Shown: positions 1-64,000 of the stretch, piece after piece | Numbering within the stretch: position 1 is the stretch's first letter | Layout: each line of letters starts with the position of its first letter | Virus record (IMG/VR): IMGVR_UViG_3300009163_000025 | Span: 1 to 64,000 of that record | DNA length: 64,000 nucleotides | DNA from: a virus | Reading direction: 5' to 3' (one strand) | Made by a program: the position numbers and the translations under genes | The notes under the pieces: generated by a model | Told to the model about the DNA's origin: nothing | Databases searched by the model: none | What the model saw: the letters and a program-made list of their open reading frames with translations, nothing else

Positions 1-2
1 CA

Positions 3-305
3 ACATCAGAGTTTGCATTATCAATTGAGAATCCTGAAGAGATGAATCAGTTGGATTTAGCATCAGATGCAATTATCAATAGCATTGATTATATCTTTGA
101 TGCGGATAATGTGTACAAACGTGAAGACTACACTAAAGAAGAATTGATTGAGTTCATTGATAATCTATCACAAAAACAATACGAAAAACTTTCATCATTT
201 TTTGAAACTATGCCAAAGTTGAAGCACGAAATCAAATGGAAATGTGCTGGCTGTGGGCAAGAAGATCATGTGACGTTGGAGGGTCTTGCAAATTTTTTCG
301 GATAA
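3..305 (+). CDS. gp26: T4 gp26-like baseplate hub subunit (5'-truncated by window edge)
   Basis: C-terminal part with FF.TMPKLKH..KWKCxxCG..VTLEGLANFF, typical of T4-like gp26; frame is open to the window start. Confidence 0.85.
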   Translation, partial: TSEFALSIENPEEMNQLDLASDAIINSIDYIFDADNVYKREDYTKEELIEFIDNLSQKQYEKLSSFFETMPKLKHEIKWKCAGCGQEDHVTLEGLANFFG

Positions 306-325
306 CATTGAGTCAAGAAAGTCTT

Positions 326-493
326 ATGAATTATTATAAGACTAACTTTGCTCTAATGCAACATCATAAATACACTTTAGAGGATTTAGAGAACATGATA
401 CCCTTTGAGAGGGAAATTTACATACTGCTTATTTCTCAACATGTGACTGAAGAAAACGAACGAATGCAAGCACAACAAGCACAGCGTAAATAA
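326..493 (+). CDS. gp51: T4 gp51-like baseplate hub assembly catalyst (may be reached by -1 frameshift from gp26)
   Basis: NYYKTNFALMQHHKYTLEDLENMIPFEREIY motif, characteristic of cyanophage-type gp51; ATG at 326, alternative TTG at 308. Confidence 0.85.
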   Translation: MNYYKTNFALMQHHKYTLEDLENMIPFEREIYILLISQHVTEENERMQAQQAQRK

Positions 494-504
494 GGGTAAC
501 ACAA

Positions 505-1026
505 ATGGCTACAAAAGAAGAAAAAAAAGAAATTAAAGCCGAAGCAAAGGCACAAGAAGATTGGATGACTAAAAAATGGCGTCCAATGATGGCTATCATG
601 TATATGACATGCTGTATATTCGACTTTGCTATATTTCCAATCATGTTTACAGTAGTGCAGTTTTGGGAAACTTCAATTGCTAATGATGCGTTTCGTCAAT
701 GGGCTCCAATCACATTGCAAGGTGGTGGTTTATTTCATGTAGCAATGGGTGCAGTTCTTGGCGTTAGTGCATATGGCCGCACACAAGAGAAAGTTGCTGG
801 CGCAACAACAGTAAATACTGGAGTTGGTTTACAATCTTATCAAGTTGAAATGCCTATGCAACAGCCTTCAATGGAGATGAATCAACCTTCATTCCGTGGC
901 TCTTCTTATAGCAATAACCAAAACTATTCATCACCACAGCCTATGGGCATGATGAGTGGCGGTGTGGCTCCTGCTAGAAGATCATACAATAACATCGATC
1001 CAGATGCAGTCTTAGAGCGTGGTTAA
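505..1026 (+). CDS. 3-TM holin-like membrane protein (GTA_holin_3TM-like)
   Basis: W..KWRP motif, hydrophobic segments and GAVLGVSAYGRTQEK motif. Confidence 0.7.
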   Translation: MATKEEKKEIKAEAKAQEDWMTKKWRPMMAIMYMTCCIFDFAIFPIMFTVVQFWETSIANDAFRQWAPITLQGGGLFHVAMGAVLGVSAYGRTQEKVAGATTVNTGVGLQSYQVEMPMQQPSMEMNQPSFRGSSYSNNQNYSSPQPMGMMSGGVAPARRSYNNIDPDAVLERG

Positions 1027-1028
1027 TA

Positions 1029-4000
1029 ATGGCAATTAAAAATTACGGTAGAGCATTAGGACAACTTGCAACGGAATCTGTTAAAGGATCCGTGAAAGGT
1101 TTTGCAATGGGCATCAAAGGTGCCGCATTGCGTGAAATGCCTGGACTTACTGCTATGTATGGACTTAGCAGAGAAGTTAAAAATCGAGCAAACAAGTTAA
1201 GTGATGCATCAGTAGAAGCATCAGTAAAAGAACAAAGAACAAACAATGTCATTAGCATTGAGATGGTTCGACAACTCAGATCGATCAATAACAACGTTCT
1301 ACAACAAACACGTATCTCTGCACTTCAAGCAAACAATGCAAAACAAGCCGCATTGTTTGCTGAAGAAAATGATAGAGAAAAAGCACAAAGAGACAAAGAA
1401 TTACTAGATGCAATCAAATCACTCAAGGGTGGTGGGGGTGTTGCTGGTGCTTTAGGTTCTGCTGGTGGCGCTGGCGCTGGAGGAAAAGGACTTTTAGGCA
1501 CACTATTTGATGTGCTACAAAATGCAAGTTTGTTAGAGGCTCTTGGTGGCTACTTTGGTGGCAAAGCCATTCTTGACAAAGGTAAAGCAATATTCGGTAA
1601 AGGTGCTGGCGGTGTTCCTACAACTGGTGGCGGTGTTCCTACAACTGGAGGTACTGGAGGTAAACCACCTACTAGTGGATCACCACCTGTTGGCGGTGGC
1701 GGAAAAGTAATTCCATTCCCTGGTGGTAAAGCACCAACTCCTCCTACGGGAGGTGCTGGTGGCGGATGGATGAGAGGGGCTGCCGGCATGGCAGGAAGAG
1801 GCGCATTGCGTTTTATTCCTTATGTTGGTTGGGCGTTACTTGCCGCCGAAGTTGGTTATGAAGCATACAAAATTTTTGGTTCATCCGGTGGGCAAGGACC
1901 AAATAAGAAAAAACCTCAAGGTGATGTTAGTGGTGGCTTTGATGCGATGGGTAATTACACTGGAGGTGGAGAACTTGGTGGTGGATTATCTGAAGCGGCA
2001 CAGACAGTTTTAGGAAAAGGAAAATATGCAATAGGTGGTCCTAGAAGAAGATCAACTGTTGGTGCAGTTAAAGCAAATGCCGCAGAGTTCATTACGGGTA
2101 AAGAAGGATTCAGTAGCACAGCATATAAAGACACTAATAAAATGGCTATTGGTTATGGGCACAATATTACTGACGCAGAAATCAAAGCAGGTGAAATTGA
2201 TTTGGGTGGCGGTGACAAAATCAAGATTTCTGGTGAAGGTGGTAAAGATACTACAGTAACAAAAGAACAAGCAAATAAATTATTCTCTAAAGATTTAGGA
2301 AAATATGAGTCTGTTGTTGTTGCATCTATTGGCCAAGAAGCATATAATAAATTATCAGAAAATCAAAGAACTGCAATTCTAAGTTATGTTTATAACACGG
2401 GTTCAGTACCTAAAGGTTTTGCTGAAGCAATTAAATCTGGAAACTATGCGGCCGCAGCCGCTTCAATTCGCAATGGTGTTGCGAATGTTGATCCTAGTAA
2501 AGTTTCTGGATGGAGCAAAGAAAAGATTGCACAAGTCAATGATAGTCTCAAGAAAAGAAGAGAAGACGAAGCAAAACTATTTGATACTGCTGGTGGCGTA
2601 ACGCCTGAAGGACGTAGTGCTGGTGGAACTACTGGTGGTGCAGTCACAGCAAAAACATCTGGTAATCTTACTCCAGTATCGAGAGTGACAGCCAATGATC
2701 CAACAAATCTTTATACTGAATCAAATGGTCTTCAAGTATTAAAATCTGAATTAGGACAATCAAGAAACACTTCAGGAAGTGGTTTAAAACTATTAAGCGG
2801 TCCTATTCAAGTTGAAGATAAAAAAGCGAATTCTATTGCGGTACAACAACTTAAAGAAACTAAAACAGTTGCTAGAGCAACTTCTGTTGTTTCTAAGATT
2901 ACAACTGCTAGAGAAACATCACGCAAAGAAACTCCTGAACAAAAACTTCTTCGCAGAGCAAATCAAACATTCTTAAATCAATTTCAAAGTACAACTCAAC
3001 GTTTATTGAGTAAAGCAATTTATGATACACTTGTTGTTGGTGCATATGGTAAAGAGGGTTCACGCAATCTTGTAACTAAACAACAAGCACAAGGTGAAAT
3101 GTTCCGTGGCCAACAATTAGCAAATATTGTCGGGTTAAAAACAGGTAGTGAAAAACTTATTTCAAATCTATTTGGTAAACAAATAGGCAAAGCATACGGA
3201 CCAATGTTTGCACAACTTGGTACTGCGTATCTTGAAGTTGGTTCTAGATTCGTTGGGCGTGGATTGTTTAGTGGCGCAGGATTCAACGATAAAGATTCAG
3301 ATGCATTAAGTGGACAGATTTTAGGTAATTTTGCAAGAGGTAATAAGCAAGCCGCCACAGAACAATTACTGTATGGTATGACGGGAATTGCTTCTGGACC
3401 TGAATCTATATTTTTTAAGTATGGATTTAATTCTAGTCAACAAGGCGCAAACTTCTTAGGTGGTGTGGGTGCGGCACAATTGACTGCACCGATTGCTGGA
3501 ATGATGGGTGGTAATCAACCAACATATCGTGGTCCAAATGGACAAACATATGGTGCTGGTCAGTATCCAATGATGCAACCTGCAAATATGCAAGGCGCAT
3601 ATTATACAGGAACAAATGCAAGAGGTAATGAGCAAACATTTGTAAATCCTGCAATGATGCAAACTGCACTTGAAGCAGACAAAGCGTCTAGAGATTCATT
3701 ACCACATATCGCAAAAGGTACTTGGGACGCATTAGATCAAGCAAAAGCGGCTACTAAAGAAGCAGAGAAACAATATCTAGCCGCCGAAGCAGGATCATCT
3801 GAATATCGTATAGCACAAGAGGCTAGAGAACAAGCACAAGTACGTGAAACACAAATCACAAATGATATTCTAAGAACAAAACCAGGTGCTGTTGGTGGTG
3901 GTTCTAGTGCAGGCGGAACCTTCATGTCTAGCATGGGGAATTTTGCATTTGACTTAGGCACATCACTTGTTGCAAGTAAGTTAACGCAAAACATTAAGAA

Positions 4001-5387
4001 TCCATATCTAAAAGCGTTTGCTAATTTTGGTATTTCCTCAGCGGCTAGTTCATTTATTAGACCAATGATATTTGGTGCACCAGCGGCAGCCGGTGCGGCC
4101 GCATCTGCAACACCTTCTTTATTTACTGCTGGTAATGCATCACAATTAGGTCAAAGCGTGATGCCGGGAAGCGCAGTAGGCTTTGCTGGTACCGCAGGAA
4201 ATATTTTAGCAAATTCAGGTTACACAACTGCTGGTAACTTTATGAGCGGTGTTCAATCTGGTATGAATCTTGCATCCGGTACTGCTGAAGGTGTTGGTTA
4301 TGCCGCATCTGGTGTGGGTGGATCATTAGCGGCTGGAGAAACAGTTGGTCAAGTTTTAAGTGCTGTTGCACCTTATGCACCTTATGCGGCCGCAATATTA
4401 CAATTGGCTAAAGGTGATGTTAAAGGTGCGGCTGTGACTGCTGGATTTACGTATGCTGGTCAAGCCATTGGTAACTTTTTCTTTCCGGGAGTTGGCGGTG
4501 TAGTTGGTGGTATTATTGGTTCTATTGTTGGGTCAATATTTGGAAGAAGTAAGCCAAGAACACCAGAACCTGCACTCTTAAGAGTTATTGGTGCATCAGG
4601 AAATGATGTAACTGCTCTCGCAACAACATATACAAATGATAATCCTGATCCATCATGGACAAAATTTGCAGATACGATATTAGTTGCTTTGTTTAATTCG
4701 GCAAAGTTAATGCAACAAATGTCGGGAAAAACTTTGCCGTTTGAAAATATTGGTATTTACTTACACTCTACCGGTGGTATTACTTTATGTTTGTTTCAAA
4801 CAGGTGAGGCAACAAATAATGCAACTCCTAAATGGAATAAAAACTTTGGTGCGTTGAGTGCATGGAAAGCAGGTACTGGTATTACTGGCATGATTGAATA
4901 CATGCGTGATTGTATAAAACAAGGCGCAGATTCGGTTACAGCAGATAAACTAGATAAAGCAACTACAGAATTAAAATCTAAAAACATTACAGCAATCACT
5001 TCTGGTTTACTTACTGAATTGAAGACTGGTGGACAATATGATTTAACTAAAGGTGTTGGGTATAATACAGGTAAACCAACATCTGTTGGTGGCACAGGCG
5101 AGGCAAAAACTAGAGCCGGTGCTGTTAATCTTGGTTCTATTAATAACGCATCTAATGTTACATCATTGACTGCCGCAAGAGCAAACACTTCAGCAACCGC
5201 TTTAGTTCCAACATCAGGTGATACAACAAATGTAAGTACTATGGCTCCAACAAATTCTGTTGTTGCTGTTGGTGGTAGTTCTCAAGTTGACAATTCTATG
5301 AGTGTTACTAATATTAATCAGATTAGTACAATGAATGATCCATGGAGAAGAGGTGGCGTCAATACTGATTATCAATTAGCCGCATAA
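1029..5387 (+). CDS. Large tail protein (tape-measure/baseplate hub-like) with internal GH24 phage lysozyme domain
   Basis: 1452 aa, Gly/Ala-rich and helical; lysozyme motifs EGFSSTAYKD..AIGYGH, LSENQRTAILSYVYNTG, RREDEAKLF at about aa 350-520; follows gp26/gp51. Confidence 0.7.
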   Translation: MAIKNYGRALGQLATESVKGSVKGFAMGIKGAALREMPGLTAMYGLSREVKNRANKLSDASVEASVKEQRTNNVISIEMVRQLRSINNNVLQQTRISALQANNAKQAALFAEENDREKAQRDKELLDAIKSLKGGGGVAGALGSAGGAGAGGKGLLGTLFDVLQNASLLEALGGYFGGKAILDKGKAIFGKGAGGVPTTGGGVPTTGGTGGKPPTSGSPPVGGGGKVIPFPGGKAPTPPTGGAGGGWMRGAAGMAGRGALRFIPYVGWALLAAEVGYEAYKIFGSSGGQGPNKKKPQGDVSGGFDAMGNYTGGGELGGGLSEAAQTVLGKGKYAIGGPRRRSTVGAVKANAAEFITGKEGFSSTAYKDTNKMAIGYGHNITDAEIKAGEIDLGGGDKIKISGEGGKDTTVTKEQANKLFSKDLGKYESVVVASIGQEAYNKLSENQRTAILSYVYNTGSVPKGFAEAIKSGNYAAAAASIRNGVANVDPSKVSGWSKEKIAQVNDSLKKRREDEAKLFDTAGGVTPEGRSAGGTTGGAVTAKTSGNLTPVSRVTANDPTNLYTESNGLQVLKSELGQSRNTSGSGLKLLSGPIQVEDKKANSIAVQQLKETKTVARATSVVSKITTARETSRKETPEQKLLRRANQTFLNQFQSTTQRLLSKAIYDTLVVGAYGKEGSRNLVTKQQAQGEMFRGQQLANIVGLKTGSEKLISNLFGKQIGKAYGPMFAQLGTAYLEVGSRFVGRGLFSGAGFNDKDSDALSGQILGNFARGNKQAATEQLLYGMTGIASGPESIFFKYGFNSSQQGANFLGGVGAAQLTAPIAGMMGGNQPTYRGPNGQTYGAGQYPMMQPANMQGAYYTGTNARGNEQTFVNPAMMQTALEADKASRDSLPHIAKGTWDALDQAKAATKEAEKQYLAAEAGSSEYRIAQEAREQAQVRETQITNDILRTKPGAVGGGSSAGGTFMSSMGNFAFDLGTSLVASKLTQNIKNPYLKAFANFGISSAASSFIRPMIFGAPAAAGAAASATPSLFTAGNASQLGQSVMPGSAVGFAGTAGNILANSGYTTAGNFMSGVQSGMNLASGTAEGVGYAASGVGGSLAAGETVGQVLSAVAPYAPYAAAILQLAKGDVKGAAVTAGFTYAGQAIGNFFFPGVGGVVGGIIGSIVGSIFGRSKPRTPEPALLRVIGASGNDVTALATTYTNDNPDPSWTKFADTILVALFNSAKLMQQMSGKTLPFENIGIYLHSTGGITLCLFQTGEATNNATPKWNKNFGALSAWKAGTGITGMIEYMRDCIKQGADSVTADKLDKATTELKSKNITAITSGLLTELKTGGQYDLTKGVGYNTGKPTSVGGTGEAKTRAGAVNLGSINNASNVTSLTAARANTSATALVPTSGDTTNVSTMAPTNSVVAVGGSSQVDNSMSVTNINQISTMNDPWRRGGVNTDYQLAA

Positions 5388-5412
5388 AAAAAGGGGAGCA
5401 TTTCTGCTCCCC
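5386..5412 (-). terminator. Intrinsic terminator of gp32 transcript
   Basis: GGGGAGCA-GAAA-TGCTCCCC hairpin followed by T7 on the minus strand, between convergent genes. Confidence 0.85.
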
Positions 5413-5442
5413 AAAATCATAACAAACAAAGGAGAAGAGGAA

Positions 5443-6339
5443 TTAATCCTCGGCTAACTTCTCAAAGTAACTCACATCATCTTCATCATCAAATTTGCTA
5501 GACTGCTCTACAGTAGTCTTAGGCTTTGCAACTGGTGCTTGAATTGGTGCGCTAGGCTTAGCAACTGCTTCAGCATATTCACCACTACCTTCAAGACCCA
5601 AAACTTTGTTCAAACGTGCTTTGAGTTCATCATATGATTTGAAATTCTTTTCACTCAAGAATTCAGAAAGCAAATGCTCTGACTTCCAAATCTTTTCCAA
5701 GTCATCTTCATCTTGCGACAAAGGTGCTGGTGATTCAAATTCAGACTTGTCATAGTTCTGATAGCCTTCTACTTTACGAATCTTCAACTTGAAGTTTGCA
5801 CCTTCCCACAAGTCAAACGGATTAACAGGTGTTTCATCCTCAAACTCAGGATTCATCATGTCATTCAACTTGTCGAAAATTTTCTTACCGAATTTAAACA
5901 GTTTAACTGTTCCATCATTGTCAGGATTAGCGGCATCCTTAATGATGTATACGTTTGCAATGTATTGCAATTTACGTTTTTGTTTACGTGCAATGTCTTT
6001 ATTTGCTTCAACGCCAGAGTTCCATAGAACAGTATTGTGTTCTGAAACTGGATCTTTCTTGTTGAGCGTAGTCAACGAATTCTCAATGTACCAACCACCT
6101 GGTCCTTGGAATGAATGACTGAAGACTTGAACCCAAGGTACATCTTCGCCTGCGGGTGCGGGAAGAAAACGGATCGTTGCGAAACCGTTACCTGCTTTAT
6201 CTACTGTGGGTTTCCAGAAGCGGTTGTCTTCATAAGACTTTTTACCTTCTTCTTTATTTCCTAGTTTTGAAATCTCGCTAGTGAGTTTCTCTAGGTCTGC
6301 GTTGCGTGACTTTTTCAAGTCTGCGAATGATGTTGCCAT
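5443..6339 (-). CDS. gp32: Single-stranded DNA-binding protein gp32
   Basis: DNRFWKPTVDKAGNGFATIRFLPAP, GGWYIENSLTTL, FDLWEGANFKLK, NYDKSEF; acidic C-terminus. Confidence 0.97.
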   Translation of the reverse strand: MATSFADLKKSRNADLEKLTSEISKLGNKEEGKKSYEDNRFWKPTVDKAGNGFATIRFLPAPAGEDVPWVQVFSHSFQGPGGWYIENSLTTLNKKDPVSEHNTVLWNSGVEANKDIARKQKRKLQYIANVYIIKDAANPDNDGTVKLFKFGKKIFDKLNDMMNPEFEDETPVNPFDLWEGANFKLKIRKVEGYQNYDKSEFESPAPLSQDEDDLEKIWKSEHLLSEFLSEKNFKSYDELKARLNKVLGLEGSGEYAEAVAKPSAPIQAPVAKPKTTVEQSSKFDDEDDVSYFEKLAED

Positions 6340-6482
6340 ATTAGTATCCTCGTATTAAATGTATTAAATGTATGTTTTTGCTTGTCCACGTTTATCATAA
6401 TCTACTATCTTATATAGTCGATCATAATCCTCTTTCTTGGCTAATAAGATACAAATCTTCTCAGGTTTGTTTACTATTGCCA

Positions 6483-7082
6483 CTATGCTGTTACAATTTC
6501 TCGTAACGTTTTTTTCATCTTTACCGTATCGTAACTTAAGAAGGGCTGGTACTTTTTGCATATCTTACTTACCTCTTTGTAAATTGGATCATGAATCATT
6601 ATATCATACCTCTTCACAAAATGCAACACAGAATTGAGTATTGCCAATGTTTCGAGACTGATATCTCCCCTTAGATATTTTTTGATAATTGGTGGATGAT
6701 CGCCACCTTTAGAATCAAAAAACTCATTCAACTGTTCTGGAGTCCATCCAGAAACAAAATCCATTTCATTCTTAAAGATATAAGTCAAAGACTCTTGCCT
6801 TCGCTTCCATTCTTTATATCTGTCTTCACACTCTTCAGATAATAGTTCACCAACCCACATCTTTGTATCATGTAAGAAGTTAGAGACTAAAAACTCTTCC
6901 AAGTATGCATCTTTTCGATTGCCTAGTTTAGCAAAAAAGATTTTGTCTTTTCGTTTCATAAAAGAATCGTATGTGACATTTACTTTTTTGTTGTACTTGA
7001 ACCAATCATAACTATCTTGCGTAAAGTGATTTTTTATACCCAAATAAACTTTGTACGCATCTATTGCATCCATTTTATTCAA
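6483..7082 (-). CDS. gp59: Helicase loader gp59
   Basis: Y..YLGIKNHFT..YDWFKY, KRKDKIFF, ISLETL motifs; T4 synteny 33-59-32. Confidence 0.92.
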   Translation of the reverse strand: MNKMDAIDAYKVYLGIKNHFTQDSYDWFKYNKKVNVTYDSFMKRKDKIFFAKLGNRKDAYLEEFLVSNFLHDTKMWVGELLSEECEDRYKEWKRRQESLTYIFKNEMDFVSGWTPEQLNEFFDSKGGDHPPIIKKYLRGDISLETLAILNSVLHFVKRYDIMIHDPIYKEVSKICKKYQPFLSYDTVKMKKTLREIVTA

Positions 7083-7321
7083 TCGTCAACCTCAATAGGT
7101 AATCTTGCTCTGTTAATTGTAATCATTCTTGATTTGATAGCCTCACCCTCAATAGATGCTTTCATCTTTGGAGTGATGAGACCAGCCGCAGTTTCTATCT
7201 CAAGATTTCGTTCTTCGCAAAAGAGTAGAACCGCTTCAATCATTGTAATAGGATGTTTCTCTATTACAAGTTTCTTGATATGCGCTTCAAACTCTTTCGG
7301 AGTTAAAATATTCAGACTCAT
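7079..7321 (-). CDS. gp33: Late transcription coactivator gp33
   Basis: 80 aa, IEAVLLFCEERNLEIE..A.LI...K..IE.EA pattern; synteny. Confidence 0.85.
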   Translation of the reverse strand: MSLNILTPKEFEAHIKKLVIEKHPITMIEAVLLFCEERNLEIETAAGLITPKMKASIEGEAIKSRMITINRARLPIEVDD

Positions 7322-7477
7322 TCTGACCTTATTGAAATAATCTTGCCGTTCTGGTAATGTCCGAACTTGTTCTTCTGATTCGTTGGAACCGCAGTACGAT
7401 ATTCGGGGTTGTTTAATTCTTCGGGTGTTGCTGAATAGAATTTAGGATTCACTTTCTTGTTTGAAAAATTCCTAATT

Positions 7478-8023
7478 TTAAATTCTTTCTTTTCTGTTTT
7501 CATAATGTTTAGTCCTATAGAATACATGATCACCAATTTGAACAACTTTCACAGCATGTCTAGCCCAATCAGGTTTGACATATGTTGCGTGGAAATGTGT
7601 TGCTCCCTCTAATAGACTAATTATAGCAGTATCCTTCGATTTTGTCAAGAGCATCTTCGCCACATCATAGCATTCTTTCCATAGTGCTACATTGGGTGGA
7701 GACTTTACATTACCACCAGTGTACCAAGAGAACTGTTGTGGTTCGGTGACAACCGCTTGTATTGTTTTTGGAAATCTATTGTCCTTAAGACGATTAAGTG
7801 TAACGATACCAACTGCAATCTTACCAATGAGTGGTTCTTTACCTGCTTCGTAGTAGATGTTCATTGTTAACCAGTATAGGTCTGCTTTTGATCCATCGTT
7901 ACTTGAAATTAAATCTTTGTATGATATATTTGTTTGTTTTTTATCTTGAGCATATGTTTGATTTGACATTGCCATTAAACAGATAAGTACAAATACTCCA
8001 ACCTTTTTTAAGAAGGTTCCCAT
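7478..8023 (-). CDS. Cell wall hydrolase, SleB/Hydrolase_2 family
   Basis: Signal peptide; NIYYEAGKE, AVGIVTLNR, QFSW, GATHFHA.YVKPDW, IGDHVFY. Confidence 0.9.
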   Translation of the reverse strand: MGTFLKKVGVFVLICLMAMSNQTYAQDKKQTNISYKDLISSNDGSKADLYWLTMNIYYEAGKEPLIGKIAVGIVTLNRLKDNRFPKTIQAVVTEPQQFSWYTGGNVKSPPNVALWKECYDVAKMLLTKSKDTAIISLLEGATHFHATYVKPDWARHAVKVVQIGDHVFYRTKHYENRKERI

Positions 8024-8100
8024 ATTTTCCCCTTTCGTTTAATGAGGTGCTGTTGTAGCACCTCTTACGCACGTAGAATGCGTCCCACAAAAAATGTGGA

Positions 8101-9084
8101 TTAGTTATTTAGTATTTTATTGAGAATTCTCGAATAATCTGACCAAACACTTTCCTTACTGTATGCTTTATACAGAGGTTCTAACGGCGTAGTTCCATTT
8201 GCAATGATTTGCTTAATGCTACTATTTTCAATTAAAACGCTAGGTTTTAAGTCCCAATAGTTTCGCATTTGATGACTACGTGTTACTGCAATAGGGCGTC
8301 CTGCCGCTAGTGCATAGTCTGGACTACTTGCTAGTCCACATCCATCTAGATAATCATAGAAGTAACAGTTAATCGTGTTTTGCGCTAACAAGTCAATAAT
8401 CTGTTGAGTATCTAATAGATCGTGTGTGATGATAACATCAATTCCTGGTTTTGTGATAATGCGTTTAACTTCTTCTGCTCTTGCGAGTGCATTACTTCCT
8501 TTGCGTCCATGAACTTGATCTTCATAGAAGCCAAATGGAATGTGAAGTCGCAATGTTGCTTCATCAAATTCTTCTTGCACTTGATGTGCTAGTCTAGCAA
8601 TGCCTTTGTGTGGAGGACCAAAACCTTGAAAACCAATGATTGGTTTCTCAGGTTCAACATATGATACAGTTGGTTTACCTGGAAGTAAACGATTTGTCGT
8701 AAACACATATGGTGTTTCTTTTACACTAGGGTCATCTGCAATAATGTATTCCCAACCATGATTGAATCGTGGCCAGTATGCATCTGCAATTGATTGGCTC
8801 ATGTCATGCATGATTCGAATGTGTTTAATCTGAGGAAACGTATTTCTCAAATGTGGATGATCCATCCATGGTGTTGTTCCTGGTGCGTAGTTGTAAACAA
8901 TTGCTTCTGGATTGAATGCGAGAATTGCATCTTCTACTGTATTAAGAGTATCCGCATAAACCATCTTGAAATTAAATTCAGGATGTTCAAGCAATACTTT
9001 ACCAGTAACATCTCCCATCAATCCAATACCACAAGCGGCTTTATCACCTAGTGTCTGTGTAACAAATAATATAGTGCGTTTCAT
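8101..9084 (-). CDS. Glycosyltransferase-like protein (paralog of 10518-11444)
   Basis: CGI N-terminal motif, GxASSPDYALAAGRP C-terminal motif; in sugar cluster. Confidence 0.45.
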   Translation of the reverse strand: MKRTILFVTQTLGDKAACGIGLMGDVTGKVLLEHPEFNFKMVYADTLNTVEDAILAFNPEAIVYNYAPGTTPWMDHPHLRNTFPQIKHIRIMHDMSQSIADAYWPRFNHGWEYIIADDPSVKETPYVFTTNRLLPGKPTVSYVEPEKPIIGFQGFGPPHKGIARLAHQVQEEFDEATLRLHIPFGFYEDQVHGRKGSNALARAEEVKRIITKPGIDVIITHDLLDTQQIIDLLAQNTINCYFYDYLDGCGLASSPDYALAAGRPIAVTRSHQMRNYWDLKPSVLIENSSIKQIIANGTTPLEPLYKAYSKESVWSDYSRILNKILNN

Positions 9085-9569
9085 GTTATTGCTTCTCCAT
9101 TTTCATCTACCTCTATCCATGTGTGATCACCTAGATATTTTACTCTAGTTATGTAGTCATAGTCAATAGGTTTCCCACAACTCCAGTCATTTGGACCCAT
9201 TGCTACCAATCGTGTAAGTGTTTTTCTGTTGTCCCAAACTAACCAGTAACAATGTCCATTGCTTAAAATGAATTGATACTCTGCCGAATGAACTGCATCG
9301 GTAATTTCTAATCTTCTTTTAATTTGTTCTGCTTGTTTTTGTAGGACATTAACTAAGTCCATGATTCTGTTATACTCTTGCTGTGCATGTAGCCTAGCAA
9401 TGTTAATCATGATATCTTTTTGTTTAGTTACTGGAACTAAATCAAACTTTGGACCTCCAGCCTCGGTAGGATATTCGCTTACATTACGATTGAAAAATGG
9501 AACAACTAATTCACCAATCTTTATGTCAAAACTATCTCTACCTTTTGCTGAATTATTTTCCTCTGACAT
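9081..9569 (-). CDS. DUF2452-like protein
   Basis: YPTEAGGPKF, A.QEY.RI..LV.VL.KQA..IK.R, D.TW motifs. Confidence 0.6.
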   Translation of the reverse strand: MSEENNSAKGRDSFDIKIGELVVPFFNRNVSEYPTEAGGPKFDLVPVTKQKDIMINIARLHAQQEYNRIMDLVNVLQKQAEQIKRRLEITDAVHSAEYQFILSNGHCYWLVWDNRKTLTRLVAMGPNDWSCGKPIDYDYITRVKYLGDHTWIEVDENGEAIT

Positions 9570-10521
9570 TAAAATTAATCCACCGATAGGTTTCTTTCAG
9601 TCCTTCTTTCAGATTTTGGCTTGGGCGCCAATTTAATTTTTCTTCTATTAACTCATTATTACTGTTACGCCCACGCACACCTGTTGGACCATCAATGTGT
9701 TTCTTGCGAATTGTTTTACCTGCAATCTGTGCAACAAGATCAACTGTATCATTAATGCTAATCATTTGATCTGCACCAATGTTAACTGGACCGTGAAACG
9801 TTTCGCTATTCATCAAGTGTCTAACACCTTCAATGCAATCATCAATGTATAGAAAACTTCTAGTCTGTTCACCATCACCCCAAATTTCAATTTCATCGCC
9901 ATCATTTGCTTTTGCAATCTTTCTGCAAATGGCAGCCGGAAACTTCTCTTTACCTCCTTCCCATGTACCATATGGACCAAAGATATTATGAAATCTAGCA
10001 ACTTTGTTTTGCATACCATGTTGACGATTGTATGCGTGAAACAATCTTTCGGAGAATAACTTCTCCCATCCATATTCAGAATCGGGATGTGCTGGATATG
10101 CACTTGATTCTCTGCAATCAGGATTTACATTTGATGATTGTAGTTCTTCATTGTATACACATGCGCTACTGCTGAAGAATACTTTTTTGATCTGCATTTC
10201 TTTGCATCTATGAAGTACATTCAAATTAATTGTTGCGCTATTGTGCATTACATCTGCATCATATAAATTCGTATTGATATAACCTGCACCACCCATATCG
10301 GCAGCCAGTTGATATACTTCATCGAAATGTATATCATCGATAACTCTTCGCACATCAGATTGTGAAGTTAAATCTGCAAGTTGAAAATCATCTGCGTGAC
10401 TGTATTCATGTTCATGCAGTTTTTTATCTACGCCACGAACCCAATAGCCTTCTGATTTCAAACGCTTAACCATGTGACCGCCAATAAAGCCACCTGCGCC
10501 TAGTACTAATGCAGTTTTCAT
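9553..10521 (-). CDS. NAD-dependent epimerase, GDP-mannose 3,5-epimerase-like
   Basis: GAGGFIG, LAADMGGAGYI, SSSACVY, YGWEK, WGDGEQTRSF, GVRGRNS. Confidence 0.9.
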   Translation of the reverse strand: MKTALVLGAGGFIGGHMVKRLKSEGYWVRGVDKKLHEHEYSHADDFQLADLTSQSDVRRVIDDIHFDEVYQLAADMGGAGYINTNLYDADVMHNSATINLNVLHRCKEMQIKKVFFSSSACVYNEELQSSNVNPDCRESSAYPAHPDSEYGWEKLFSERLFHAYNRQHGMQNKVARFHNIFGPYGTWEGGKEKFPAAICRKIAKANDGDEIEIWGDGEQTRSFLYIDDCIEGVRHLMNSETFHGPVNIGADQMISINDTVDLVAQIAGKTIRKKHIDGPTGVRGRNSNNELIEEKLNWRPSQNLKEGLKETYRWINFNVRGK

Positions 10522-11444
10522 TTGTCTAGTAATCCTTCATACAATGTCAATAATTCATTTGGATTCCAAGCATCATAGAATTCTTGGAATGGTTCGATAC
10601 CACCAGCAACAATATCTTTAATTGATGTTTTTGTTAAATCATTAAACTCTTTACGTGTATGAGATAAGAACGTAGAATCATTAACACCAAAAGGTTTCTT
10701 TGATGCTAACGCACGATCTACTGATCCACTCACACCAGGAACGTTAGGTGTCTTATACCAATACAGATTAATGTCGTTTTGATTTAACCACGTAATCAAA
10801 TCTTTCTTATTAAAGAATTCTTGAGTCACATTAATTTGAACATTACTCTTAGCAAGTTTTCTACATGCACGTTCTAATGAATTTGAAAGCCCACCGCTTG
10901 GATCAACATAAGCACCATTTGCTAAGTGAAGATTTAAAATAACATCTTCGCTAAACTGTTCGTTTATTAAACCAATGATTTGTTCTAGATTTTTTGTTAC
11001 GTTACTGATACCGCTTGTGCCAATCTTTAATACACCATTAGGTTTTGAATATTGAATGTTATCGTAGTATGTGATTGGAGGAACGCCAGCGTATTCATCA
11101 CCTGATGTTTCTTTTCTAGGGTCAGTAAAGATATAAGAACTAACTCCAGTAAATTTATTAACATGTTCATGTCCAACAATTGCTAACTGTTTAATCTGCG
11201 TTAAATTTCCAATTGGTCTTGTTACACCATTGTTAAGCCAAGCCAACGTAGAAGGATGATGATTGTATATTACTGCATAGGGAGAAGTTTCGTTAACATA
11301 GTTATTGAAATGGTCACTTGAACCTGTTGCAAAAAATTCAAAATCATATCTCTTAGAAGTTTTAAGAATTTCAAATACTGAATCTGCATATTGAAATATG
11401 CCACATTCTTTAGTTGGTCCTGTGACCAAGATTACTTTTTTCAT
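10518..11444 (-). CDS. Glycosyltransferase-like protein (paralog of 8101-9084)
   Basis: ECGIFQY, IYNHHP.TL.W, GVSGSVDRALASKKP. Confidence 0.45.
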   Translation of the reverse strand: MKKVILVTGPTKECGIFQYADSVFEILKTSKRYDFEFFATGSSDHFNNYVNETSPYAVIYNHHPSTLAWLNNGVTRPIGNLTQIKQLAIVGHEHVNKFTGVSSYIFTDPRKETSGDEYAGVPPITYYDNIQYSKPNGVLKIGTSGISNVTKNLEQIIGLINEQFSEDVILNLHLANGAYVDPSGGLSNSLERACRKLAKSNVQINVTQEFFNKKDLITWLNQNDINLYWYKTPNVPGVSGSVDRALASKKPFGVNDSTFLSHTRKEFNDLTKTSIKDIVAGGIEPFQEFYDAWNPNELLTLYEGLLDK

Positions 11445-12361
11445 AATATTTGTTTAGTTGGTTTTCTATTAGATATGTATGTGGGTTTCAAGATCAAATC
11501 TGATATGATTCTAATTGCAACTTGATCGTCTATTGTATCACTAAAATATGAGTTTGTCAAATACTCACCTTCACCCATCAAGCAATCACGCATCTTATGG
11601 CTAAAGCACATGAAGGTTTGTTCTGGATTGTTCATGTTTGTTTTAGTGTGTGCATATGTGAATGGACCACTATTCTTGCCAACAATAAGTTTAGCAAATT
11701 GACTGATGTATCCAATCTGATTTAGATTGCCTGTTGGAGCACCAAAAATACTATCGGTACAGATTAAATTATTTTTAGTGATTCCAATGTCATGTGTGAT
11801 TAAAAATGCGTAGTCTGGAAAACTAGATGATAGCGAATCAATGATATTTTTCATATCACCCATGCTACTCTGTTCGCTTTGCTGAACACCATTACAAATG
11901 AGAATTAAATTCTTTGGAACAATTGTTCTCAGATATGAGTCACATTCACTCAAATCAAAACGATACCAATCAATCTTTGGTAGATAGAAGAAGTAATCAC
12001 CCCTCATTTCAAGTTCTAATGCATTGAAAATTTCTTTCCACATCGTATGAAGACAATGAAAATTAGCATGATCTTTTTCTGCTAAGTGTTTACCAATCCA
12101 ACAACCAACCCAAGTATTGATGTACAACGTATTAGGTTCATTCTGTGAAACTGCTAAAGGCACAAAGGTGCCAATAGCAGGAATCTCGTTAAGTGTTACG
12201 TGCTTACAATTTAAATCCGAAACAATGTTCGGATGATTGTTGTGTGCATATAAGAATTCAACATTAGGGAAACGGCTAATGATATCACGAACATATTCTT
12301 TGTTTATGAAACAGTCGCCGTTTCTCCATTGATTGAAGAAAATGATCTTAGTGAAATTCAT
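11441..12361 (-). CDS. Hypothetical protein, possible GT9-like glycosyltransferase
   Basis: N-terminal NGD and C-terminal IVGKNSGP resemble GT9 motifs (GD, GxDSGP). Confidence 0.4.
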   Translation of the reverse strand: MNFTKIIFFNQWRNGDCFINKEYVRDIISRFPNVEFLYAHNNHPNIVSDLNCKHVTLNEIPAIGTFVPLAVSQNEPNTLYINTWVGCWIGKHLAEKDHANFHCLHTMWKEIFNALELEMRGDYFFYLPKIDWYRFDLSECDSYLRTIVPKNLILICNGVQQSEQSSMGDMKNIIDSLSSSFPDYAFLITHDIGITKNNLICTDSIFGAPTGNLNQIGYISQFAKLIVGKNSGPFTYAHTKTNMNNPEQTFMCFSHKMRDCLMGEGEYLTNSYFSDTIDDQVAIRIISDLILKPTYISNRKPTKQIL

Positions 12362-13581
12362 TTCGAAATAATTTCAAAGATTGGACATGGAACAATGAAT
12401 GAACCGCCCGCATCTAAGAATGCTTTTTCTCTTGTTTGAAATTCGCTAATGAAGTGCCATGGAAGAACCAAAGCATAATCAGGATTTGCTTTACGCATTT
12501 CTTCTTCGCTGATAATTGGAATGTTTGTTCCAATTGTTTTGTAACCAAACTTGTAAGGGCTACGTTCTGCAATAGCATCAATGTGAGTACCATCTAAACC
12601 AAAGTACTGTAGCAAAGTATTGCCTTTAGTGCTTGCGCCATAACCATAAACACTTTTACCTGAAGATTTTGCTTCTTCAATGAATGTAAGAACATCATTC
12701 TTCAAATCGTCAAGTCGAACTTTGAATGCATCCCAAATCAAAGGATTTGAAATATCGATAACAGTATTTTCATATTCAAGAATACTATTCACACGATAGT
12801 CGCACACATCACGCAATGGGGATGTACCAAAACTCGCAACGTTTGCTGTATATTTTTGGAAGTAAACTCTGAAACTACCACCATTCGTATCATTCAAACT
12901 GCAATCAACAAGATTGAATCCATGCTGAGAAAACAACTTACTGATACTCTTTAAATCATAATAGTAAACGTGTTCGTGACAGATATTATCAAATGCCAAT
13001 TGATTAATCATCAAAGGTGTGTAACTCATTTGCAAAACAGCAATCCCGTCATCATCAAGAATATCATACATGTCTTGTACGAATGGATGTGGATTGTCTA
13101 AGTCATAAAACATTGCAATGCAAGTGATGACCTTTGCTTTTTTATCTGCAAACTTTGTTTTCTTCCATGCATCTTTGCTAAAGTAATCTTGTACGACAGT
13201 AGCAACTTTACTGCTTTCTGCATAGAACGAATCATCGCACGGATCAATACCAACTTTATTAATATTGTCTGGTACTGCTTTCAATAGAGTACCATCGTTA
13301 CATGCAATGTCAAGCCAAATGTCATCATCTTTCAACTTAACTCTGGATGTGATTTCTTTAACAATGCCTTGAAGTTCAAGTGTCATGCTAGTATTGATTG
13401 CGCTACGATACCAATACTTACCCCACATTGTGGATGCTGGTGCAACATCTTTCAATCGTGGTGCGCCCAACTCTTCGTCAAGATACAAATCAAGACTGTA
13501 CTTTTTACGTCCAGCCATTTCGCTATCATCTTTAATAAAATCGCTTACGTAGTGATCGCCAAGTTCAAGTAGTTTTTTCAT
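12358..13581 (-). CDS. NDP-hexose C-methyltransferase
   Basis: DIACNDGTLL, FDNICHEH..YY, NGGSFR, YGASTKGNTLLQ, LPWHF. Confidence 0.9.
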   Translation of the reverse strand: MKKLLELGDHYVSDFIKDDSEMAGRKKYSLDLYLDEELGAPRLKDVAPASTMWGKYWYRSAINTSMTLELQGIVKEITSRVKLKDDDIWLDIACNDGTLLKAVPDNINKVGIDPCDDSFYAESSKVATVVQDYFSKDAWKKTKFADKKAKVITCIAMFYDLDNPHPFVQDMYDILDDDGIAVLQMSYTPLMINQLAFDNICHEHVYYYDLKSISKLFSQHGFNLVDCSLNDTNGGSFRVYFQKYTANVASFGTSPLRDVCDYRVNSILEYENTVIDISNPLIWDAFKVRLDDLKNDVLTFIEEAKSSGKSVYGYGASTKGNTLLQYFGLDGTHIDAIAERSPYKFGYKTIGTNIPIISEEEMRKANPDYALVLPWHFISEFQTREKAFLDAGGSFIVPCPIFEIISK

Positions 13582-13582
13582 A

Positions 13583-13960
13583 TTATTCCTCATGAGATTT
13601 TTCTTCAACCAATTCCGAATTGCAAAGAATGTTTATTTCTTTTTTGATTCGGCTTCGTTCATCGTTTGTTTTATAAATTTTTCTTGCAGTATCAATAAAA
13701 GGTTCTTTGAAATTTAATTCTTTTTCATATCGCCTAATATCTTCTTCAAGATGCCACAATGCATAGTTCACCTTCAACAAATCTTGATATTGATTTAAAA
13801 TTTGACTGTAGTAATGTATATATTCGGGTAAAGAAGTAAGAACGTCATATTCTTTTTGAACGTTCTTTAATTTAGATGCATCCTTAATCTCAAGTGTCTT
13901 GATTTTAAGAATGGTAATTTTGTCTATAAGTTCGCCAATGCTTGCTGGTATGAATATCAT
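13583..13960 (-). CDS. DUF6165-like protein
   Basis: S.GELIDKITILKIK...LW..EEDIR...ND.R..IK..IN....S.L.EEKS. Confidence 0.75.
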   Translation of the reverse strand: MIFIPASIGELIDKITILKIKTLEIKDASKLKNVQKEYDVLTSLPEYIHYYSQILNQYQDLLKVNYALWHLEEDIRRYEKELNFKEPFIDTARKIYKTNDERSRIKKEINILCNSELVEEKSHEE

Positions 13961-14838
13961 TTTCTTTCAATGTCCTCTTCAATGCAATTTTCGCCATATT
14001 GAATTTCAATAACCCTCAACGGCTCATCTGTTTCATTGCAAAGTTTGTGCCATTGTTCTTTACTAATATGTAGACTGTCAAATTTATTGTAAGTCCCAAC
14101 TAAGTCCATATCTGTGCCAGCATTTAGTGTGTATACTGTAGCGGTACCTTCAGCAACAAACCAATGTTCTGCACGATCTTTATGTCGTTGCATACTCAAA
14201 CAAGTTTTAGCACCAACAGTCAATTCTTTAACTTTGATTTCTTTACCTTGTTCATGTAGCACTCTGTAGTAACCCCATGCTCTGCTAGTCTTAGGTGCTT
14301 TCCACTCTTCAAGAATCCATGAAGATGAATTCATTTTGTTATCACCACCAACAGAGAATACAAATTCTAAATTTTCTTTGTATCGTATATCATCAAGCAA
14401 ACTCATTTCAGGAATGTTTTCTGCTGTTCGATCTCCACCATTTGCAAAAATAATCTTTGCACCAGGAAATGTTTGAGTCGCTTGCTTGATTGCATTGATA
14501 GAATTGTTTTCGTCATCATTAAATTCGATAACGTAATCTACCATTTCTAAATTCTTAATCAACTGAAAACGTTCATCCCAAGTATAGAACGAACGTCCTT
14601 TTTTTCTTTTCAACCAAGAATCAGAATTGATACCAACAACAAGTGTATCACCCAATGCTTTAGCCGCTTTGAAGTATGCAAGATGCCCTGAGTGAAGTGG
14701 ATCAAATCCACCTGTCACTAGAACAACTTTTTTCTCAGCAGATTTAACTAAGACTCTGAAGTTTGGCGGTGTACCAAAGTCTCTAGCATAAACTGTTTTA
14801 CCGCCATCAGGACTTTCGTAAATTTTACGTGTTTCCAT
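13957..14838 (-). CDS. Cytidylyltransferase-like nucleotidyltransferase fused to mannose-6-phosphate isomerase type II cupin
   Basis: TGGFDPLHSGH (HxGH), FANGGDR; C-terminal R.WGYY, LSMQRH..RAEHW, IEIQYG..C.EEDIER. Confidence 0.88.
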   Translation of the reverse strand: METRKIYESPDGGKTVYARDFGTPPNFRVLVKSAEKKVVLVTGGFDPLHSGHLAYFKAAKALGDTLVVGINSDSWLKRKKGRSFYTWDERFQLIKNLEMVDYVIEFNDDENNSINAIKQATQTFPGAKIIFANGGDRTAENIPEMSLLDDIRYKENLEFVFSVGGDNKMNSSSWILEEWKAPKTSRAWGYYRVLHEQGKEIKVKELTVGAKTCLSMQRHKDRAEHWFVAEGTATVYTLNAGTDMDLVGTYNKFDSLHISKEQWHKLCNETDEPLRVIEIQYGENCIEEDIERK

Positions 14839-15856
14839 TTTGTTGAATCCTCATTTCACTTTCGCACATATCAAACACCAAGTCTTTGAATGTATACTCT
14901 GGTGTCCAACCCAAAACAGTTTTTGCTTTAGTGCAATCACCAAAGATCGTTGGCACTTCTGCTGGACGATAAAAGTCTTTGTTCACTTTGATGATAGTCT
15001 TACCCGTAGACTTATTGATGCCGACTTCATCTAAACCTTCACCACGCCATTCAATTTCAAATCCAAGATATGTCGCAACATCATTACAGAAGTCTTTTAC
15101 TGAATGCTCTTCACCACTAGAGATTGCATAGTCATCTGGTTTGTCTTGTTGCAGAATCAACCACATCGCACGAACGTAATCTTTAGCATGTCCCCAATCA
15201 CGCCTTGCTGTTAGATTTCCTAGTTCTAGAATATCTTGCAAACCGAGATGAGTGCGAATCATACCTAGTACAATTTTACGTGTAACAAATTCAGGACCTC
15301 TACGTGGGCTTTCGTGATTAAACAAAATACCATTGCATGAGAATAGATTAAAACTTTCACGATAGTTTACTGTGATCCAATAACCATACATCTTAGCAAC
15401 AGCATAAGGTGAACGTGGATAGAATGGAGTGTTTTCTGTTTGTGGAGTTTCTTTTACCTTACCATACAACTCACTAGTTGATGCTTGATAAAATTTGACT
15501 TGCTTTTCTTTGGCCAATCGTTTGACTGCTTCAAGCAATTTGAGTACGCCAAGAGCATTAACATCACCCGTATATGTTGGGCAATCATAACTTACGCTAA
15601 CGTGGCTTTGTGCGCCTAAGTTATAAACTTCATCTGGTCGCACTTTGATAACAATACTTTCAAGATTAGCCGCATCTGTTAGATCGCTATAGTGAAATGT
15701 AATTCGATGTTTGATATGGTTGATGTTTGCAGTATTGTTTCCTGTACTTGATCGGCGTACAAGACCATGCACATCATAACCTTTTTCAAGTAGAAGTTCT
15801 GCTAGGTAACTTCCATCTTGTCCTGTAATACCCGTAATCAAGGCAGTTTTTTGCAT
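14825..15856 (-). CDS. gmd: GDP-mannose 4,6-dehydratase
   Basis: ITGITGQDGSYLAE, YQASTSELYG, PRSPYAVAK, RDWGHAKDYV. Confidence 0.97.
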   Translation of the reverse strand: MQKTALITGITGQDGSYLAELLLEKGYDVHGLVRRSSTGNNTANINHIKHRITFHYSDLTDAANLESIVIKVRPDEVYNLGAQSHVSVSYDCPTYTGDVNALGVLKLLEAVKRLAKEKQVKFYQASTSELYGKVKETPQTENTPFYPRSPYAVAKMYGYWITVNYRESFNLFSCNGILFNHESPRRGPEFVTRKIVLGMIRTHLGLQDILELGNLTARRDWGHAKDYVRAMWLILQQDKPDDYAISSGEEHSVKDFCNDVATYLGFEIEWRGEGLDEVGINKSTGKTIIKVNKDFYRPAEVPTIFGDCTKAKTVLGWTPEYTFKDLVFDMCESEMRIQQNGNT

Positions 15857-15884
15857 ATTGTATTCATCCTATTTTATTGTGAAA

Positions 15885-16215
15885 TTAGTGACAGGTTATT
15901 CTGTTACGAGGAAACCTGTCGAAACCCTAAGCCGAGTTTAGGCGGCTAATGCGAAACGTGAGTCGTTTGCGTTTACTTTTTTTGCTTGATTAACGGTCAT
16001 CGCCTACCGTGCTGTCCACTCTGTTACTTGTTGCCCTGTCGAATCTAGATCAAGCCCATCATAAAAAGAATAAAAAAAACCAAAATAATAATACTCACTA
16101 CCCCGCAGGTATATTGGTATTTTACTTCAGGATCCATATAGTCTCCTTATGGTGGACTTGGGGGGATTCGCACCCCCGTCCAGGTCACTTTTCTCTTTGC
16201 TTCATACAGCAATAA
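15885..16215 (-). ncRNA. ssrA: Two-piece (circularly permuted) tmRNA, tag ANDSRFALAA
   Basis: Acceptor piece ends ...GGGGGTGCGAATCCCCCCAAGTCCACCA at 16150; coding piece starts GGGCTTGATCTAGATTCGAC at 16057; acceptor stem GGGCTTG/CAAGTCC has the G3:U70 Ala identity pair; tag ORF 15970-15938; outer ends approximate. Confidence 0.92.
16045..16137 (-). CDS. 30-aa single-TM peptide in the tmRNA intervening segment
   Basis: AGGAG SD 5 nt before ATG; MDPEVKYQYTCGVVSIIILVFFILFMMGLI*. Confidence 0.55.
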   Translation of the reverse strand: MDPEVKYQYTCGVVSIIILVFFILFMMGLI

Positions 16216-16216
16216 C

Positions 16217-16420
16217 TTACTCTCTACCCCATTTGATTTTCAACCAAATTCGTTCATGTATATAGTAGTCAACACTTAGCATAATATGCAATGCAGTTGC
16301 AAATCCAGTAGCATTACCTATATCACCGGTAAACAAATAAGTCCAAAAAATTGTAAACGCCCATGCAGTAACACGATATGTTAACATTCTCACTACGGTT
16401 CTTTTCTTTGTTTCAATCAT
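16217..16420 (-). CDS. DUF2061-like small membrane protein
   Basis: ET.KRT......YR....YY.HERIW.KI.WG pattern. Confidence 0.75.
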   Translation of the reverse strand: MIETKKRTVVRMLTYRVTAWAFTIFWTYLFTGDIGNATGFATALHIMLSVDYYIHERIWLKIKWGRE

Positions 16421-16448
16421 TATATCATTCTTTAATAAATTTTGCAAG

Positions 16449-17117
16449 TTATTCGTTCAAAAGTTCTTCATATGTTTCACGATAAACAATAAAATCTTTA
16501 ATGTAGTCATTGCGTTTTTTGATGAACACTTGTGGATGTTCGGAATCAACGGCAATCATAATTACAATTTGTGGCACTGGTATACCAGTTCGTTCTTCGT
16601 ACATAACTGCATAGGCAGAACATTGCATGAAGTATCCTTTAATCCAACTCTCTTCTTTTAACTTGCTTGAAGTCTTGAAATCGATTATGGATAACTTGCC
16701 ATCATATTCTGCAATACAGTCAACTCTACCAGCAACTTTTAGATGATGGGAATACAAAGGAATCTCTAGTGCATGAATGTTGTTCACATGTTCATCTAAT
16801 AGAGGTTGTATAGACTTGAACATAACAACAGAATCTGGCATCGTCTTACGTGCGTAGTCTTCTTCGTTGTTCAAATAGTTTTCGCAAATCTTGTGTACTC
16901 TAGTTCCACGGCTGGATGCTTTAGTTGAAATACGATTTGCTTCTTCCTCACCCACACGTTTTCTCCATTCAAGGATTTTATCTTTGCCGTGTTGCGAGGT
17001 AATAGTAGTCACAGAGGGATATAACAATCCCTCTGGAGTTTTGTAAAATCTTTTGCCGTTTACTGTTTCAGTTTCAAGATCATAATCAATGTCACATCCA
17101 ATATGTTTAAAGTTCAC
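16449..17117 (-). CDS. PD-(D/E)XK exonuclease (phage Cas4-like/exonuclease A)
   Basis: YPSVTT, RGTRVH, AGRVDCI, IIDFKTS, QCSAYA. Confidence 0.9.
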   Translation of the reverse strand: MNFKHIGCDIDYDLETETVNGKRFYKTPEGLLYPSVTTITSQHGKDKILEWRKRVGEEEANRISTKASSRGTRVHKICENYLNNEEDYARKTMPDSVVMFKSIQPLLDEHVNNIHALEIPLYSHHLKVAGRVDCIAEYDGKLSIIDFKTSSKLKEESWIKGYFMQCSAYAVMYEERTGIPVPQIVIMIAVDSEHPQVFIKKRNDYIKDFIVYRETYEELLNE

Positions 17118-17147
17118 TTTGCATAATCCTGTAGTTATAATGATATT

Positions 17148-17936
17148 TTATTTAGCATTCCAACTAGCCGCCTCCACCCCATCTTCATACTGTAACTTGG
17201 CAAGAATGTAATCTTTTACTAATGAGGAACGAACGATATCGTCCACGGTAAATTCAATCTTTGTAAATGCATTCATGTGATATGCAATGTCAAAGAATTT
17301 AAGAATACCCGACACATCATTTTTCTTTTTGGTCAAGTCTGTTTGGCGATAATCACCACACCAAATAATTTTAGAACGATAACCAACCCGTGTCATAACG
17401 GTGTCAATTTCTTCATACGTCATGTTTTGCATTTCATCCACAATGATGATAGCATCATCGAATGACATACCACGAATGAATGATGTTGAAATGAATTCAA
17501 TATGACCTTGTTCTTCTAATCTATCCCATGCATCTTTGCGACCAAATAATGTTTCGCAGATTTGACGATATGGTTGTTGATAGATTTCCATTTTCTCATT
17601 TACGTCACCTGGCAAATGTCCAATTTCTCGGCTTTGAACAGCAGAACGTACTATGATAATTTTGTTGAATGGATTAGATTTATCCATCACTTCTTCGATT
17701 GCTTTATACAATGCACAGAATGTTTTGCCTGTACCTGCAACGCCATGTAGTGCTACAAAATAGTCACCACGTTTGTATGCTTCGAAAAAGAGTTTTTGGT
17801 TTTCTGTTAACGGATCAAAAGTTTTTAAATCATCTAGTCTGAGTCTGAGTGTGTTATTAACTGCTTTGAGTTTTGGGATTGCGGAAAGTTCTGGTTCGGT
17901 GTTAGCAGTTCTGACTGCGGCAGATTTTCTTGCCAT
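17148..17936 (-). CDS. phoH: PhoH-like ATPase
   Basis: GVAGTGKT Walker A, IGHLPG..EK, FIRGMSF, IVDEMQN, GD..Q.D. Confidence 0.95.
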   Translation of the reverse strand: MARKSAAVRTANTEPELSAIPKLKAVNNTLRLRLDDLKTFDPLTENQKLFFEAYKRGDYFVALHGVAGTGKTFCALYKAIEEVMDKSNPFNKIIIVRSAVQSREIGHLPGDVNEKMEIYQQPYRQICETLFGRKDAWDRLEEQGHIEFISTSFIRGMSFDDAIIIVDEMQNMTYEEIDTVMTRVGYRSKIIWCGDYRQTDLTKKKNDVSGILKFFDIAYHMNAFTKIEFTVDDIVRSSLVKDYILAKLQYEDGVEAASWNAK

Positions 17937-17973
17937 GGGTGCCCTTTTACTTGTAGTATGATGTAACCCCATA

Positions 17974-18210
17974 TTAGAATGTATTAACATCACCTTTAGG
18001 ATGAGCCGCCTTTGCCTTCGCAAGGACTTCTCTAAATCCGTTGTCTGGCTTTCGGATGCCTAACCTAATAGGATCACCTAATGATGGAGCGCCTAGCATA
18101 ACAGATTCATATTGAGGATTCTGTTCAAGGAATTCCTCTCTATCAGCAATTTTAAAAAGTTTCTCAATTATCTCGCCAGTCTCACGGTGGCGAAAGTTGT
18201 ATGTTGGCAT
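17974..18210 (-). CDS. Conserved T4-like hypothetical protein
   Basis: MPTYNF....TGE, KPD.GF.EVL pattern commonly found next to phoH. Confidence 0.7.
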   Translation of the reverse strand: MPTYNFRHRETGEIIEKLFKIADREEFLEQNPQYESVMLGAPSLGDPIRLGIRKPDNGFREVLAKAKAAHPKGDVNTF

Positions 18211-18757
18211 GTTTTGTTCCTTCTTCGAACCAAGAAGGCATTTGTCTTTTGGTCCATTTTGCAAATCTTACTTTATCATGTATATAGTAATTGTGGTATG
18301 ATGTGACCGAATCATTTCTCACTTTATACTCATCAGGCATTGCTGGAGTCGGTTCAGTAAAAATTCCTTTAGGAATATTTATAGGATACAAGTAAAGTGC
18401 GCCCATTAATTTTTCACATGCATGTCTCTTACCATATCTATATGTATACTCTTGCAAAAGATAAAACCACATGCGATAAAGCCAACGATAATTTTCTTTC
18501 GATTGTCTTACCCAAATATTAGATGGATGATTAATGTGGCTTGCTTTATACAAAGTCTTTTCGGACAATTCATCTTTCATGCGCCAACGTTGAATGTTAC
18601 GATTATTGGCAGTCTTATCGGTATATTGTTCGCCATCAAGCATACGGTGTGCGGTTGACATGAGTTGTGCATACTCAATGATCATTTTGACAACGTGTTT
18701 ATCTAAGTGCATTTTAGCGCACGTAGACGGATCAGGATCAAGATAAAAGATATTCAT
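18182..18757 (-). CDS. Pyrimidine-dimer DNA glycosylase/DenV-like protein
   Basis: MNIFYLD..P..CA..H.DKHVVKMI.E.AQL, H.NHPS..W. Confidence 0.75.
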   Translation of the reverse strand: MNIFYLDPDPSTCAKMHLDKHVVKMIIEYAQLMSTAHRMLDGEQYTDKTANNRNIQRWRMKDELSEKTLYKASHINHPSNIWVRQSKENYRWLYRMWFYLLQEYTYRYGKRHACEKLMGALYLYPINIPKGIFTEPTPAMPDEYKVRNDSVTSYHNYYIHDKVRFAKWTKRQMPSWFEEGTKHANIQLSPP

Positions 18758-19248
18758 TTATTTGGACAGTAATAATTTAATTTACGAATTGTTTCATCTA
18801 CGTCTTTATGTAGAATTGAAATGCCGCCTGCTTTATAGAAGCCTGCGGCAACATCTTCAGTATCATCAATTAAAATTGTAGATGCATTTGCGTATGCAGA
18901 TTTCAACGCACGACCAGGAACAGTATTCACTTTATAGGGAATGCCACGTTCACATAACCACATAGTCTTTTGCATTGTCACTTCAGCATGGTATTTATTT
19001 CCACCGCTAGAAGATAGAATTTCAATTGTCACATTTGGAATTGATTCTACAAACTGTAAGAGTTTATGTGCGCCTTCTTGCCAATCTAAACTAGCAAAAT
19101 TTTTACCTTCAATAAATTGTGTCCAATTGGAAGAGAATTCTTTTCTGTCTCTAGATGTTCCTGGAGTTTCGTTAAAGAGTTCAATGTATCGCTTTTCAAA
19201 CGAACAAAGAACACCATCCATATCTAGGTAAATTGTTTCTATAGCCAT
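18754..19248 (-). CDS. HAD-family 5'(3')-deoxyribonucleotidase-like protein
   Basis: YLDMDGVL motif I, ILIDD motif IV. Confidence 0.85.
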   Translation of the reverse strand: MAIETIYLDMDGVLCSFEKRYIELFNETPGTSRDRKEFSSNWTQFIEGKNFASLDWQEGAHKLLQFVESIPNVTIEILSSSGGNKYHAEVTMQKTMWLCERGIPYKVNTVPGRALKSAYANASTILIDDTEDVAAGFYKAGGISILHKDVDETIRKLNYYCPNK

Positions 19249-19533
19249 GCCATCACCAATGCGATAATAACTACAATCATTACTGAATATTCCATCAGAG
19301 TGAAATTAGATATAATTCTAACATACCAATCATACTTGGTCAATCTCTCATGCAATGATAATTTCATTCTGACATCCTTGTGATTAATGCTTGCAGTACG
19401 GGTTCAATTTTAAACGCAGGAAGGCCTGCCATGTATTGAACATATGGAACTACGTCAATACCAGTCAAGCCTTTATCCCATGCCTCTAATATATAAGATT
19501 CAATTAGAGTAGTTTCATCCATAAGTCACCATG

Positions 19534-19995
19534 TTACATTGCTCCGCTAACGTAGCCTTTAGCGTATTCACGATCTTCGAAATCTTCAATACTAGTATCG
19601 ATTTCGTCCAAAACATCAATTGGTTTACGCTTGACCATATTGGCCATTGCGTCTTCAATAGAATCCTGTTTAAGCACAGGTTTGGAAACCGCTTTTGCTT
19701 TAGCCGTAGGAGCCTTTGCAACTGGTGTTTTTGTAACAACTGGTTTTGTCACTTTAGCAACTGGTGCTTTAGCGACAGGTGCAGTACCATTGCCAACTAG
19801 TTCATAACTAACAACGGCACGACCATCACGATTTGCACGGACAGCGAAGCCCGTATTTTTCTTGATTTCCCACAGATAAGTAGAAAGTCGAGTAGGAACG
19901 ATTCCATCAATCGCCTTCACTTGGCTAACTGTCATCGGACCTTTAGCGGTTTGGAGGGCTTCGAAAACTTTCACATATTGCAAAGATTTAGTCAT
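19534..19995 (-). CDS. Hypothetical protein, possible N-terminal winged-HTH with Ala/Lys/Pro-rich linker
   Basis: ORF with SD; low-complexity APVAK repeats. Confidence 0.55.
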   Translation of the reverse strand: MTKSLQYVKVFEALQTAKGPMTVSQVKAIDGIVPTRLSTYLWEIKKNTGFAVRANRDGRAVVSYELVGNGTAPVAKAPVAKVTKPVVTKTPVAKAPTAKAKAVSKPVLKQDSIEDAMANMVKRKPIDVLDEIDTSIEDFEDREYAKGYVSGAM

Positions 19996-20057
19996 AATAT
20001 AATTTCCTTAAAAAGAGTTAACTAAGAGATACATGGTAACACACCATGGGGTGTTTG

Positions 20058-20477
20058 TCAAGCACTAACCACAAAAGGTTTGTCGTATTTGCCAACATTG
20101 ATATGAGCATAGTAAGCGGTATCGAAATAGTCCGTCATCGCATCGCTACGGTCATAATAATCACCAGAATAAATCGCAGTAACGATTTTGGTCATTAATT
20201 CTTTTGCCTTACCAGAGTAATGATCCTGATAATAATAATGATTCACTTGGTCGTAACCAGTCGTATTAGGTTGAAAACCACGGGCAACTTGATAAGAGTC
20301 ACGGCCGCAAGTTTCGTTTGCGTTTGCAATAAAGTCAACAGGTGCGGACTTGATTGTGCATGTAATAGAAAGACTATCGCAACGCAAGGAATACTTAACA
20401 CCAGTGCCTTTCAGCGCCTTGTCAAGGTTTGCTTTGATTTTCGCTTTGCGTTCTTGATTCATATAAGCCATGTTCAA
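20058..20477 (-). CDS. Conserved phage early hypothetical protein
   Basis: AYMNQE.K..I and YYDRSDAMTDYF.TAYY..INVG motifs. Confidence 0.7.
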   Translation of the reverse strand: MNMAYMNQERKAKIKANLDKALKGTGVKYSLRCDSLSITCTIKSAPVDFIANANETCGRDSYQVARGFQPNTTGYDQVNHYYYQDHYSGKAKELMTKIVTAIYSGDYYDRSDAMTDYFDTAYYAHINVGKYDKPFVVSA

Positions 20478-20679
20478 TTCACTCCATAAAAAATACAGTC
20501 TTCATCATACGATTCTGATTCATACGTCATCATATCGTGGTAAGCATTCATTGTATCACGGAATGCTTGGTAAGTCAAGTCGATTTCATCTTGTTGTTGG
20601 GTTAAAGCAACATCTTGAAGTTCAACATTAATCAAATCAATATTCATAATTAGTCCTTAATCTCACAACCAACACCCTT

Positions 20680-20741
20680 AGTATACCGCACCTTCCGGCG
20701 AAAGTCAAGTGTTTTTTCGGTAATGTTGCAAAAAAACGACA
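20680..20741 (-). promoter_or_regulatory. Sigma70-type early promoter with upstream TGTTG-N8-CAACA box
   Basis: TTGACT(20708-20703)-17-TATACT(20685-20680); box 20724-20741. Confidence 0.8.
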
Positions 20742-20783
20742 GAATTAGGGCGGCTTTGGGCGGTTTTTCGCTATAAGTCAATG

Positions 20784-21100
20784 CTAGAGTACGTCCGAAC
20801 CATCAGAGTCGCCCAAACGGCGGTCTAAGGCGTCAATATCGTGATCCAAACGGCTATGGAAAGAGTCTTCTCCATCATCTCCAGAAACCAACCAGTCGAT
20901 TCTCTGCACATAAATTTGTGCTAATAAAAGTGTCATATGAGCCAGTTTAAATTTTGCAATAGTTTCTGGTGAAAAATGCCAGCCCAAACTAGAGCCATTT
21001 ACATCTTTTTCTTGTAAGTCATTACTTAGGATAATATGCTCAATTTCATCCGCAATACGTCCTAGTTCATATTGTTTATAATCAAAATGTCCGCCGCTCA
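20784..21100 (-). CDS. Hypothetical protein
   Basis: MSGGHFDY...RIDWLVSGDDGEDSF..RL, a recurrent phage ORF pattern; start approximate. Confidence 0.6.
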
Positions 21101-22448
21101 TAATTATCTTCCTGTAATAAATCCGACAACAAAACCAAACGTTCGAATACACCAAACTTTGAAACGAAATCTTTTGTTTATGCCATTTCGTTTTGCATCA
21201 TTGTATCGATTACGAAATATTGGACTCACACGGTTCCTCCGTAATATGGAATCAGCAATTCTAAAGCGGAAATAAGTTTAATGTTATTTGCAACATCTTC
21301 TGGATGCAACCATTTTCCTTCTTTAAAATCTTCAAGTTCTTTTTGCAAATACTTTAATTGGTCTTGCATAGTCAGCAAAGTAATTTTATCTGCAATATCA
21401 TAGTCAAGTGTAAGTCCTTTACTCATATTCTACCTCAAAAATGTTTTAGCAATTTTATCTGCACAGTAATGTCCATCTTTACCATTGTCGCCCATATCTT
21501 CGCAAATGTTTAGGCACTCTTGAATAATCAATTCAGCAAATTTATGAATGTCAATGTAACCGTGAAACAAACGGGGTGACGATATAGAAACTTCGGATTC
21601 TTGCAATAGTTCTTTAATTCGTTGGTTCATTCTTCTTCTCCAAACTCTTGTGTTACTTGATTCACCATATCACACATGCAACTAAAACAAGTTGGGCAGA
21701 ATGATACACTTAGCATACCAAAGTAGCCGTGTATGCCGCCTTCGTCATCGGTGAATGAGCAATTACAAACACTACATTTGTTCATGCGAATTCCTCAATG
21801 TCAAATTTAGTCATAACTGTTTGCTTTACACCTTTAACTTTAATTGTCTTAGGATAAAAGTATTCGGGGAAACTTGTAGAACCATCTTCGTTCACTTGAA
21901 GAATTTTGCCAATTGCAATCCATTCTTTGATTGACATTTCCTCACCAGTAAATTGTTCAAGATATTCTTTGCATTGGTCAAATGTCTCAAATTCTTTTGA
22001 GAACATTAAATTCATAATTTTTGGTTTTGCGAGTAACATAATTTATTCCTTATAAACAAGTGAGGAGGTACCATCGTAACGTGAAATGTCTTCGTTCCAT
22101 GAAGGTGGTTGTCCGCATTCAAAATGCGCTACATCACGGCCTTCAATGTCTTCTTCAACATCTAGAATATCAACTTCATCGGTGTAATGCCAATCGTGGC
22201 ACCATTCACAATAGACTTTGAATCTATCTTGTGCCATTAGTCGTTTGCTTTGAAAGCCTGTCATTGATCTACCACTCCAAATAGTTCTTGAATGTTTTCA
22301 ATACATGCACGAATATCTACGCCGATATTTGAACAAGCCATATTGTATCCTTTATCCCAATCATCTTTGGGTTTAGTCCTTTGATCGGCAACTCTATCTT
22401 CCAATTCGTATAAAAATTCCAATACTTTAGAATAGTTTTTCTTCATGT

Positions 22449-22877
22449 TCACTCCGCAGAAATTGGATCTAAACAAAATTGTGCAAAGTCTTCCCACGTA
22501 CCATCAAATATAATTTGATTGTGTCCGCTATCGTATCCGTAACCACAATTCTGCACAATCACTTTGTCTTCATACACATGGTATTCATAGTCTTGGCTGT
22601 AGTCACGACCAAGCACAGGTGCGTGAATATAAATTCCACCAACACCGTGTTTTAACTGAACAACTAATTGTGCGGCAAGACAACTCATGCCATTTGCTTC
22701 AATTGAATTCTGTTCACCATAGCCATTGACAAGGGTTTTAGAATTCAAAAACTGAGCAAGTTCATGTCCGTGCCCTGAGGGATATCCATCGTATTGACGA
22801 TAGATGCACATGATTGGTTCAGATTCACCATTGTCACCACTAGAATCATAAACATAAGTTAAAGACCGAGTACCCAT
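22449..22877 (-). CDS. Conserved phage hypothetical protein
   Basis: MGTRSLT...YRQYDGYP.GHG, NGM.CLAAQL. Confidence 0.7.
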   Translation of the reverse strand: MGTRSLTYVYDSSGDNGESEPIMCIYRQYDGYPSGHGHELAQFLNSKTLVNGYGEQNSIEANGMSCLAAQLVVQLKHGVGGIYIHAPVLGRDYSQDYEYHVYEDKVIVQNCGYGYDSGHNQIIFDGTWEDFAQFCLDPISAE

Positions 22878-23434
22878 TACATATTCTCCTTTGCCATATC
22901 ATAACCATTCATAAAATCAGCATCGGAAAACAATGTATCGTTCCAACGCTTCTCAACTATCACTTCAACCCATTCAACTGGACAACCAACTTGCGCCGCA
23001 ATGTCTTCACAAAGCATAACTGTAGTATCCAGCAATTCATTAATTTCAATTTCAATATCGCTCATTATGCATCCTCACGAATTACACTAACACCAATCAA
23101 CATGCCGATTAGACCGCCAATCGCAACCATCATTAGGGTCAACAAGTCGGCATCGGGATTCACTTCAATACCACCAACGGCACCAAAGACAATTAGAAAA
23201 CTAACAAGCATTATAATAGAACCACGCATTAATTCCAACTCCTAACATTAAGTACTTCAATTTCAACAAATTCATCCTCAATATCATCAGGTATTTGCTT
23301 TTCAATGGTATTAGCAAAATACACAGCGGCATCATTATTATCAAATGCCTTCAAATTGACCCAACCATTCTCAGGACCAAAACTCTTAACGATATAAACT
23401 TCCATTTTAATCTCTTTTCAACTGAACAAATTCT

Positions 23435-23496
23435 AGTATAGCACAATGGGCAGGTAAGTCAACAACTATTTTCAAGACTGTTGTTTTCTAGCAACA
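23435..23496 (-). promoter_or_regulatory. Early promoter with operator-like box
   Basis: TTGACT-16-TATACT (extended -10); TGTTG-TTTTCTAG-CAACA at 23479-23496. Confidence 0.8.
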
Positions 23497-24144
23497 TCAA
23501 TAATAACTTTGAGTTAGTGATTTATTATTGGACATATATGAAATAAAAAATAATAGTGTTAATCTACAGTCATCTTTATTACTTCCAAAAAACATATTTT
23601 CTTTATGGAAAGTTTGTGAATTATACAAAAATAATCTATTATATACATTTGACACATCTAGCGTCTTTATAAAACATGAATTATGATCAATTCTATTTTT
23701 ATTTACGACTGAAATATCAATTAATTCATCATTGTAAAATTTCTGCTTTATATCTTCACCAAGATTATTTTGATTGGCAAATTCATCTAAAACATAAAGT
23801 GACGTTCCAGCATTAATTGGTGCATTCGGTGTTAAATATATTACACCAGCGATATCAAATTTTGGACCATCATGGTGCACCCAACCTTCTTGATATTTAC
23901 CAAAAGATTGTTGAAACATCATTTCGACATAATAATTTACTTTGTGTTCTTTTAAATCGAATAAAAACGATAATGCTTTTTTGATAACAAAGTCATTAAA
24001 TTTTGAATCTAGTATATTCATAAATGAAGTTCTAACTCCAGGAATTATTTCACCAGATTTTCTTTCATATGGTAAAGTTAAAGCATAATCTCTAACTAGT
24101 GTTGGAGATTCAAAAAAATTATCCACTATAATATTTGGTGTCAT
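23497..24144 (-). CDS. DUF6445-like / 2OG-Fe(II) oxygenase-fold protein
   Basis: IVDNFF..P..VR..AL, PG.RT, HHD, AGVIYLTP....GT, YNRL.LY...H, RLT..FF. Confidence 0.7.
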   Translation of the reverse strand: MTPNIIVDNFFESPTLVRDYALTLPYERKSGEIIPGVRTSFMNILDSKFNDFVIKKALSFLFDLKEHKVNYYVEMMFQQSFGKYQEGWVHHDGPKFDIAGVIYLTPNAPINAGTSLYVLDEFANQNNLGEDIKQKFYNDELIDISVVNKNRIDHNSCFIKTLDVSNVYNRLFLYNSQTFHKENMFFGSNKDDCRLTLLFFISYMSNNKSLTQSYY

Positions 24145-24606
24145 TTTTAAACCCCCAATCTGTTGGTTTTAGCAACACCAGAAATTTGCCACAATTTTTC
24201 TTCACCTTCATAATCGTGTGCATAAACAGAAAGTTTTTGCCCATATACTTCAATAGTGCCCCAATTATCATAAACATTATACGGGTCTGGTTCTACAGTA
24301 ACGTTCCGCATAATTTCACAATAACCATTTCGCCACGTAGGCAATTTCTGTTTAAAATACTTATCGTTTTCACGTTGAATAACAAAGATTTTAGATTTCA
24401 TTTTATTTCACTTCAAAAAAAAAGGGGGAAAACATTACGCAACACAAGTCCGCCTAGCGGTAGGGCTAGTTTTCCCCTCAAGGATATTCTTTACAATTTT
24501 ATCTGTCATAATTACACCACCATATGCACGGCGATAAATTTCAGCACATTCTTTAATTCCAAAAACTAAAACTTTACCAGTTGGCATGAGGAGGGTGTAA
24601 TTCATT

Positions 24607-25356
24607 TTAAGCCGCCATTAATATAAGAGTAGGATACTTTACAAAACCAGTGGTGTCTTTTTTTGCTTTGCCTTTTGCATACAAACCAACAACAACACCT
24701 TTAGGATCAAGGAAACGCAAATCGGATTCGTCACCATTGAAAACTGGCATACCCATATAAGTCTCAGGCATTGGCAAAGTTTTCTTAATACCAAACACGG
24801 TAGCAACATTATAACCTTGTTGAATTGCTTTTGCAACATCAACATCATTGCCGTCAGCGGCAGAAAATGTCAAATGGTAGTTAGCGATATCAACAATTTT
24901 ACGACCAAGAATCTTGGTGTAGTCATAGAATTGGACTTCAGGAAAAGCGGTGAACATGTTACGAAACAATTGACCGTTACGGACAACTTCATACTTTTCA
25001 AACGCAAGGTCGGAAGTACCATTCAAACGGAATACAGGAATCAGGTTCATCCGTTTGCTTTGCTTAATTGCTAATTCAATATCGGCAACCAGCAGGTTCA
25101 TAAATTGAATACGGTCTTCGAAAAACATTTTGGTTTTGCGAATGCGGGCTTGTTGAATAACGTTAGTGGTTTCGCCACGCTTAAACATACCGCCACGACC
25201 AGCGAGGTTCAAACAAGCGGCAGTACAACCAGCGGTACGCTTGGCGCAAGTTTCATAGCCACTCAAATCTGCTGGCGCAAGGTGCAGAATGTAGGTATTG
25301 TAACCTTGTGACATTCCTTTAAGAACTTTGGGGTTTCCAGTAGATAGAAGTTTCAT
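24607..25356 (-). CDS. GP88-like protein with Cys cluster
   Basis: CAKRTAGCTAACL, RLNGTSD, FYDYTK, GDESDLRFLD. Confidence 0.75.
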   Translation of the reverse strand: MKLLSTGNPKVLKGMSQGYNTYILHLAPADLSGYETCAKRTAGCTAACLNLAGRGGMFKRGETTNVIQQARIRKTKMFFEDRIQFMNLLVADIELAIKQSKRMNLIPVFRLNGTSDLAFEKYEVVRNGQLFRNMFTAFPEVQFYDYTKILGRKIVDIANYHLTFSAADGNDVDVAKAIQQGYNVATVFGIKKTLPMPETYMGMPVFNGDESDLRFLDPKGVVVGLYAKGKAKKDTTGFVKYPTLILMAA

Positions 25357-25391
25357 AAAATTTCCTTTTGTTTTCTCACTCAACAGAATCT

Positions 25392-25473
25392 ATTGTACAC
25401 CGTTCCGAACGTAAGTCAAGGGTTATTTTTGCTGTGGGGTAAAAACAACAATAGGTGTTGCAAAAAAACAACG
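25392..25473 (-). promoter_or_regulatory. Early promoter with two upstream boxes
   Basis: TTGACT-16-TACAAT; boxes at 25433-25450 and 25456-25473. Confidence 0.78.
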
Positions 25474-26127
25474 CAAAAAACCGCCTTTTGGGCGGTTTTT
25501 CTAGTCTAGGAGGGGTCTGAGTACAGTCTAGGACGAAGAGCCGCCCAAAAGCCGCCCTATACTGTCTTCTGATGCCAACTGCGAAGTGCTTTATCCAAGT
25601 TTCGGAATGCTTCCTCTTCCTCATCGGTTGTTTTATCATATGCGTATGATGTTGTACTTCCACCCAAATCTAATGGAGCGGTTGTATAAGTTGGTGGTTG
25701 ATAATTATTCATTGTACTCATTGCGCTAAAATCATATTTAACTTCATTTTTTTCATCCCTAACTGCATCAAATACAGTTTGAAATTTTTCATACAATGTA
25801 GAATCGATATCGTCAATCATACCTTCAAGTGTATAGATTGCAGATTGCACCACTTTCATATCTACATCATTCTCTGCGCCAGCAACAAGAAGTTTAAAGA
25901 GATTTTTAAACTCCCCAACTCGGATGATTGCAGATTCCAGTTCAGTTAGTTCAGCCCAATGTTTCATATTGACTCCAGTTTAATAGGTTTTGGTGCAGGT
26001 TGTTCTTGCACCGATTCTTTAATAACGCCTTGAAAATTATTTACCGATTTATCAATCAATTTTGCAATGCCAGTTGTACCAGCAGTTGCAAGAAAGATTC
26101 CAAACGCAATACCAAATGCAAAATTTA

Positions 26128-26436
26128 TCATGCTGTGATCCAATCAATATCATCACGAATTTCTACAGATTCAGCACCATCATATTCGTGAATACGAAAA
26201 GCAGTACCGACAGGCAACCATTGAACTTTTAAATCACCTGCACCACCACAGTATGTGTCTGGATATTTGGCTTCGCAATATTGTGTAATTGTTTCAGAAT
26301 TTGTTCCGTCTTCAATCATCTCTACAATAGTTGGATCAAACAACAATTCTGAATTAGAATTCCATGTTGACCAACCAGCACCAAATCCTGGAGATACAAG
26401 TACTGCAACTTTTCCATCACGAATAACTTTGTTCAT
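26128..26436 (-). CDS. Conserved phage hypothetical protein
   Basis: KVAVLVSPGFGAGWSTW...F.I.EYDGAES. Confidence 0.7.
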   Translation of the reverse strand: MNKVIRDGKVAVLVSPGFGAGWSTWNSNSELLFDPTIVEMIEDGTNSETITQYCEAKYPDTYCGGAGDLKVQWLPVGTAFRIHEYDGAESVEIRDDIDWITA

Positions 26437-26653
26437 AACATAAATTTCCTAAGAACTTTTTTTGCATCCGAAAACTCACTAATCATTGATTCATCAATCA
26501 ATTCATGTAAGATCAATTTCATTAGCACATCACTCATTCTTTTATCACCATCAGTTAAAGATTCATACCACTCAAGATATTCATCTTCTTTATCGATTGA
26601 CCACATAGCATCTAGCAATTCAACTTGATGTTCTGTCAAATTTTCGATTTTAA

Positions 26654-27493
26654 TCATACTTCAATCACCTTTGCAAAATATGGTTCTTTATCATTGCTTT
26701 CACGTTCGTAGTTAACGTAGCCTCTTGGATTGCAAACAACTCTAGTACTACCAATCATGTAATCAAACACTTCATGCGTATGCCCATGCGTCCACAGTTT
26801 AATTTCAGGATGATCTAAAATAAAATCATTTAAATCGCTAGAGTATGCACCATTCATCATAGTCTCATGTTTATAACGTGGATGAGTAGATTGTTTGCTA
26901 GGTGCATGATGCCCAACAACAACATACTTGTTAGATTTACCCATCAAAGAAATCATCAATCGAATGTACTCAAGCATTTTTCTATGATCTTCAACTGAAT
27001 CTTCTGGTGTAAAACGTGGCGGTCTTGTTTTTGTATGAATACGATTGCTGTTTGTAACACAACGGAAGTCATTCATAATACCTTTGATATTATACAGAGT
27101 AAGTCCATCTTCTTTGTTCATATCTGTCCAAAGTGTTCCGCCAATGAAAGTAACGTCATCAATAGTCACATGTGATTTGTCAAGAAACTTTACACCAATA
27201 TCGTGACATGCACTACCTAGGATAGTTGCAGTTGTTGCAAAGTCTCCATTATAGTGTTCGTGATTACCCATAATATAAAGAACATGTTTATATTCTTTAA
27301 CACAATTTTTCAAGAATTCAATGAACCTATGTCCTTTGTATTCTATGGTTTGATTGGGATCACCAACTGCGTTTTCAACTTCATTGGCAGTCATAATATC
27401 ACCACTTAGAATGAGAACGTCAGCATTCTCAGGATTGACTGGATACCAGTCTCCAAATTCCAAGTGTATATCTGATGTAATTGCAACTTTCAT
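26654..27493 (-). CDS. Calcineurin-like metallophosphoesterase
   Basis: SDIHLE, GD, GNHE, HH.P, HGHTH. Confidence 0.9.
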   Translation of the reverse strand: MKVAITSDIHLEFGDWYPVNPENADVLILSGDIMTANEVENAVGDPNQTIEYKGHRFIEFLKNCVKEYKHVLYIMGNHEHYNGDFATTATILGSACHDIGVKFLDKSHVTIDDVTFIGGTLWTDMNKEDGLTLYNIKGIMNDFRCVTNSNRIHTKTRPPRFTPEDSVEDHRKMLEYIRLMISLMGKSNKYVVVGHHAPSKQSTHPRYKHETMMNGAYSSDLNDFILDHPEIKLWTHGHTHEVFDYMIGSTRVVCNPRGYVNYERESNDKEPYFAKVIEV

Positions 27494-28104
27494 TAGTCTA
27501 CCTTCATTGCATTTAATTCGCTAATCTTTTGTGTTTCAATCTTATCTGTTTGTTTATCTAACTCACGAAAAGATTTAGATGCACGTAACTGAGCATAGAG
27601 TGCGGCGTTACGTTGTACTTCAGCAAGCATGATCTTGTTTGATTCGTCAGCAGAGAAACGCAGTCTAACGAATGTACGAAAGCCACTACCTTCTTTTACT
27701 GTCATAAAGTTAACACGTTGTACACCAACTAAATTTACTTTAGAAACAATCAATCGTGTAGTACGTTCAATGTCAGCATTAGCAACACCTTTACCTAACA
27801 CACCAGATTCAACTGCAAAGTCTTTCATCATAGCACTAGTGTATGAAGAATAGTTAGATGCAAGTTCACGTTTAGCAGACAACATTGCTTTGTCTACAGA
27901 GAACTGAAAATCGTTTGAGTATTCAGTACCAACACCATAGATAGCAGAATCATCTTTCTTTGGTGCATCAGCATACCACTTAGGATAGTCAACTTCATTA
28001 CTAAACATTTTTGTTTCACTCACACTCGGACCATCTTTGATAGTACTACATGCGCTTAATGAAATTACAAACGGCACCACAATATAACAGAGTAATTTTT
28101 CCAT
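27493..28104 (-). CDS. Lipoprotein (LPP20-like)
   Basis: Lipobox LSAC; P.WY, G.G.....A.DKA...AK.ELA. Confidence 0.65.
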   Translation of the reverse strand: MEKLLCYIVVPFVISLSACSTIKDGPSVSETKMFSNEVDYPKWYADAPKKDDSAIYGVGTEYSNDFQFSVDKAMLSAKRELASNYSSYTSAMMKDFAVESGVLGKGVANADIERTTRLIVSKVNLVGVQRVNFMTVKEGSGFRTFVRLRFSADESNKIMLAEVQRNAALYAQLRASKSFRELDKQTDKIETQKISELNAMKVD

Positions 28105-28107
28105 GAT

Positions 28108-28236
28108 TTATTTTCCCACATTCTTAATGTATTGACCTGCTTGATTCAAGTCTTGTCCAGCACCTTGCAAAGTGCCACCCACAGTACCACAGCCAGTTAA
28201 GACTATCAGTACACCCATAATAAAAAGAGACTTCAT
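28108..28236 (-). CDS. Entericidin EcnA/B-like small lipoprotein (42 aa)
   Basis: Manual translation MKSLFIMGVLIVLTGCGTVGGTLQGAGQDLNQAGQYIKNVGK; lipobox LTGC and G.GQD motif. Confidence 0.65.
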   Translation of the reverse strand: MKSLFIMGVLIVLTGCGTVGGTLQGAGQDLNQAGQYIKNVGK

Positions 28237-28238
28237 AC

Positions 28239-28967
28239 TTACCTCATAATGTTAATTTGATGATTTACAAGTTTCCTTCCTAAGAAAGGAAGACTCATTA
28301 CCAACTGATCAAACTCAAGTGTACTATACTTCGGTTGAAATGTCAAGTTATCTTCGGTAAACAAAAACACTAGAACTTCTTTTGATTGTTGTTTTGTTAT
28401 TGGCAATAATGCTTCGAACTTTTGATTTGCCGTTGGCAAAGTAAATTCTTTGTTTGGCAATTTAACAGAGTACTGGTGTATTAGTCGGTATTCATTGCCT
28501 GTCATGTTGAATACCGCAAGTTTACCAGCACGATTGATAACAGCATTGAATGCAAATCTATCACCATGTTTGTACTCTGTTTTGCCGTCTACTTTGAATT
28601 GAATTTGATTTGTGACCTTTTCTACATCTGCAACAATGTCAACAAAACAAATTGTTTGCTTATGTTGTGGTGCTGTGTAACGATTCTTGCTAATGACGTT
28701 TTTGACTTCGCCGCTTGTCTCCGAAAAGTATTTTCGATACGATGTACAATACTCATCCTTACAAATTTCGTTTGTTGAATGTTCAATTAGTTCACCAACA
28801 AATTTCTCAATAGCATCTTTCTTAGCACGTTCTTCTGCTAGACTACATGCAATGTTTTCTGCTGTTTCTGGACCGAAACGATACTCACCATTTCCTACGA
28901 CTGTCGCATTTGCCGAGAGTCCTCCGAGTATTGCAAGTATTGCGAGGGAAAGTTTTGCCTTAACCAT
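28239..28967 (-). CDS. Secreted hypothetical protein
   Basis: Signal peptide, several Cys; in operon with lipoproteins. Confidence 0.6.
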   Translation of the reverse strand: MVKAKLSLAILAILGGLSANATVVGNGEYRFGPETAENIACSLAEERAKKDAIEKFVGELIEHSTNEICKDEYCTSYRKYFSETSGEVKNVISKNRYTAPQHKQTICFVDIVADVEKVTNQIQFKVDGKTEYKHGDRFAFNAVINRAGKLAVFNMTGNEYRLIHQYSVKLPNKEFTLPTANQKFEALLPITKQQSKEVLVFLFTEDNLTFQPKYSTLEFDQLVMSLPFLGRKLVNHQINIMR

Positions 28968-29072
28968 GATATAGCATCCTGTTCATTATCAAAATATGGA
29001 CCAATAATTCGAGTGTTTTGCATCCAAAAATAAGTATAGGTTGCCATTTGTGCATCCCTATACTTTATCAAT

Positions 29073-29543
29073 TCAAGCAATTTTCAATCCTTTAAGTCTA
29101 TCTGCGGCATATGATGCGGCAAACGCTTTTGGTTTCACCATAGGAATTACATTACATGTTCCACGAATGTAACCAATTGCTTCTTGAAGAACACATGAAG
29201 AACCAAACATTTCATTCGGATTAATATCCAAATGAACTTCAACTTCTCTATCTTCTAATACGTCAAAAAGTTTCAAGTATAACTCCGAAAGTTTATATGC
29301 TTCGTTCATTAAACGATAGCGTGGTTTACTAACTTTTTTATCAAAATCTTTTTCACGTATCACTTCACCAAAAAGTTTACATCCATGTTTACCATCGATA
29401 TGAACAACGATTGCAAGTATGTAGTCTGCGTACCAAACACCATCAACACGCAATCTTTCAGAATCGCACCCCAAATAGATTTTAGTCTCAGGCGTCTGTT
29501 TTTCAATGAACTCTTTTACTTCTTCTAAATTTAATTTTGCCAC
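29073..29543 (-). CDS. RNase H-like YkuK family protein
   Basis: IYLGCDS, EVHLDIN, KP.AFAASYAAD. Confidence 0.8.
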   Translation of the reverse strand: MAKLNLEEVKEFIEKQTPETKIYLGCDSERLRVDGVWYADYILAIVVHIDGKHGCKLFGEVIREKDFDKKVSKPRYRLMNEAYKLSELYLKLFDVLEDREVEVHLDINPNEMFGSSCVLQEAIGYIRGTCNVIPMVKPKAFAASYAADRLKGLKIA

Positions 29544-29603
29544 AATATTTCCTAAGTCATGACTACATTATTGCACAATAACAATTGCCTGTCAAGTTAT
29601 TTA

Positions 29604-29677
29604 TGGCATCCCGCCAGGGATTCGAACCCCGATCAACGGTTTTGGAGACCGCTATGTTGCCTTTACACTAGCGAGAT
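29604..29677 (-). tRNA. tRNA-Trp(CCA)
   Basis: Cloverleaf, loop CTCCAAA, encoded CCA. Confidence 0.9.
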
Positions 29678-29679
29678 AT

Positions 29680-29754
29680 TGGTGGGCTTAAGTGGATTCG
29701 AACCACTACCTTATCAATTATGAGTTGACGGCACTACCTTTATGCTATAAGCCC
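29680..29754 (-). tRNA. tRNA-Ile2(CAT), probably lysidine-modified
   Basis: Loop CTCATAA, GGGCTTA acceptor with paired 1:72; Ile2 versus Met assignment is inferred. Confidence 0.75.
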
Positions 29755-29757
29755 AAT

Positions 29758-29842
29758 TGGTATGAGTAGCCGGAATCGAACCGGCATGCCTTGCGGCGAG
29801 AGATTTTAAGTCTCTTGCGTCTACCTATTTCGCCATACTCAC
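29758..29842 (-). tRNA. tRNA-Leu(TAA)
   Basis: Loop CTTAAAA, long variable arm, CCA. Confidence 0.9.
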
Positions 29843-31111
29843 TCAACTACCATCATTTGCGATTTGAAGCCTCAACTCTTGCAGTTGGTGTAAGGTAATT
29901 TTATCGAAAAATCCATAGCCGAAGTGTGTATCAGAATCCATGATTTTAAAATTCTTTTCGTTGAAAACAAAACTTAGCGATCTGTAGTAATTTCTTGAGT
30001 CACCAAAACGCATTGCATGAATGAAATCATGAAACGCATCACTTTCTTCTAAGATTTTTTGCGCTGGTTCTTTAATTCCATTCCAGAATGGTGTATCGTG
30101 AATACTGCCATCACGATACATGTATGCGATAACAGTAGCAACATTATTAATTTCAGCAGATATTACCGCATTTGCTCCTTCTTTTGATCCACCATATGCA
30201 ATATACCCAACAATTGCACGATTGATTGTGTCATATAAGTGTAGTGAATTTGCAAATAGCGGTTCGAAAAATACAGCACGATTACCATTCTTAAAAATTC
30301 TTTTACCAATAATTTGTTTAGCACGATATGAATTGAATTTGTATTCAATATTTTGCAACTCTTCTACAGGAACACCAATCTCTTTAGAGAAATTTTGAAG
30401 TGCTTCTTCTTTCGTTGTTATTGTATCATTAAAAAGATATCCATAACTTTTTCTATTGGTTAATGGCACACCAAACATCCATCCATCCGGTGTCGCTCTA
30501 TGTAATGTATATTTCCATCCTTCTTTATCATCCTCTTGAACATTATGAACAAGGCAATGATTGACTGTTTGAACGGGCATCAAACTGTAATCTTCATATG
30601 ATTTTGGAAACCCACGACAATCTACAACAAAATCGTAATTGTGTTCTTCACCATCGATAACCATAGTGACTTTATCATCATGCTCCGTCATTGAATCGAC
30701 TGTACCAACTACTTCTTTAAATTTTTCACGCCAAACTTTTTTGAGTCTAGGTATTGCAAATTCTCTAAGTTTAAATGTATTAAAATGAATCGCCGCACTA
30801 CCATTAATTAATGGATTGTGAAAGTCGTGTTCACGCCAATTTTCAAATTTTGTTGTTAGTTTTAATGTTGCGTCTAATTCTTCTAAATTATCATACAAAT
30901 TAAATCGTGTACCATATTCAAGCGCAGTAATGAATGTTGGATTTGTACTCTCACCAATTCCTACAATAGGAATAGATGGATCATGAATTGACACAACCTC
31001 AAATTCAAGCCCATCAAGCCAAGCAAGAAAAAAAGATAATGACTGAATGCCAGCACTACCAGTTCCAATAACTGCAACTTTTTTCTTTATGATTTCTTTT
31101 ACACTATGCAT
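29843..31111 (-). CDS. Flavin-dependent tryptophan-halogenase-family protein
   Basis: GTGSAG, VGIGEST.P, AT.K, VDCRGF, GWMFGVP, FFEPL. Confidence 0.8.
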   Translation of the reverse strand: MHSVKEIIKKKVAVIGTGSAGIQSLSFFLAWLDGLEFEVVSIHDPSIPIVGIGESTNPTFITALEYGTRFNLYDNLEELDATLKLTTKFENWREHDFHNPLINGSAAIHFNTFKLREFAIPRLKKVWREKFKEVVGTVDSMTEHDDKVTMVIDGEEHNYDFVVDCRGFPKSYEDYSLMPVQTVNHCLVHNVQEDDKEGWKYTLHRATPDGWMFGVPLTNRKSYGYLFNDTITTKEEALQNFSKEIGVPVEELQNIEYKFNSYRAKQIIGKRIFKNGNRAVFFEPLFANSLHLYDTINRAIVGYIAYGGSKEGANAVISAEINNVATVIAYMYRDGSIHDTPFWNGIKEPAQKILEESDAFHDFIHAMRFGDSRNYYRSLSFVFNEKNFKIMDSDTHFGYGFFDKITLHQLQELRLQIANDGS

Positions 31112-31136
31112 TATTTCTCCTTAACGAATTTTATAA

Positions 31137-31742
31137 TTATTCAACTTTTTTCATCGTATTAAAACTAATAATCACTCTATTCTTAGTTTGATTTTGTTCA
31201 TAGTTTGACCCATGCTTTAACCAACTAGGAAAGAATAAAATATCTCCCGCACCAACTTTAATAGTCCAAAGATCGACAGTATACATTGTTTTGATTTTAG
31301 TTGGTGTTAAACATTTTATTTGATTCAATGGCGCATCAAATGTTATACCTGTACTATCCTCATCAACATTAATGTATATAGCGGCTGATGCCCAACTATC
31401 TGGATGATAATGTTGTTTTAAAACGCTACCTTCATGCTGTATTGCATACCATGAATTTGTGATAGCCAATCGATACATTCCAAATTTTTCTGCGTATTCA
31501 TTAATGCCATTTTCAAGAAATTCATACAGCCCATGACAACTTGGAATATTTTTTTCTAATTCTTGAATGAATAATGTTTCTTCAAGATAACTTGTCCTAA
31601 CGTTTCCAGTTAAAGTGTCGTGTGAAGTGCCGTGTGGTTTTGCCATTATATATTCAAATATATCTTTTCGGCGCTGTTCTTCAATGACACCTCTGTGCCA
31701 TCTAACCAAAGTTGGGAATATATCAAAGTCTATTGTTTCCAT
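31137..31742 (-). CDS. 2OG-Fe(II) oxygenase (TIGR02466-like)
   Basis: HxH..S..SA..Y, FFPSWL.H, R..ISFN. Confidence 0.85.
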   Translation of the reverse strand: METIDFDIFPTLVRWHRGVIEEQRRKDIFEYIMAKPHGTSHDTLTGNVRTSYLEETLFIQELEKNIPSCHGLYEFLENGINEYAEKFGMYRLAITNSWYAIQHEGSVLKQHYHPDSWASAAIYINVDEDSTGITFDAPLNQIKCLTPTKIKTMYTVDLWTIKVGAGDILFFPSWLKHGSNYEQNQTKNRVIISFNTMKKVE

Positions 31743-31743
31743 A

Positions 31744-32265
31744 TCAAACGAAAAATGTAAATGTTAATCGGGAATCTTCAATTGTAGTTCCAAAAAATCT
31801 TTGTGGACGATGAAGTATATTCTTATATAGCACAAGTCGGTTAAATTTATTTTCAACTACAATTTCTTTACCATTTGAAACCAAAATCGTTCCACTATTA
31901 GGTTCAGGTGTTTTATTTAGATAGATCACACCAGCACAAGAACATTGATCTGTGTGCCACCAATGCCGAACTGGTATATCATAATTAGCAAATTCTGGAA
32001 TGATTGCAAGATATGCACTTGCCTTTGTGTAATCGAATTTAACTGACTTTGATACTATTTGTTTCAATGTATCAATTTGAGTCTTACTGATATCCGTAGA
32101 ACGATATCCACGCCACATTGCAGGCGGCCGTGAAGGTTCATTGGAGTCAATTTGAACTCCATCAATAATCCTGTCTTCAAATGTATAATAAGTTGCAATC
32201 CTTGAAAGTGCGACTAATTGATCTGGATCAGATAAAATGTTATCAACTACAATATAATCATTCAT
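31744..32265 (-). CDS. DUF6445-like 2OG-Fe(II) oxygenase-fold protein
   Basis: HTD, AGVIYL....GT, FNRLVLY...H, RLT.TFF. Confidence 0.65.
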   Translation of the reverse strand: MNDYIVVDNILSDPDQLVALSRIATYYTFEDRIIDGVQIDSNEPSRPPAMWRGYRSTDISKTQIDTLKQIVSKSVKFDYTKASAYLAIIPEFANYDIPVRHWWHTDQCSCAGVIYLNKTPEPNSGTILVSNGKEIVVENKFNRLVLYKNILHRPQRFFGTTIEDSRLTFTFFV

Positions 32266-32270
32266 AATTA

Positions 32271-32345
32271 TGGCCCGACCTGAGGGAATCGAACCCCCAT
32301 AATGACTTTAGAAGAATCATGTCCTATCCGTTGAACGAAGGTCGG
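32271..32345 (-). tRNA. tRNA-Arg(TCT)
   Basis: Loop CTTCTAA, CCA. Confidence 0.85.
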
Positions 32346-32352
32346 AATAAAT

Positions 32353-32426
32353 TGGAGCGGGATATGAGAATCGAACTCATAACTGAAGTTTGGAAGACTG
32401 CCGTTTTACCACTAAACTAATCCCGC
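32353..32426 (-). tRNA. tRNA-Gly(TCC)
   Basis: Loop CTTCCAA, U73, CCA. Confidence 0.9.
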
Positions 32427-32429
32427 AAT

Positions 32430-32504
32430 TGGTGGAGATGGAGAGAATCGAACTCTCAATTTCTGGTTGCAAACCAGATGTGTTCCCATTAGCACTACAC
32501 CCCC
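32430..32504 (-). tRNA. tRNA-Ala(TGC)
   Basis: Loop TTTGCAA, G3:U70. Confidence 0.9.
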
Positions 32505-33086
32505 TTAAATATCTTTCTTAACGTAATGACAATTAATTGCAATACTCAATCTATCTTCATCACTACGATTTTCATTTACATAATGCATTAGCCAACTAGG
32601 AAAAATCAAAAGTGTTCCTGCGTTAGGTGCTACAACAAATATACTGCTGTTGAATTCATTATAACTACTAATAATTTCGTCGGAATAAGAATGCAATGCG
32701 GCCGCATTTGGTGTTGTAAATTCTATAGTTCCAAATTCTTTTTTTCCTATTGGATAATAAACCGCACTAAAAAAAGAAGTTGGATGTGTATGAGGTTTGC
32801 TTGTTACATAACAATTATTTATTGTACACCAAGCCTCTCTAATTTTTAAAAAATATTCATCACTAAATCCATATCGTTTGTATACTTCATTAAATTTATT
32901 TTCAACATGATCGAATAAGTCTTTGATAACACCACTAACATTTTCTTGTCTTATCCAAGATTGATGATCCGACATACGATTTTTTTCTGTGATAAGATTT
33001 TTACGACAAAAATTAACAATTGACTCATTGTCCAATGATAATTGATCCACCGCTAAAAATGTTGTAAATATGTTCGTATATTGCAT
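32505..33086 (-). CDS. 2OG-Fe(II) oxygenase (TIGR02466-like)
   Basis: HTHP.S.FSAVYY, IFPSWL.H.V, RLSIA.N. Confidence 0.85.
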   Translation of the reverse strand: MQYTNIFTTFLAVDQLSLDNESIVNFCRKNLITEKNRMSDHQSWIRQENVSGVIKDLFDHVENKFNEVYKRYGFSDEYFLKIREAWCTINNCYVTSKPHTHPTSFFSAVYYPIGKKEFGTIEFTTPNAAALHSYSDEIISSYNEFNSSIFVVAPNAGTLLIFPSWLMHYVNENRSDEDRLSIAINCHYVKKDI

Positions 33087-33106
33087 AAATTCCCCACAAA
33101 ATAAAT

Positions 33107-33180
33107 TGGTCTCGATGGCAAGAATCGAACTTGCGCCTCATGGTCCCAAACCACGAATGATACCATTTCACCACACCGAG
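33107..33180 (-). tRNA. tRNA-Pro(TGG)
   Basis: Loop TTTGGGA, C1:G72, CCA. Confidence 0.9.
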
Positions 33181-33213
33181 TTTTCTCTATTATACATCAA
33201 TCTGCTATCAATG

Positions 33214-33957
33214 TCAAAGCAAATTGATTATATTCTTTACCAGACTGTCTACGTCATTTCTTGTTTTGCCGCCAAGAACAACAATTGCAAATCTGTCTTC
33301 TCTTTTATGTACAATCATCACAACGCATTTACCAGCAAGATTTGTTGTTCCGGTCTTGGACATTTCAATCACATCAAATTTAGATAACAAATTTTTATTT
33401 GTGCTATTGATTTCAATCAATCGCTCTCTATTCTTTTTATCATACACATGAAGATCATATTCACGCAATGATGCAATTTCTTTTATCTTCTCAATGTTAT
33501 ACGCATAATTCAGTAGTGTAACTAACTCAACTGCATTACTCACATTCTTTGGACTCAATCCAGATGGGTCATCAAACTTTGTATTAACCATTCCTAACAT
33601 TTCTGCTTTACGATTCATTTGATATACGAACCATGCTTTACCATGATTGCTATCTGCTAATGCATCGGCTGCCTTGTTGTCACTTTTAACTAATAACAAA
33701 TTCAACAATTCTTCTCTAGTAAATTTTTTGCTAGAGAAAAACATTCCCCTATATGTAACTTTCTCATCCAATGGCAGTCCACTCTCCATGATAACAATAG
33801 CAGTCATCAATTTCGTAATACTTGCAATTGGTTTTACATCATAAATTTCAGAGTCAACTATTGGAATATCTTTTGTTATGTTATGTGCGTAAACTGTTAT
33901 TGCATTTGCATTCATACACATAAAAACTGTGAGTATGCAATATAGTATTTTTTTCAT
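33214..33957 (-). CDS. D-alanyl-D-alanine peptidase, peptidase S11 (PBP5/PBP7-like)
   Basis: SxxK (ASITKLMT), SxN (SDN), KTG motifs; signal peptide. Confidence 0.9.
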   Translation of the reverse strand: MKKILYCILTVFMCMNANAITVYAHNITKDIPIVDSEIYDVKPIASITKLMTAIVIMESGLPLDEKVTYRGMFFSSKKFTREELLNLLLVKSDNKAADALADSNHGKAWFVYQMNRKAEMLGMVNTKFDDPSGLSPKNVSNAVELVTLLNYAYNIEKIKEIASLREYDLHVYDKKNRERLIEINSTNKNLLSKFDVIEMSKTGTTNLAGKCVVMIVHKREDRFAIVVLGGKTRNDVDSLVKNIINLL

Positions 33958-33967
33958 ATTTACTTTC

Positions 33968-34042
33968 TGGTACCTTGTGACAGGATCGAACTGCCGACCT
34001 TCTCCGTGTAAAGGAGTTACTCTACCGCTGAGTTAACAAGGC
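33968..34042 (-). tRNA. tRNA-Val(TAC)
   Basis: Loop TTTACAC, CCA. Confidence 0.9.
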
Positions 34043-34047
34043 GTTAT

Positions 34048-34121
34048 TGGTGCCCCTTGACAGAATCGAACTGCCGTAACCTGATTACAAAACAGGCGTA
34101 ATACCATTATACTAAAGGGGC
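34048..34121 (-). tRNA. tRNA-Thr(TGT)
   Basis: Loop TTTGTAA, CCA. Confidence 0.9.
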
Positions 34122-34140
34122 TCATACTTTATATATCTAT

Positions 34141-34214
34141 TGGCAGAGGGTACAAGAATCGAACTTGTGACAACGGAATCAAAATCCGTGGTTATACCAT
34201 TTAACTAACCCCCA
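34141..34214 (-). tRNA. tRNA-Gln(TTG)
   Basis: Loop TTTTGAT; U1:U72 mismatch; CCA. Confidence 0.88.
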
Positions 34215-34219
34215 ACATT

Positions 34220-34309
34220 TGGTGGAAGCGGTGAGATTCGAACTCACGGACCCTTTCGGATCGACAGTTTTCAAGACTGTTGCCATAAACCTGACTCGAC
34301 CACGCTTCC
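34220..34309 (-). tRNA. tRNA-Ser(TGA)
   Basis: Loop CTTGAAA, long variable arm. Confidence 0.9.
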
Positions 34310-34315
34310 ATTAAT

Positions 34316-34390
34316 TGGCACCCAATGAAGGAATCAAACCTCCAACTCCTCGTTCGTAGCAAGGTGTGATATTCATTTCACTAATCGGGT
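34316..34390 (-). tRNA. tRNA-Arg(ACG)
   Basis: Loop CTACGAA; variant T-loop TTTGATT. Confidence 0.85.
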
Positions 34391-34393
34391 AAT

Positions 34394-34476
34394 TGGTGCC
34401 CCAAGAGAGACTTGAACTCTCACGCACTAGGCACTGGCTTCTAAGACCAGCGTGTCTACCATTCCACCATCGGGGC
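34394..34476 (-). tRNA. tRNA-Leu(TAG)
   Basis: Loop CTTAGAA, long variable arm. Confidence 0.9.
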
Positions 34477-34484
34477 AATATACT

Positions 34485-34558
34485 TGGTACCCAGTAGAGG
34501 TATCGATCCTCTGATTAACGCTTATCAAGCGTTTGTTATACCATTTAACTAACCGGGC
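34485..34558 (-). tRNA. tRNA-Ile(GAT)
   Basis: Loop TTGATAA; T-loop ATCGATA. Confidence 0.85.
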
Positions 34559-34563
34559 ATATT

Positions 34564-34639
34564 TGGTACCGACTTCAGGTTACGATCCTGATTCTCTGGT
34601 TTTTCAAACCAGCGCAATGACCACACTTGCTCAATCGGC
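34564..34639 (-). tRNA. tRNA-Phe(GAA)
   Basis: Loop TTGAAAA; T-loop ATCGTAA; 5' end overlaps the stop of the upstream CDS. Confidence 0.82.
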
Positions 34640-35215
34640 AGAACCATTTCCGTTCTTAAATCCTACTACACCACCTTCTTCTTTGATGCGTTTGATAACG
34701 TCTTCAAAAAGAATTGGCGTGTAATCTGTTTGTTCTACACATACACAATAGTATCTTGGATCGGGAACTGGAACACCATACTTACCTACTGGTTGCATCA
34801 TCACTCTGTTAGAATGTAGATGCCCATGAATGTTCACACCGAATCTTCCAAGACTGTCTACGTGAATAGGAATGTGAGAAAGAATCATTCCGTTCATTAC
34901 ATGATAAGCACGTAACTCTCTAAAATATTTTCTATACTCATCATCACGAAAAATATCGTGATTACCACGAATTAAAACTTTGTCACCATTTAGCCTACTC
35001 ATAATGCCTAGACTTTTACGATTGATAACAACATCGCCTAGATGATAAACTTTATCGTTAGGGCGAACTCTATCATTCCAGCGCCTAACCATTTCTTCAT
35101 CCATCTCATCTGCATTATCCCATGGACGTAGTTTTGTCACACCATCATTACGCATGAATCTACACACACCAGTGTGACCAAAGTGTGTGTCACTAACTAA
35201 AAATACTGATGGCAT
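34631..35215 (-). CDS. Calcineurin-like phosphoesterase
   Basis: SDTHFGH, YHLGD, GNHD, SH.P, HGHLH. Confidence 0.9.
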   Translation of the reverse strand: MPSVFLVSDTHFGHTGVCRFMRNDGVTKLRPWDNADEMDEEMVRRWNDRVRPNDKVYHLGDVVINRKSLGIMSRLNGDKVLIRGNHDIFRDDEYRKYFRELRAYHVMNGMILSHIPIHVDSLGRFGVNIHGHLHSNRVMMQPVGKYGVPVPDPRYYCVCVEQTDYTPILFEDVIKRIKEEGGVVGFKNGNGSAD

Positions 35216-35229
35216 ATATTACTCCTTTG

Positions 35230-35304
35230 TGGGGTGTCTAATGAGGATCGAACTCATACGGAGGGAATCACAATCCCTAATGCTACCACTACATCATAGA
35301 CACC
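35230..35304 (-). tRNA. tRNA-His(GTG)
   Basis: Loop TTGTGAT, encoded G-1:C73. Confidence 0.9.
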
Positions 35305-35312
35305 ATAAAAAT

Positions 35313-35387
35313 TGGTAGGGGCACCGAGAATCGAACTCGGATTAATAGGTTAAAAGCCTACTACTTTAGCCGTTAAGTTATGCCCCC
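35313..35387 (-). tRNA. tRNA-Lys(TTT)
   Basis: Loop CTTTTAA, CCA. Confidence 0.9.
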
Positions 35388-35391
35388 ATAT

Positions 35392-35466
35392 TGGTGGTTC
35401 AGGTTGGATTCGAGCCAACGACCTACTCCGTATGAAGGAGTTGCACTACCGCTGTGCTACTGAACC
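35392..35466 (-). tRNA. tRNA-Met(CAT), elongator
   Basis: Loop TTCATAC, fully paired acceptor stem. Confidence 0.8.
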
Positions 35467-35469
35467 GAT

Positions 35470-35555
35470 TGGTGGAGAATCAGGGATTCGAACCCCGTAT
35501 ACCTTAAGGTGACAGATTTACAGTCTGCTGAAGTCGCCAATGCTTCTCATTCTCC
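35470..35555 (-). tRNA. tRNA-Tyr(GTA)
   Basis: Loop CTGTAAA, long variable arm. Confidence 0.9.
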
Positions 35556-35561
35556 GTTGTT

Positions 35562-35640
35562 TGGCTCCGAGTAAGAGAATCGAACTCTTCTAACCAGTGA
35601 TTAACAGTCACGCCCATGCACCTTGCTCGGGTTTCTCGGA
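35562..35640 (-). tRNA. tRNA-Asn(GTT)
   Basis: Loop CTGTTAA; enlarged D-arm. Confidence 0.85.
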
Positions 35641-35644
35641 ATAA

Positions 35645-35857
35645 ATGCTTTCTCTCTGCGGCGGTAATTATAGTACTAATGGACTCTGAGGACGTCTGTT
35701 TTACCAGACACTCATACCACGTACCCTCCACCCGCTCCCCGACCAGAGAAAACTCTCGTATTGCCAACGCTACTTTGGTAAGAGTAGTACCACACTTGAG
35801 TAACGAACTCACTTCACTTCCTGCGTGTCACAGTAGCCAGACGTTACTCCAGCGGGT
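35645..35857 (-). ncRNA. Unidentified ~210-nt structured RNA between tRNA-fMet and tRNA-Asn
   Basis: GC-rich, multiple nested and pseudoknot-type pairings; no credible ORF. Confidence 0.65.
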
Positions 35858-35858
35858 T

Positions 35859-35931
35859 TGGTTGCAGGTAGTGGTAACGCTCCACTCTCGCTATGGCTTA
35901 TGAGACCATGCGGGTCCTTGACCTACCTGCG
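35859..35931 (-). tRNA. Initiator-type tRNA-fMet(CAT), atypical
   Basis: Loop CTCATAA, C1:A72 mismatch, A73-CCA; short D-arm, T-loop AGCGTTA. Confidence 0.75.
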
Positions 35932-35934
35932 ATA

Positions 35935-36390
35935 TTACTTTATAACTTGTAGATACTCGTAATTAACTGTATCTTCGTTTTCTCTAAACACTATTGCACC
36001 ATTACGTGTATGAAACCTTTTGGCTAAATCAGTCTTTGGTGATAGTGTCACAAATCGTTTAATGTCTGGATTGTTTTCTTTGATAGATTTTACCGCTTCA
36101 AATATCAATGTGCGACCTGCTCCTGGTGCGTAACTCCATATCGTATAGAATACAGCAACATCTGGCGTATCACAAATCTCAAACAACTCAGATTCTTTTG
36201 TTGGAATCATGTTTTGATAACTAACACATGTCATTGCTTTCACTTCATCTTGTTCATTGCGGAACACAAAGATATCTCTGTTCTTTCCGATTCTATCAAC
36301 GTGAGGAATGTTTGGGCGAACTGGATCGTCAATCAAAAATTCAAAAAACTTATCAGTCAATTCTTTTATAGTACGTATCATATTATTCAT
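35935..36390 (-). CDS. Hypothetical protein resembling the GNAT-fold malonyl-CoA decarboxylase C-terminal domain
   Basis: AVFYTIWS, GAGR.LI, KRFVTLSP motifs. Confidence 0.5.
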   Translation of the reverse strand: MNNMIRTIKELTDKFFEFLIDDPVRPNIPHVDRIGKNRDIFVFRNEQDEVKAMTCVSYQNMIPTKESELFEICDTPDVAVFYTIWSYAPGAGRTLIFEAVKSIKENNPDIKRFVTLSPKTDLAKRFHTRNGAIVFRENEDTVNYEYLQVIK

Positions 36391-36414
36391 TTCTTAAAAT
36401 TATAAATCGTCATA

Positions 36415-36422
36415 TATTTATA
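36415..36422 (-). promoter_or_regulatory. T4-type late promoter inside tRNA array
   Basis: TATAAATA on the minus strand, 24 nt upstream of the 36390 ATG. Confidence 0.55.
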
Positions 36423-36429
36423 TAAAATC

Positions 36430-36505
36430 TGGCGGTCTTAGGGGGTAACGATCCCCACTCTTATGGCGTGACAAGCCATCGTGCGTCCATGAACACTTTA
36501 AGACC
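36430..36505 (-). tRNA. tRNA-Asp(GTC)
   Basis: Loop TTGTCAC, G73, CCA. Confidence 0.88.
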
Positions 36506-36510
36506 AATCT

Positions 36511-36598
36511 TGGCGGAGAGTATCAGATTCGAACTGATGCATCGCTTTCGCAATGACGGTTTAGCAAACCGCTGGTTTAACCACTCACCCAACTCTCC
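36511..36598 (-). tRNA. tRNA-Ser(GCT)
   Basis: Loop TTGCTAA, long variable arm. Confidence 0.9.
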
Positions 36599-36604
36599 TT
36601 TGTT

Positions 36605-36681
36605 TGGAATAGGTGACAGGACTCGAACCTGCATGAAACGGATTTGCAATCCGTAGCCTAACCATTCGGCGACACACCTAC
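36605..36681 (-). tRNA. tRNA-Cys(GCA)
   Basis: Loop TTGCAAA, U73. Confidence 0.9.
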
Positions 36682-36692
36682 GTATCTAATTC

Positions 36693-36820
36693 TACCATTT
36701 GTTTTGCTGACGCACTATTTGCAAAGCCTCAACGGAATTGGTGGCCACACTACCGTTTATTGACAGAGTTACTCAAGGTTGACGTTTACCTCATGGCTTA
36801 CGTCAGCAAAACAAATGGTA
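36693..36820 (-). ncRNA. Unidentified ~125-nt RNA closed by a perfect 20-bp inverted repeat
   Basis: 36693-36712 is the exact reverse complement of 36801-36820; internal hairpins. Confidence 0.6.
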
Positions 36821-36890
36821 CTCGGTAGGGGAATCGAACCCCTCTTTCCGGCGTGAAAGGCCAGCGTCCTAACCGATAGACGAACCGAGC
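36816..36890 (-). tRNA. tRNA-Glu(TTC)
   Basis: Loop CTTTCAC, CCA. Confidence 0.9.
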
Positions 36891-36905
36891 ATTTGACAGG
36901 CAAAT

Positions 36906-36936
36906 TGTTAAAGAACATTTGATTGATTTCTCAATC
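36906..36936 (-). promoter_or_regulatory. rrn-like antitermination signal boxB-boxA
   Basis: Hairpin GATTGA-GAAA-TCAATC (36936-36921), then TGTTCTTTAACA (36917-36906); rrn boxA is TGCTCTTTAACA. Confidence 0.7.
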
Positions 36937-36945
36937 TATGAATAG

Positions 36946-37008
36946 AGTATAACACGATACGCTATCCATGTCAACAATATTTTTTGGTACTGTTGTTTTT
37001 TGTAAACA
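36946..37008 (-). promoter_or_regulatory. Sigma70 promoter of tRNA array with upstream box
   Basis: TTGACA(36974-36969)-17-TATACT(36951-36946); degenerate box 36991-37008. Confidence 0.8.
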
Positions 37009-37009
37009 C

Positions 37010-37044
37010 AAATAAAAATCCCCTAGTTTTTTAGGCTAGGGGGC
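37010..37044 (-). terminator. Intrinsic terminator (attenuator)
   Basis: CCCCTAG-loop-CTAGGGG followed by ATTTTTATTT. Confidence 0.85.
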
Positions 37045-37072
37045 TTTTGTTTGCATTTAAGGTTTTTGGTCC

Positions 37073-37186
37073 TCAGGTGCAAGCCCCCATTCCAGGTGTG
37101 TGGCAATCGGCAATCTCAAAGCGAGAATTACCCTGCCAACTTGATGGCATATAATTCGTCTTTGACTGTACCGATAATAGTTTCAT
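37073..37186 (-). CDS. 37-aa leader peptide containing all 20 amino acids (putative attenuator leader)
   Basis: MKLLSVQSKTNYMPSSWQGNSRFEIADCHTPGMGACT*; TAATG overlap with the mazG-like stop; 3' codons complementary to the terminator 5' arm. Confidence 0.75.
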   Translation of the reverse strand: MKLLSVQSKTNYMPSSWQGNSRFEIADCHTPGMGACT

Positions 37187-37464
37187 TAAATTTTCTCTTT
37201 AGTAAAAATGTCTGACCACGTTTGTAATTTCTTACGTTTGTTTTGTGAAGCCTGTTCTACTTCATCAATGTTGATGATTTTATTTTCAATCATCAATTGA
37301 ATCATGCAAAACAAATCTCCAACTTCTTCTGTTAACCTTTGCCGATTGGTGCGATCCAAATGAACTGCATCAATGCCAAATCGAAAAACTTTGCTAATCG
37401 CTTGTGTCACTTCCGCACATTCTTCCTGTGCAATCAGCAATACTTCTTTTTCGACCTCATTCAT
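37186..37464 (-). CDS. MazG-like nucleotide pyrophosphohydrolase
   Basis: EECAEV.QAISK ... EEVGDL motifs; AAGGA SD before ATG 37464. Confidence 0.8.
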   Translation of the reverse strand: MNEVEKEVLLIAQEECAEVTQAISKVFRFGIDAVHLDRTNRQRLTEEVGDLFCMIQLMIENKIINIDEVEQASQNKRKKLQTWSDIFTKEKI

Positions 37465-37484
37465 TATATATCCTTTTTCTTTCA

Positions 37485-37513
37485 ATTATACACTTGTTCG
37501 AGCAAATTGTCAA
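37485..37513 (-). promoter_or_regulatory. Consensus sigma70 promoter for mazG-leader unit
   Basis: TTGACA(37513-37508)-17-TATAAT(37490-37485). Confidence 0.8.
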
Positions 37514-38396
37514 GAACTTTTTTTGTTTCTTTGCTTGTCGCACCATAAATCTTAAATTGATCTGCTAGTGACATTACGCCTTGAACTAACATTTCTTTCG
37601 GCTCGCCTTTATTGTATTCATACATCACTCGCTTATTCAAGAATGACGCAACCTTTTCAATTACGATTCTTGGAAACTCATCTGTTTTTAAATTCCATTG
37701 ATTAGCACTCAAATCAACACTAATGTTTGTTCGAATCGCAATATTTGGATGCGGTTTATTGATATTCATTCTACAAATTTCCTTACAAGAAAACGTTTTA
37801 CATCATAACACTTTTTAAAATATACTGAAGATCGTTTGTTATTAATTGACAACTTCACTTCAATATTCTTCGGTGATTTCACAACAACTGCACCATAACA
37901 ATTTTTGTTCAACCCAAATGGTATCACATAACCATCACCTCTGTCAAGTTTTTTCTTTGCATATCCGTTTGCGCCTTTGATCTTATCCAAAGCACCAAAA
38001 CGAATTGTGTCCAAAACTTCTACGGCAATAGATTGTCTCGGACCCATGCCTTCAATATACATATTGTTCCTTGTGCTTTGGTTCTCTCTTACGTTTGTCT
38101 TCAACCACACGCATACGATACTTAGGGCTACGCAAGTCCTTTGCTACCATATTACGTGGCTTTGATCTACAAACTTTCACCGTAATCACCATAGTCCTCA
38201 TTTGTTCCCATTCCTGCTGAAGCCATAGCGGAATCAAAATCTCCGTCCATGCTTTCATTATACTCTACATCCATAAAACTTGCAACAAAATCATCTACCA
38301 ATTCTACTGGTATACTAAGCATTGTTGCAATCGTGAATTCATTGTATCCTTGTGTATACAATTGTTCAATCTCCATAGCCAACTCGCTCATCCTAC

Positions 38397-38741
38397 TCAT
38401 GCTAGTTCCTTTTGTTTATCCAAAACTTCCTGATACGTCATTGTGGGTTCTTTGCTAGTGATAGCACCATCAAACTGTAACTGAGACCTCTCAAACCATG
38501 AAAGGTAATCATCACTTTCCATAGACCAATCAGTCATGTACTCGCTGGAATAATCTGTATCTGTTTCAATGCCAGTCAAGGTGAACTTCACAAACTCATT
38601 ATAGTCTATGTTAAGCGGAACGTCAAGTATCTTATACTCGGAACCGCCTTTTGCTTTCCAATACTGAGGACACTCACCCACACCATCCCAATCATGTGCG
38701 CCATAATTTTCGTGGTACTGAGTGCGGATAACTATCATCAT
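38397..38741 (-). CDS. Conserved phage hypothetical protein
   Basis: TQY.ENYGAHDWDG.GECPQYWK.KGG. Confidence 0.7.
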   Translation of the reverse strand: MMIVIRTQYHENYGAHDWDGVGECPQYWKAKGGSEYKILDVPLNIDYNEFVKFTLTGIETDTDYSSEYMTDWSMESDDYLSWFERSQLQFDGAITSKEPTMTYQEVLDKQKELA

Positions 38742-39235
38742 ATATTTAGTCCTTTAATAACTTTGGTGTGAATGACCTATTGCGAACAATGGAGCACCAT
38801 CGTTGTCATCGCCAGCAGGCCGTGGCAAAAAACAATCCGCAAAATCGTCATAACAATAATAACCAGTCTGTGTCACAACCAACCGAGCATCGGCTGGCAA
38901 AGCGGACAAAGCGGCAATCATATCTGCAACATTAATAAAATTAGTCATATTATCTCTCCTTAAAACCTAATTCAAATTCCATCATCAACATTTTGGCAAT
39001 ATTGATATACTGCCTTGCATCATTCAACGCACGTTCACTACCCGACTGCATCACTTCCTGTGCATCAGAAAGGTAACTTGCAATCACCATACCAGGACCA
39101 GAAAATTTGAAACTGATTGAATCCGTAACGGACTCAAGAATTTCGGATTTCTTAGCACCGTATGCTTGGATTTCCCAGAGGGTTTGTTCGTTTGCTGTTC
39201 TCATTTCAATGTCCTTTATCAACTCAACAGAATTA

Positions 39236-39297
39236 ATTATACACGGTTCGGAGGGTAAGTCAACAACTATTTTTGATAGTGTTGTTATTCTGCAACA
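39236..39297 (-). promoter_or_regulatory. Early promoter with box
   Basis: TTGACT-16-TATAAT; TGTTG-TTATTCTG-CAACA at 39280-39297. Confidence 0.8.
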
Positions 39298-40210
39298 GTT
39301 GCAAACATCTTGCGGCCGTCAACCATGAACCGCTCGAATGCTTCCATAGTCTTTTCAGAGTAAACCATCTTACCTTCACGTTGGATATCTTGCAACAACT
39401 CCAAGAAACCCAAGCCTAAAAATTCACGTTCTTTATTCAGAATACCAATTGCTGTTTCGATTTTCATTTTATTTCCTTAATCAAAAAAGTTGCCAGACTG
39501 ACACGAAAATGCATTCTGGCCAGCATCAAACCAAGCCATAGGATGCAAATCTAATTTATCAATCACTTGACGATTGCACATTTCCATCGCATTCAGTTTA
39601 GACTCTGCGGTGAATTCATAAACATCTTTACCAACATAAAATTTGTATGTAATCATATTAAGCACCATAAAAGTCAGAAGTAAAACCACAAGTATTGTAG
39701 ACACATTCCCGAACATCTGTGTCCATTGCTTCACCAAATTTGCTGTAATCATTTTTGGCTAACATGTTGAGACACTTGTAAGTTTCTGGCCATGTCAGGT
39801 TCATTGTTACTGCGGCAACAACAACACCATGAACGGCTAAGTTACCAACTTCGCTAAACATTCCGTAAGAGATATCATGTGATAATGTAGTCATTTTATT
39901 TCCTTAAATCAAATCAACTTGAACTTGCGTACCAACTTGCGAGGTATTGTAACTTGTCATACCAACACCAGTGGGAACCAACGCACCATCTTTTTGTGCC
40001 ATGTAACGCATGTAAGACAAACGCAACAGAGCATCATTGGCCGCTTGTGAATGAGTGTATGTAGCAAACACACTAGACACACCAGCAACGGTGGTGTAGA
40101 CACCAATTCCGTCAAACATCACACGAATTTTCTGTGAATTTTTGAAGCCTTGGATGTAGGTTTTAGTACGCATTTCAAATTTCCTTTTCTTTTCTCAATC
40201 TCTAGACTCT

Positions 40211-40272
40211 AGTATACCACAATGGGTACATATGTCAACAACTATTTTCAATTCTGTTGTTTTTATGCAACT
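40211..40272 (-). promoter_or_regulatory. Early promoter with box
   Basis: TTGACA-16-TATACT; box 40255-40272. Confidence 0.8.
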
Positions 40273-40286
40273 GAATACTTTGGTAT

Positions 40287-40619
40287 TCACATTGCTCCCA
40301 TCCAACGAACATTCTGAAAAGTCCGTGCCATCGTGTTTCCACGGGCAAAATTCTTAGCGGGACTTGCCCATCCAGCGGCTTTCAAAATGTCGCCTTTAGT
40401 GAATTTGCCCATGTCACGGAGACAAACAAACGAATGCACGGAACGACCGCTACCTTTGCGACCAGTAATTACTTTGATGTAACTGCGACCAACTTCAAAT
40501 GACAGGCTATCGCAAAAATCTTGCGCCATTGCCTTTTGGGTTTCAGTAGGTGTTGCACCTTGCCACTTAATGTAGTCAGCCTTGATGCATTCCAGATATT
40601 CGTTAAAACCGTCAATCAT
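40287..40619 (-). CDS. Conserved phage early hypothetical protein
   Basis: G.SYIKV...SVHSFV...GDILKAAGWASPAKNFARGN. Confidence 0.7.
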   Translation of the reverse strand: MIDGFNEYLECIKADYIKWQGATPTETQKAMAQDFCDSLSFEVGRSYIKVITGRKGSGRSVHSFVCLRDMGKFTKGDILKAAGWASPAKNFARGNTMARTFQNVRWMGAM

Positions 40620-40654
40620 TTTGTTTCCTTTAGTTTTCTCACTCAACAGATACA

Positions 40655-40735
40655 AGTATACTCGCTTCGGAGGGTAAGTCAAGGGTTTTTTGATGTGTTG
40701 CACAAATACAACATATTTGTGGGGAAAAAACAACG
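40655..40735 (-). promoter_or_regulatory. Early promoter with two boxes
   Basis: TTGACT-16-TATACT; boxes 40696-40713 and 40718-40735. Confidence 0.8.
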
Positions 40736-41023
40736 CCCTAGAACCGGTTTTAGGCGGTTTCTAGGGCTAAGGAGGGGTGTCAGTACATTAGACGGCTTGA
40801 GCCGTCCTAGAGGGCGGTTTAGAACGCTATTTTACATCATCAAAGTCTTCAAATTCATCCCACTCATCCTCTTTAATATTTTTAGGATCAATGAATCGAA
40901 TTTGCTTACGGAATTTATCTTTTTGCTTTTGTGATTCGCTCACGTTTTTAGATTTCTTTTTTGGACGATCATCGTCCTCATAAAATTCTCGAAACGTGTT
41001 ATACTTTTTGCTTGTCATGGAAT

Positions 41024-41464
41024 TTATTTTTCCCCTAGAAAAACTTCTGGCAATGCTTCTTCAACAAGTTTGCGTGAGAAGCCTTTGTAGGACAATTTCT
41101 TGTCTTTGATTTGAAGAATGAGTTTTGCCTCTTCTGGCGAAACTGATTCTAAAATTTCAATGAAGATTTTTTCACGTTTAATTGTATTGACGTTATATGT
41201 CGCAAGCAAATATTCAAACTTACGCATTTCTTTCGGCAATCTATTGTGTCCCCAATTGTCAGGTGTTTCCATAGGTTTGTATGGAGGTGCACCTTCGGGC
41301 AAATCAAATTTTACATCATTGCGATAAACGTACCACAAAAGAACTTTTACGTCTTTTCGTAGATTCCCAATTTGTTTCAGCGCATCAACTCTTTTACCTG
41401 CCGATAAATCGGATACGTGTTTAAGTATTTCGGGCAAAGTCATTTTATCAACATTAATAGCCAT
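41024..41464 (-). CDS. Conserved T4-like hypothetical protein next to rnh
   Basis: LPEG.PPY, KRE.IFI.ILE.V..EEA.L....KDK.L pattern. Confidence 0.7.
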   Translation of the reverse strand: MAINVDKMTLPEILKHVSDLSAGKRVDALKQIGNLRKDVKVLLWYVYRNDVKFDLPEGAPPYKPMETPDNWGHNRLPKEMRKFEYLLATYNVNTIKREKIFIEILESVSPEEAKLILQIKDKKLSYKGFSRKLVEEALPEVFLGEK

Positions 41465-41465
41465 G

Positions 41466-42332
41466 TTAAAATTCCTGTATGTGTTCCATCAGCATCTTCA
41501 AACGATACTTGATAAAGTAATTAAAAATCTTGTCCCTGCTATTTTCATTAGCGGAGTCATAATGTTCTAGAATTTTGTCCTGAATTTCTTGTGGAATTTT
41601 AGAGAGATCAATAAGCATTTCATTACGTTTATAGTTTCTCAGCATAATTTCATCACAAAAAGTCTCAGGTTCTTGTTCTAGCCAACTATTTAGTTTTTTT
41701 TCAGTTACAGGTTTCTGGCGGCTTTCTGCGACAAACGTATCATCGGAAGACAAGAAGTTAGGAATGCCATCACTTCGATCACCCTTAAGAATGTGTTCTT
41801 TTAGGAATTTGTCTGCGCTATTTGTGCGTAGGAATTTCTTGCCCATCGGGCTGTATTGTTCCACATTGACAAACTTTTGCAATTGCATAAAGTCTTTATC
41901 ACTAGAGAGAATAAGAATTTTTTCAGTCGCATCATTTTTAAGTTGTGTTCCGAACTTGTGGCAGAGTGTGCCGATAATGTCATCGGCTTCTGTTTTATCA
42001 ACTTGGATAACTTTATATGGTAAGTGTTCCTTGATTTCATCACGCACTCTGTTTAGCGTTTCAAAAATTAGATTCCAATCAAACGGAGATGCTTCTCTGT
42101 CTTTCTTACGTCCTGCTTTGTAGTAAGGAAAGAAGTCTCTGCGCCAATACTTCTTGTCATCGCTACAGATAACAATATCACCATACTGTTCTTTGAATTT
42201 AGTATTGTACATTCGAATGCTGTTAAGCACCATGTGACGAATTAGATTTTCATCTAACGGTGTTGATGCATTAGAACCAATCTGCATCATCAGATTGGAA
42301 ATCATTACCTGATTCAAGTCAATCAAAATCAT
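41466..42332 (-). CDS. rnh: T4 RNase H (5'-3' flap exonuclease)
   Basis: MILIDLNQ, YWRR..FPYYKA.RK, EADDII, SSDKDF.QL, GDRSDGIPN. Confidence 0.95.
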   Translation of the reverse strand: MILIDLNQVMISNLMMQIGSNASTPLDENLIRHMVLNSIRMYNTKFKEQYGDIVICSDDKKYWRRDFFPYYKAGRKKDREASPFDWNLIFETLNRVRDEIKEHLPYKVIQVDKTEADDIIGTLCHKFGTQLKNDATEKILILSSDKDFMQLQKFVNVEQYSPMGKKFLRTNSADKFLKEHILKGDRSDGIPNFLSSDDTFVAESRQKPVTEKKLNSWLEQEPETFCDEIMLRNYKRNEMLIDLSKIPQEIQDKILEHYDSANENSRDKIFNYFIKYRLKMLMEHIQEF

Positions 42333-42535
42333 TTTATATTCTCAATAGTTCTGAACAATCCAAGCAGATAGTTCTTTAACTCGGGATTCAAGTACCGAGA
42401 TTGCGGTATGAATGTGTCCAGTATCATGGTCTTCTATTCGGCTTTTTAAGATTTCAATTTCATCTTTAAGTGCCTCAACATGCTTAACACGATCATGCAC
42501 TTCACTTGTAGTAACGATTGCCATAATGTATTCCT

Positions 42536-43654
42536 TTAATTTAATACTCTAACAATGATTGTATCAGAATTAATACGTCCTGTCAACTCGCTAGGTTTGG
42601 TAGACAAACCATCTAGGAGTTTTTTCAACACAATCTTGCCACCATCAAGTACTTGCTTAACAGTCACTTCAGGCTTACGCAAACGTTTGCCAATGGACGT
42701 TTCAACATTAAAGTTTTGAATTGTCGTACCTTTGATCGTCAAACCTTTTGCGTTATCTGCATTGTACATGCCAAGCAATTTAGTTTTGGTATTATACAAC
42801 CACACTTGATTCGCACCAATAATCTTTTCGGGTAGAACACTCTTCAAATTCAACTCAGCAAAATCTTTCATGTATTGCACTTTGGCGGCAACTACACTTG
42901 CTGGTTTCTCTTTTACTTTACGTGCTTTACGGGTAGGTTTCTTTTCTGCGCCACGATTTGTTTCTGCAACAATCGCATCATAAAATTCTTTAATCTTACG
43001 CAATTGTACTTTGCTGAAATTAGAATAACCTTCTTTGATATCAGCATCGGTTGTATTCATCGCATCTTCAAACTCTTTAGAACGTTTAATGAACACTTCA
43101 CACATACGCTTTTGCACAACGGAAGATAAGTCTTTGCTTTTCAGATATGATTGCATGTCTGGTGCAGATTTGCATCCACCAGCAATGAAGTCATCCACAA
43201 GCCCCTCAATTTCGCCAACTTCTTCAAGTGCCTTCTCATGTATACGATCTTGAATGTTAACAGTTATTACTGCAATGTGCTGTGCGGTTTTGGCTTTTGC
43301 TTTTGTTTTCTTTGCAGTTTCAAGAACATTCTTAAACTCTTTGACAAAGAATTTCTTGAATGATTCGGAAGGTTCGTAGCCCATACACATCATACGTGCT
43401 ACCCAACCAAGTTGCACTGGAATAGATGCGTCACTTGATGCGACTAGAGCAATTTCTTCCTTCGGTCTATCAATGCTATCCATGTATTCGATAACAAACG
43501 TTTTTGCTTGCTTGTTGTCACAAAAATAATTATACCAATTCAATGCACGAATTTCTTCGCTTCTAAGATTAGTCATCTCGGCTTGATTGGTCCAAGAAGG
43601 TTCCATGCCATATGCTTTTGCATCGGCACCAGGATTAATCTTGGAAAATTTCAT
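42536..43654 (-). CDS. Conserved T4-like hypothetical protein
   Basis: 372-aa ORF; ALNWYNY, LRKPE, GRIN motifs. Confidence 0.7.
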   Translation of the reverse strand: MKFSKINPGADAKAYGMEPSWTNQAEMTNLRSEEIRALNWYNYFCDNKQAKTFVIEYMDSIDRPKEEIALVASSDASIPVQLGWVARMMCMGYEPSESFKKFFVKEFKNVLETAKKTKAKAKTAQHIAVITVNIQDRIHEKALEEVGEIEGLVDDFIAGGCKSAPDMQSYLKSKDLSSVVQKRMCEVFIKRSKEFEDAMNTTDADIKEGYSNFSKVQLRKIKEFYDAIVAETNRGAEKKPTRKARKVKEKPASVVAAKVQYMKDFAELNLKSVLPEKIIGANQVWLYNTKTKLLGMYNADNAKGLTIKGTTIQNFNVETSIGKRLRKPEVTVKQVLDGGKIVLKKLLDGLSTKPSELTGRINSDTIIVRVLN

Positions 43655-43657
43655 AGT

Positions 43658-43971
43658 TTATTCACCCAATGTAAATGATACAGATTTAATAGAATCGTAA
43701 CGGAATGAACGCCATTCGTTTTTCTCTAAGTCAACTACAGAGATAGACTCATCAGTTGAAGTGATGCGAACACGCTCGGTTTTCTTTTCATATACTGGAA
43801 TTGCAGATTCTTCTAGTGTGCATTTCATGGTACGCATTGTGCCATCTTTCTTTTGAAAGTCAACAGTCACAGGACCAAATTTGAGGTGGCTAACAAGCCA
43901 CTTCCGAAATGCTTTTTGTTCACTTGTATTAGCACTCGCATAATAAAAATTCGTCATATCAAAGTTCTCCA
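43658..43971 (-). CDS. WYL-like/SH3-fold (DUF2693-like) protein
   Basis: V.F.KKDGT.R.MKCTL...DLEKNEWRSFR; start approximate. Confidence 0.65.
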
Positions 43972-44025
43972 TGTTAAAAATAACGTTTGTCAATGTTTCT
44001 AGTATACTCACAACTCGGTGGATTG

Positions 44026-44280
44026 TCAAGTGTCATCTTCATCATTATCCAATTTTGTTAATTCATGTAGATGGTCATACAACTCTTTTAGCCCGCCAAT
44101 ATAATTAAGCCCATGATATACGTGAGGTATTTGCTTCGTTTCTGGATGCAATCTTAGCAATTGATTTACAGTATAGTGCTTGCCGATAAGAAAAATTTTA
44201 TATTGTTGGTGAGATGCCAGCAATAAATTTTCTGCTTTATCTGTAGCCCTACTATTTTCTGCTCCGTATATGTAGAACAT
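44026..44280 (-). CDS. Glutaredoxin-fold protein lacking CxxC
   Basis: IYG....(SRAT)KA..LL, QIPHV...YIGG..EL. Confidence 0.55.
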   Translation of the reverse strand: MFYIYGAENSRATDKAENLLLASHQQYKIFLIGKHYTVNQLLRLHPETKQIPHVYHGLNYIGGLKELYDHLHELTKLDNDEDDT

Positions 44281-44660
44281 TATCGACCTTGTTGAATTTT
44301 GATAAACTCACCAGGGTCATAATTTAATTTTGTTGACATAATTTTTCCTTTATAGTCGTAAGTAACGTAATATCCACTCAATACATTTTGAGTTTCATTT
44401 TCGTATACGATTCTACAAGAAATTTGATTCGGAGTCACTATGGTAATTGAATTATCGAATCTATCATAATGAGTCCGCTGTTGGATTTTATTGCACACTT
44501 GCCGTGATACAAGTCTATCCTGTTTATCAAACACAAGTTCCTTAGTTAGAATTTTTGCTTGATACGTTCCATTCTCAGCAGAATCGGATACAACATTCAC
44601 TTCTGCATGTACTGCATTAATGAATGCTATCAGTAATACTGCTTTTATATATGCTTTCAT
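44280..44660 (-). CDS. Secreted YcfJ-like protein
   Basis: Signal peptide; C...C pair, GYYVTYDYKG. Confidence 0.5.
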   Translation of the reverse strand: MKAYIKAVLLIAFINAVHAEVNVVSDSAENGTYQAKILTKELVFDKQDRLVSRQVCNKIQQRTHYDRFDNSITIVTPNQISCRIVYENETQNVLSGYYVTYDYKGKIMSTKLNYDPGEFIKIQQGR

Positions 44661-45004
44661 TCTATTACATAAATTCGTTTAACAACTTTAATTGGTACTC
44701 TCATTGCAGGTTCTTTAGCCAATTTTACTGTACGCAATTCTCCATCATACTCAATTGTCACATTGTATCCAATTGGTGTAGTATAATACATCTTATCATG
44801 ATATGTGGTGCAACTTTGTTTTTCCTGATTGGTACCAACTTGCATAATTGTGGTGCATGATTGTCGTGGTACAGTATTGAAACCAGTCTTTAGAATTGGA
44901 TCAACATTGACAACCCTAGCATAGTCATACTGAACAACTTCCTGTGCGGATGCAATAGCCGCAAATGATGCAAGCAAGGCAAAGGCTAAAGTTTTGTATT
45001 TCAC
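44657..45004 (-). CDS. Secreted YcfJ-like protein (paralog)
   Basis: YARVVNV.P, PRQSC...C, GYNVTIEYDG; start approximate. Confidence 0.5.
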   Translation of the reverse strand: MKYKTLAFALLASFAAIASAQEVVQYDYARVVNVDPILKTGFNTVPRQSCTTIMQVGTNQEKQSCTTYHDKMYYTTPIGYNVTIEYDGELRTVKLAKEPAMRVPIKVVKRIYVIE

Positions 45005-45419
45005 GATTTTTCCTTTAAAAAAGTTTATCTGCAAGTGCCGCCGCATTCCATGCTGAAAAGAATATATTCAGCCATCCCATTTTATTGTTTCCATTTTCAA
45101 AGTCAATTGTTGCAAACTTCCAACACATTACCATAAACAATACATTGAGTACAATAAACATATTCATGATTTCATTCCTTTAATCATAGAACCGACTAGG
45201 AATTGTAAATACGCTAATGCTAAAATAGTTTCCAAGTCAAAGGAAATTGAAGTTAAAAATACAGTATTGATTGCCCATATCGTAATCGCAGAGGATATAA
45301 TAACGGCAACAAACATGCCTGCTAAAAATACCAAAATGGCAGTTAGTGTCATTTCTTTAGTGTTCATAAAATCTCCATTCATATTTAACATCTTAACATA
45401 CTTGAATTGGCATGTCAAG

Positions 45420-45737
45420 TCAGAATGTATTTAAGGTTGGTTCGCATTCTGCTATCAACTCACGTTCCCTTTGGTGGGCTGGTTTGCGTCCACGAATGAT
45501 TTCCATCACTTCGTATTGCCACTTTGCGCCAGACAATTCACGCAATGCATTACACATTGCCCAATCTTTGTCTTCGCACTTTGCACGGCTCACATGCTTT
45601 TGCCACCGAACTTTTACGGAACGCAAGTAGGCTTGACCCTGTGCAACAGTCAAGCCGATGTATGTATCACCTGTATCCACGCAAGTAACTCTGTACAGAA
45701 CGTGGTTTCTATCAGAACGTTTTTTTCTCATTACCAT
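45420..45737 (-). CDS. Small GIY-YIG nuclease-family protein
   Basis: VLY.VT....G.TYIGLT, RW..H, E.ELI motifs. Confidence 0.75.
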   Translation of the reverse strand: MVMRKKRSDRNHVLYRVTCVDTGDTYIGLTVAQGQAYLRSVKVRWQKHVSRAKCEDKDWAMCNALRELSGAKWQYEVMEIIRGRKPAHQRERELIAECEPTLNTF

Positions 45738-45743
45738 ACTTAC

Positions 45744-45838
45744 AGTATAGCATAGTGAGGATGTAAGTCAAGTACTTTCCACATTGTTGCACAAAAACAA
45801 CAAAATCCCCCTACAGAAAGTGTTGTTTTTACGCAACA
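45744..45838 (-). promoter_or_regulatory. Early promoter with two boxes at the strand switch
   Basis: TTGACT-16-TATACT; boxes 45785-45802 and 45821-45838. Confidence 0.8.
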
Positions 45839-45895
45839 TCCTAGGACTTGGTTTACCATAAATAAAGGCACTATAATCCTAGGGAGGGAATAGTT

Positions 45896-46045
45896 ATGGA
45901 CATGGTAGAAATACTTTTAAAAGCATGGCCAGTTTTTTTAGCGTTTATTACTCTCGTTATTGTTTTAGCAAAAATGGATGTGCGAATTGGTGTCTTAGAA
46001 GACAAAGTAAAATCGCTTTTCGATTTATATAACAAAGGAAAGTAA
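45896..46045 (+). CDS. Small membrane protein (49 aa)
   Basis: GGAGG SD; MDMVEILLKAWPVFLAFITLVIVLAKMDVRIGVLEDKVKSLFDLYNKGK; CATAAATA late-like promoter at 45857-45864. Confidence 0.65.
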   Translation: MDMVEILLKAWPVFLAFITLVIVLAKMDVRIGVLEDKVKSLFDLYNKGK

Positions 46046-46046
46046 A

Positions 46047-46391
46047 ATGGCAGAAGAAAATAAAGAAAGTGCTAAAGGCGCTTTCATAGAGAAACTATTG
46101 TTTGCTCTACTCCCCCTACTAATTGGTTCAACGGGATACTTAATTCAAGCATTGGGTTCTATTCAACACGATGTAACTATTTTGAATCAAAAAGTTAGTT
46201 TAGTTGTTACAACAGATAATAAACAAGCAAGTAACAGCGGTGCTGAATTAGCCCGTGAAAAACTACGTCAAGACTTAGAAAAAGAAATTCAAAAGAACCG
46301 TGATGCTATCATGGAAAATCGCCAACATATTGCCGTCTTGGAAGATAGATTAGGTTTTGGTTCAAAGAAAATTGGCTCAATGAAAGATTAA
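46047..46391 (+). CDS. Membrane-anchored coiled-coil hypothetical protein
   Basis: One TM segment followed by coiled coil. Confidence 0.6.
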   Translation: MAEENKESAKGAFIEKLLFALLPLLIGSTGYLIQALGSIQHDVTILNQKVSLVVTTDNKQASNSGAELAREKLRQDLEKEIQKNRDAIMENRQHIAVLEDRLGFGSKKIGSMKD

Positions 46392-46409
46392 AGAAAGTAA
46401 AATACTATA

Positions 46410-47150
46410 ATGGTAACAAAAAAAGTTATAGCGAAACCAACTACAAAAAAAGCAACACCTGTTAAAAAGGCAACAGTAAAAAGAACAGTTAAAAAAGTAT
46501 CACCTGCACCAACATCAGTAATTAGTGTTGATGTGAGTGGTGCTACAAAATCTGCATCTTCTATGGTAGATAAGGCTATTGATTTAATTAAGTGGGTTGA
46601 CACGCCGTTCAAATTGTTTGAAGTTATTCTTCTCGCTAGTATATTCTTTTTTGGATACTTTGCATGGGATAGTAGAGTTGTAATTCTAAATGCAATTACA
46701 CAATCAAGTCATGTGACAAATCTTAAAGAAGTGAACCATCTTGTTCCAGTTGCAGGGAGTTTACAAAAAGATTTAGAAGCAACAACTGTAATTGTACACA
46801 AAGCATCTCTTAATGTGAATACAAGAAAAACAATGTTAGCGTTTGGTCCAAAAGGAAGAGATAATTCATTAGATGGATTAAATTCTAGTTTGTTTAGTAA
46901 AGATCAATCTAGAAATGCTGGCATCATTGGTATGTTAAATGGTGAAGTTGTTTGCGATAAAATAAGTGTGCTTGATAAATCTTCTGAATGGGAATCTAAA
47001 CAAGGCGTGACATTTGTTTGCCGTGGTGGTATTCCTCCTGAGATTGGAGACTTTGATGGGTATGTTGCTGTGGGATGGAAAAAGGAACCTAGTGATCTAA
47101 CAATAGTGAAAACTAGAATTAACCTAGCATCGTCTGAAATGTCGCAATGA
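46410..47150 (+). CDS. Single-TM protein with large C-terminal domain
   Basis: Lys-rich N-terminus, TM at about aa 65-85. Confidence 0.6.
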   Translation: MVTKKVIAKPTTKKATPVKKATVKRTVKKVSPAPTSVISVDVSGATKSASSMVDKAIDLIKWVDTPFKLFEVILLASIFFFGYFAWDSRVVILNAITQSSHVTNLKEVNHLVPVAGSLQKDLEATTVIVHKASLNVNTRKTMLAFGPKGRDNSLDGLNSSLFSKDQSRNAGIIGMLNGEVVCDKISVLDKSSEWESKQGVTFVCRGGIPPEIGDFDGYVAVGWKKEPSDLTIVKTRINLASSEMSQ

Positions 47151-47425
47151 AATGGATTATTCTATTCGTAGGAATGTCTGCGTTGATTGTTGGGTCAACA
47201 GCGCAGGTACCATGTGATCTCGGTGAGTTTAAAACTATTGCGTTAACTACGCATCATCCCTATGAACGTAAGGCAAAAATAATAGAGTGGTTGAAATCAA
47301 AAGGACCACAATGCGACAAAGAACAAGTCTCAAAGATATATAATAATTTAGCACACCTATTGGGAACTTCGGATGATGCAGAAGTTCGTGCTGTGACATA
47401 TGAAATGTACCGGAATGCAAAATAA
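47147..47425 (+). CDS. Small secreted protein with two Cys
   Basis: Signal-like N-terminus; overlaps upstream stop (ATGA). Confidence 0.6.
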   Translation: MKWIILFVGMSALIVGSTAQVPCDLGEFKTIALTTHHPYERKAKIIEWLKSKGPQCDKEQVSKIYNNLAHLLGTSDDAEVRAVTYEMYRNAK

Positions 47426-47664
47426 ATGGACGCCGTTCGATGGTTTCCAATCGTTGCGCCAAGTTATGCAAATGTAGATGGCATACTAGCCGATGTTCAT
47501 GCAAGAAAAAATGAAGAACGTTGGGACGAATATAATAAACAGTTAATTGAAAAAATACATCTTAGAGATTATTTGTATGATTTGTATTCGAAAAGATCAC
47601 ATGAGAATCACATACGCATGGAAATATACAATGTCAGCACTATAGATTTTTACGTTTAATTAAA

Positions 47665-48438
47665 ATGGATCCAATCACACTATTTGCCATGGCTAATGCC
47701 GCTGTGTCAGCGGTTAAAAAAGGATGCCAACTATACAAAGATATTAAAGGTGCGGCTGGTGATGTTAAAGCAGTACTCAAAGATTTAGATGAACAGTTTC
47801 ATAATAACCACAAAGACAAGCCAGCAACAGTTACGCAACGTAATGCTTACATAGTAGAAAATAATCGTGTTATAGAAGTAAACAAACGAGATGGTGAAAC
47901 TGTTGGTATCTATACAGAAATTGGAAATCATCTTGGCACATACTATGATAACTTAAATAAATGCATGGCTATCTTTGCAGAAGAAGAACGTAGAAGTAAA
48001 GAGGAGTTATATGAAGGTGATGATAGTTTAGGTAAACGTGCGCTACAGCGTGTTCTGATGAAAAAACAATTGGAACAAATGGGGACCGAATTACGTGAAT
48101 TGATGGTGTATCAAAGCCCACCTGAGTTAGGTGCTTTGTATACTGAAGTAGAAGAGATGATGAAAGTTATGGGTAAAGAACAAAAAATACTTATGACAAT
48201 TAAGATGAGAGCAGAAGAAGTGCAATCAAAAAGAAGAGCCGCACAGATAAAACAGTTAAGGCAAGATGCTATAATAGGTCTGGTTATTTTAATAGTAATA
48301 TTTACTATGGGCGCAATGTTTATGTGGGTTGCATACGATAGACAACAAAAATATCCTCAATACGGTGATGAGTTATTTCCTAAGAGTGAACGTCAACGAC
48401 AGCGAGAAAGAGAACCACAGGTATATATAGGTAGATAA
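47665..48438 (+). CDS. Coiled-coil membrane-anchored hypothetical protein
   Basis: MDPITLFAMANAA start; C-terminal TM. Confidence 0.65.
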   Translation: MDPITLFAMANAAVSAVKKGCQLYKDIKGAAGDVKAVLKDLDEQFHNNHKDKPATVTQRNAYIVENNRVIEVNKRDGETVGIYTEIGNHLGTYYDNLNKCMAIFAEEERRSKEELYEGDDSLGKRALQRVLMKKQLEQMGTELRELMVYQSPPELGALYTEVEEMMKVMGKEQKILMTIKMRAEEVQSKRRAAQIKQLRQDAIIGLVILIVIFTMGAMFMWVAYDRQQKYPQYGDELFPKSERQRQREREPQVYIGR

Positions 48439-48460
48439 TAATAAAAGGGGAGATATAATT

Positions 48461-49192
48461 ATGGCAGGCGAAGCGGCAGAAAGACAAGAATCTGGAGTAG
48501 TTAAGGCTATTAAAGATGCTGTTAAAAAAAATAAAAATAATCCAATAACTATAGTTGCGGGCAAAACAACAATCGCTGGAGTTATTAATGCGGAAAAATT
48601 TACTGGTCGACAAGAAAGTGGATCCGAACCATATACGGATGTACAACTTTTCATTTACAATAAAAAAGAACCAATTAATCTTTCGCTAAAAGGGGAATCA
48701 GCACCATCACTTGCTGGTGGTGGTTTACGTGGACTTGAATTGGCCGTTCCAGGAATAGCAAAAAAATTTATGAAAGCCGCATTTGAACATTTAACAAAAA
48801 AAGTTAAGTTGAAACCCGGAGATAAAGTTCCTGATGTATTTGGTAAAATTGGAGGACCCGCAAAATTGAAAATTGTTGTTGGTAATAAAGCCATGGGGGG
48901 ACCAATTGATTATATGTACATTGGACCCATGAATGTTGTTGCGCCATATGATATGAAAAAAAACATAGTAAAATTTAATGGTGCATTAACTGGTGCAGTT
49001 GAGTATGCAAAAACTCATGATTTGTATTTTAGATTTAGGGCTAGAAGAGAAGATCAAAGATTTGATCCAACCGCAAAAGATGCAGACGGAACTCCAAAGA
49101 TATATGGAAAATCTCCCTCTAGGGGAGATTCAGCAGGAAGAATAGTTGTCACCGATAAAGTTTCAGGCAAAGGTGAATTAGTCAATATATAA
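48461..49192 (+). CDS. Hypothetical protein, possible PD-(D/E)XK nuclease fold
   Basis: E..E, EPYTDV...NLSLK pattern. Confidence 0.4.
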   Translation: MAGEAAERQESGVVKAIKDAVKKNKNNPITIVAGKTTIAGVINAEKFTGRQESGSEPYTDVQLFIYNKKEPINLSLKGESAPSLAGGGLRGLELAVPGIAKKFMKAAFEHLTKKVKLKPGDKVPDVFGKIGGPAKLKIVVGNKAMGGPIDYMYIGPMNVVAPYDMKKNIVKFNGALTGAVEYAKTHDLYFRFRARREDQRFDPTAKDADGTPKIYGKSPSRGDSAGRIVVTDKVSGKGELVNI

Positions 49193-49414
49193 CTAATATA
49201 TTACTTTACAGGCTTCTTTTTTGAGTAATTTCTAGCCGCAGGTTTTTTGACAGGACTTGCTGGAACTGGTTTAGGTTCTTCAATCTTTGCAACAACTGGC
49301 TCTGGAGCCTTCGGCACTTCAACAACTGGCTCTGGATGTGGCCAATTTGTTGATTGTTCAACAGGTTTAGTTCCTAGAACCCAATCTTTAATTTTCTTAA
49401 ACATAAACTTTCCT

Positions 49415-50035
49415 TCAAGTTAAAATTTCAATCGCATGATTGTAATGATTGATACGATCTTCAAGTCCAATGTAACCGCCATTAATGCGTTTAGTCATCA
49501 ACTTCAAGTCTCCGATATCTGCTAAATCATTTAACTTAGCGGCAGTCCAAAACCAACCTGCTGAGTGAATTGCATATTCTGGATCAAGCAACATGTCTGG
49601 ATTCTGTACTAAAGAATCATCTTCAAACATATTCTGCGACACTTTTATATAGTTATTTTTTCCTGTGATTTGAACAATTCCTCGACCACGATAAGTCCAT
49701 CCATCATTACTACGTTCATCACCATTGCCCATACGATTTGCATAAACTCTATTTGCAATCTTTTGAGGTTGTCTTTCGTATTGCTTTGCAATCTCATCTG
49801 TTGGGAAGTATTTACCAAACGTTCCTCTGAGTCCCTTTGCACTATAGTTTAGGTTCTCTTGCATGAGAGTAAATCCACCCGATTCATGTCCACATTGTGC
49901 CATGAATGCCGCAACTCTTTGGGGCGTGTCGATATCGTAATCAGGTAAAATTGTGCTTAACAATTCATACCATTGATCAAAATTCTTTACTTTCGGCATC
50001 AATTGTTTTGCCGCTTCTGGTGTAAAAAAGTCCAT
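49415..50035 (-). CDS. Endolysin, glycoside hydrolase family 19
   Basis: AAFMAQCGHESGG, ENLNYS, YRGRG.VQITGKNNY, TKRINGG..GL.DR. Confidence 0.92.
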   Translation of the reverse strand: MDFFTPEAAKQLMPKVKNFDQWYELLSTILPDYDIDTPQRVAAFMAQCGHESGGFTLMQENLNYSAKGLRGTFGKYFPTDEIAKQYERQPQKIANRVYANRMGNGDERSNDGWTYRGRGIVQITGKNNYIKVSQNMFEDDSLVQNPDMLLDPEYAIHSAGWFWTAAKLNDLADIGDLKLMTKRINGGYIGLEDRINHYNHAIEILT

Positions 50036-50041
50036 TGCTGT

Positions 50042-50072
50042 CTCCTATTTTATAATCATAGGAGTATTTATA
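50042..50072 (-). promoter_or_regulatory. T4 late promoter plus SD-sequestering hairpin of endolysin
   Basis: TATAAATA (50072-50065), then CTCCTAT...ATAGGAG stem containing the SD. Confidence 0.75.
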
Positions 50073-50073
50073 T

Positions 50074-50745
50074 TCAATCCCAAAGTGCTTGATAGTATTT
50101 TCCGAACAAACGAAATCCGTTCTTGATTCGTTCCTCAACAATTGCCATGCCGTCATAGTCACATTTGTATGTGTGTTTGGGACCTTCTTCCAATCTAAAC
50201 ATTTTTGGCTTACCATTTTCATCCCACTCACAAGCAACCGACTTATGATCAAATTCACCTGACCGATATCCTTCTTCCCACTCTTTATTGATGTGGTGAT
50301 CGAATGCAAAAATCATTTCATCCATGACCCAATCCCAACGCTTGAAATGGTTGTCATCGGTGTCCCATTCATTTTCTTTTGCTGGCGCTGAAGTAGACTT
50401 CAATTCTTCTGGCACATCTTCATCATCAACAAAAGGCGCACCATGCTTTTTATCTTTCAACTGTTTCAACATAGGCAAAGCAATTTGACCAAGAGTATGA
50501 TCCATAGACCAAGTATCCCAATAGTCAATCTTCACATAGTCAATCTTAGGGTGAATTACATCCAAGACTTTTGCAATCACTTTGCAGATAGGGTCTAAAA
50601 AATTAACCCACTTCTCGTATGGTGCGTTAGGCTTGTCTTCGAGATTATAGAACACATCATTAGTTTTTTCCCAAAAGCAAACAAACTCTAAGATGTGATA
50701 TGGACTTAGCCAGTGATTACGATATCCGCTGATGTAGACTTTCAT
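50074..50745 (-). CDS. Conserved phage hypothetical protein
   Basis: WDTWSMDHTL..I..PML.QL, RWDWV.DEMIFAF, GF.LFGKYY..LWD. Confidence 0.75.
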   Translation of the reverse strand: MKVYISGYRNHWLSPYHILEFVCFWEKTNDVFYNLEDKPNAPYEKWVNFLDPICKVIAKVLDVIHPKIDYVKIDYWDTWSMDHTLGQIALPMLKQLKDKKHGAPFVDDEDVPEELKSTSAPAKENEWDTDDNHFKRWDWVMDEMIFAFDHHINKEWEEGYRSGEFDHKSVACEWDENGKPKMFRLEEGPKHTYKCDYDGMAIVEERIKNGFRLFGKYYQALWD

Positions 50746-52217
50746 ATTGGTTGGTATTCGTTGATTTGTTTAAGGAATTCTTTATGATCTAATGCTTGAG
50801 TTGCAGTCAAAGCATCAATTATTTCTCTATACTCTTGTGGTGATGGACGAACATTCTCAAAGCCCTTAATATTGATAGGCTTTTCAAATATTTCAAGTCC
50901 ATAACCAACTTGAAGATAACTATACAAAGCAAAGTATACATTGATACGCATGTTTGGAATGTTATAGGGACGTAGATTTCCATCTTTAAGAAATGGAATC
51001 AAATTTCTAATATATTCTGGTGGAGGATTTTTCTCCACAAACTCAGTCCAAAATGGGCTATCTTTTCGTTTTGTGAGATAGTGAAAGTATACAAACCCCA
51101 TAGTGTCATCCATGTTGTTTCTTGCAATATCGTTAAACACTTTGATACTATTCTCATCGGGATTGTCAATCTCATTAATGAATTGACGGAAAGTATCTAA
51201 CTCACCGACAGACAAAAAGATAGACGTTGATTCTAATGGTTCAATAAAACTAGAAGACAATCCAACTGCAAGACAGTTTTTGATCCAATAGTTTTCAAAG
51301 CGACCTGGATTCAGATCAATAACTTTACGCACCTTGATTTCTTGCCCTAAGTATTCTTCAACTTCAGCCTTTGCTTGTTCTACTGTGATATAATCGGAAT
51401 CGAAAACATAACCTGCACCTGTACGATGTTGCAGAGGAATTTGCCACATCCATCCATACTTCATTGCAATTGCAGAAGTGTATGGTTTGAGTTCAGTCTC
51501 TTGAATCCAAAATGGAATCGCTTTCTTCATTGGCAGATATTTTGAATACGATACCCATTCGTCTTTATACACTCCACCAATCAACAGTCTAGCCATGCCA
51601 GAACAATCAAAAACAAAGTCTACGGGAACACTACGCCCATCTTCAAGATTCAATGCTTTAATATACTCACGTTCATCTTGTGTTGCGTGAGTATACACAC
51701 CTTCAACAATTTCAATACCACGTTCAACACCTTTTTCGGATAAATATTTTGAAAATTCATTCGTATCGAAATGAATTGCCCATTCCGTTCTATGCAAATC
51801 AATTTTATTATCGTATGCTAGATGAATTTGATAATTGTAATCTTCTAAACTCAAACCTTCAGCAATACATTTCTTCAAAAAGAAATCTTGCCCGTCTACA
51901 CCAAATGTAGGTTGAACTGAGAAGTCTGTGACTTTATCACAAAATCCATGCATGTAACGTTTCTCATCGCCATTCCAATTTTCAAAATTAATTCCACTCT
52001 TAATCGTGCCTTTAGTGCTTCGAATCAAATCGATGATATCAATATTAATTTGCGAAAGAAACGCAACGATGTTTGGTGTTGTCGCTTCACCAACACCAAT
52101 GATACCAATTTCTTTGCTTTGAACGACAGTAATTTTATCATTTGGAAAAACTGTATGTGCATACAATGCAGTCAACCAACCAGCGGTACCGCCACCCAAT
52201 ACTACGATATTTCTCAT
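50742..52217 (-). CDS. Tryptophan 7-halogenase-family protein
   Basis: GGGTAGW, IGVGEATTP, GTIKSGINF, FDCSG, GWMWQIP, FIEPLESTSI. Confidence 0.9.
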   Translation of the reverse strand: MRNIVVLGGGTAGWLTALYAHTVFPNDKITVVQSKEIGIIGVGEATTPNIVAFLSQINIDIIDLIRSTKGTIKSGINFENWNGDEKRYMHGFCDKVTDFSVQPTFGVDGQDFFLKKCIAEGLSLEDYNYQIHLAYDNKIDLHRTEWAIHFDTNEFSKYLSEKGVERGIEIVEGVYTHATQDEREYIKALNLEDGRSVPVDFVFDCSGMARLLIGGVYKDEWVSYSKYLPMKKAIPFWIQETELKPYTSAIAMKYGWMWQIPLQHRTGAGYVFDSDYITVEQAKAEVEEYLGQEIKVRKVIDLNPGRFENYWIKNCLAVGLSSSFIEPLESTSIFLSVGELDTFRQFINEIDNPDENSIKVFNDIARNNMDDTMGFVYFHYLTKRKDSPFWTEFVEKNPPPEYIRNLIPFLKDGNLRPYNIPNMRINVYFALYSYLQVGYGLEIFEKPINIKGFENVRPSPQEYREIIDALTATQALDHKEFLKQINEYQPI

Positions 52218-52575
52218 GCTAACTCCATTTTTTTATTTCGTTTTTCTATTTCTATAATATTTAATAGTCTTTTCGCTTCTTTATGAACTTCGCTAGTAAC
52301 TGCCCACCCGAATCCTTCTGGATGCAATAAGTTTTCTAAAAAATGCACAACCTCATCATACGTCTTTTGATTCATCATATATCCTTGTAAATGGACTGTT
52401 AACAACAAAATCTTCAGGCAATGCTTCTACAATCTTTGTGAAATGATATGGATCCGGATAGTGCCTTAGAATACTTCTCGCACGTTCACGCACGTATTTA
52501 GGCACTTTTGGTGTTACTTTGGGATTCAATAAATCTAAAAGTAATTGTTGTCCGCATCTCAACGAACGATATCTT

Positions 52576-53064
52576 TCATCGGGTAGAGTCATAATTATCT
52601 TTCCGAATGTGTTCGTCCATTGTGGTAAAAAATGTTTTCTTTTTCAACTCATCATTCCATACTTTTGCGTAATCATTGTCTTTGTCGCACAATGCAAGTG
52701 CTTCTTCTTCAGTCACAATACGATGTGACATAATAGTTTCACCCAAATGTTCTTGTGAAAATTCTTTTGCTTCACTTAGAGTAACAGTATCAAGTGCCCA
52801 CTCCGATTTATCTTTACCATAGCGATCTGTGCCAATAGGAACTTCTACCATGTAGCGTTCACGGAACATAGAAACGGCTTCAACAAGAACCCATTGTGTT
52901 TCTTTCTTTCTCATAGTCCAACTCCCATCACCATTGTCAATCCAATCTAAAGTGTCGCCAGTTTGCCAACCAGTTCCTGCAAGTATTTCATCATTCAATG
53001 GAAGAATCAAGTCACCAGTTTCGGCGTCTTTTTCCAACGTTATAATCCAAGATTTGTTTTCCAT
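52576..53064 (-). CDS. AbrB-like N-terminal domain protein
   Basis: GDLILPL...IL..TGW..GDTL.W.DNGDGSW. Confidence 0.55.
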   Translation of the reverse strand: MENKSWIITLEKDAETGDLILPLNDEILAGTGWQTGDTLDWIDNGDGSWTMRKKETQWVLVEAVSMFRERYMVEVPIGTDRYGKDKSEWALDTVTLSEAKEFSQEHLGETIMSHRIVTEEEALALCDKDNDYAKVWNDELKKKTFFTTMDEHIRKDNYDSTR

Positions 53065-53409
53065 AGGTACTCCTTAAGCGAATACATTCATTATAACTTA
53101 ACAACTGTGGAATGTCAAGCCATGAGCATTCGTGCTAAACCAATGCTATCGATTGTCGTTAGCAATATGTAGTTAGCAAGCATCCCAAATGATTTCCGAG
53201 TATAACTAGCCCAAGCATAGATACCACAGCCGATGATCCAAATAGGGTACAAAGTAAGTAGGGGCGGATTTGGGACTGTGACAGCCATGGTAATTGAACA
53301 GCCAATAGAAATAGCCCAAGCAAGACACTCAGCAACAAAACGAATACGATTACTATACCAGTCATCTTTAATCCAATCTACAGTAGGTCTAAACAAATCA
53401 ATAATCATA

Positions 53410-54225
53410 TCAATCTAAATGAAAAAGTTGTGGATGATGTTTCATAAAATGTTCACGCAATACTGCCCAATACTGATACATTTGCGGTGAATCCATTTTG
53501 AGTGAAAGTTCTTTAATCTCATTCAATACAACAAGCGGTTTTTCAAACTCACCAGTATTGTAAACACTAAAATCAACTGGTTGACTATAAACTTTGTATT
53601 CGGGATGTAAATGTAGAAACGTAGAGAACAATCTTTCAACAATGAAAGGAAACATGCTGAGATTTTTATCTCTGCTGTAGTTTGCGCTACCATGATAAAT
53701 CTCTGCATTCTCTCCAGTCAATGCTTCAAGTCTATCATAAATGTCTCTAACAAAATCTAAGTAATCTCGCCAAAAAACTTTTGTTGCAACAAAGTAACTT
53801 GAGTAACACACGTTCTTTGTCATAATAACATCTAGAATTTTTTCATTGTAACCTGCGGCTTTCAATGCGGCCGCAGTTACTTGTTTAATTCCTTTGTGAA
53901 ATATTTCACCATGTTCCCAAACGTTATATGTAAATGCGCTAACAACCCTTGCATGATTGAATACGTACACATCATGTCCTGGATTATCATCAATTGAATT
54001 CATAATCACTTCAGATGAGTATCTAAGTTTTTGTTGCCAACGTGGACCGAAAACGCCCCATGCATCTAGACCATCTGCAACGTTTTCTTTTTCAATTCTA
54101 TCAAAAGAATGAAACTCACGCAACTCAGGTCTTTCATTTGATGTATTATCAAATGGCTTAAGTAAAGGATCAACTTTAGAGATTTGATCCTTGTCGAAAC
54201 AAATTTGAAAAATTTCGTATTTCAA
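53410..54225 (-). CDS. Glycosyltransferase-associated hypothetical protein
   Basis: YQI/DN..ERPELRE, F.VERLFS motifs seen in polysaccharide loci. Confidence 0.45.
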   Translation of the reverse strand: MKYEIFQICFDKDQISKVDPLLKPFDNTSNERPELREFHSFDRIEKENVADGLDAWGVFGPRWQQKLRYSSEVIMNSIDDNPGHDVYVFNHARVVSAFTYNVWEHGEIFHKGIKQVTAAALKAAGYNEKILDVIMTKNVCYSSYFVATKVFWRDYLDFVRDIYDRLEALTGENAEIYHGSANYSRDKNLSMFPFIVERLFSTFLHLHPEYKVYSQPVDFSVYNTGEFEKPLVVLNEIKELSLKMDSPQMYQYWAVLREHFMKHHPQLFHLD

Positions 54226-54992
54226 TCTGACACCTGTGTACCGTTAGGCGCAATACCACCTTCAATTCCGATCTTATCAGGAACACGAATTTGTGTGGGA
54301 TTTAAATAGTTAAAAAGCAAATGTTCAATGTCAATGTATCCGCCATTGTTAATTCGTGTTACCATGTGTGCATACATTGCTTGATAGCATTCTGTAATGT
54401 AGTTTATAAGACTAGTATCAAAACTCCATAAACGGCTCATATACTGTCTTGTAATTCCTCCAGTTGTTTCTGGTGGGAATTGACTTGTATACGGACCACG
54501 TATCACAATGCCATGTTTGGTTTTATTGTGAAAATCAAAATCGAAATTATCATTCAGAATATATCTACCGCTTACTTTAAAAACTCTTGAATATTCTTTT
54601 TTAATTTGTTCTGCATTTTGTGTAAAGAACGTTCCATACATCAAAATTTCAATTGCATTTTTTACGATATCTTGACTCGGTACTGCTTGAATGCCTTTAA
54701 CCTCTGTCTCATCTGTATACGAAATGAAACGGCTCATGCTACCCCTGAGAATATCTTTTTCACTATCAGATAGGTGTTTATATCCACCATCTAAAATAAT
54801 AATGTCGGAATTAGGAACCTTTGTTTTAATTGAATCGCAAGTTGCAATCGTTTGATTCAATCTTTCTTCCGCACTATAGATTCCGTGTTTAGCGTGTATT
54901 GCTGAAGATATGAGAAATAGTGACTTACTCTTTAGTTGCTCGTTTTGCTGGAGTTCGTTTTGTTGGGGGTTTTGTTGATTTTGATTTTGCAT
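54222..54992 (-). CDS. Hypothetical protein, possible glycosyltransferase
   Basis: ISSAI...ERL.QT..T..SI, FKVSGRY, DIEH motifs. Confidence 0.45.
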   Translation of the reverse strand: MQNQNQQNPQQNELQQNEQLKSKSLFLISSAIHAKHGIYSAEERLNQTIATCDSIKTKVPNSDIIILDGGYKHLSDSEKDILRGSMSRFISYTDETEVKGIQAVPSQDIVKNAIEILMYGTFFTQNAEQIKKEYSRVFKVSGRYILNDNFDFDFHNKTKHGIVIRGPYTSQFPPETTGGITRQYMSRLWSFDTSLINYITECYQAMYAHMVTRINNGGYIDIEHLLFNYLNPTQIRVPDKIGIEGGIAPNGTQVSD

Positions 54993-55575
54993 TTTTCACC
55001 TTATCAATTGCATCATTCTTTTTGCCGAGTCGTTTGACAACATCGTCTGCACTCATCCAAATGTCTTTATTATCTAGTATAGATTTAATTTCATCTTCTG
55101 TCAAAAAGTCTGCATAAACATTACGCATCATTTTATCTGACCATTTACGTTCATATACTAATTCATCATACATCTCACCACCCTTACCGATGGTACCACC
55201 AGAGTAGTTGTGAAACATAAACATAGCATGTTCTGAGATTTCATATGCGCCAGCACTTAAGAAAATCATTGTTGCGGCTGACATACAAGCACCTTCAACC
55301 GATGCAACGATTGTAGCAGGAGTTTCTGCCATCACTCGCATAAACTGTACTGCTGTGAATAGATCACCACCAGGAGAATTGATATGTAGTCTAACAACAT
55401 CACTTTCTGATGTATTACGCATAGTCTCAAATATTTCAATATAATCTTCTGCTTCAGTAATTGCACCAGACAAATAGATTGAGTATACATGTCCAATCGG
55501 TTTAGGTTGTCTAGGTTTTTTACTGTCGTTTAAATTAAATAATTGTGACGTTACCTGTTCTTCTTCCATTTTCAT
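54925..55575 (-). CDS. clpP: ClpP-like protease
   Basis: INSPGGD, ACMSAAT (catalytic Ser), MFH, WMSA. Confidence 0.85.
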   Translation of the reverse strand: MKMEEEQVTSQLFNLNDSKKPRQPKPIGHVYSIYLSGAITEAEDYIEIFETMRNTSESDVVRLHINSPGGDLFTAVQFMRVMAETPATIVASVEGACMSAATMIFLSAGAYEISEHAMFMFHNYSGGTIGKGGEMYDELVYERKWSDKMMRNVYADFLTEDEIKSILDNKDIWMSADDVVKRLGKKNDAIDKVKNAKSKSTKPPTKRTPAKRATKE

Positions 55576-55610
55576 AAATTCTCACTTTCTGCTAGAATAT
55601 CTATTATACT

Positions 55611-56174
55611 CTATTGGGTTTCAGTTGTCAACTTATCTACTCCATACTTACATATCCAGTAAGCATCAATCAAATCGGAAGACGGATTCCATTGCTTCTC
55701 TGTCATATGTAGTTCTTCTTTAAGCCGAATGTTTGTGTTCTCTTCAAAAACTTCTTGCATTCTTGCCTTATCTGCATTACCTTTACCAGTGGCAAACTTC
55801 TTAATCACGGTAGGTGGTATAGTTTCAAATGTGACATGAAAGTTCCATAATCTATATTTAAACACGCCTGTGTTTTCGGCTATATGAAAAACTCTGCCCT
55901 TTGAACCCATTGAATAATCTTCAATGAAAACTTTAACTTCATCGTCTAGTTCTAAGATTCTATCGATAAAAAAACTAGAGATGATATCGTATCTTTGCAT
56001 CTCATTTGTATATTCAAAAAAATAACCTTTTACATTTTTAAATTTAACATCATATTTTTTGCTTTGCGTCATGTAGTGCAAATCACAATTTTCAAATTTA
56101 AAATCATTACTCTCAATATTGTATAAACATATTGCAGGTGAAGTCATTGAATAGTCAACGCCAGCAACATACAT
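55611..56174 (-). CDS. RuvC-like Holliday junction resolvase/nuclease
   Basis: GVDYS, IEDY, KKFATGKGNADK, D..DAY. Confidence 0.75.
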   Translation of the reverse strand: MYVAGVDYSMTSPAICLYNIESNDFKFENCDLHYMTQSKKYDVKFKNVKGYFFEYTNEMQRYDIISSFFIDRILELDDEVKVFIEDYSMGSKGRVFHIAENTGVFKYRLWNFHVTFETIPPTVIKKFATGKGNADKARMQEVFEENTNIRLKEELHMTEKQWNPSSDLIDAYWICKYGVDKLTTETQ

Positions 56175-56383
56175 TATTCTTTCCAATCATCAACATCGTC
56201 TAAGCCTTCTTCGGATAACTTATCCCAATCATTCTCATCTTCATCGTATTCTTTTATCAAATCATCGTTTAATGTTTCACCACAATATGCACAATGTGCT
56301 GGTGGATCAATATTGATTCCATCCAATGACGTTACTGAGTATTCAGCGTCACACGATTCACAAACTACTTCGTATGTTGGCAT
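56174..56383 (-). CDS. Zinc-ribbon protein
   Basis: MPTYE..CESC...CAYCG, acidic tail. Confidence 0.7.
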   Translation of the reverse strand: MPTYEVVCESCDAEYSVTSLDGINIDPPAHCAYCGETLNDDLIKEYDEDENDWDKLSEEGLDDVDDWKE

Positions 56384-56393
56384 TTTTTTCTCC

Positions 56394-57026
56394 TTATTCG
56401 TACATTATTGTATCTGCATCACCAATCGCCCATTTTGGATTTTGCTCTACAATGTATTTTTTTGTGCAGACTTTAAAGTCCGGAAATAGCATCTCTTTCG
56501 GATTGCTTGCGGCATCAAGAAATATGCAACGATTGTTCGGCTGTGCCGCATACTGTCCGTTGTCTAGTTCAAGAAAGTTATATGATTTATGATCTTCTGG
56601 ATTCTCGCTATCACCCATATCTAGATGTTCATCTGATGCACAATTGTCAACAGTAAACATATAATTACCTTGATACCATTGTTTATCTTTAGCATAAAAT
56701 TTGCCACTTAGATTTAATAGAAATGATTTTTGTATTACAGTAAGGTCATACGATAAACAATCCCATATCTGTAAATGATCTAGAGGCAGAAATTTATCTC
56801 TATCTAAATCGTGATTTCTACTCACATACGCTTCTAATGGAAGTTTATCATACAATGCTCCATACTCAGGCAAATACGATTCGATGAAGAATGCCCTACG
56901 GCTCATTGATTTGATTGATATCCAAATACAAGGTACGTATTCACCAAAGCCTTTTTCAAAATTATAAAGAAATTCTTTTCTTATATAACATCTAACTCTT
57001 GGTGTGTTTGCAACTAAAAAACTCAT
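56394..57026 (-). CDS. Conserved hypothetical protein
   Basis: YGALYDKLP, LQIWDC, LDNGQYAAQPNNR. Confidence 0.7.
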   Translation of the reverse strand: MSFLVANTPRVRCYIRKEFLYNFEKGFGEYVPCIWISIKSMSRRAFFIESYLPEYGALYDKLPLEAYVSRNHDLDRDKFLPLDHLQIWDCLSYDLTVIQKSFLLNLSGKFYAKDKQWYQGNYMFTVDNCASDEHLDMGDSENPEDHKSYNFLELDNGQYAAQPNNRCIFLDAASNPKEMLFPDFKVCTKKYIVEQNPKWAIGDADTIMYE

Positions 57027-57485
57027 ATATTTTTACCAATGCCTTATAACGCCTGCTACAATAAACAGATTCGTTATTATATAGCAAAGTACAATAGTTG
57101 TTCTAATAATTGCAACTTTATCCGATTCTTTATCACACTCACTAGATTTGTGTCCTAGTGCTTTTGCCCACAGTCGCCACATGGTTATTGAGTGCAAGTT
57201 CTTTCACGATAGATTCTTCCATCGGATTGCTGAATTTCTTTCCAATCAGTACACACTTGAGGTGACTGTTGAATTATAACGGGCTGTTGTTGTACATATA
57301 TTGGTTGCGGTTGAACATATATGGGTTGTTGTCTTGCAATTTCATATCCAATGACACCGCCGATGATTGTAGGTCCAATCCAACTGTATGGTCTAATTCC
57401 ATAGCCGTGATGACGGCCGTGATGATGTTGTGCAAATGCTGAAGCAGACACCATCAACAAAAATATAGTTAATAGTTTTTTCATG

Positions 57486-57956
57486 TTATTCACACCAAGA
57501 AGTTTTTGCTTCGCCGTAGTATTCACGGGCTAGCCCGTTTGCAATCAATGCTTGGCGTAAACTTTTTCCGTCTAAGATAACATCACCAAGAAGACGGCCA
57601 CCATACTTGTCCCAATCCATTACAATGACTTGGCGTTTCTTTGCAGAAGTAACTGCTTTTTTTGTGAATTCAGTAGCCTTTTGTCCCATCACATCTTCTT
57701 TTGGGCATTGCGCTCTGAATCCTTTTTCTGGTGTGTCAACACCAAAGACACGGATGCTCAATTCTTTTTTGAGTGGGTCTGGAAGCCAAGGCGCTTCAAC
57801 CGCAACAGTATCCCCGTCAATCACTCTAGTGATCACAGCGTCATACAAAACTCCTGGTTTTTGTTTTCCTGTTTGTGCGTGTGCATTCAATGCAGAAAAT
57901 GTAAATCCTGCAACAATCAATGCAAGAGCAAAAAATACATATGTTAATTGTTTCAT
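57486..57956 (-). CDS. Thermonuclease (SNase family), secreted
   Basis: RVIDGDT, IRVFGVDTPE, DKYGGRLLG, GLAR.Y. Confidence 0.9.
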   Translation of the reverse strand: MKQLTYVFFALALIVAGFTFSALNAHAQTGKQKPGVLYDAVITRVIDGDTVAVEAPWLPDPLKKELSIRVFGVDTPEKGFRAQCPKEDVMGQKATEFTKKAVTSAKKRQVIVMDWDKYGGRLLGDVILDGKSLRQALIANGLAREYYGEAKTSWCE

Positions 57957-58945
57957 GCCGCTTTACCCCATACGTCTGCCCAATCACCTTTTGTAGCACC
58001 CTTTGCATAATCGGTTGCTCTGTTCTCAAAGAAATTAGTATGCGTTGGCGCATTAATCATTTCTTCAACCCAAGGTAATGGATTTCTTTTAACTTTAAAA
58101 ATGCCTTTTAGTCCAAGACTGATAAGGCGCCTGTCTGCAATATAACGAATGTACTTCTTAACTTCTTCTGAGGTGAGTCCTTCCATCTCATTGATGCCGA
58201 ATGCCAAGTCAATAAACTTATCTTCAAGTTCAACCATTCTTTCTGCAATAGTATATATCTTTGATTTAAGTTCATCATTCCAAATTTCAGGGTTTTCTTC
58301 TATGTATGTACGAAATAGTTTAATCATACCTTCGCAATGTTGAGTTTCATCAACGATTGACCAAGTTACAATTTGCCCCATGCCTTTCATCTTACCTGTG
58401 CGTGGAAAATTCAAAAGCATAATGAATGAAGAGAACAACTGCATACCTTCCGTGAATGCTGAAAATACTGCAATATGTGTAGCAGTAGATTGCAAGTCAC
58501 CATTCTTATCTGAAATGTCTAACACATAATCGTGTTTGTCTTTCATTTCTTGATATGCTAAGAATTCGTTATATGTTGTATCTGGCAGACCCAATGTTTC
58601 AATAAGGTGTGAGTATGCGGCAACGTGCAATGCTTCTCTAGCGGCAAAGCCAAGCAACATCATACGTACTTCTGGTTGCTTGAAGTATGGCAGATAGTTT
58701 TTTACATAACCACCAGCAACGTCAATGTCACCTTGAGTAAAGAATCTAAAGATGTTTGTGAGAAAATGTTTCTCTTCTGCACTAAGTTTTTTCTTCCAAT
58801 CTTTTACGTCTTCAGCCATAGGCACTTCAGTATGCAACCAATGTGATTGTTCATGCTTAAGCCAAGCATCATAAGCCCAAGGATAGTTAAATGGTTTGAA
58901 ACTATTTCTGTCTTCTAACAAACTACTATTCTTCTTTTTAACCAT
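57953..58945 (-). CDS. nrdB: Ribonucleotide reductase class Ia beta subunit
   Basis: FFTQGD, REALH..AYS, EGMQLFSSF, DET.H, NFFE. Confidence 0.95.
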   Translation of the reverse strand: MVKKKNSSLLEDRNSFKPFNYPWAYDAWLKHEQSHWLHTEVPMAEDVKDWKKKLSAEEKHFLTNIFRFFTQGDIDVAGGYVKNYLPYFKQPEVRMMLLGFAAREALHVAAYSHLIETLGLPDTTYNEFLAYQEMKDKHDYVLDISDKNGDLQSTATHIAVFSAFTEGMQLFSSFIMLLNFPRTGKMKGMGQIVTWSIVDETQHCEGMIKLFRTYIEENPEIWNDELKSKIYTIAERMVELEDKFIDLAFGINEMEGLTSEEVKKYIRYIADRRLISLGLKGIFKVKRNPLPWVEEMINAPTHTNFFENRATDYAKGATKGDWADVWGKAA

Positions 58946-59183
58946 TTAAAAACTCCGTTAATTTTTCTTTTGTTTGCATACCAATAAGTCTTCCAACTTC
59001 AGTATTATTTTCGTCTAACTTGATCAGCGTTGGAACACCACGCACACCATAAAACATTGGTATGTCAGTAGATTGATCGATATCAATCACTTCAATTGGA
59101 ATATTTGTTTCGATATCAGCAAGTGTCATTGCTAATCCTTTGCATGGTTGACACCATGATGCTGTAAATCTAAGTACTTTCAT
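58938..59183 (-). CDS. Thioredoxin
   Basis: WCQPCK, GVPTL. Confidence 0.9.
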   Translation of the reverse strand: MKVLRFTASWCQPCKGLAMTLADIETNIPIEVIDIDQSTDIPMFYGVRGVPTLIKLDENNTEVGRLIGMQTKEKLTEFLNG

Positions 59184-59197
59184 TTTTTACCCTTAAG

Positions 59198-59917
59198 TTA
59201 TTTCCAGTATTTTGAATAATCAATATTATTCCAATACTTTTCATTATTACGATTCCAAAAATTCTTAATAAGATACCAAGTCATACCTGTATATCCCATT
59301 ATTTCAAATCTTCTACTATCTTGACCAAAATGATGATTCATTAATTTAAATTTTTTCGGATCATATTTTTTCGATAGAAAAAAATCTTCGCTTACTTTAT
59401 ACTTCTCAGAAAATCCATCAAATTCTCTAAATTTATCTGTTCTAGTTAACATGAAAGCACCAACAGCAAAAGGAACTTTATATTTCATAATACTGTTGAT
59501 TGTGTTAAACAATGTAAATCCAATTTGTGTTCTAACATTTCCATCATAGCATTTAATTTTTAATCCTATAAGATCCAAATTTTTTGATTCAATTGTATTG
59601 ACAGCATCTCGTATTGCATTATTCTTAAAGAAACGAACATCCGCATCGAGAAATAGTATATATGGTGTCGTAACTAACTTGGCACCACTATTCTTAGCAA
59701 ATGAAACTGTACCACCGTCAATAATTTCAACGTTCAACTCACCTTTCATCATTTGAATAACCCATCGTGTATTGTCCGTGGAACAATCGGCAATAATGAT
59801 TCTTGTATTTCCAATTTCTTGTAGACGCAAAGATTCTAATAAATGATGAATATAATTTTCTTCATTTTTACAAGGAACAACTATTGTAATTTTTTCTTCT
59901 ACGATACTTCTTGACAT
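59198..59917 (-). CDS. Glycosyltransferase family 2
   Basis: IVVPCKNEE, STDNT, FLDAD, SED. Confidence 0.9.
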   Translation of the reverse strand: MSRSIVEEKITIVVPCKNEENYIHHLLESLRLQEIGNTRIIIADCSTDNTRWVIQMMKGELNVEIIDGGTVSFAKNSGAKLVTTPYILFLDADVRFFKNNAIRDAVNTIESKNLDLIGLKIKCYDGNVRTQIGFTLFNTINSIMKYKVPFAVGAFMLTRTDKFREFDGFSEKYKVSEDFFLSKKYDPKKFKLMNHHFGQDSRRFEIMGYTGMTWYLIKNFWNRNNEKYWNNIDYSKYWK

Positions 59918-60678
59918 TTTGTTTGATCTTCTACAGTTACTATTTTTTCCCAATGAATAATTTCCCACGTACCATTCATGTTTTCAACCAATGCTGTACA
60001 AGATTCTACCCAATCACCATCATTCATATAAATGATTCCGTCTATTTCTTTTATTTCTGCATGATGTATATGTCCACATATAACACCATCATAACCACGC
60101 TTCTTACAGTAGCCCGCTAAATTCTTTTCGAACTGAAATATAAAATCTACTGCTTTTTTGACTTTGTGCTTAAGGAATTTACTAAGACTAAAGTACCCAA
60201 AACCAAAACGATGACGTATCCAATTGAACTTACTATTGAGCGATAAAATGAAATCATATGCTTTATCTCCTAAAAATGCTAGCCACGGTGCTAATCTTGT
60301 TATACCATCAAACAAGTCACCGTGAGTAACAAGATAATGTTTACCATCAATACCAATGTGTTCTATTTGATTGTGTATTTCTACTAAACCAAAACTAAAA
60401 CCATATGGTATCATCGGTCTTAGAAATTCATCATGGTTGCCCGCAATGTAAAGAACTCTAGTACCACGTTTAGCATGACCTAATACTCTACGAACAACAT
60501 TCGTATGACTTTGTTTCCATCGCCATTTGTTCTGTTGAATTCGCCACGCATCTATTATATCACCGACAAGATAAAGTGTATCACACTTATTATGTTTCAA
60601 AAAATTATTTAAAAAATCCGCTTTACAGTCATTCGTACCCAAATGCACATCACTAATGAATATGCTTTTGTATTTCAT
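59899..60678 (-). CDS. UDP-2,3-diacylglucosamine hydrolase (LpxH/YbbF-like) metallophosphoesterase
   Basis: ISDVHLG, GDIID, GNHDE, HGD.FD, CGHIH, NDGDWVES. Confidence 0.88.
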   Translation of the reverse strand: MKYKSIFISDVHLGTNDCKADFLNNFLKHNKCDTLYLVGDIIDAWRIQQNKWRWKQSHTNVVRRVLGHAKRGTRVLYIAGNHDEFLRPMIPYGFSFGLVEIHNQIEHIGIDGKHYLVTHGDLFDGITRLAPWLAFLGDKAYDFILSLNSKFNWIRHRFGFGYFSLSKFLKHKVKKAVDFIFQFEKNLAGYCKKRGYDGVICGHIHHAEIKEIDGIIYMNDGDWVESCTALVENMNGTWEIIHWEKIVTVEDQTKCQEVS

Positions 60679-60680
60679 TT

Positions 60681-62462
60681 TTAACCTTCACATGCAAGAC
60701 ACGCATCGCCATCAATAAGTGCTTTCATATCTAATTCTTTAATTACTTCACGTTCAATGCGTTTTGATACTTTGTCTGCTTTACCAATCTTTTCTGAACG
60801 GCAATAGTACAATGTCTTCAAGCCTTGTTTCCACGCTTGAAAGTGTACTGCATGTAAATATTTAATGTTTACATCAGGACGAAAAAACAAATTCAATGAT
60901 TGTGCTTGGTCAATATACTCTTGTCTATCTGCGGCATGATTGACTAACCAACGTTGGTCAATCTCCATAGATGTTTTGAATACATCTTTCTGCCAATCAT
61001 CTAAAATATCTAAGTGCTGTACGCTACCATCATTTGCGATAATACTAGACCAGACTGTTTGATATTCATCATCTGATTTTACTACACTCTTGATGATTCT
61101 GTCAAGCCACTTGTTCTTGGCTAATGATGACCCCGATAAAGTGTCCTGACGATAAGCATTAGCACGATAAGGTTCGATACTAGGGCTAGTATTTCCCATG
61201 ATGATAGACGAAGAAGCATTTGGAGCAACAGCCATAAGATGACTGAAACGTTGACCAGTGCCAACAGCATCAAGAGCCTCGCCTCGCTCTTTACCCAATT
61301 TAAGATTCGCATCATTGAGTTGTTCCCTTATGTGTTTGAAGATTTGTTTGTTTCTTCCGACTGCAAGTGCGGATTCGAACGGCACGTTATTTCGTTGTAG
61401 ATAAGCATGAAACCCAAGAGCGCCGATGCCAATACTGCGCTCACGTATGGCAGAGAACCTTGCACGTTCAACGGCGGCAGGAGCATTATCGATAAAATAC
61501 TGAAGAACATTATCAAGCATTTCTGCAATATCAGCAAGGAATAGAGGATCATTTTTCCACTCATCATAGTACTCCAAGTTAACTGAAGACAAACAACATA
61601 CTGCTGTTCTATCTTTATCTGTAGGCAAAATAATTTCAGAACAAAGATTACTTTGCTTAATACTTAGTCCCAAGTCTTTTTGAAACTGTGGCATAGCACG
61701 ATTGCTTGCGTCAATGAAGTGTAGATATGGTTCACCAGTCTGCATACGAATGTCAAGTATACGTTGCCACAAATCTTTAGCAGAAACAACTTCACGCAAT
61801 TCATTACTGTGTGGGTCTCTTAATTCCCAAGAATCATCTGCGTCTTTATCTTGCATACAATTCTCAACGATTTGCATGAATGAATCTGGAATGTTGATGC
61901 CGTGATGCAAGTTCAATGTACGTAAATTGGGATCGCCCGTAGGCTTTCTCATTTCAAGAAATAGAAGAATGTCTGGATGAGAAATATCAAGATAAGTAGC
62001 ATAGGAACCACGGCGAGTCCTACCTTGTCTATAAGCGAGAGATGATGCGTCATATGTGCGAAGGTGCGGCATGACTCCAACCGATTTATCATCCGAACTG
62101 CGAATGCCGACACCGATGCCGACACCACCACCCAACATCGATAACCAATTGACTTCAGCGAGGCAATTGACAAGCCCTTCTGCACTATCGTGTAGATATG
62201 GAAGAAAACATGAAATAGGGAGCCCACGACTACTGCGACCAAAAGAAAGAATGGGAGTAGAATAAGACAACCAATGCCTACTGCTGTATTCGTATAATCG
62301 CTGTGCGTGTTCTGGATTGGAACCAAACGCTTTTGATACATGTGCAAATCTTTCTTGTGGAGAAGTTTCATCTTCTCTCATATAACTTTCTTTTAATCGT
62401 TTAATTCCTAATTCATCAAACAATGAATCTCTACTATAATCGATTACGATTTCTTTTGTCAT
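60681..62462 (-). CDS. nrdA: Ribonucleotide reductase class Ia alpha subunit (no ATP cone)
   Basis: PISCF, QG.TRRG, SNLCSEI, APNASSS, KTLYY, C-terminal CLACEG. Confidence 0.95.
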   Translation of the reverse strand: MTKEIVIDYSRDSLFDELGIKRLKESYMREDETSPQERFAHVSKAFGSNPEHAQRLYEYSSRHWLSYSTPILSFGRSSRGLPISCFLPYLHDSAEGLVNCLAEVNWLSMLGGGVGIGVGIRSSDDKSVGVMPHLRTYDASSLAYRQGRTRRGSYATYLDISHPDILLFLEMRKPTGDPNLRTLNLHHGINIPDSFMQIVENCMQDKDADDSWELRDPHSNELREVVSAKDLWQRILDIRMQTGEPYLHFIDASNRAMPQFQKDLGLSIKQSNLCSEIILPTDKDRTAVCCLSSVNLEYYDEWKNDPLFLADIAEMLDNVLQYFIDNAPAAVERARFSAIRERSIGIGALGFHAYLQRNNVPFESALAVGRNKQIFKHIREQLNDANLKLGKERGEALDAVGTGQRFSHLMAVAPNASSSIIMGNTSPSIEPYRANAYRQDTLSGSSLAKNKWLDRIIKSVVKSDDEYQTVWSSIIANDGSVQHLDILDDWQKDVFKTSMEIDQRWLVNHAADRQEYIDQAQSLNLFFRPDVNIKYLHAVHFQAWKQGLKTLYYCRSEKIGKADKVSKRIEREVIKELDMKALIDGDACLACEG

Positions 62463-63170
62463 TCAATTTCCTTCTCTTATACTTTTAATTATTGGAAATA
62501 CATTTGCAATTACTTCTGCACATGCTCTTGCAATCTCTGCGTGTTCTTTTTGTGTTCCATTACCATCTCTCAAATCAATGTAGTGAATCCATGATCTAAG
62601 TGTACCATTCACATACAATCTTGATACAGTAAGTCCTTCTGGCAATACTGCTCTTGCTTGTTCTTTTGCAATACCATTCTTAATCGCCCACTCATATTCT
62701 TTTTTAACTGCGTATAGCACTCGCTTTTGAGAACGTTCCCAGTCATATGCTAATAGTCTTTGCTTTTCATCAGACATATCAAGTTCTACAGAATTCTGAC
62801 GATTCTTTGTATCCTGCATTCTCGCTTCACGCAAAACAAATGCGTTATCTAACTCTGCTGTTGGATCTGCGTATCGTTGACTAAATTCTTGAAACGAAAA
62901 ACTTCTATGTCTCAAGAGTTGTCTTGCAATGTCTCTTGTTGTCTCAACTTCAATACATGCGGAGACCATTTCCAGTGGACTCCAATGCTTGTGTTTGATG
63001 AGGTATTTGATGAGTCTTTCTGAAGTTTCAGAATTGACTTGATTGGAGGGATTAGAGACTCTTGCACAATATGCAACGAGGTCTTGTAAGTTTGGTAGTT
63101 CGAATTCAAATTCATCTTGTTTACTCGGATCGATTGCTTGTTGTGAATAACTTATTAATTTTACGCTCAT
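62463..63170 (-). CDS. thyX: Flavin-dependent thymidylate synthase
   Basis: HWSPLE, RQLLRHRSFSFQEFSQRY, AR.VLP. Confidence 0.95.
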   Translation of the reverse strand: MSVKLISYSQQAIDPSKQDEFEFELPNLQDLVAYCARVSNPSNQVNSETSERLIKYLIKHKHWSPLEMVSACIEVETTRDIARQLLRHRSFSFQEFSQRYADPTAELDNAFVLREARMQDTKNRQNSVELDMSDEKQRLLAYDWERSQKRVLYAVKKEYEWAIKNGIAKEQARAVLPEGLTVSRLYVNGTLRSWIHYIDLRDGNGTQKEHAEIARACAEVIANVFPIIKSIREGN

Positions 63171-64000
63171 CTTAACTTCCATATGTTGAATTCGAGTAAT
63201 GCTTTGGGACCAGAAAAAGTATTTTTATTTATTGTCTCAATGATTTCATCTTGAGTTTTATCTGCAAGAATCATCTCATTAATATCTTTTTCTTTGTATG
63301 ATTTAGGCCAAATACAGACGCTTGCGCCTGCATCAATTGCATCTCCAATTTCTTTTACGATTTCTTTATTTCTAGGTTCATTGTCATAGATAAGAACTAA
63401 CTTATCTTTAGGCAAATGATTTAATGCATACTTTAAATTAGAGTTTCCAACTGCGACTGCATTTGGAAGAAACAAACTATCAATAGGTCCTTCAGTAACA
63501 AAAATAGTCTGTGATCTATCTATCCCATTCATATTGTAAATCATAGGCAAATCATCTTTTATTTTCACTACAAGATATCTTTGTTTCTCACCACGCAATG
63601 CACGGCACGAAAGTCCAACTAGTTCGTTTTCACTATCATAAAAAGGCAATACAAGTCTAGGCTCATTCGTTACAATTTTATCATCATAGTTTGGTGAAAA
63701 TAACTTTAACTTTTGAACATCTTCAACATAGTATAAAGTCTTTAATTTATCATTTGGGATTTTTCTAGAACGTGCGTAAACAAGGGATTCATGATTCTCA
63801 TTAAATTTAATTATCGCAGTCAATACGCCTTTGAAGTTATCAGACTTATTACTACCGAATACGACAGGCTTAAAAATGAATCCGTGTTCTTTGTGTGCTT
63901 TGCGACCCGTGTCACCTTCTTTGTATCGTTCTAAACAATACTCTTTATATAAGTTGGGATCAATGGCTTTGATAAGATTTCCGAGTGACATACTAGCCGA
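63167..64000 (-). CDS. gp61: DNA primase gp61 (5'-truncated by window edge)
   Basis: Toprim EGPIDS, YDNEPRN, KDINEM. Confidence 0.93.
   Translation of the reverse strand, partial: SASMSLGNLIKAIDPNLYKEYCLERYKEGDTGRKAHKEHGFIFKPVVFGSNKSDNFKGVLTAIIKFNENHESLVYARSRKIPNDKLKTLYYVEDVQKLKLFSPNYDDKIVTNEPRLVLPFYDSENELVGLSCRALRGEKQRYLVVKIKDDLPMIYNMNGIDRSQTIFVTEGPIDSLFLPNAVAVGNSNLKYALNHLPKDKLVLIYDNEPRNKEIVKEIGDAIDAGASVCIWPKSYKEKDINEMILADKTQDEIIETINKNTFSGPKALLEFNIWKLR

Follow-up and report, generated by a model that had tools for sequence, protein, structure and literature searches.

Is the intervening segment of a permuted tmRNA gene a mere processing spacer, or can it hold a gene of its own? The question arises from a 64,000-nucleotide stretch of viral DNA (the window), which takes in the first 64 kb of an IMG/VR virus record with a length of 88 kb and a completeness of about one half. 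Its PhoH is just 44–46% identical to the nearest ones from cultured phages, and the source is therefore an uncultured lake phage of the T4-like kind. Of the runs mapped, the DNA ones that match the stretch best carry freshwater or plain "metagenome" labels. Downstream of genes for PhoH and a PD-(D/E)XK exonuclease, ARAGORN reports a "Permuted" tmRNA at 15847-16242 on the minus strand, with the 3′ tRNA domain preceding the 5′ tRNA domain and a tag frame, ANDSRFALAA, that ends in LAA and a stop. The Rfam models agree: RF04321 (tmRNA_permuted) matches 15938-16211 (minus strand) with 132 bits, where the gathering score is 47, and RF01850 matches with 116.4 bits, where the threshold is 84. The order of the parts is that of a permuted gene, as the T-arm, the 3′ acceptor strand, and the CCA (16152-16150, minus strand) all lie upstream of the 5′ acceptor strand. 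The acceptor stem is formed by GGGCTTG and CAAGTCC and includes a G3:U pair. A G3:U70 acceptor pair is the identity rule for alanine. The coordinates of the features discussed here are collected in Table 1.

Table 1. Features of the permuted tmRNA locus in the window
Feature	Position	Strand	Remarks
sigma-70-like promoter candidate	16419..16447	-	TTGCAA, 17 nt, TATAAT, TG before the -10; 10/12 matches; consensus match only
DUF2061 predicted membrane protein, 67 aa	16217..16420	-	ends 5 nt before the acceptor piece; Pfam PF09834
tmRNA acceptor piece	16150..16211	-	3′ half of the tRNA-like domain: T-arm, CAAGTCC strand, encoded ACCA; RF04321 model positions 1 onward
intervening segment (spacer)	16058..16149	-	92 nt; absent from the mature tmRNA; starts TAAG, ends TGAT
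Shine-Dalgarno AGGAG	16143..16147	-	5 nt before the ATG at 16137; paired with the U-rich spacer 3′ end in the predicted precursor fold
30-codon ORF with TAG	16045..16137	-	single-helix hydrophobic peptide; frameshifted allele of the conserved 26-codon family
approximate 2-nt deletion site in a T-run	16069..16073	-	from alignment with the 10 further unique spacers of the family
conserved TGA of the TTATGAT motif	16059..16061	-	normal stop of the family; out of frame in the window
tmRNA coding piece	15880..16057	-	G1 at 16057; tag frame GCA..TAA at 15970-15938

On the basis of the tRNA-like fold, G1 at 16057 would be the expected site of RNase P cleavage. The precursor transcript probably starts at the promoter-like site at 16447-16419, which lies upstream of both the DUF2061 gene and the tmRNA on the same strand; promoter-like sites in the region as a whole are not enriched (4, as compared to 2.8 ± 1.9 in shuffled sequence). 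The 67-aa protein matches PF09834 at 28 bits (E value 3e-06), which is above the cut-off of 23.1. Its gene is missing at the corresponding place in a related locus, L003, where a TATAAT stands directly before the tmRNA instead. Two other transcript boundaries were considered. A T-run ending a separate acceptor-piece transcript is without support, as the scan for terminators returned none at the locus, and a TATGAT before G1 was rejected as a -10 box because the transcript would then begin within the mature RNA.

An earlier note, made from the letters of the window, had described a 92-nt spacer that starts with TAAGGAG and is filled by an ORF at 16137-16045, and these coordinates proved to be exact. 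The product, read from the minus strand, is a 30-aa peptide, MDPEVKYQYTCGVVSIIILVFFILFMMGLI. The note had also stated that the last codons run 13 nt into the mature 5′ end of the tmRNA, in agreement with the position of the TAG (16047-16045). The peptide is laid out as a polar, acidic head (MDPEVKYQY..) followed by a hydrophobic tail, with a best 15-residue Kyte-Doolittle window of 3.3. Searches of PHROGs and Pfam with the spacer peptides gave nothing below an E value of 0.03, and neither the window peptide nor three related peptides matched any Pfam family at E values up to 1. A search of protein representatives with the 30-aa peptide returned two matches. The first, P0001, is a repetitive protein of 2887 aa with 28 matching stretches and was taken as a low-complexity artefact. 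The second, P0002, is a called protein of 45 aa, in which residues 1-26 correspond to the peptide of the family described below, with W at the place of the family's TGA.

The simplest alternative is that the ORF arose by chance in a spacer that serves processing only, such that TAAGGAG is part of a closing stem and the hydrophobicity follows from U-richness. There are reasons to take it seriously. An NAAG after the CCA and a TGAT before G1 are conserved in non-coding spacers as well, ORFs that start with TTG or GTG and lack a Shine-Dalgarno sequence are common noise in short spacers, and a U-rich 3′ half with a T-run encodes hydrophobic residues in any frame. A chance ORF should not, however, remain open in every relative or vary as coding sequence does, and the relatives of the window spacer bear on both points. 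They were assembled from a scan of viral contigs (5 loci) and a codon-degenerate scan of metagenomes (11 more), with some contigs present in both collections. The resulting set, family B, comprises 16 loci besides the window, which between them have 10 unique spacers and encode 8 unique peptides, of which MDPEVKYQYTCGILSVIILVFLIFFL is an example. In 10/10 unique spacers, a 26-codon ORF is terminated by the TGA within TTATGAT, 1 nt short of G1, and both other frames are closed. Spacer length is 94 nt in 9/10; in the tenth, L264, no G1 was located after TTATGAT. The window shares the start of this family, with the Shine-Dalgarno sequence right after the CCA, the ATG 12 nt into the spacer, and MDPE(V/M)KYQY leading into a hydrophobic helix.

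The substitution pattern in family B is that of a coding sequence. Over the whole ORF, pN/pS is 0.30, as compared to 0.76 and 2.53 in the shifted frames, and the variable columns are distributed 6/2/9 by codon position. As the first nine codons were fixed by the search pattern, codons 10-26 were computed separately, giving a pN/pS of 0.41 and variable columns of 5/2/7; the replacements within these codons are solely conservative (T/V, I/L/V, L/V, S/T, I/V, and F/L). The family is shallow, with 10 unique sequences and a pS of just 0.2, and the signal is accordingly modest. A sister family with a 24-codon ORF (family A; 19 loci, 13 unique coding sequences) has a pN/pS of 0.19, as compared to 0.65 and 3.59 in the shifted frames, and variable columns of 13/4/20. 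Its signal is cleaner because the scan that retrieved it fixed nothing within the ORF. Judged by these substitution patterns, the ORFs of both families are coding sequences under purifying selection. Selection on the peptide itself also argues against a pure leader peptide, for which the act of translation alone would matter.

The coding signature extends beyond these two families. A complete scan of viral contigs for CCA followed by TAAGGAG found 57 stretches, of which 53 could be parsed (the unparsed ones being L222, L233, L237, and L252). In 49 of the 53, an ORF of at least 20 aa starts 10-19 nt into the spacer, and among unique ORF-bearing spacers of this type 27/34 stop at the TGA of TTATGAT and 4 stop earlier. 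The earlier note had proposed that related phage spacers be searched for a conserved Shine-Dalgarno sequence and hydrophobic ORF, and the outcome is positive: 38 of the 53 parsed loci encode a hydrophobic peptide of 22-26 aa ending at this TGA (26 unique peptides), with a coding-type pattern of substitution. The corresponding scan of bacterial and archaeal contigs, with one genome for each of 185,579 species, found a single CCA-TAAGGAG stretch as compared to the 57 viral ones; ARAGORN found no tmRNA on that 4.5-kb MAG contig. It was through this pattern scan only that cellular permuted tmRNAs were compared.

A census blind to spacer content gives a measure of chance. Phage permuted tmRNAs were gathered by their neighbouring exonuclease gene (80 loci) and by a scan for the T-arm/acceptor pattern (at least 119 stretches); ARAGORN, run over 200 loci among the matches listed, called 118 permuted, 12 standard, and 72 without a tmRNA. 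Excluding the window, the matches listed contained 99 unique spacers with a length of 15 nt or more. A spacer was counted when it had a Shine-Dalgarno sequence, a start codon (ATG or GTG) at 6-21 nt, and an ORF of 20 or more codons whose end lay no farther than 15 nt from G1. Ten of the 99 spacers among the matches listed have all three; none does on the reverse complement, and 300 shuffles yield 0.14 on average (maximum 1). When the Shine-Dalgarno sequence is not required, 18/99 among the matches listed are counted, with 0 on the reverse complement and a mean of 2.95 (maximum 8) in shuffles. Length differs as well, the median being 118 nt for ORF-bearing spacers and 72 nt for the others (99 unique, among the matches listed). 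A measure that admitted TTG and GTG starts without a Shine-Dalgarno sequence was too noisy and was dropped. The excess of ten observed over 0.14 expected, the greater length of the ORF-bearing spacers, the frame that is open in every family member while the others are closed, and variation dominated by the third codon position with a pN/pS of 0.19-0.41 in the ORF frame only all disfavour a chance ORF, which we now regard as very improbable indeed. These comparisons give a high probability that the spacer gene is real. We consider it probable that the spacer of the two-piece tmRNA gene doubles as a gene for a small membrane peptide, whose translation we infer.

The window departs from its family in one respect. 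Its spacer is 92 nt long, whereas the nine relatives that were measured all have 94 nt. Owing to the loss of 2 nt, the last codons change from ..LVFLIFFL-stop to ..LVFFILFMMGLI-stop, which is still hydrophobic, and in place of 26 codons with a TGA 1 nt before G1 the window has 30 codons with a stop at +13. The nearest relative, L230, retains the intact form and is nearly identical otherwise (100% in the acceptor piece, 99% in the coding piece, and 98% in the spacer, with 20 of the first 21 residues of the peptide matching). The 92-nt form thus looks like a recent variant allele rather than a designed switch, to judge from the alignment. As 10/10 relatives stop before G1 and the window alone is 2 nt short, the overlap with the mature 5′ end would be a property of the allele, not of the design of the family.

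It may be asked whether this allele exists at all, or whether an assembly or sequencing error in the T-run has hidden a phage with the ordinary 94-nt, 26-codon form. The difference does sit inside a run of T, the lineage's only other member (L230, which equals L259) has 94 nt, and in run X2 the spacer is spanned by two DNA contigs (16023-16155 and 16036-16155) with 2 additional nt behind 16069 and 16072. These X2 contigs differ from the window elsewhere too, however, and so represent relatives from another strain. Loss of 2 nt is rare in short-read assemblies, and in run X16, an RNA library from another study, one contig covers both 16069 and 16072 at a depth of 7.2 with no insertion-bearing contig beside it, and it carries no other letters at 16078 and 16090. 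This contig lends weak support to the short allele being real. At that depth it covers about 16039-16094 and reaches less than 31 nt past G1, for which reason it was not taken to span the RNase P site; the library may contain DNA as well. We rate an error as unlikely. The second RNA-library run, X15, does not cover the spacer. All four mapped runs consist of contigs and say nothing on expression or RNA ends, and their depth is piled up on the conserved parts of the tmRNA, to which a large number of organisms contribute, with little on the spacer. Loose ends at 16043 that resemble adapter belong to the contigs of relatives and were rejected as RNA ends.

How might one transcript serve both as message and as tmRNA precursor? 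In the predicted fold of the window precursor (-55.3 kcal/mol, z -3.3), CAUAAGGAGA pairs with UCUUUUUAUG in a helix that is stacked on the acceptor stem. Taken by itself, the spacer does not exceed shuffled sequence in stability (z -1.1). The Shine-Dalgarno sequence is paired in this model, which could make for poor translation. We propose that the precursor, probably starting at the promoter-like site above, would run through the acceptor piece, the spacer, and the coding piece, and that the Shine-Dalgarno sequence and short ORF right after the CCA would encode a single-pass membrane peptide. As the Shine-Dalgarno sequence would be paired once the 3′ end of the spacer has been made, the nascent precursor would be the most likely loading site for ribosomes, as long as the U-rich 3′ end is not yet there to pair with it; alternatively, they may load on the excised spacer. 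The closing helix and the acceptor stem would then form, RNase P would cut before G1, and the 3′ end would be trimmed to the CCA. In the normal form of the family, with UGA 1 nt before G1, the excised spacer would be a complete mini-mRNA. In the window allele, this UGA would be skipped, such that the full 30-aa product could be made from the unprocessed precursor only and the cleaved spacer would be a stop-less message. Translation and its timing, the processing sites, and insertion into the membrane are all parts of this scheme that we infer.

The earlier note had argued that translation and tmRNA maturation compete, and the geometry bears out this part of its proposal. Between the CCA and the Shine-Dalgarno sequence there are 2 nt, and between the normal stop and G1 there is 1 nt. 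Given the size of the ribosome footprint, a ribosome at either end of the spacer would cover nucleotides of the acceptor stem. Therefore, translation and formation of the RNase P substrate would be mutually exclusive on any one molecule: ribosome loading and the folding and processing of the tRNA-like domain share nucleotides, and the Shine-Dalgarno sequence itself is paired in the predicted precursor fold.

The further claim, a feedback switch through a non-stop message, holds for the geometry of the window copy and is not supported as a design. As such a switch, RNase P would generate a non-stop mRNA that is cleared by the tmRNA, thereby coupling peptide output to maturation. The overlap is present in the window, the Shine-Dalgarno sequence and the stop region overlap nucleotides of the closing helix and acceptor stem, and ORFs of other families also read into the tmRNA, including those of L084 (+13), L108 (+28), and L146 (+39), a spacer-ORF family of 49 or more aa (five loci) that has no stop within 40 nt, and the cultured phage Melnitz-1. 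For such families, the non-stop idea may still apply. Control through a non-stop message has a precedent in arfA of Escherichia coli, a stop-less message whose product is held down by tmRNA, as described in the accessible part of PMC10107115. In arfA, however, the stop-less state is conserved, whereas in the window it is a single allele within a stop-keeping family: loss of the stop through RNA processing is a feature of 0/10 other unique family-B members, all of which stop 1 nt before G1, the window differs from the nearly identical L230 by the 2-nt deletion, and most unique ORF-bearing TAAGGAG spacers likewise have their stop at the TGA (27/34) or earlier (4). A designed switch is thus quite improbable. 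A broader bifunctional RNA, in which an excised mini-mRNA has the Shine-Dalgarno sequence at its 5′ end and UGA-U at its 3′ end, mutually exclusive loading and folding set the ratio of peptide to rescue RNA from one transcript, and read-through alleles (those of the window, Melnitz-1, and others) give a non-stop message tagged by their own tmRNA in a self-limiting loop, is as a whole a tentative and rather unlikely proposal. We retain the plainer reading, a spacer that doubles as a small membrane-peptide gene.

What the peptide does may be approached through the other contents of the same position. Among the 99 unique spacers in the matches listed, 82 end in TGAT and 72 start with NAAG or NAAA, and this conservation of the spacer ends is independent of coding content. 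The 5′ and 3′ ends of the spacer form base pairs with one another. The interior is exchanged between genomes. In L003, the flanks are 87-96% identical to those of the window and the spacer is unrelated (43%), 88 nt long, and non-coding; conversely, L220 and L228 have spacers that are 88-91% identical to that of the window between unrelated flanks (41-46%). Other cargo includes a 50-aa family (L010, L162, and L181), a 52-aa family (L064, L073, and L079), further ORFs of 39-66 aa, a membrane protein of 83 aa, and numerous RNAs rich in hairpins. By a lenient classification, coding-like spacers are less structured than the rest (median z -1.59 vs -2.28, p 0.007) and lower in G+C (0.34 vs 0.40). 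From these comparisons, the spacer behaves as a general exchangeable slot for small genes or structured RNA between conserved tmRNA flanks.

Peptides of type I toxin-antitoxin systems and small bacterial membrane proteins often have 20-30 residues and one hydrophobic helix. The window peptide shares this size and single helix with the type I toxin-like peptides, with no homology. A toxin-like or holin-like peptide that damages the membrane and is restrained by the structure of its RNA or by antisense RNA would be in keeping with the likeness to Ibs, TisB, and Hok in size and hydrophobicity, with the paired Shine-Dalgarno sequence in the predicted fold, and with a promoter-like site on the opposite strand at 16114-16142 (9/12 matches). 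The hexamers of that site vary among relatives, however, promoter-like sites are unenriched in the region as given above, PHROGs and Pfam are without a match, and the same slot in other phages holds clearly soluble proteins and RNAs. A toxin of this kind is accordingly not a likely reading of the spacer gene. Because the slot holds unrelated cargo, we favour, as a guess, an accessory peptide that acts on the host membrane and has no obligatory link to trans-translation.

A search of the full-text literature, supplements aside (Table S1 of PMC9004378 lists phage tmRNAs), brought up no account of a protein-coding gene within the intervening segment of a tmRNA. Bacterial permuted tmRNAs (RF04321 and RF01849-51) resemble that of the window in having a tRNA-like domain, a CCA that is encoded in the gene, and an intervening sequence that the mature RNA lacks, according to the available text of PMC11915505; this text notes a tRNA-Ala gene and a repetitive element within intervening sequences, and the term "ORF" occurs 0 times in the main text. 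The accessible part of PMC4131195 lists phage tmRNAs without a spacer ORF. By comparison, the nearest analogue would be the ORF in the 23S rRNA intervening sequence of Coxiella burnetii, where an S23p ORF likewise lies in a segment excised from the precursor of a stable RNA (PMC4990558, in its accessible part). That element differs in that it belongs to an rRNA, is a selfish element of 428 nt, and has a protein that is apparently not made, as stated in the same part of the source. The window's ORF family, in contrast, is under purifying selection and has no Pfam match; in particular, no S23p homology was found by Pfam for the window peptide and three related peptides. As a class, the spacer ORFs belong with other ORFs nested in processed precursors of stable RNAs.

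These observations support the notion that permuted-tmRNA intervening segments, treated until now as discarded spacers, are a recurrent home of selected small genes in aquatic phages. They would add a hidden class of phage small proteins, with many membrane peptides of 22-26 aa overlooked by gene callers, and they present a stable-RNA precursor that may double as a messenger, on which translation would compete with RNA maturation for shared nucleotides. Such loci could also provide a natural system for ribosomes on messages whose ends are made by RNase P, including stop-less variants that would be substrates of the surrounding tmRNA. For annotation, the implication is that phage tmRNA genes deserve a check for nested coding sequences.

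Among cultured phages, blastn with the tmRNA region of the window gave no match to the records searched, and the tmRNA of a further locus, L135, gave only short matches in the tRNA-like domain. The cyanophages S-CREM1, S-H38, and DSL-LC02 have the exonuclease neighbourhood and no tmRNA there. Two-piece tmRNAs are known from aquatic T4-like Kyanoviridae, among them the OM43 phage Melnitz and the Pelagibacter phages Mosig and HTVC008M; the accessible part of the report (PMC9004378) describes the tmRNA together with a glutamine riboswitch, and no ORF in the intervening segment. Melnitz-1, Mosig, and HTVC008M share with the window the permuted form of the gene, the aquatic origin, and the PhoH/PD-(D/E)XK exonuclease/tmRNA neighbourhood. 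Mosig and HTVC008M differ from the window in their spacers, which measure 44 nt and 49 nt, respectively, and hold no ORF. In Melnitz-1, at a place where GenBank annotates no CDS, the 142-nt spacer carries, like that of the window, a Shine-Dalgarno sequence and an ORF, which runs into the tmRNA without a stop of its own.

The intervening segment of the permuted tmRNA, which separates the acceptor piece ending in CCA from the coding piece starting at G1, also carries an open reading frame in the cultured Methylophilales phage Melnitz-1. Here GGAG and an ATG precede a basic ORF of 54 codons, which contains no stop within the spacer and terminates within the mature coding piece. The database record of this phage lists no CDS at the tmRNA spacer. 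The locations of this spacer and of the other features discussed here are collected in the table.

Features in the window and in the compared loci
Feature	Location	Strand	Remark
23 clustered tRNA genes	window 29604-36890	minus	ARAGORN; downstream of the tmRNA region studied
Small DUF2061 membrane protein gene and promoter-like site	window 16217-16447	minus	between exonuclease gene and tmRNA
tmRNA spacer with ORF, Melnitz-1 (MZ577095.1)	L257 1521-1712	minus	142-nt spacer
CCA-TAAGGAG match	L256 256-286		Aerophobetes MAG contig, 4.5 kb

The largest membrane cargo among the slots examined, an ORF of 83 aa in the 273-nt spacer of locus L216, contains two or more hydrophobic stretches. At L246, an ORF begins after CCA-TAAGGAG, the acceptor end followed by the SD-bearing spacer start, and extends past G1 as placed by a simple rule; its N-terminus appears to resemble that of the IscU/NifU family. 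This spacer may hold a full-size gene, or else the tmRNA may be disrupted.

Variants were also seen of family B, the 26-codon hydrophobic spacer ORF that stops at the TGA of TTATGAT, 1 nt before G1. The L264 member stops at TTATGAT as well, and no acceptor strand of the form GGG.. follows; its coding piece may be farther away or lost. The 45-aa called protein P0002, matched by a search with the 30-aa peptide of the window, is the family-B peptide continued beyond the place of its TGA. The tryptophan found at that place suggests either that TGA has changed to TGG in this variant or that the protein was called with a different genetic code.

Among cellular genomes, the CCA-TAAGGAG pattern is matched solely in L256, a contig on which ARAGORN found no tmRNA.

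T-arm-like motifs of the GGGTTCGAnnCCC type occur inside several non-coding spacers (L005, L080, L122, L124, and L180), and in L005 the motif is followed by CCACCA. The spacer thus seems to enclose another small tRNA-like element.

Beside the tmRNA of the window, the promoter-like site upstream of the DUF2061 gene overlaps the ATG of that gene with its −10 box, and a later Met may therefore be the true start. L003, a close relative of the window, is without the DUF2061 gene and has TATAAT immediately before the tmRNA instead.

Follow-up and report, generated by a model that had tools for sequence, protein, structure and literature searches.

The annotated tRNA set of coliphage T5 covers 23 of 25 decoding jobs with the same U34 pattern as in the phage studied here. 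According to an excerpt of PMC11464382, T5 tRNA-Lys restores infection in the face of host tRNA-Lys cleavage by PARIS, and a 25-species minimum is defined for plastids in an excerpt of PMC4086613. The jobs in question are eight family boxes, 12 two-codon sets, Trp, Ile-AUY, Ile-AUA, Met and the initiator. Because T5 and relatives of the present phage carry such sets, the pattern is not special to this phage; a complete minimal set is a known phage habit, found here in an unusually pure form, and the leader upstream of the array is a more unusual feature than the tRNA set itself.

The genome carrying the array is that of an uncultured, T4-like freshwater myovirus, represented by an 88,348-bp contig that CheckV puts at about 52% completeness and that therefore covers only about half of the genome. 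The window, i.e. the whole stretch of DNA that was analysed, comprises 64,000 nucleotides. A sequence-only reading of it had listed 25 non-redundant tRNA genes, each with an encoded CCA, one per codon box and with U34 in every four-codon box except Arg. With default settings, ARAGORN reported 23 minus-strand tRNA genes (29604-36890) with the same coordinates and anticodons, and a threshold of 90% (-ps90) added exactly two, tRNA-Asn(GTT) (score 98.7) and a CAT gene (97.0). At 80%, the next-best candidate across the whole contig scored 89.1, leaving a clear gap between 97.0 and the noise, and no further tRNA genes, redundant or otherwise, were found by ARAGORN or Rfam elsewhere in this ~52% complete contig. 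The anticodons comprise 23 different triplets, with CAT occurring three times, otherwise no duplicates and no codon box empty; U34 is present in seven of the eight four-codon boxes, the exception being Arg (ACG), and N73-CCA is encoded at the 3' end of all 25 genes. The reading thus holds on each of these points. The gathering score of the Rfam tRNA model was passed by 21 of the 25; tRNA-Tyr fell just below the cut-off, and the Asp, Asn and initiator-like genes were not reported even at E<=1. In order of transcription the genes are as follows.

36816..36890, minus: tRNA-Glu(TTC), first in the array; ARAGORN 115.2, Rfam 56.6 bits
36605..36681, minus: tRNA-Cys(GCA), U73; ARAGORN 108.8, Rfam 45 bits
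36511..36598, minus: tRNA-Ser(GCT), long variable arm; ARAGORN 115.2, Rfam 58.5 bits
36430..36505, minus: tRNA-Asp(GTC), T loop ATCGTTA (A54/U58); ARAGORN 107.7
35859..35931, minus: initiator-like tRNA(CAT); ARAGORN 97.0, only at -ps90
35562..35640, minus: non-canonical tRNA-Asn(GTT), 79 nt; ARAGORN 98.7, only at -ps90
35470..35555, minus: tRNA-Tyr(GTA), long variable arm; ARAGORN 112.9, Rfam 28.1 bits (cut-off 29)
35392..35466, minus: tRNA(CAT) class II, read as elongator Met; ARAGORN 116.5
35313..35387, minus: tRNA-Lys(TTT); ARAGORN 117.8, Rfam 67.3 bits
35230..35304, minus: tRNA-His(GTG), G-1 (35304) encoded opposite C73, as read from the sequence; ARAGORN 109.8
34564..34639, minus: tRNA-Phe(GAA), T loop ATCGTAA; ARAGORN 105.6, Rfam 42.7 bits
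34485..34558, minus: tRNA-Ile(GAT), T loop ATCGATA; ARAGORN 108.1, Rfam 60.5 bits
34394..34476, minus: tRNA-Leu(TAG); ARAGORN 115.9, Rfam 57.3 bits
34316..34390, minus: tRNA-Arg(ACG), sole A34 gene, T loop TTTGATT; ARAGORN 110.1, Rfam 51.3 bits
34220..34309, minus: tRNA-Ser(TGA); ARAGORN 118.8, Rfam 52.5 bits
34141..34214, minus: tRNA-Gln(TTG), U1xU72, G73; ARAGORN 110.0, Rfam 58.7 bits
34048..34121, minus: tRNA-Thr(TGT); ARAGORN 106.8, Rfam 64.3 bits
33968..34042, minus: tRNA-Val(TAC); ARAGORN 108.5, Rfam 58.3 bits
33107..33180, minus: tRNA-Pro(TGG), C1:G72; ARAGORN 116.5, Rfam 59.5 bits
32430..32504, minus: tRNA-Ala(TGC), G3:U70; ARAGORN 112.4, Rfam 57.7 bits
32353..32426, minus: tRNA-Gly(TCC), U73; ARAGORN 114.4, Rfam 66.9 bits
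32271..32345, minus: tRNA-Arg(TCT); ARAGORN 118.0, Rfam 51.9 bits
29758..29842, minus: tRNA-Leu(TAA); ARAGORN 116.8, Rfam 57.9 bits
29680..29754, minus: tRNA(CAT) class III, read as Ile2 (lysidine type); ARAGORN 118.9
29604..29677, minus: tRNA-Trp(CCA), A1:U72, G73, last in the array; ARAGORN 122.4, Rfam 56.1 bits

The features read from the sequence at G3:U70 of tRNA-Ala, G-1/C73 of tRNA-His, U73 of tRNA-Cys and tRNA-Gly, C1:G72 of tRNA-Pro and U1xU72 of tRNA-Gln are taken here to be identity elements. The three CAT genes represent three classes that recur clade-wide (77 unique sequences), and these fit initiator, elongator Met and Ile2, in agreement with the identities first proposed for them. 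Class II, conserved across the clade, has the anticodon loop UUCAUAC and the T loop CTCGAAT, and among E. coli references it is closest to metT (0.65 identity, versus 0.62 for ileX). Class III shares C4:G69 and G27.U43 with E. coli ileX, its nearest reference (0.62 identity; clade members up to 0.83). The initiator-like gene and tRNA-Asn are structurally aberrant. The former combines a C1xA72 mismatch, G2:C71 and C3:G70 in the acceptor with a 4-bp D hairpin closed by a 3-nt loop, an extended anticodon stem with two, not three, G:C pairs adjoining the anticodon loop, and the T loop AGCGTTA; it is without the usual D and T loops, and its cloverleaf is nonetheless the minimum-energy fold (z -3.0). 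The latter has an 11-nt D loop and an A7xA66 mismatch, and its cloverleaf is likewise the minimum-energy fold.

Of the 17 flanked arrays that contain 20 or more tRNAs, five are exactly minimal, namely those of the window and of L001, L012, L013 and L014, while L019 and L040 contain all 25 genes plus extras. Gene order is shuffled among the relatives with the same set retained; L012-L014, for example, whose marker gene matches that of the window at only about 70% protein identity, arrange the genes differently. Two relatives are 100% complete, and in each of them a single array holds every Rfam tRNA match (25 and 24, respectively).

The anticodons equal the plastid minimum as given in the excerpt of PMC4086613, which bears out the likeness to organellar minimal sets drawn from the sequence; superwobble decoding of the organellar kind would presuppose an unmodified U34. 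CGG, suspected of being poorly read, is rare (26 of 1017 Arg codons). The same reading had proposed a full replacement tRNA pool rather than a codon-bias supplement, and this is plausible from the gene content: that Met, Trp, fMet and all boxes are covered, and that the set is conserved despite its shuffled order, is more readily reconciled with a complete stand-by pool than with a codon-bias supplement. Other findings speak against full self-sufficiency. GGY accounts for 71% of the codons for Gly, and GUY for 59% of those for Val, and the lone U34 tRNAs for Gly and Val would read them only by weak U:U or U:C wobble, so that phage genes would be translated poorly by the kit on its own and host tRNAs arguably still matter. 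Gly(GCC) is a recurrent extra gene in many relatives' arrays, and the two aberrant genes point the same way.

The region upstream of and within the array contains the following elements.

37485..37513, minus: sigma-70-like promoter feeding a MazG-like gene and the leader; 12/12 consensus positions
37073..37186, minus: 37-codon leader reading frame with all 20 amino acids, requiring 23/25 tRNA species
37081..37088, minus: candidate antiterminator segment GGGGGCUU, leader codons 33-36; 8 Watson-Crick pairs with AAGCCCCC
37008..37048, minus: intrinsic terminator, stem 37042-37020 with its 5' arm extended to begin at 37048, followed by a T run
36946..36974, minus: sigma-70-like promoter before tRNA-Glu (TTGACA-17-TATACT, with TG); 11/12 consensus positions
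36905..36917, minus: boxA-like TGTTCTTTAACAA, 15 nt before tRNA-Glu; sole match in the window
33189..33217, minus: second sigma-70-like promoter, before tRNA-Pro; 12/12 consensus positions

The attenuator-like leader that the sequence-only reading had associated with the array is present, as is a permuted tmRNA. The ATG of the leader overlaps the stop of the MazG-like gene, and no clear Shine-Dalgarno sequence was found before it. Its possession of all 20 amino acids (P = 0.0027 by simulation; P = 0.0032 for 23 of 25 jobs) is unique among 197 small reading frames of the contig. Its codons are rare (CAI-like value 0.526 versus a gene median of 0.70), and only 0.13% of synonymous redraws scored as low. 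The pairing of GGGGGCUU with AAGCCCCC, which sits in the terminator 5' arm, was equalled by 10 of 5000 shuffles and none of 2379 other windows. Without constraints, the minimum-energy structure is the antiterminator (-27.7 kcal/mol); blocking the final 10 codons together with the stop and 12 nucleotides beyond it, to mimic a terminating ribosome, made the terminator the minimum-energy fold (-12.5 kcal/mol). Across 81 sequences, 32 of 1836 small reading frames contain all 20 amino acids. A terminator follows 81 of the 1836 frames; these include 17 of the 32, with 12 distinct peptide sequences, and all 17 lie 86-437 nt before a tRNA. In 10 of 13 distinct leaders, the last 10 codons pair with the terminator 5' arm through 7-9 Watson-Crick pairs, the paired sequences differing by lineage, i.e. 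covarying; counting the window with its extended arm raises this to 11 of 13.

We consider it somewhat better than an even chance that the array is a complete stand-by decoding kit with the all-20 leader as a ribosome-mediated attenuator. Strong sigma-70-type promoters, followed by a boxA-like leader, would drive transcription of one gene for each of the 25 jobs; host RNases would process the transcripts, host synthetases would charge the tRNAs, and the kit would sustain phage translation when any charged host tRNA runs short, be it through shut-off, tRNA-cutting defences or the limited tRNA supply of a host that grows slowly. A ribosome at the leader stop would mask GGGGGCUU, so that the terminator forms and transcription ends; one stalled earlier at a hungry codon would leave GGGGGCUU free to pair with the terminator 5' arm, and the resulting antiterminator would let transcription from the MazG promoter continue into the tRNA genes. 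The leader probably raises tRNA output when decoding falters. In a scan of 67 of 106 reading frames of at least 80 codons, no match was found to families destroying host tRNAs, or to phage tRNA repair or modification families. Since the promoter at 36974-36946 lies between the terminator and tRNA-Glu, the array is independent of read-through, and the attenuator may add little to its output. From its -10 element onward this promoter is 94-96% conserved in L010, L012, L013, L019 and L022. Exact copies of the boxA-like TGTTCTTTAACAA occur in four relatives (L001, L070, L071 and L075).

The two strong, constitutive-looking promoters inside the array (11/12 and 12/12) and the boxA-like element, a type known from rRNA operons, also suit a constitutive boost of total tRNA for a large burst, with host tRNAs not lost and the upstream terminator an ordinary operon end. 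On this view the lake hosts would be slow-growing, streamlined bacteria with few tRNA genes; the occurrence of the phage DNA in freshwater and lake metagenomes agrees with this, as does a minimal set as that of lowest gene cost. Such a boost is nevertheless unlikely, since it leaves unexplained the retention of all 20 amino acids before the terminator in 12 distinct peptides, the rare codons of the leader, and the covariation of its last codons with the terminator arm.

A codon-usage supplement, the most widely accepted hypothesis according to an excerpt of PMC10264068, would have an AT-rich phage boost favoured A- and U-ending codons poorly served by a higher-GC host, the U34-only pattern then reflecting codon bias and not self-sufficiency. 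The phage has 36.9% GC and A/U-rich third codon positions, and NNA, the U34 cognate, is the codon it uses most for Ala (0.56), Pro (0.52) and Thr (0.49). However, Gly and Val codons are mostly U-ending (0.51 each), which U34 reads worst; the set is indiscriminate, since it also serves Trp, Met, initiation and all NNY boxes, for which there is no synonymous tRNA choice; it is conserved complete while gene order changes; and the leader would sense every amino acid and not a biased subset. We therefore regard this explanation as quite improbable.

Least probable, with only a slim chance, is a decayed or hitch-hiking cluster, baggage of a hyperplastic region whose count of 25 is coincidental and whose initiator-like, Asn, Asp and Tyr genes are pseudo-tRNAs or non-decoding, e.g. 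decoys for tRNA-targeting nucleases: four of 25 genes miss the Rfam gathering score, two miss the ARAGORN default, and the array is mosaic, the near-identical L001 having another, canonical Asn gene and other spacers at the same places, but tRNA-Asn is conserved with six double-compensatory pairs (hand count) relative to its L032 homologue, and the initiator-like gene, one base different in L001, is retained in L006-L008, where a C:G pair has become A:U by a compensatory change and the D stem is one pair longer, and is the sole initiator-like gene in the window, L001 and L006-L008. Three proven T5 tRNAs are likewise missed by ARAGORN. The TTTGATT T loop of tRNA-Arg(ACG) recurs in 10 of the 12 unique copies from the clade.

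The virus record to which the window belongs as its first 64 kb is 88,348 bp long, with a CheckV completeness of 52% and a GC content of 36.9%. At its default settings, ARAGORN detected 23 tRNA genes between 29604 and 36890, all on the minus strand. Lowering the threshold to 90% added exactly two more, namely tRNA-Asn(GTT) at 35562-35640 (score 98.7) and a gene with a CAT anticodon at 35859-35931 (97.0), hereafter the initiator-like gene. The next-best candidate on the contig scored only 89.1 at an ARAGORN threshold of 80%, so both genes are clear of the noise, and the list of 25 genes drawn up in the sequence-only reading is borne out in full. The gathering score of the Rfam tRNA model was passed by 21 of the 25; tRNA-Tyr scored 28.1 bits against a cut-off of 29, and the Asp, Asn and initiator-like genes were not reported by this model at E <= 1. 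Those genes that lie below the model thresholds fold into cloverleaves and have conserved homologues. There is also a precedent for atypical genes in phage T5, where the annotated Gly, Trp and Ile2 genes are likewise missed by default ARAGORN. As had been claimed, every gene (25/25) ends in a discriminator base followed by an encoded CCA, a feature shared by 1127 of the 1139 tRNAs scoring at least 100 in the window's contig and related loci.

The 25 genes occupy 7.3 kb of a single strand, in a contig with T4-like replication genes, and their anticodons are GAA, TAA, TAG, GAT, TAC, TGA, GCT, TGG, TGT, TGC, GTA, GTG, TTG, GTT, TTT, GTC, TTC, GCA, CCA, ACG, TCT, TCC and, three times, CAT. Tallied against 25 decoding jobs of one tRNA each (eight family boxes, twelve two-codon sets, Trp, Ile-AUY, Ile-AUA, Met and the initiator), the set has no job missing and no gene extra in the 88 kb seen, that is, 52% of the genome. 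In the remaining 81 kb, neither ARAGORN nor Rfam found any tRNA gene. Within the part seen, the set is minimal and non-redundant, as first described.

Several features that we take to be bacterial identity elements can be read in the genes. Ala has G3:U70, His an encoded G-1 facing C73, Pro C1:G72, Gln U1xU72 together with G73, and Trp A1:U72 together with G73; both Cys and Gly have U73, and the variable arm is long in the Leu, Ser and Tyr tRNAs. The members of the array look like working genes of the bacterial type.

The T loops of some members depart from the usual form. Those of Asp (36430-36505), Phe (34564-34639) and the initiator-like gene (35859-35931) carry A54 and U58, which swaps the usual T54-A58 reverse-Hoogsteen pair, and that of Ile(GAT) (34485-34558, minus strand) carries A54 and A58. 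The A54/U58 swap occurs in 14 of 648 unique tRNAs of the clade, six of the 14 being Asp. tRNAs with A54 would be devoid of m5U54.

The three genes with a CAT anticodon had been read as fMet, Met and Ile2. In the window and 80 related loci, 123 CAT genes (77 unique) sort into three recurring classes, which were compared by script with E. coli ileX, metT/metU and metZ/W/V, taken from NC_000913 at what we presume to be their coordinates; both 75-nt CAT queries were unmatched in BLAST searches of E. coli genomes. Class III (29680-29754 in the window) has C4:G69 and G27.U43, like ileX, whereas metT has U4:A69 and C27:G43. Ikeuchi et al. in 2005 reportedly found that C4:G69 and G27.U43 separate E. 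coli tRNA-Ile2 from tRNA-Met. The class III gene of the window has U5:A68 instead of C5:G68, and its identity is 0.62 to ileX versus 0.56 to metT; relatives reach up to 0.83 to ileX. Class II (35392-35466) is marked by an anticodon loop that is unusual and conserved throughout the clade, UUCAUAC (U32, C38), and often by C54. Its identities to metT (0.65) and ileX (0.62) are too close to decide, so that class II is presumed to be elongator Met by elimination. Its loop may be an example of the anticodon-loop changes in phage tRNAs that are proposed, in the available text of PMC10264068, to evade tRNases. Class I has a 1x72 mismatch, G2:C71 and C3:G70, as in metZ. Together, the three classes and the E. 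coli comparison support the assignment, most weakly for the initiator.

A bacterial initiator tRNA combines a 1x72 mismatch with G2:C71 and C3:G70, and three G:C pairs form the lower end of its anticodon stem. The initiator-like gene of the window shares C1xA72, G2:C71 and C3:G70 with E. coli metZ; its anticodon stem has G29:C41 and G30:C40 but U31.G39, leaving only two G:C pairs by the loop. Its D and T loops are aberrant, with a 4-bp D hairpin closed by a 3-nt loop and a T loop reading AGCGUUA, and its anticodon stem is extended by three pairs. The cloverleaf is the minimum-energy fold (z -3.0). The copy in L001, a near-twin of the window among the related IMG/VR loci, differs by one base, and the copies in loci L006-L008 show a compensatory C:G to A:U change in the stem extension and one additional A:U pair in the D stem. 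This aberrant gene is the sole initiator-like gene in the window, L001 and L006-L008. The Asn gene of the window, 79 nt long with an 11-nt D loop and A7xA66, has a homologue in locus L032, from which it differs by six double-compensatory pairs according to a hand count: the acceptor stem accounts for two of them, the T stem for three and the anticodon stem for one. Given these compensatory changes and the conservation, both aberrant genes are conserved, selected RNAs and candidate decoders. Genes of so unusual a form might be taken as parts of a partly decayed cluster, a reading that explains less than that of a complete kit.

Pfam and PHROGs place the phage among T4-like myoviruses, with gp32, gp59, the gp44 clamp loader, T4 RNase H and a UvsX-like RecA. 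The contig further encodes a family-B polymerase, a DnaB-like helicase, PhoH, MazG, RNR, ThyX and several 2OG-Fe(II) oxygenases. No cultured close relative was found: megablast of 29500-37100 matched only a 97-nt tRNA-Ser stretch in two Xanthomonas jumbo phages, and a distant blastn search with 33900-37000 returned 1038 records, none over 11% of the query, which are matches at the level of single tRNAs. The large subunit of RNR is at most 63% identical to any record. DNA of this phage occurs in freshwater and lake metagenomes, and no RNA data set was listed for the array.

Relatives were collected with a 151-aa protein encoded inside the array (35935-36390) as the probe; of the 600 IMG/VR stretches that were candidates, 589 carry a gene for a relative, and the best 80 loci were kept. 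Comparison of the arrays was restricted to 17 loci, among these 80 and the window's contig, that have at least 20 tRNAs and both flanks within the stretch. Exactly the same 25 tRNAs, with none besides, were present in five of the 17 arrays (the window, L001, L012, L013 and L014), and L012-L014 are about 70% identical to the window in the probe protein and differ from it in tRNA gene order. L019 and L040 have all 25 plus extras. Extra genes for Gly(GCC), Leu(CAA), Ile(TAT), Arg(TCG) and either Thr(GGT) or Thr(AGT) turn up in several arrays. In L023, L026, L028, L033, L035 and L037, Arg(TCG) replaces Arg(ACG), giving U34, the first base of the anticodon, in every family box, which would make A34-to-I34 deamination unnecessary; others, among them L062, L067-L068, L070-L071 and L075, have both. 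Two relatives that are rated 100% complete (168 kb and 159.7 kb) have all of their Rfam hits (25/25 and 24/24) within one array, which makes a second tRNA cluster in the unseen half of this phage's genome less likely. Between the window and L001 (7205-12793), the probe protein is 99% identical and the tRNA order is the same; the two differ in the spacers, including their lengths, in inserted reading frames, in the Asn gene (non-canonical in the window, canonical in L001) and in a 218-nt element (84% identity). The array is a recombination hot spot, a mosaic in which the tRNA complement is nonetheless kept, and the relatives show that completeness of the set is under selection.

Near-complete sets of this type are already known from T5 (NC_005859), which has 25 annotated tRNA features, one a pseudogene, and covers 23 of the 25 jobs, without Leu(UAA) and Arg(ACG); its extras are Ser(GGA) and the Gln(CUG) pseudogene. 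T5 and the window both read seven family boxes (Thr, Gly, Ser-UCN, Leu-CUN, Ala, Val and Pro) with U34 alone, encode fMet, Met and Ile2(CAU) as distinct genes, and have their tRNAs in one-strand blocks interspersed with small frames and stable RNAs of unknown function (eight misc_RNA features in T5). T5 is a siphovirus of the Demerecviridae, whereas the phage of the window is T4-like, and megablast of the whole array gave no match to T5. The set of the window is the T5 pattern brought to completion, and a very clean member of the T5-type near-complete phage tRNA regions. Xanthomonas jumbo phage XacN1 has 56 tRNAs for all 20 amino acids (PMC5852040), and Shigella phage Sf14 has 26 tRNAs for 19 amino acids (PMC12482277); as far as the available text of these sources goes, their clusters reach or approach 20 amino acids but are redundant or incomplete, whereas that of the window is without duplicate or gap. 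For single T5 tRNAs, the accessible portions of two sources (PMC11464382, PMC10264068) give experimental support for phage tRNAs replacing or outlasting those of the host.

The set had also been likened to the superwobble sets of organelles. Knock-outs in tobacco plastids defined a 25-species minimum that relies on wobble and superwobble (Alkatib et al. 2012, as described in Tiller and Bock 2014; PMC4086613), and the available part of the latter source adds that this minimum is rarely found in nature, superwobble being inefficient. The plastid minimum and the window agree in having 25 species, with U34 for each family box, G34 for NNY, U34 for NNR and three CAU anticodons. However, the plastid set is its compartment's only pool, with U34 of Gly(UCC) shown to be unmodified (same part of PMC4086613), whereas the phage has a full host pool present. 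Host tRNAs are there at least at the start of infection. In our literature search, with subscription journals outside its scope, no paper was found that equates phage tRNA sets with the superwobble minimum.

Codon usage was computed from 106 reading frames of at least 80 codons (24,165 codons in total), picked with a simple rule that takes the longest ORF. In six family boxes, codons ending in C are used least (5-9%). Among Gly codons, GGT accounts for 51% and GGC for 20%; among Val codons, GTT accounts for 51% and GTC for 9%. A lone U34 reads these Y-ending codons only via U:U or U:C, so that the kit alone would be poor at Gly and Val, and the heavy use of GGY and GUY by the phage makes the same point as the inefficiency of superwobble. 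Such poor service favours a back-up or top-up over efficient wholesale replacement, and it is for the former that the data argue, although the array had been read as a full replacement pool. A back-up also fits Gly(GCC) as a recurrent added gene in the arrays of many relatives. A supplement to codon bias explains less, in a phage that carries one tRNA for every job. An earlier worry, that CGG might be poorly read should A34 become inosine, touches little, because CGG is rare (26 of 1017 Arg codons).

Between a MazG-like gene and tRNA-Glu, the first gene of the array, lies a 37-codon reading frame, the leader, which belongs to the following set of features.

Predicted regulatory features of the array
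37513-37485, minus strand: sigma-70-like promoter before the MazG-like gene, 12 of 12 consensus positions
Between that promoter and the leader, minus strand: MazG-like gene
37186-37073, minus strand: leader, a 37-codon frame whose ATG overlaps the MazG stop
37048-37008, minus strand: intrinsic terminator
36974-36946, minus strand: sigma-70-like promoter before tRNA-Glu, 11 of 12 consensus positions
36917-36905, minus strand: boxA-like TGTTCTTTAACAA, between that promoter and tRNA-Glu, the only match in the window
Preceding tRNA-Pro, minus strand: third promoter, 12 of 12 consensus positions

The boxA-like element was set against TGCTCTTTAACAA, which we take to be the boxA consensus found downstream of the rrn promoter; with one mismatch allowed, at least one match to this pattern occurs in 52 of 100 shuffles. 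The internal promoter at 36974-36946 would free the array from any need for read-through, which is a weak point of the attenuator account given below.

In its 37 residues, the leader peptide, MKLLSVQSKTNYMPSSWQGNSRFEIADCHTPGMGACT, has every one of the 20 amino acids, each one to five times, and its codons call on 23 of the 25 tRNA species, the exceptions being Ile2 and Arg(UCU). In simulations with the phage's codon usage, all 20 amino acids were attained in 0.27% of trials and at least 23 jobs in 0.32%, and the leader is the sole frame reaching 20 among the 197 ATG-started frames of 30-45 codons on the contig. Its codons are also rare, with a CAI-like value of 0.526 against a gene median of 0.70; values as low occur in 0.5% of 617 phage-gene windows of the same length and in 0.13% of synonymous redraws. 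The leader has no clear ribosome-binding site and no runs of codons for a regulatory amino acid.

An attenuator had been supposed in front of the array, and its parts, a putative leader frame, a terminator and a competing antiterminator, were indeed found by sequence and folding. With the 5' arm of the terminator lengthened by 6 nt, as in L012, an extension chosen post hoc from the sequence, GGGGGCUU (codons 33-36) forms eight Watson-Crick pairs with AAGCCCCC of this arm; the eight pairs were equalled in 10 of 5000 shuffles and in none of 2379 other windows. An initial test that used the perfect 7-bp arm only gave four pairs, and 744 of 2000 shuffles were as good. When unblocked, the leader region folds into the antiterminator (-27.7 kcal/mol). 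When the last 10 codons, the stop and a further 12 nt were blocked, mimicking a terminating ribosome, the terminator formed (-12.5 kcal/mol).

The array strand of 81 sequences was scanned for ATG frames of 25-50 codons, of which there are 1836. All 20 amino acids are present in 32 of these, and 17 of the 32 fall among the 81 frames that precede a terminator-like hairpin, as opposed to only 15 of the 1755 frames without a terminator. Each of the 17 sits 86-437 nt upstream of a tRNA gene; they encode 12 distinct peptides and, the loci being related, are not independent events. Seven more terminator-linked frames in the same position, with five distinct peptides, have 18 or 19 amino acids. The leader peptides have diverged almost beyond recognition with the full alphabet retained. 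Ten of the 13 distinct leaders carry, within their final 10 codons, a 7-9-nt Watson-Crick complement of the terminator 5' arm, and these sequences vary from lineage to lineage: for example, GAGGUUU/AAACCUC, CUAGGGGUU/AACCCCUAG, GGGUUCUG/CAGAACCC and UCUCGGGG/CCCCGAGA. Eight of the 10 pairing leaders are equalled by at most 25 of 2000 shuffles, and no complement of the arm was detected in the leaders of L028 and L015.

Many relatives (L003, L006, L010, L011, L019 and L028) have a TATAAT-like hexamer whose end lies 6-7 nt ahead of the leader ATG, which suggests that their leader could be a leaderless transcript with its own promoter. Unlike these, the leader of the window is coupled to MazG.

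The classical attenuators trpL, hisL, pheL, leuL and thrL act on biosynthetic genes, and their leaders repeat one regulatory codon, or a few, in runs. With these the window shares a short frame, an intrinsic terminator, and a pairing of the last part of the frame with the terminator 5' arm, which a terminating ribosome would prevent; it differs in that its leader calls for every amino acid, uses rare codons and lies upstream of tRNA genes. The T5 annotation shows no all-amino-acid leader in the stretch compared, and no description of an attenuator leader before phage tRNA genes was found in the literature searched, subscription journals being outside its scope. The novelty worth pursuing lies in the proposed all-amino-acid attenuator before the array, which is probably a finding in its own right.

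The best-supported account, predicted from sequence, is that of a complete stand-by decoding kit that would be transcribed from its own early-type promoters, with a ribosome stall on any codon admitting extra transcription from the upstream operon. The leader would act as a universal decoding sensor, presenting all 20 amino acids in rare, hard-to-read codons and itself depending on 23 of the 25 species encoded by the genes it controls. A stall for want of any charged tRNA would block termination, and RNA polymerase would enter the tRNA genes. That the phage meters its spare tRNA set in this way, by a code-wide multivalent attenuator of a new kind that controls tRNA genes instead of biosynthetic ones, is a proposition to which we give an even chance. 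The device recurs, its arms covarying, in a large clade of freshwater T4-like phages. A constitutive boost of capacity, which the promoter directly before tRNA-Glu would serve, explains less than a stand-by kit with stall-admitted transcription, the leader and its terminator being left over.

The reason for phage tRNA genes has been argued for more than 50 years, the candidates being compensation of codon usage, replacement of a host pool that has been degraded, and evasion of defences that cut tRNAs; Yang et al. in 2021 are said to have treated the degradation of host machinery and viral tRNAs. If true, the metering reading would provide direct genetic evidence for phage tRNAs as an on-demand back-up to failing host decoding, and the all-amino-acid leader makes this back-up hypothesis accessible to a simple reporter experiment. 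For synthetic biology, the leader hints at a small natural device that senses overall decoding capacity and might be reused. Among natural examples of complete sets without spare members, the array itself is about the cleanest, and an abundant lake-phage clade that keeps the 25-species minimum would offer a second natural system for studying the efficiency of U34-only decoding.

Genes that might act on tRNAs were sought in 67 of the 106 frames of at least 80 codons (the longer ones, 60 compared with Pfam and seven with PHROGs only). No tRNA-related enzyme was found in these 67, whether a CCA-adding enzyme, RNA ligase or kinase, peptidyl-tRNA hydrolase, synthetase, TilS, formyltransferase or known tRNA-modifying family, and no gene for the destruction of host tRNA was recognised among them. 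Three 2OG-Fe(II) oxygenases, a Trp-halogenase-like protein and a metallophosphoesterase in the array were considered as tRNA modifiers and set aside, no family match supporting the role. For the proteins of the contig at 71150-75225 (7150-11225 of L085, minus strand) that had been labelled 'ligase-like' and 'nucleotidyltransferase', Pfam gave only DUF6267 (361.5 bits) and DUF5824 (73.1 bits), and they matched no RNA-ligase or CCA-adding family.

The 151-aa protein (35935-36390, minus strand) lies beside tRNA genes in most of the 80 loci kept, and an alignment (A1) shows the invariant motifs DPVRP, TCVSY, FYTIWSY-PGAG, TLSP-T, FH-NGA and NYEY. It has no PHROG match, and its sole family match is a weak one, to the Pfam malonyl-CoA decarboxylase C-terminal (GNAT-fold) domain (24.7 bits).

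Two spacers in the array resemble structured RNAs. The 134-nt spacer between tRNA-Glu and tRNA-Cys (36682-36815, minus strand) folds into a domain (-39.4 kcal/mol, z -3.4) whose closing stem is about 17 bp long, and is 78-89% conserved beside tRNA-Glu in L003, L004, L006-L008, L013, L022, L040 and L062; it has no match in the near-twin L001 and no Rfam family, and it is reminiscent of the function-unknown stable RNAs that lie in the T5 tRNA region. The GC-rich, RNA-like 218-nt spacer between the initiator-like gene and Asn (35641-35858, minus strand) is 83-84% conserved in L001, L003, L004 and L006-L008, with parts in 14 further loci; its fold has a z of only -2.0, and it is without an Rfam match.

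Outside the array, the tmRNA attributed to the phage in the sequence-only reading was confirmed by ARAGORN and Rfam as a permuted, two-piece tmRNA at 15847-16242 (minus strand), with the tag ANDSRFALAA. It scores 132 bits against Rfam tmRNA_permuted and 116.4 bits against beta_tmRNA, the best among the clan families, and this best match to a betaproteobacterial model is the sole hint of a host. Two-piece tmRNAs are typical of aquatic phages, such as the OM43 phage Melnitz and the pelagimyophages, according to the accessible text of PMC9004378. Melnitz and the phage of the window are both T4-like aquatic myoviruses with a permuted tmRNA, whereas Melnitz, by the same text, has four tRNAs and a tmRNA placed with Alphaproteobacteria, as against 25 tRNAs and a best betaproteobacterial model in the window. 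A staphylococcal-nuclease homologue (57486-57956, minus strand; PF00565, 49.8 bits) adjoins the RNR genes and could degrade host nucleic acid.

Follow-up and report, generated by a model that had tools for sequence, protein, structure and literature searches.

A probable rRNA-operon-type boxA leader at the head of a tRNA array in an uncultured T4-like phage

The DNA analysed here is a stretch of 64,000 nt (the window), which opens a phage contig of 88,348 bp whose G+C content is 37% (IMG/VR record IMGVR_UViG_3300009163_000025). Pfam recovers the T4 replication and late-transcription core (gp32, gp59, the gp33 coactivator, RNase H, RegA, gp44/62, gp43, UvsX and gp41), and the nearest cultured phages are cyanomyophages, with about 52% gp43 identity at best and no close cultured relative, which together identify the source, as judged from its gene content, as an uncultured T4-like phage of lytic type. 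The DNA of this phage recurs in freshwater and lake metagenomes. ARAGORN finds a tmRNA as well as tRNAs, and this tmRNA matches RF01850, the two-piece form of betaproteobacteria, with 116 bits (threshold 84); it is the sole pointer to the host group and suggests that the host is probably a betaproteobacterium.

On the minus strand, a mazG-like ORF and a 37-codon ORF (leader peptide) are followed by an intrinsic terminator, and then, in order, by a promoter, a hairpin, the trinucleotide AAA, the motif TGTTCTTTAACAATTT, 11 nt and a tRNA-Glu gene (from 36890), which is the first tRNA of a long mixed array whose last tRNA is tRNA-Trp. The features used below are these.

37485-37186, minus strand: mazG-like ORF
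37019..37043, minus strand: intrinsic terminator ending the mazG and leader-peptide unit, an 11-pair stem then a T run, readable on both strands
36974-36946, minus strand: predicted sigma-70-type promoter, 11/12 matches plus an extended -10 TG (promoter scan)
36936-36921, minus strand: boxB-like hairpin GATTGA-GAAA-TCAATC, 6 bp with a GAAA loop, ending 3 nt before boxA
36920-36918, minus strand: AAA spacer between hairpin and boxA
36917-36902, minus strand: rrn-type boxA TGTTCTTTAACAATTT, with the functional 11-mer GTTCTTTAACA at 36916-36906
36910-36893, minus strand: 5' (leader) strand of a predicted helix, overlapping boxA positions 7-11 and ending 2 nt before tRNA-Glu
29604..36890, minus strand: enclosed array of 23 tRNA genes and 8 to 9 ORFs (ARAGORN, ORF calls)
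29595-29579, minus strand: 3' (trailer) strand of the same helix, starting 8 nt past the 3' end of the last tRNA (Trp)

The 7,740 transcribed nucleotides are made up of 1,779 nt of tRNA, 5,356 nt of ORF and 605 nt of spacer (23%, 69% and 8%, respectively).

Antitermination through boxA is textbook knowledge for rRNA operons and lambdoid phages. A reading of the window from its sequence alone had proposed that this array carries a leader of the rRNA-operon kind, in which a boxB-like hairpin precedes boxA, and had placed a 12-mer, TGTTCTTTAACA, so that it ends 15 nt ahead of tRNA-Glu; the motif lies exactly there, on the minus strand. Its 11-mer GTTCTTTAACA is a perfect fit to GYTCTTTAANA, the functional boxA consensus that was derived experimentally (Baniulyte et al. 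2017). The form TGYTCTTTAACAA has a single copy in the window against 0.01 expected, with any match at all in 1 of 100 shuffles; when up to two mismatches are allowed it becomes unremarkable (10 found, 6.2 expected), so that only the exact copy stands out. Over both strands of the whole 88,348-bp contig GYTCTTTAANA has one match, and a second boxA of the spacer type is thus absent from the contig. The motif lies at about +23 to +35 of the predicted transcript, on the transcribed strand, and is predicted to be unpaired in both the MFE and the centroid folds of the leader; NusB-NusE is described as recognising approximately 8 nt of single-stranded boxA (Stagno et al. 2011; Burmann et al.). Judged by its sequence, the motif is an rrn-type boxA, and the central proposal of an rrn-style boxA leader on the tRNA array held up in that the motif fits the consensus, is unique in the contig, is predicted to be single-stranded and is conserved at array heads.

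The promoter comprises a -35 element TTGACA (36974-36969), a 17-nt spacer containing TG at 36954-36953 and a -10 element TATACT (36951-36946), and a position 7 nt past the -10 element would place the start of transcription near 36939. The region shows no general excess of promoter-like sites (28 seen, 36.6 expected), and among the four best on the minus strand boxA follows the array promoter (36974-36946) only; a perfect-consensus promoter that adjoins tRNA-Pro has no boxA. Because there is an internal promoter of perfect consensus at 33217-33189, distal tRNAs need not rely on the boxA leader alone. A promoter is present in 10 of 14 aligned leaders from relatives, and the terminator at 37019..37043 is kept in all 14; in four, boxA comes next without an intervening promoter, about 70 nt containing promoter and hairpin having been lost and boxA being retained right after the terminator. 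These four relatives corroborate the earlier suggestion that read-through from the upstream attenuator crosses the boxA site: read-through of the terminator enters the boxA leader.

The hairpin that follows the array promoter is present as first described, with only its strand (minus) to be added, and folds at -6.0 kcal/mol. The fold of the 49-nt leader is ordinary (z = -0.91, with 38 of 200 dinucleotide shuffles folding at least as well), and a 35-nt test against mononucleotide shuffles gave z = -4.2; on its own the hairpin is weak evidence. Many phage leaders do carry a hairpin, and in relatives of the window it has another sequence at the same place or is missing, and because relatives swap its sequence or lose it, the hairpin is optional. 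Of the proposed boxB/boxA leader, the boxA part stands, as it matches the consensus and is conserved; the boxB-like part is present in the window and is not conserved, as the hairpin changes or is missing in relatives. In rrn antitermination, boxA has been reported to be both necessary and sufficient for formation of the complex, with boxB dispensable (Warner et al. 2023).

The closest counterpart of this leader is that of bacterial rRNA operons. The E. coli rrnB P2 leader consists of promoter, hairpin, 2 nt, TGCTCTTTAACAATTT and boxC, and 15 of the 16 bases of the phage boxA are identical to it, while the closest relative of the window (locus L003, whose mazG is 97% identical) carries the E. 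coli form itself, TGC. When bacterial genomes were scanned for TGYTCTTTAACAATTTGC, 100 stretches came up; among the 80 examined, 7 are followed by a 16S 5' end at a distance of 72-246 nt (in beta- and gammaproteobacteria), and 4 more share the rrn leader but stop at the end of a contig. The motif with an AATTTGC tail occurs in rrn leaders of both classes, and one MAG has the TGC and TGT forms in separate rrn copies. In a complete Neptunicella genome the 16-mer is found eight times and nowhere outside four same-strand pairs about 2.1 kb apart (reversed control, 0), and this pairing indicates the rrn pattern of a leader plus a spacer copy. A class-wide count of a 13-mer over 101 genomes gave 45 matches against 36 for the reversed control, an uninformative difference, in a set where many assemblies may be without rrn operons.

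The order of parts is shared with rrn operons, in which a sigma-70 promoter is likewise followed by a hairpin, a gap of 2-3 nt and boxA, and so is the pairing of the leader strand past boxA with a trailer past the stable-RNA genes (for the rrn side, Warner et al. 2023). A second boxA found about 1.1 kb into the array in relatives recalls the rrn spacer boxA. The differences are that the phage unit encloses 23 tRNAs and protein-coding ORFs rather than rRNAs, that the element is phage-borne, that the window has a single boxA, and that the phage helix begins within boxA, unlike the rrn helix, which lies downstream of it. The phage leader also differs from E. coli and other bacterial leaders in having no boxC: just 11 nt (GCCTGTCAAAT) separate the 16-mer from tRNA-Glu, and these hold neither a UCUGUGUGGG-like element nor GTGTGGG. 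Capture of boxA together with tRNA-Glu from a host rrn spacer was considered and rejected, as the order would be unnatural; in E. coli the rrn spacer boxA comes after the tRNA, not before it.

The leader strand of the helix consists of the 3' half of boxA and the next 13 nt (36910-36893), and with the trailer at 29595-29579 it can form 17 bp (6 + 11) with one bulged U, at -20 to -21.5 kcal/mol. This energy was reached by 0 of 30 and 1 of 20 shuffles, and the longest perfect run, 11 pairs, by 15 of 500, a significance that is moderate by that measure. When the entire 49-nt leader was set against the array, 6 of 30 shuffles paired as well, and significance was confined to the part past the boxA core. 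A promoter-like TTGACA site of the next ORF (29595-29567) shares sequence with the trailer arm. A different inverted repeat, I19 (31174-31191 with 36931-36948), was discarded, as it falls in the range of chance pairs and lies partly upstream of the predicted start.

The same leader-trailer architecture occurs in 11 other phage records, with seven other co-varying helix sequences. One of these records, G116 (the L003 contig), has the same helix as the window. There are 16 perfect pairs in G005, G117 and G119, and in G115, where a U-G wobble stands in place of the C-G of G005, the pairing is maintained; G113 has 21 perfect pairs, covering boxA positions 4-11, and the helices of G111, G112 and G114 have 16, 19 and 16 pairs, respectively. 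In two unrelated jumbo phages the helix has 13 pairs, and the distance to the leader is 14.1 kb in G001 and 4 kb in G002. With the window counted, the perfect run was reached by no more than 2 of 500 shuffles in 9 of the 12 records; in G115, where wobble and bulge split the helix, it was reached by 184 of 500 and the energy by 0 of 20. Each trailer either directly follows a tRNA or lies close to the array end, and 0-3 tRNAs come after it. As to strand, the sense energy is better than the antisense by more than 1 kcal/mol in 4 of the 12 records, the antisense is better in 2, and in 6 the two are less than 1 kcal/mol apart; a clear advantage of the sense strand is seen only in G115 (-25.5 vs -18.9) and G001 (-22.3 vs -17.1). 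The view that the array is a single long transcription unit gains support from this co-varying helix, which spans all of it, and because the helix encloses the array behind boxA, the array is, in its predicted structure, laid out like a pre-rRNA operon.

Conservation was assessed in relatives gathered through the mazG-like protein, which has 314 relatives in IMG/VR, from which 80 loci (549,095 bp) were kept. These loci hold 24 matches to the consensus, 21 of them within 60 nt upstream of a tRNA on the same strand, and among the 16 relatives with a tRNA array just after mazG, 15 carry the motif 15-35 nt ahead of the first tRNA, which is tRNA-Glu in the window and L003 and tRNA-Gln in the others of the 16. 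In an alignment of 14 leaders the block G-TC-TTAACAATTTG is invariant, and the promoter spacer and the hairpin vary. The boxA variants of relatives (C at position 2, A or T at position 10 and one T5C) are all either inside the consensus or equal to the Aquifex form described as tolerated (Stagno et al. 2011). The check for conservation in related phages that had been proposed from the sequence came out in favour of boxA, which is kept at the heads of tRNA arrays even where promoter and hairpin are gone.

Relatives hold a second unit inside the array, composed of a promoter, the GATTGA-GAAA-TCAATC hairpin, boxA and tRNA-Glu. This internal unit is the homologue of the unit in the window, which indicates that in the window and in L003 it has, to judge by sequence, moved to the head of the array. 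Of 12 internal tRNA-Glu units in relatives, 4 have lost the 3' half of the hairpin together with boxA and have kept the promoter, so boxA is dispensable at internal promoters. Further away, five whole records whose mazG is 64-68% identical hold 16 matches, and 7 of these precede tRNA-Gln or tRNA-Glu by 16-20 nt; some of the matches in these records adjoin a promoter without a hairpin, and some follow a terminator without a promoter.

Three known kinds of phage or bacterial system invite comparison. The tRNA regions of T4 and T5 resemble the array in that tRNA clusters are mixed with small ORFs and stable RNAs and are served by host-type promoters, and they differ in having no GYTCTTTAANA at their head, where the window has one; nor is there any at the head of the tRNA regions of Serratia phage CHI14 and Vibrio phage PG07, and since all four phages lack it there, tRNA arrays can work without boxA. 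Lambdoid nut sites share with the window the boxA core and a phage boxA RNA that recruits (here, would recruit) host NusB/NusE, whereas in nut the order is boxA then boxB with protein N and in the window it is hairpin then boxA; here, moreover, the hairpin is not conserved, the phage is T4-like and lytic, and the target is an array of stable RNAs. A lambda-type nut site was rejected on the grounds that the hairpin precedes boxA and that no N-like family occurs among 132 ORFs. Pfam detects no N-like or other antiterminator family and no Nus- or Rho-related family in these 132 ORFs, on a contig that is about half a genome and with the reservation that small arginine-rich N-type proteins can escape Pfam, and in the absence of phage-encoded Nus, N or Rho-related families any action must go through host factors. 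The third kind comprises suhB and about 400 predicted cases of boxA in 5' UTRs (Baniulyte et al. 2017), which also show the consensus GYTCTTTAANA outside rRNA operons; those sites have a start codon within 50 nt and act by repressing translation or by favouring termination by Rho, whereas in the present case the neighbour is a tRNA. By its own statement, that survey left non-coding RNAs aside.

We consider that the stretch is probably, at roughly two chances in three, the leader of a phage tRNA operon built in the manner of a bacterial pre-rRNA operon and making use of host Nus-factor antitermination. Under this reading host sigma-70 RNA polymerase would initiate at the array promoter, or read through from the upstream attenuator, and would transcribe the short optional hairpin and then the rrn-type boxA; host NusB-NusE(S10) would bind boxA and, with NusA, NusG and SuhB, convert the polymerase into an rrn-type antitermination and chaperone complex. 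The modified polymerase would then cross the 7.3-kb mixed array of tRNAs and ORFs without premature termination, even if the ORFs were poorly translated. RNA from the 3' half of boxA onward would pair with the trailer 8 nt past the last tRNA, as in rRNA precursors, in the current model of which boxA tethers the leader to the polymerase and thereby allows its strand to pair with the trailer once the latter emerges (Warner et al. 2023). The resulting stem probably marks the ends of the precursor as a processing stem of the RNase III type, and it may also release Nus factors at the end of the array, since part of boxA is covered. The sequence elements, their uniqueness and conservation and the covariation of the helix are observed; the start site, Nus-factor binding, the effect on termination and the role of the helix are what we infer from the arrangement, and the phage probably borrows the rRNA transcription machinery of its host for its own tRNAs.

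What the phage would gain can be envisaged in more than one way. Outside the tRNAs, the array region has no rut-like window that is C-rich and G-poor, a result which neither supports nor argues strongly against a Rho problem, and because there is no such Rho-loading stretch, resistance to Rho is only one possible benefit. The benefit may be protection from polarity where the interspersed ORFs are poorly translated, or may instead lie in speed or RNA-chaperone effects rather than in one specific Rho site. More tentatively, and with the balance of probability against it, the leader can be pictured as the front of a self-limiting, pre-rRNA-like device present in many unrelated phages: boxA would load Nus factors, the leader would stay anchored across the 7.3-kb array even after RNase P had cut it from tRNA-Glu, and pairing with the trailer would strip off NusB/NusE, end antitermination at the end of the array and create the RNase III-type stem, with the boxA copy of each phage matching its host group.

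Several other explanations of the same features deserve to be weighed. That the block is kept only because it forms a strand of the helix or is processed by RNase III or RNase E, with no Nus role and an incidental likeness to boxA, seems to us fairly unlikely. The motif does belong to the co-varying helix from position 7 or 8 onward, in G113 even from position 4 to 11, and its distance from the first tRNA is tightly held at 16-24 nt; however, all 34 of the tRNA-proximal instances keep the 5' half, GYTCTTT (a match fixed by the search pattern), and yet in most records this half is not part of the helix, phages differ freely in the helix arms but not in the boxA part, internal tRNA-Glu modules with a tail of 6-7 nt and no helix strand still carry the motif, and the identical 16-mer is the boxA of proteobacterial rrn operons. 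The opposite sign of action, in which boxA promotes Rho termination and attenuates tRNA output as in suhB, or in which a leader freed by RNase P soaks up NusB/NusE and starves the host rrn operons, appears improbable. Depending on context, boxA can indeed promote rather than prevent termination by Rho (Baniulyte et al. 2017), the leader would be cut just 15 nt past boxA at the 5' end of tRNA-Glu, and its 5' hairpin could stabilise the freed fragment; against this, the known repressive cases work through a nearby ribosome-binding site, and here only a tRNA follows, with no such site or ORF, the helix with a distant trailer implies that the leader remains with the transcribing complex, and a brake at the head of every array in several lineages would be less economical than a read-through signal.

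Two further accounts operate at the level of DNA. The complementary arms might, instead of forming an RNA helix, be inverted repeats at the borders of a tRNA cassette that is mobile or recombines, and it is true that they flank the entire array in the window, G116, G005, G117, G119 and G115, that array content and order differ greatly among relatives, and that most of the helices are perfectly Watson-Crick, with the strands within 1 kcal/mol of each other in 6 of 12 records and the antisense better in 2. This is nonetheless a very unlikely account, as 1-3 tRNAs lie beyond the trailer in G113, G111, G112, G114, G001 and G002, the leader arm always adjoins or overlaps boxA, G115 has U-G where G005 has C-G and joins G001 in having a clearly better sense energy, and no transposase or integrase is detected by Pfam in the 132 ORFs. 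It is scarcely credible, finally, that the motif is a DNA promoter element, such as a T4 MotA-box middle promoter, or a functionless passenger of a duplicated promoter cassette. Its TGCT/TGTT...TTTA resembles the T4 MotA box, and promoter-hairpin-boxA units have clearly been duplicated and swapped among array positions. Yet boxA persists where the promoter is deleted and stays constant where the adjacent hairpin and spacer differ, and a MotA-dependent middle promoter in particular was rejected, both because the MotA C-terminal domain PF09158 is not found in G000, G005 (a complete relative) or G003 (T4 control, 7e-71) and because the geometry is impossible in the tRNA-Glu modules, where only 6-8 nt separate motif and tRNA and the tRNA itself would contain a start placed 30 nt downstream.

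With the pre-rRNA-like operon as the preferred reading, what is new is the setting: a canonical boxA at a phage tRNA array, with an rRNA-like enclosing helix that begins within boxA itself. In a full-text search of openly available literature, nothing was found that links boxA or antitermination to phage tRNA arrays, the sole co-occurrence of the terms being the BOXA1R PCR primer. If the reading is true, large phages would copy the logic of the pre-rRNA operon (promoter, boxA and enclosing helix) to obtain tRNAs from the host polymerase, and their tRNA supply would stay robust while translation fails. It would also offer a testable account of how long, partly untranslated phage operons escape Rho and a natural example of a boxA that is sequestered by base pairing once the operon ends, and the host-type boxA would be a sequence marker that could help to assign hosts to uncultured phages. 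As the boxA-leader elements are short and portable, simple reporter tests in E. coli are within reach.

Searches of wider collections place the leader beyond its own family. Rfam (E <= 1, positions 28500-38500) returns tRNAs only, with no family over the leader or the conserved stretch upstream, and BLAST of the region and of a 45-nt leader against isolated phages gives only tRNA-Glu or chance-level matches. In metatranscriptomes, matches form small shares of four runs (contigs only) and are mostly short pieces from relatives across tRNA-Glu; two exact 151-nt pieces cover the mazG and leader-peptide region. All of these pieces are uninformative on transcription of the leader and on start sites or ends. 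A scan of viral contigs for GYTCTTTAACAATTTG gave at least 116 stretches, and 11 of the 80 examined have a tRNA 6-101 nt downstream. Some of these 11 loci belong to the same family as the window, and a 310-kb phage, a 359-kb phage and two short contigs among the matches share only tRNAs with that family. Many others of the GYTCTTTAACAATTTG matches listed are promoter, hairpin and boxA leaders that stand ahead of ORFs; G004 has three such units within 1.4 kb, two of them with the hairpin GCTGA-GAAA-TCAGC. Groups of contigs of 40-47 kb that hold the motif once or twice also came out of the 16-mer scan; they may be of the lambdoid-nut kind.

Among phages that carry a related mazG-like protein, locus L046 / phage record G115 differs from the other relatives in the promoter units of its tRNA array: the two hairpin types have traded places between the head unit, which precedes tRNA-Gln, and the internal unit, which precedes tRNA-Glu. 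In phages G113 and G111 the tail that follows boxA is common to both units of one genome. The swap and the common tails together therefore seem to reflect exchange or co-evolution of the head and internal units inside a genome.

A 108-kb viral contig (G004; loci L318, L323 and L328) has three consecutive promoter–boxA units within 1.4 kb, at about 19.8–21.2 kb; in two of the three an identical GCTGA-GAAA-TCAGC hairpin lies immediately 5′ of boxA, and the third has a tRNA-Leu 271 nt downstream. In other phages, too, early units or units with ORFs seem to begin with leaders in the style of rRNA operons (loci L214, L194, L224, L241, L242 and L197). In a group of viral contigs of 9–47 kb (L184–L186, L193, L212, L222 and L238), one or two copies of GCTCTTTAACAATTTG are followed by a common sequence, and these may be putative nut-type sites of temperate phages. 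One of the matches in phage T5 lies upstream of an annotated exonuclease gene:

T5 record NC_005859, 45177–45187, minus strand: GCTCTTTAATA, about 27 nt upstream of the T5.087 start

This is probably a chance match, because T5 has five matches against one in the reversed control.

Several other features lie in the window:

37076–37186, minus strand: 37-codon ORF overlapping the mazG stop (TAATG)
37019–37043, minus strand: strong terminator downstream of this ORF
36682–36815, minus strand: 134-nt spacer between tRNA-Glu and tRNA-Cys
33189–33217, minus strand: perfect-consensus promoter (TTGACA, 17 nt, TATAAT)
29843–33957 and 50742–52217, both minus strand: auxiliary genes between tRNAs
15847–16242, minus strand: phage-borne tmRNA

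The stretch with the short ORF and its terminator is kept in relatives, and the ORF product, MKLLSVQSKTNYMPSSWQGNSRFEIADCHTPGMGACT, includes all 20 amino acids. The spacer has a predicted fold (−39.4 kcal/mol, z = −3.4, equalled by 1 of 200 shuffles) closed by a perfect 17–20 bp stem pairing 36693–36712 with 36801–36820; no Rfam family matched 36682–36815. The spacer may encode a predicted small stable RNA, resembling those of the T4 and T5 tRNA regions. At the consensus promoter, tRNA-Pro begins only 9 nt past the promoter end, and this predicted internal start is without space for a leader or boxA. The auxiliary genes encode two tryptophan-halogenase-like proteins, two 2OG-Fe(II) oxygenases, a D-Ala-D-Ala carboxypeptidase-like protein and a metallophosphoesterase. 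Finally, with 116 bits for RF01850 and 132 bits for RF04321, the tmRNA (tag ANDSRFALAA) falls by score into the betaproteobacterial two-piece type, a hint that the host group may likewise be betaproteobacterial.
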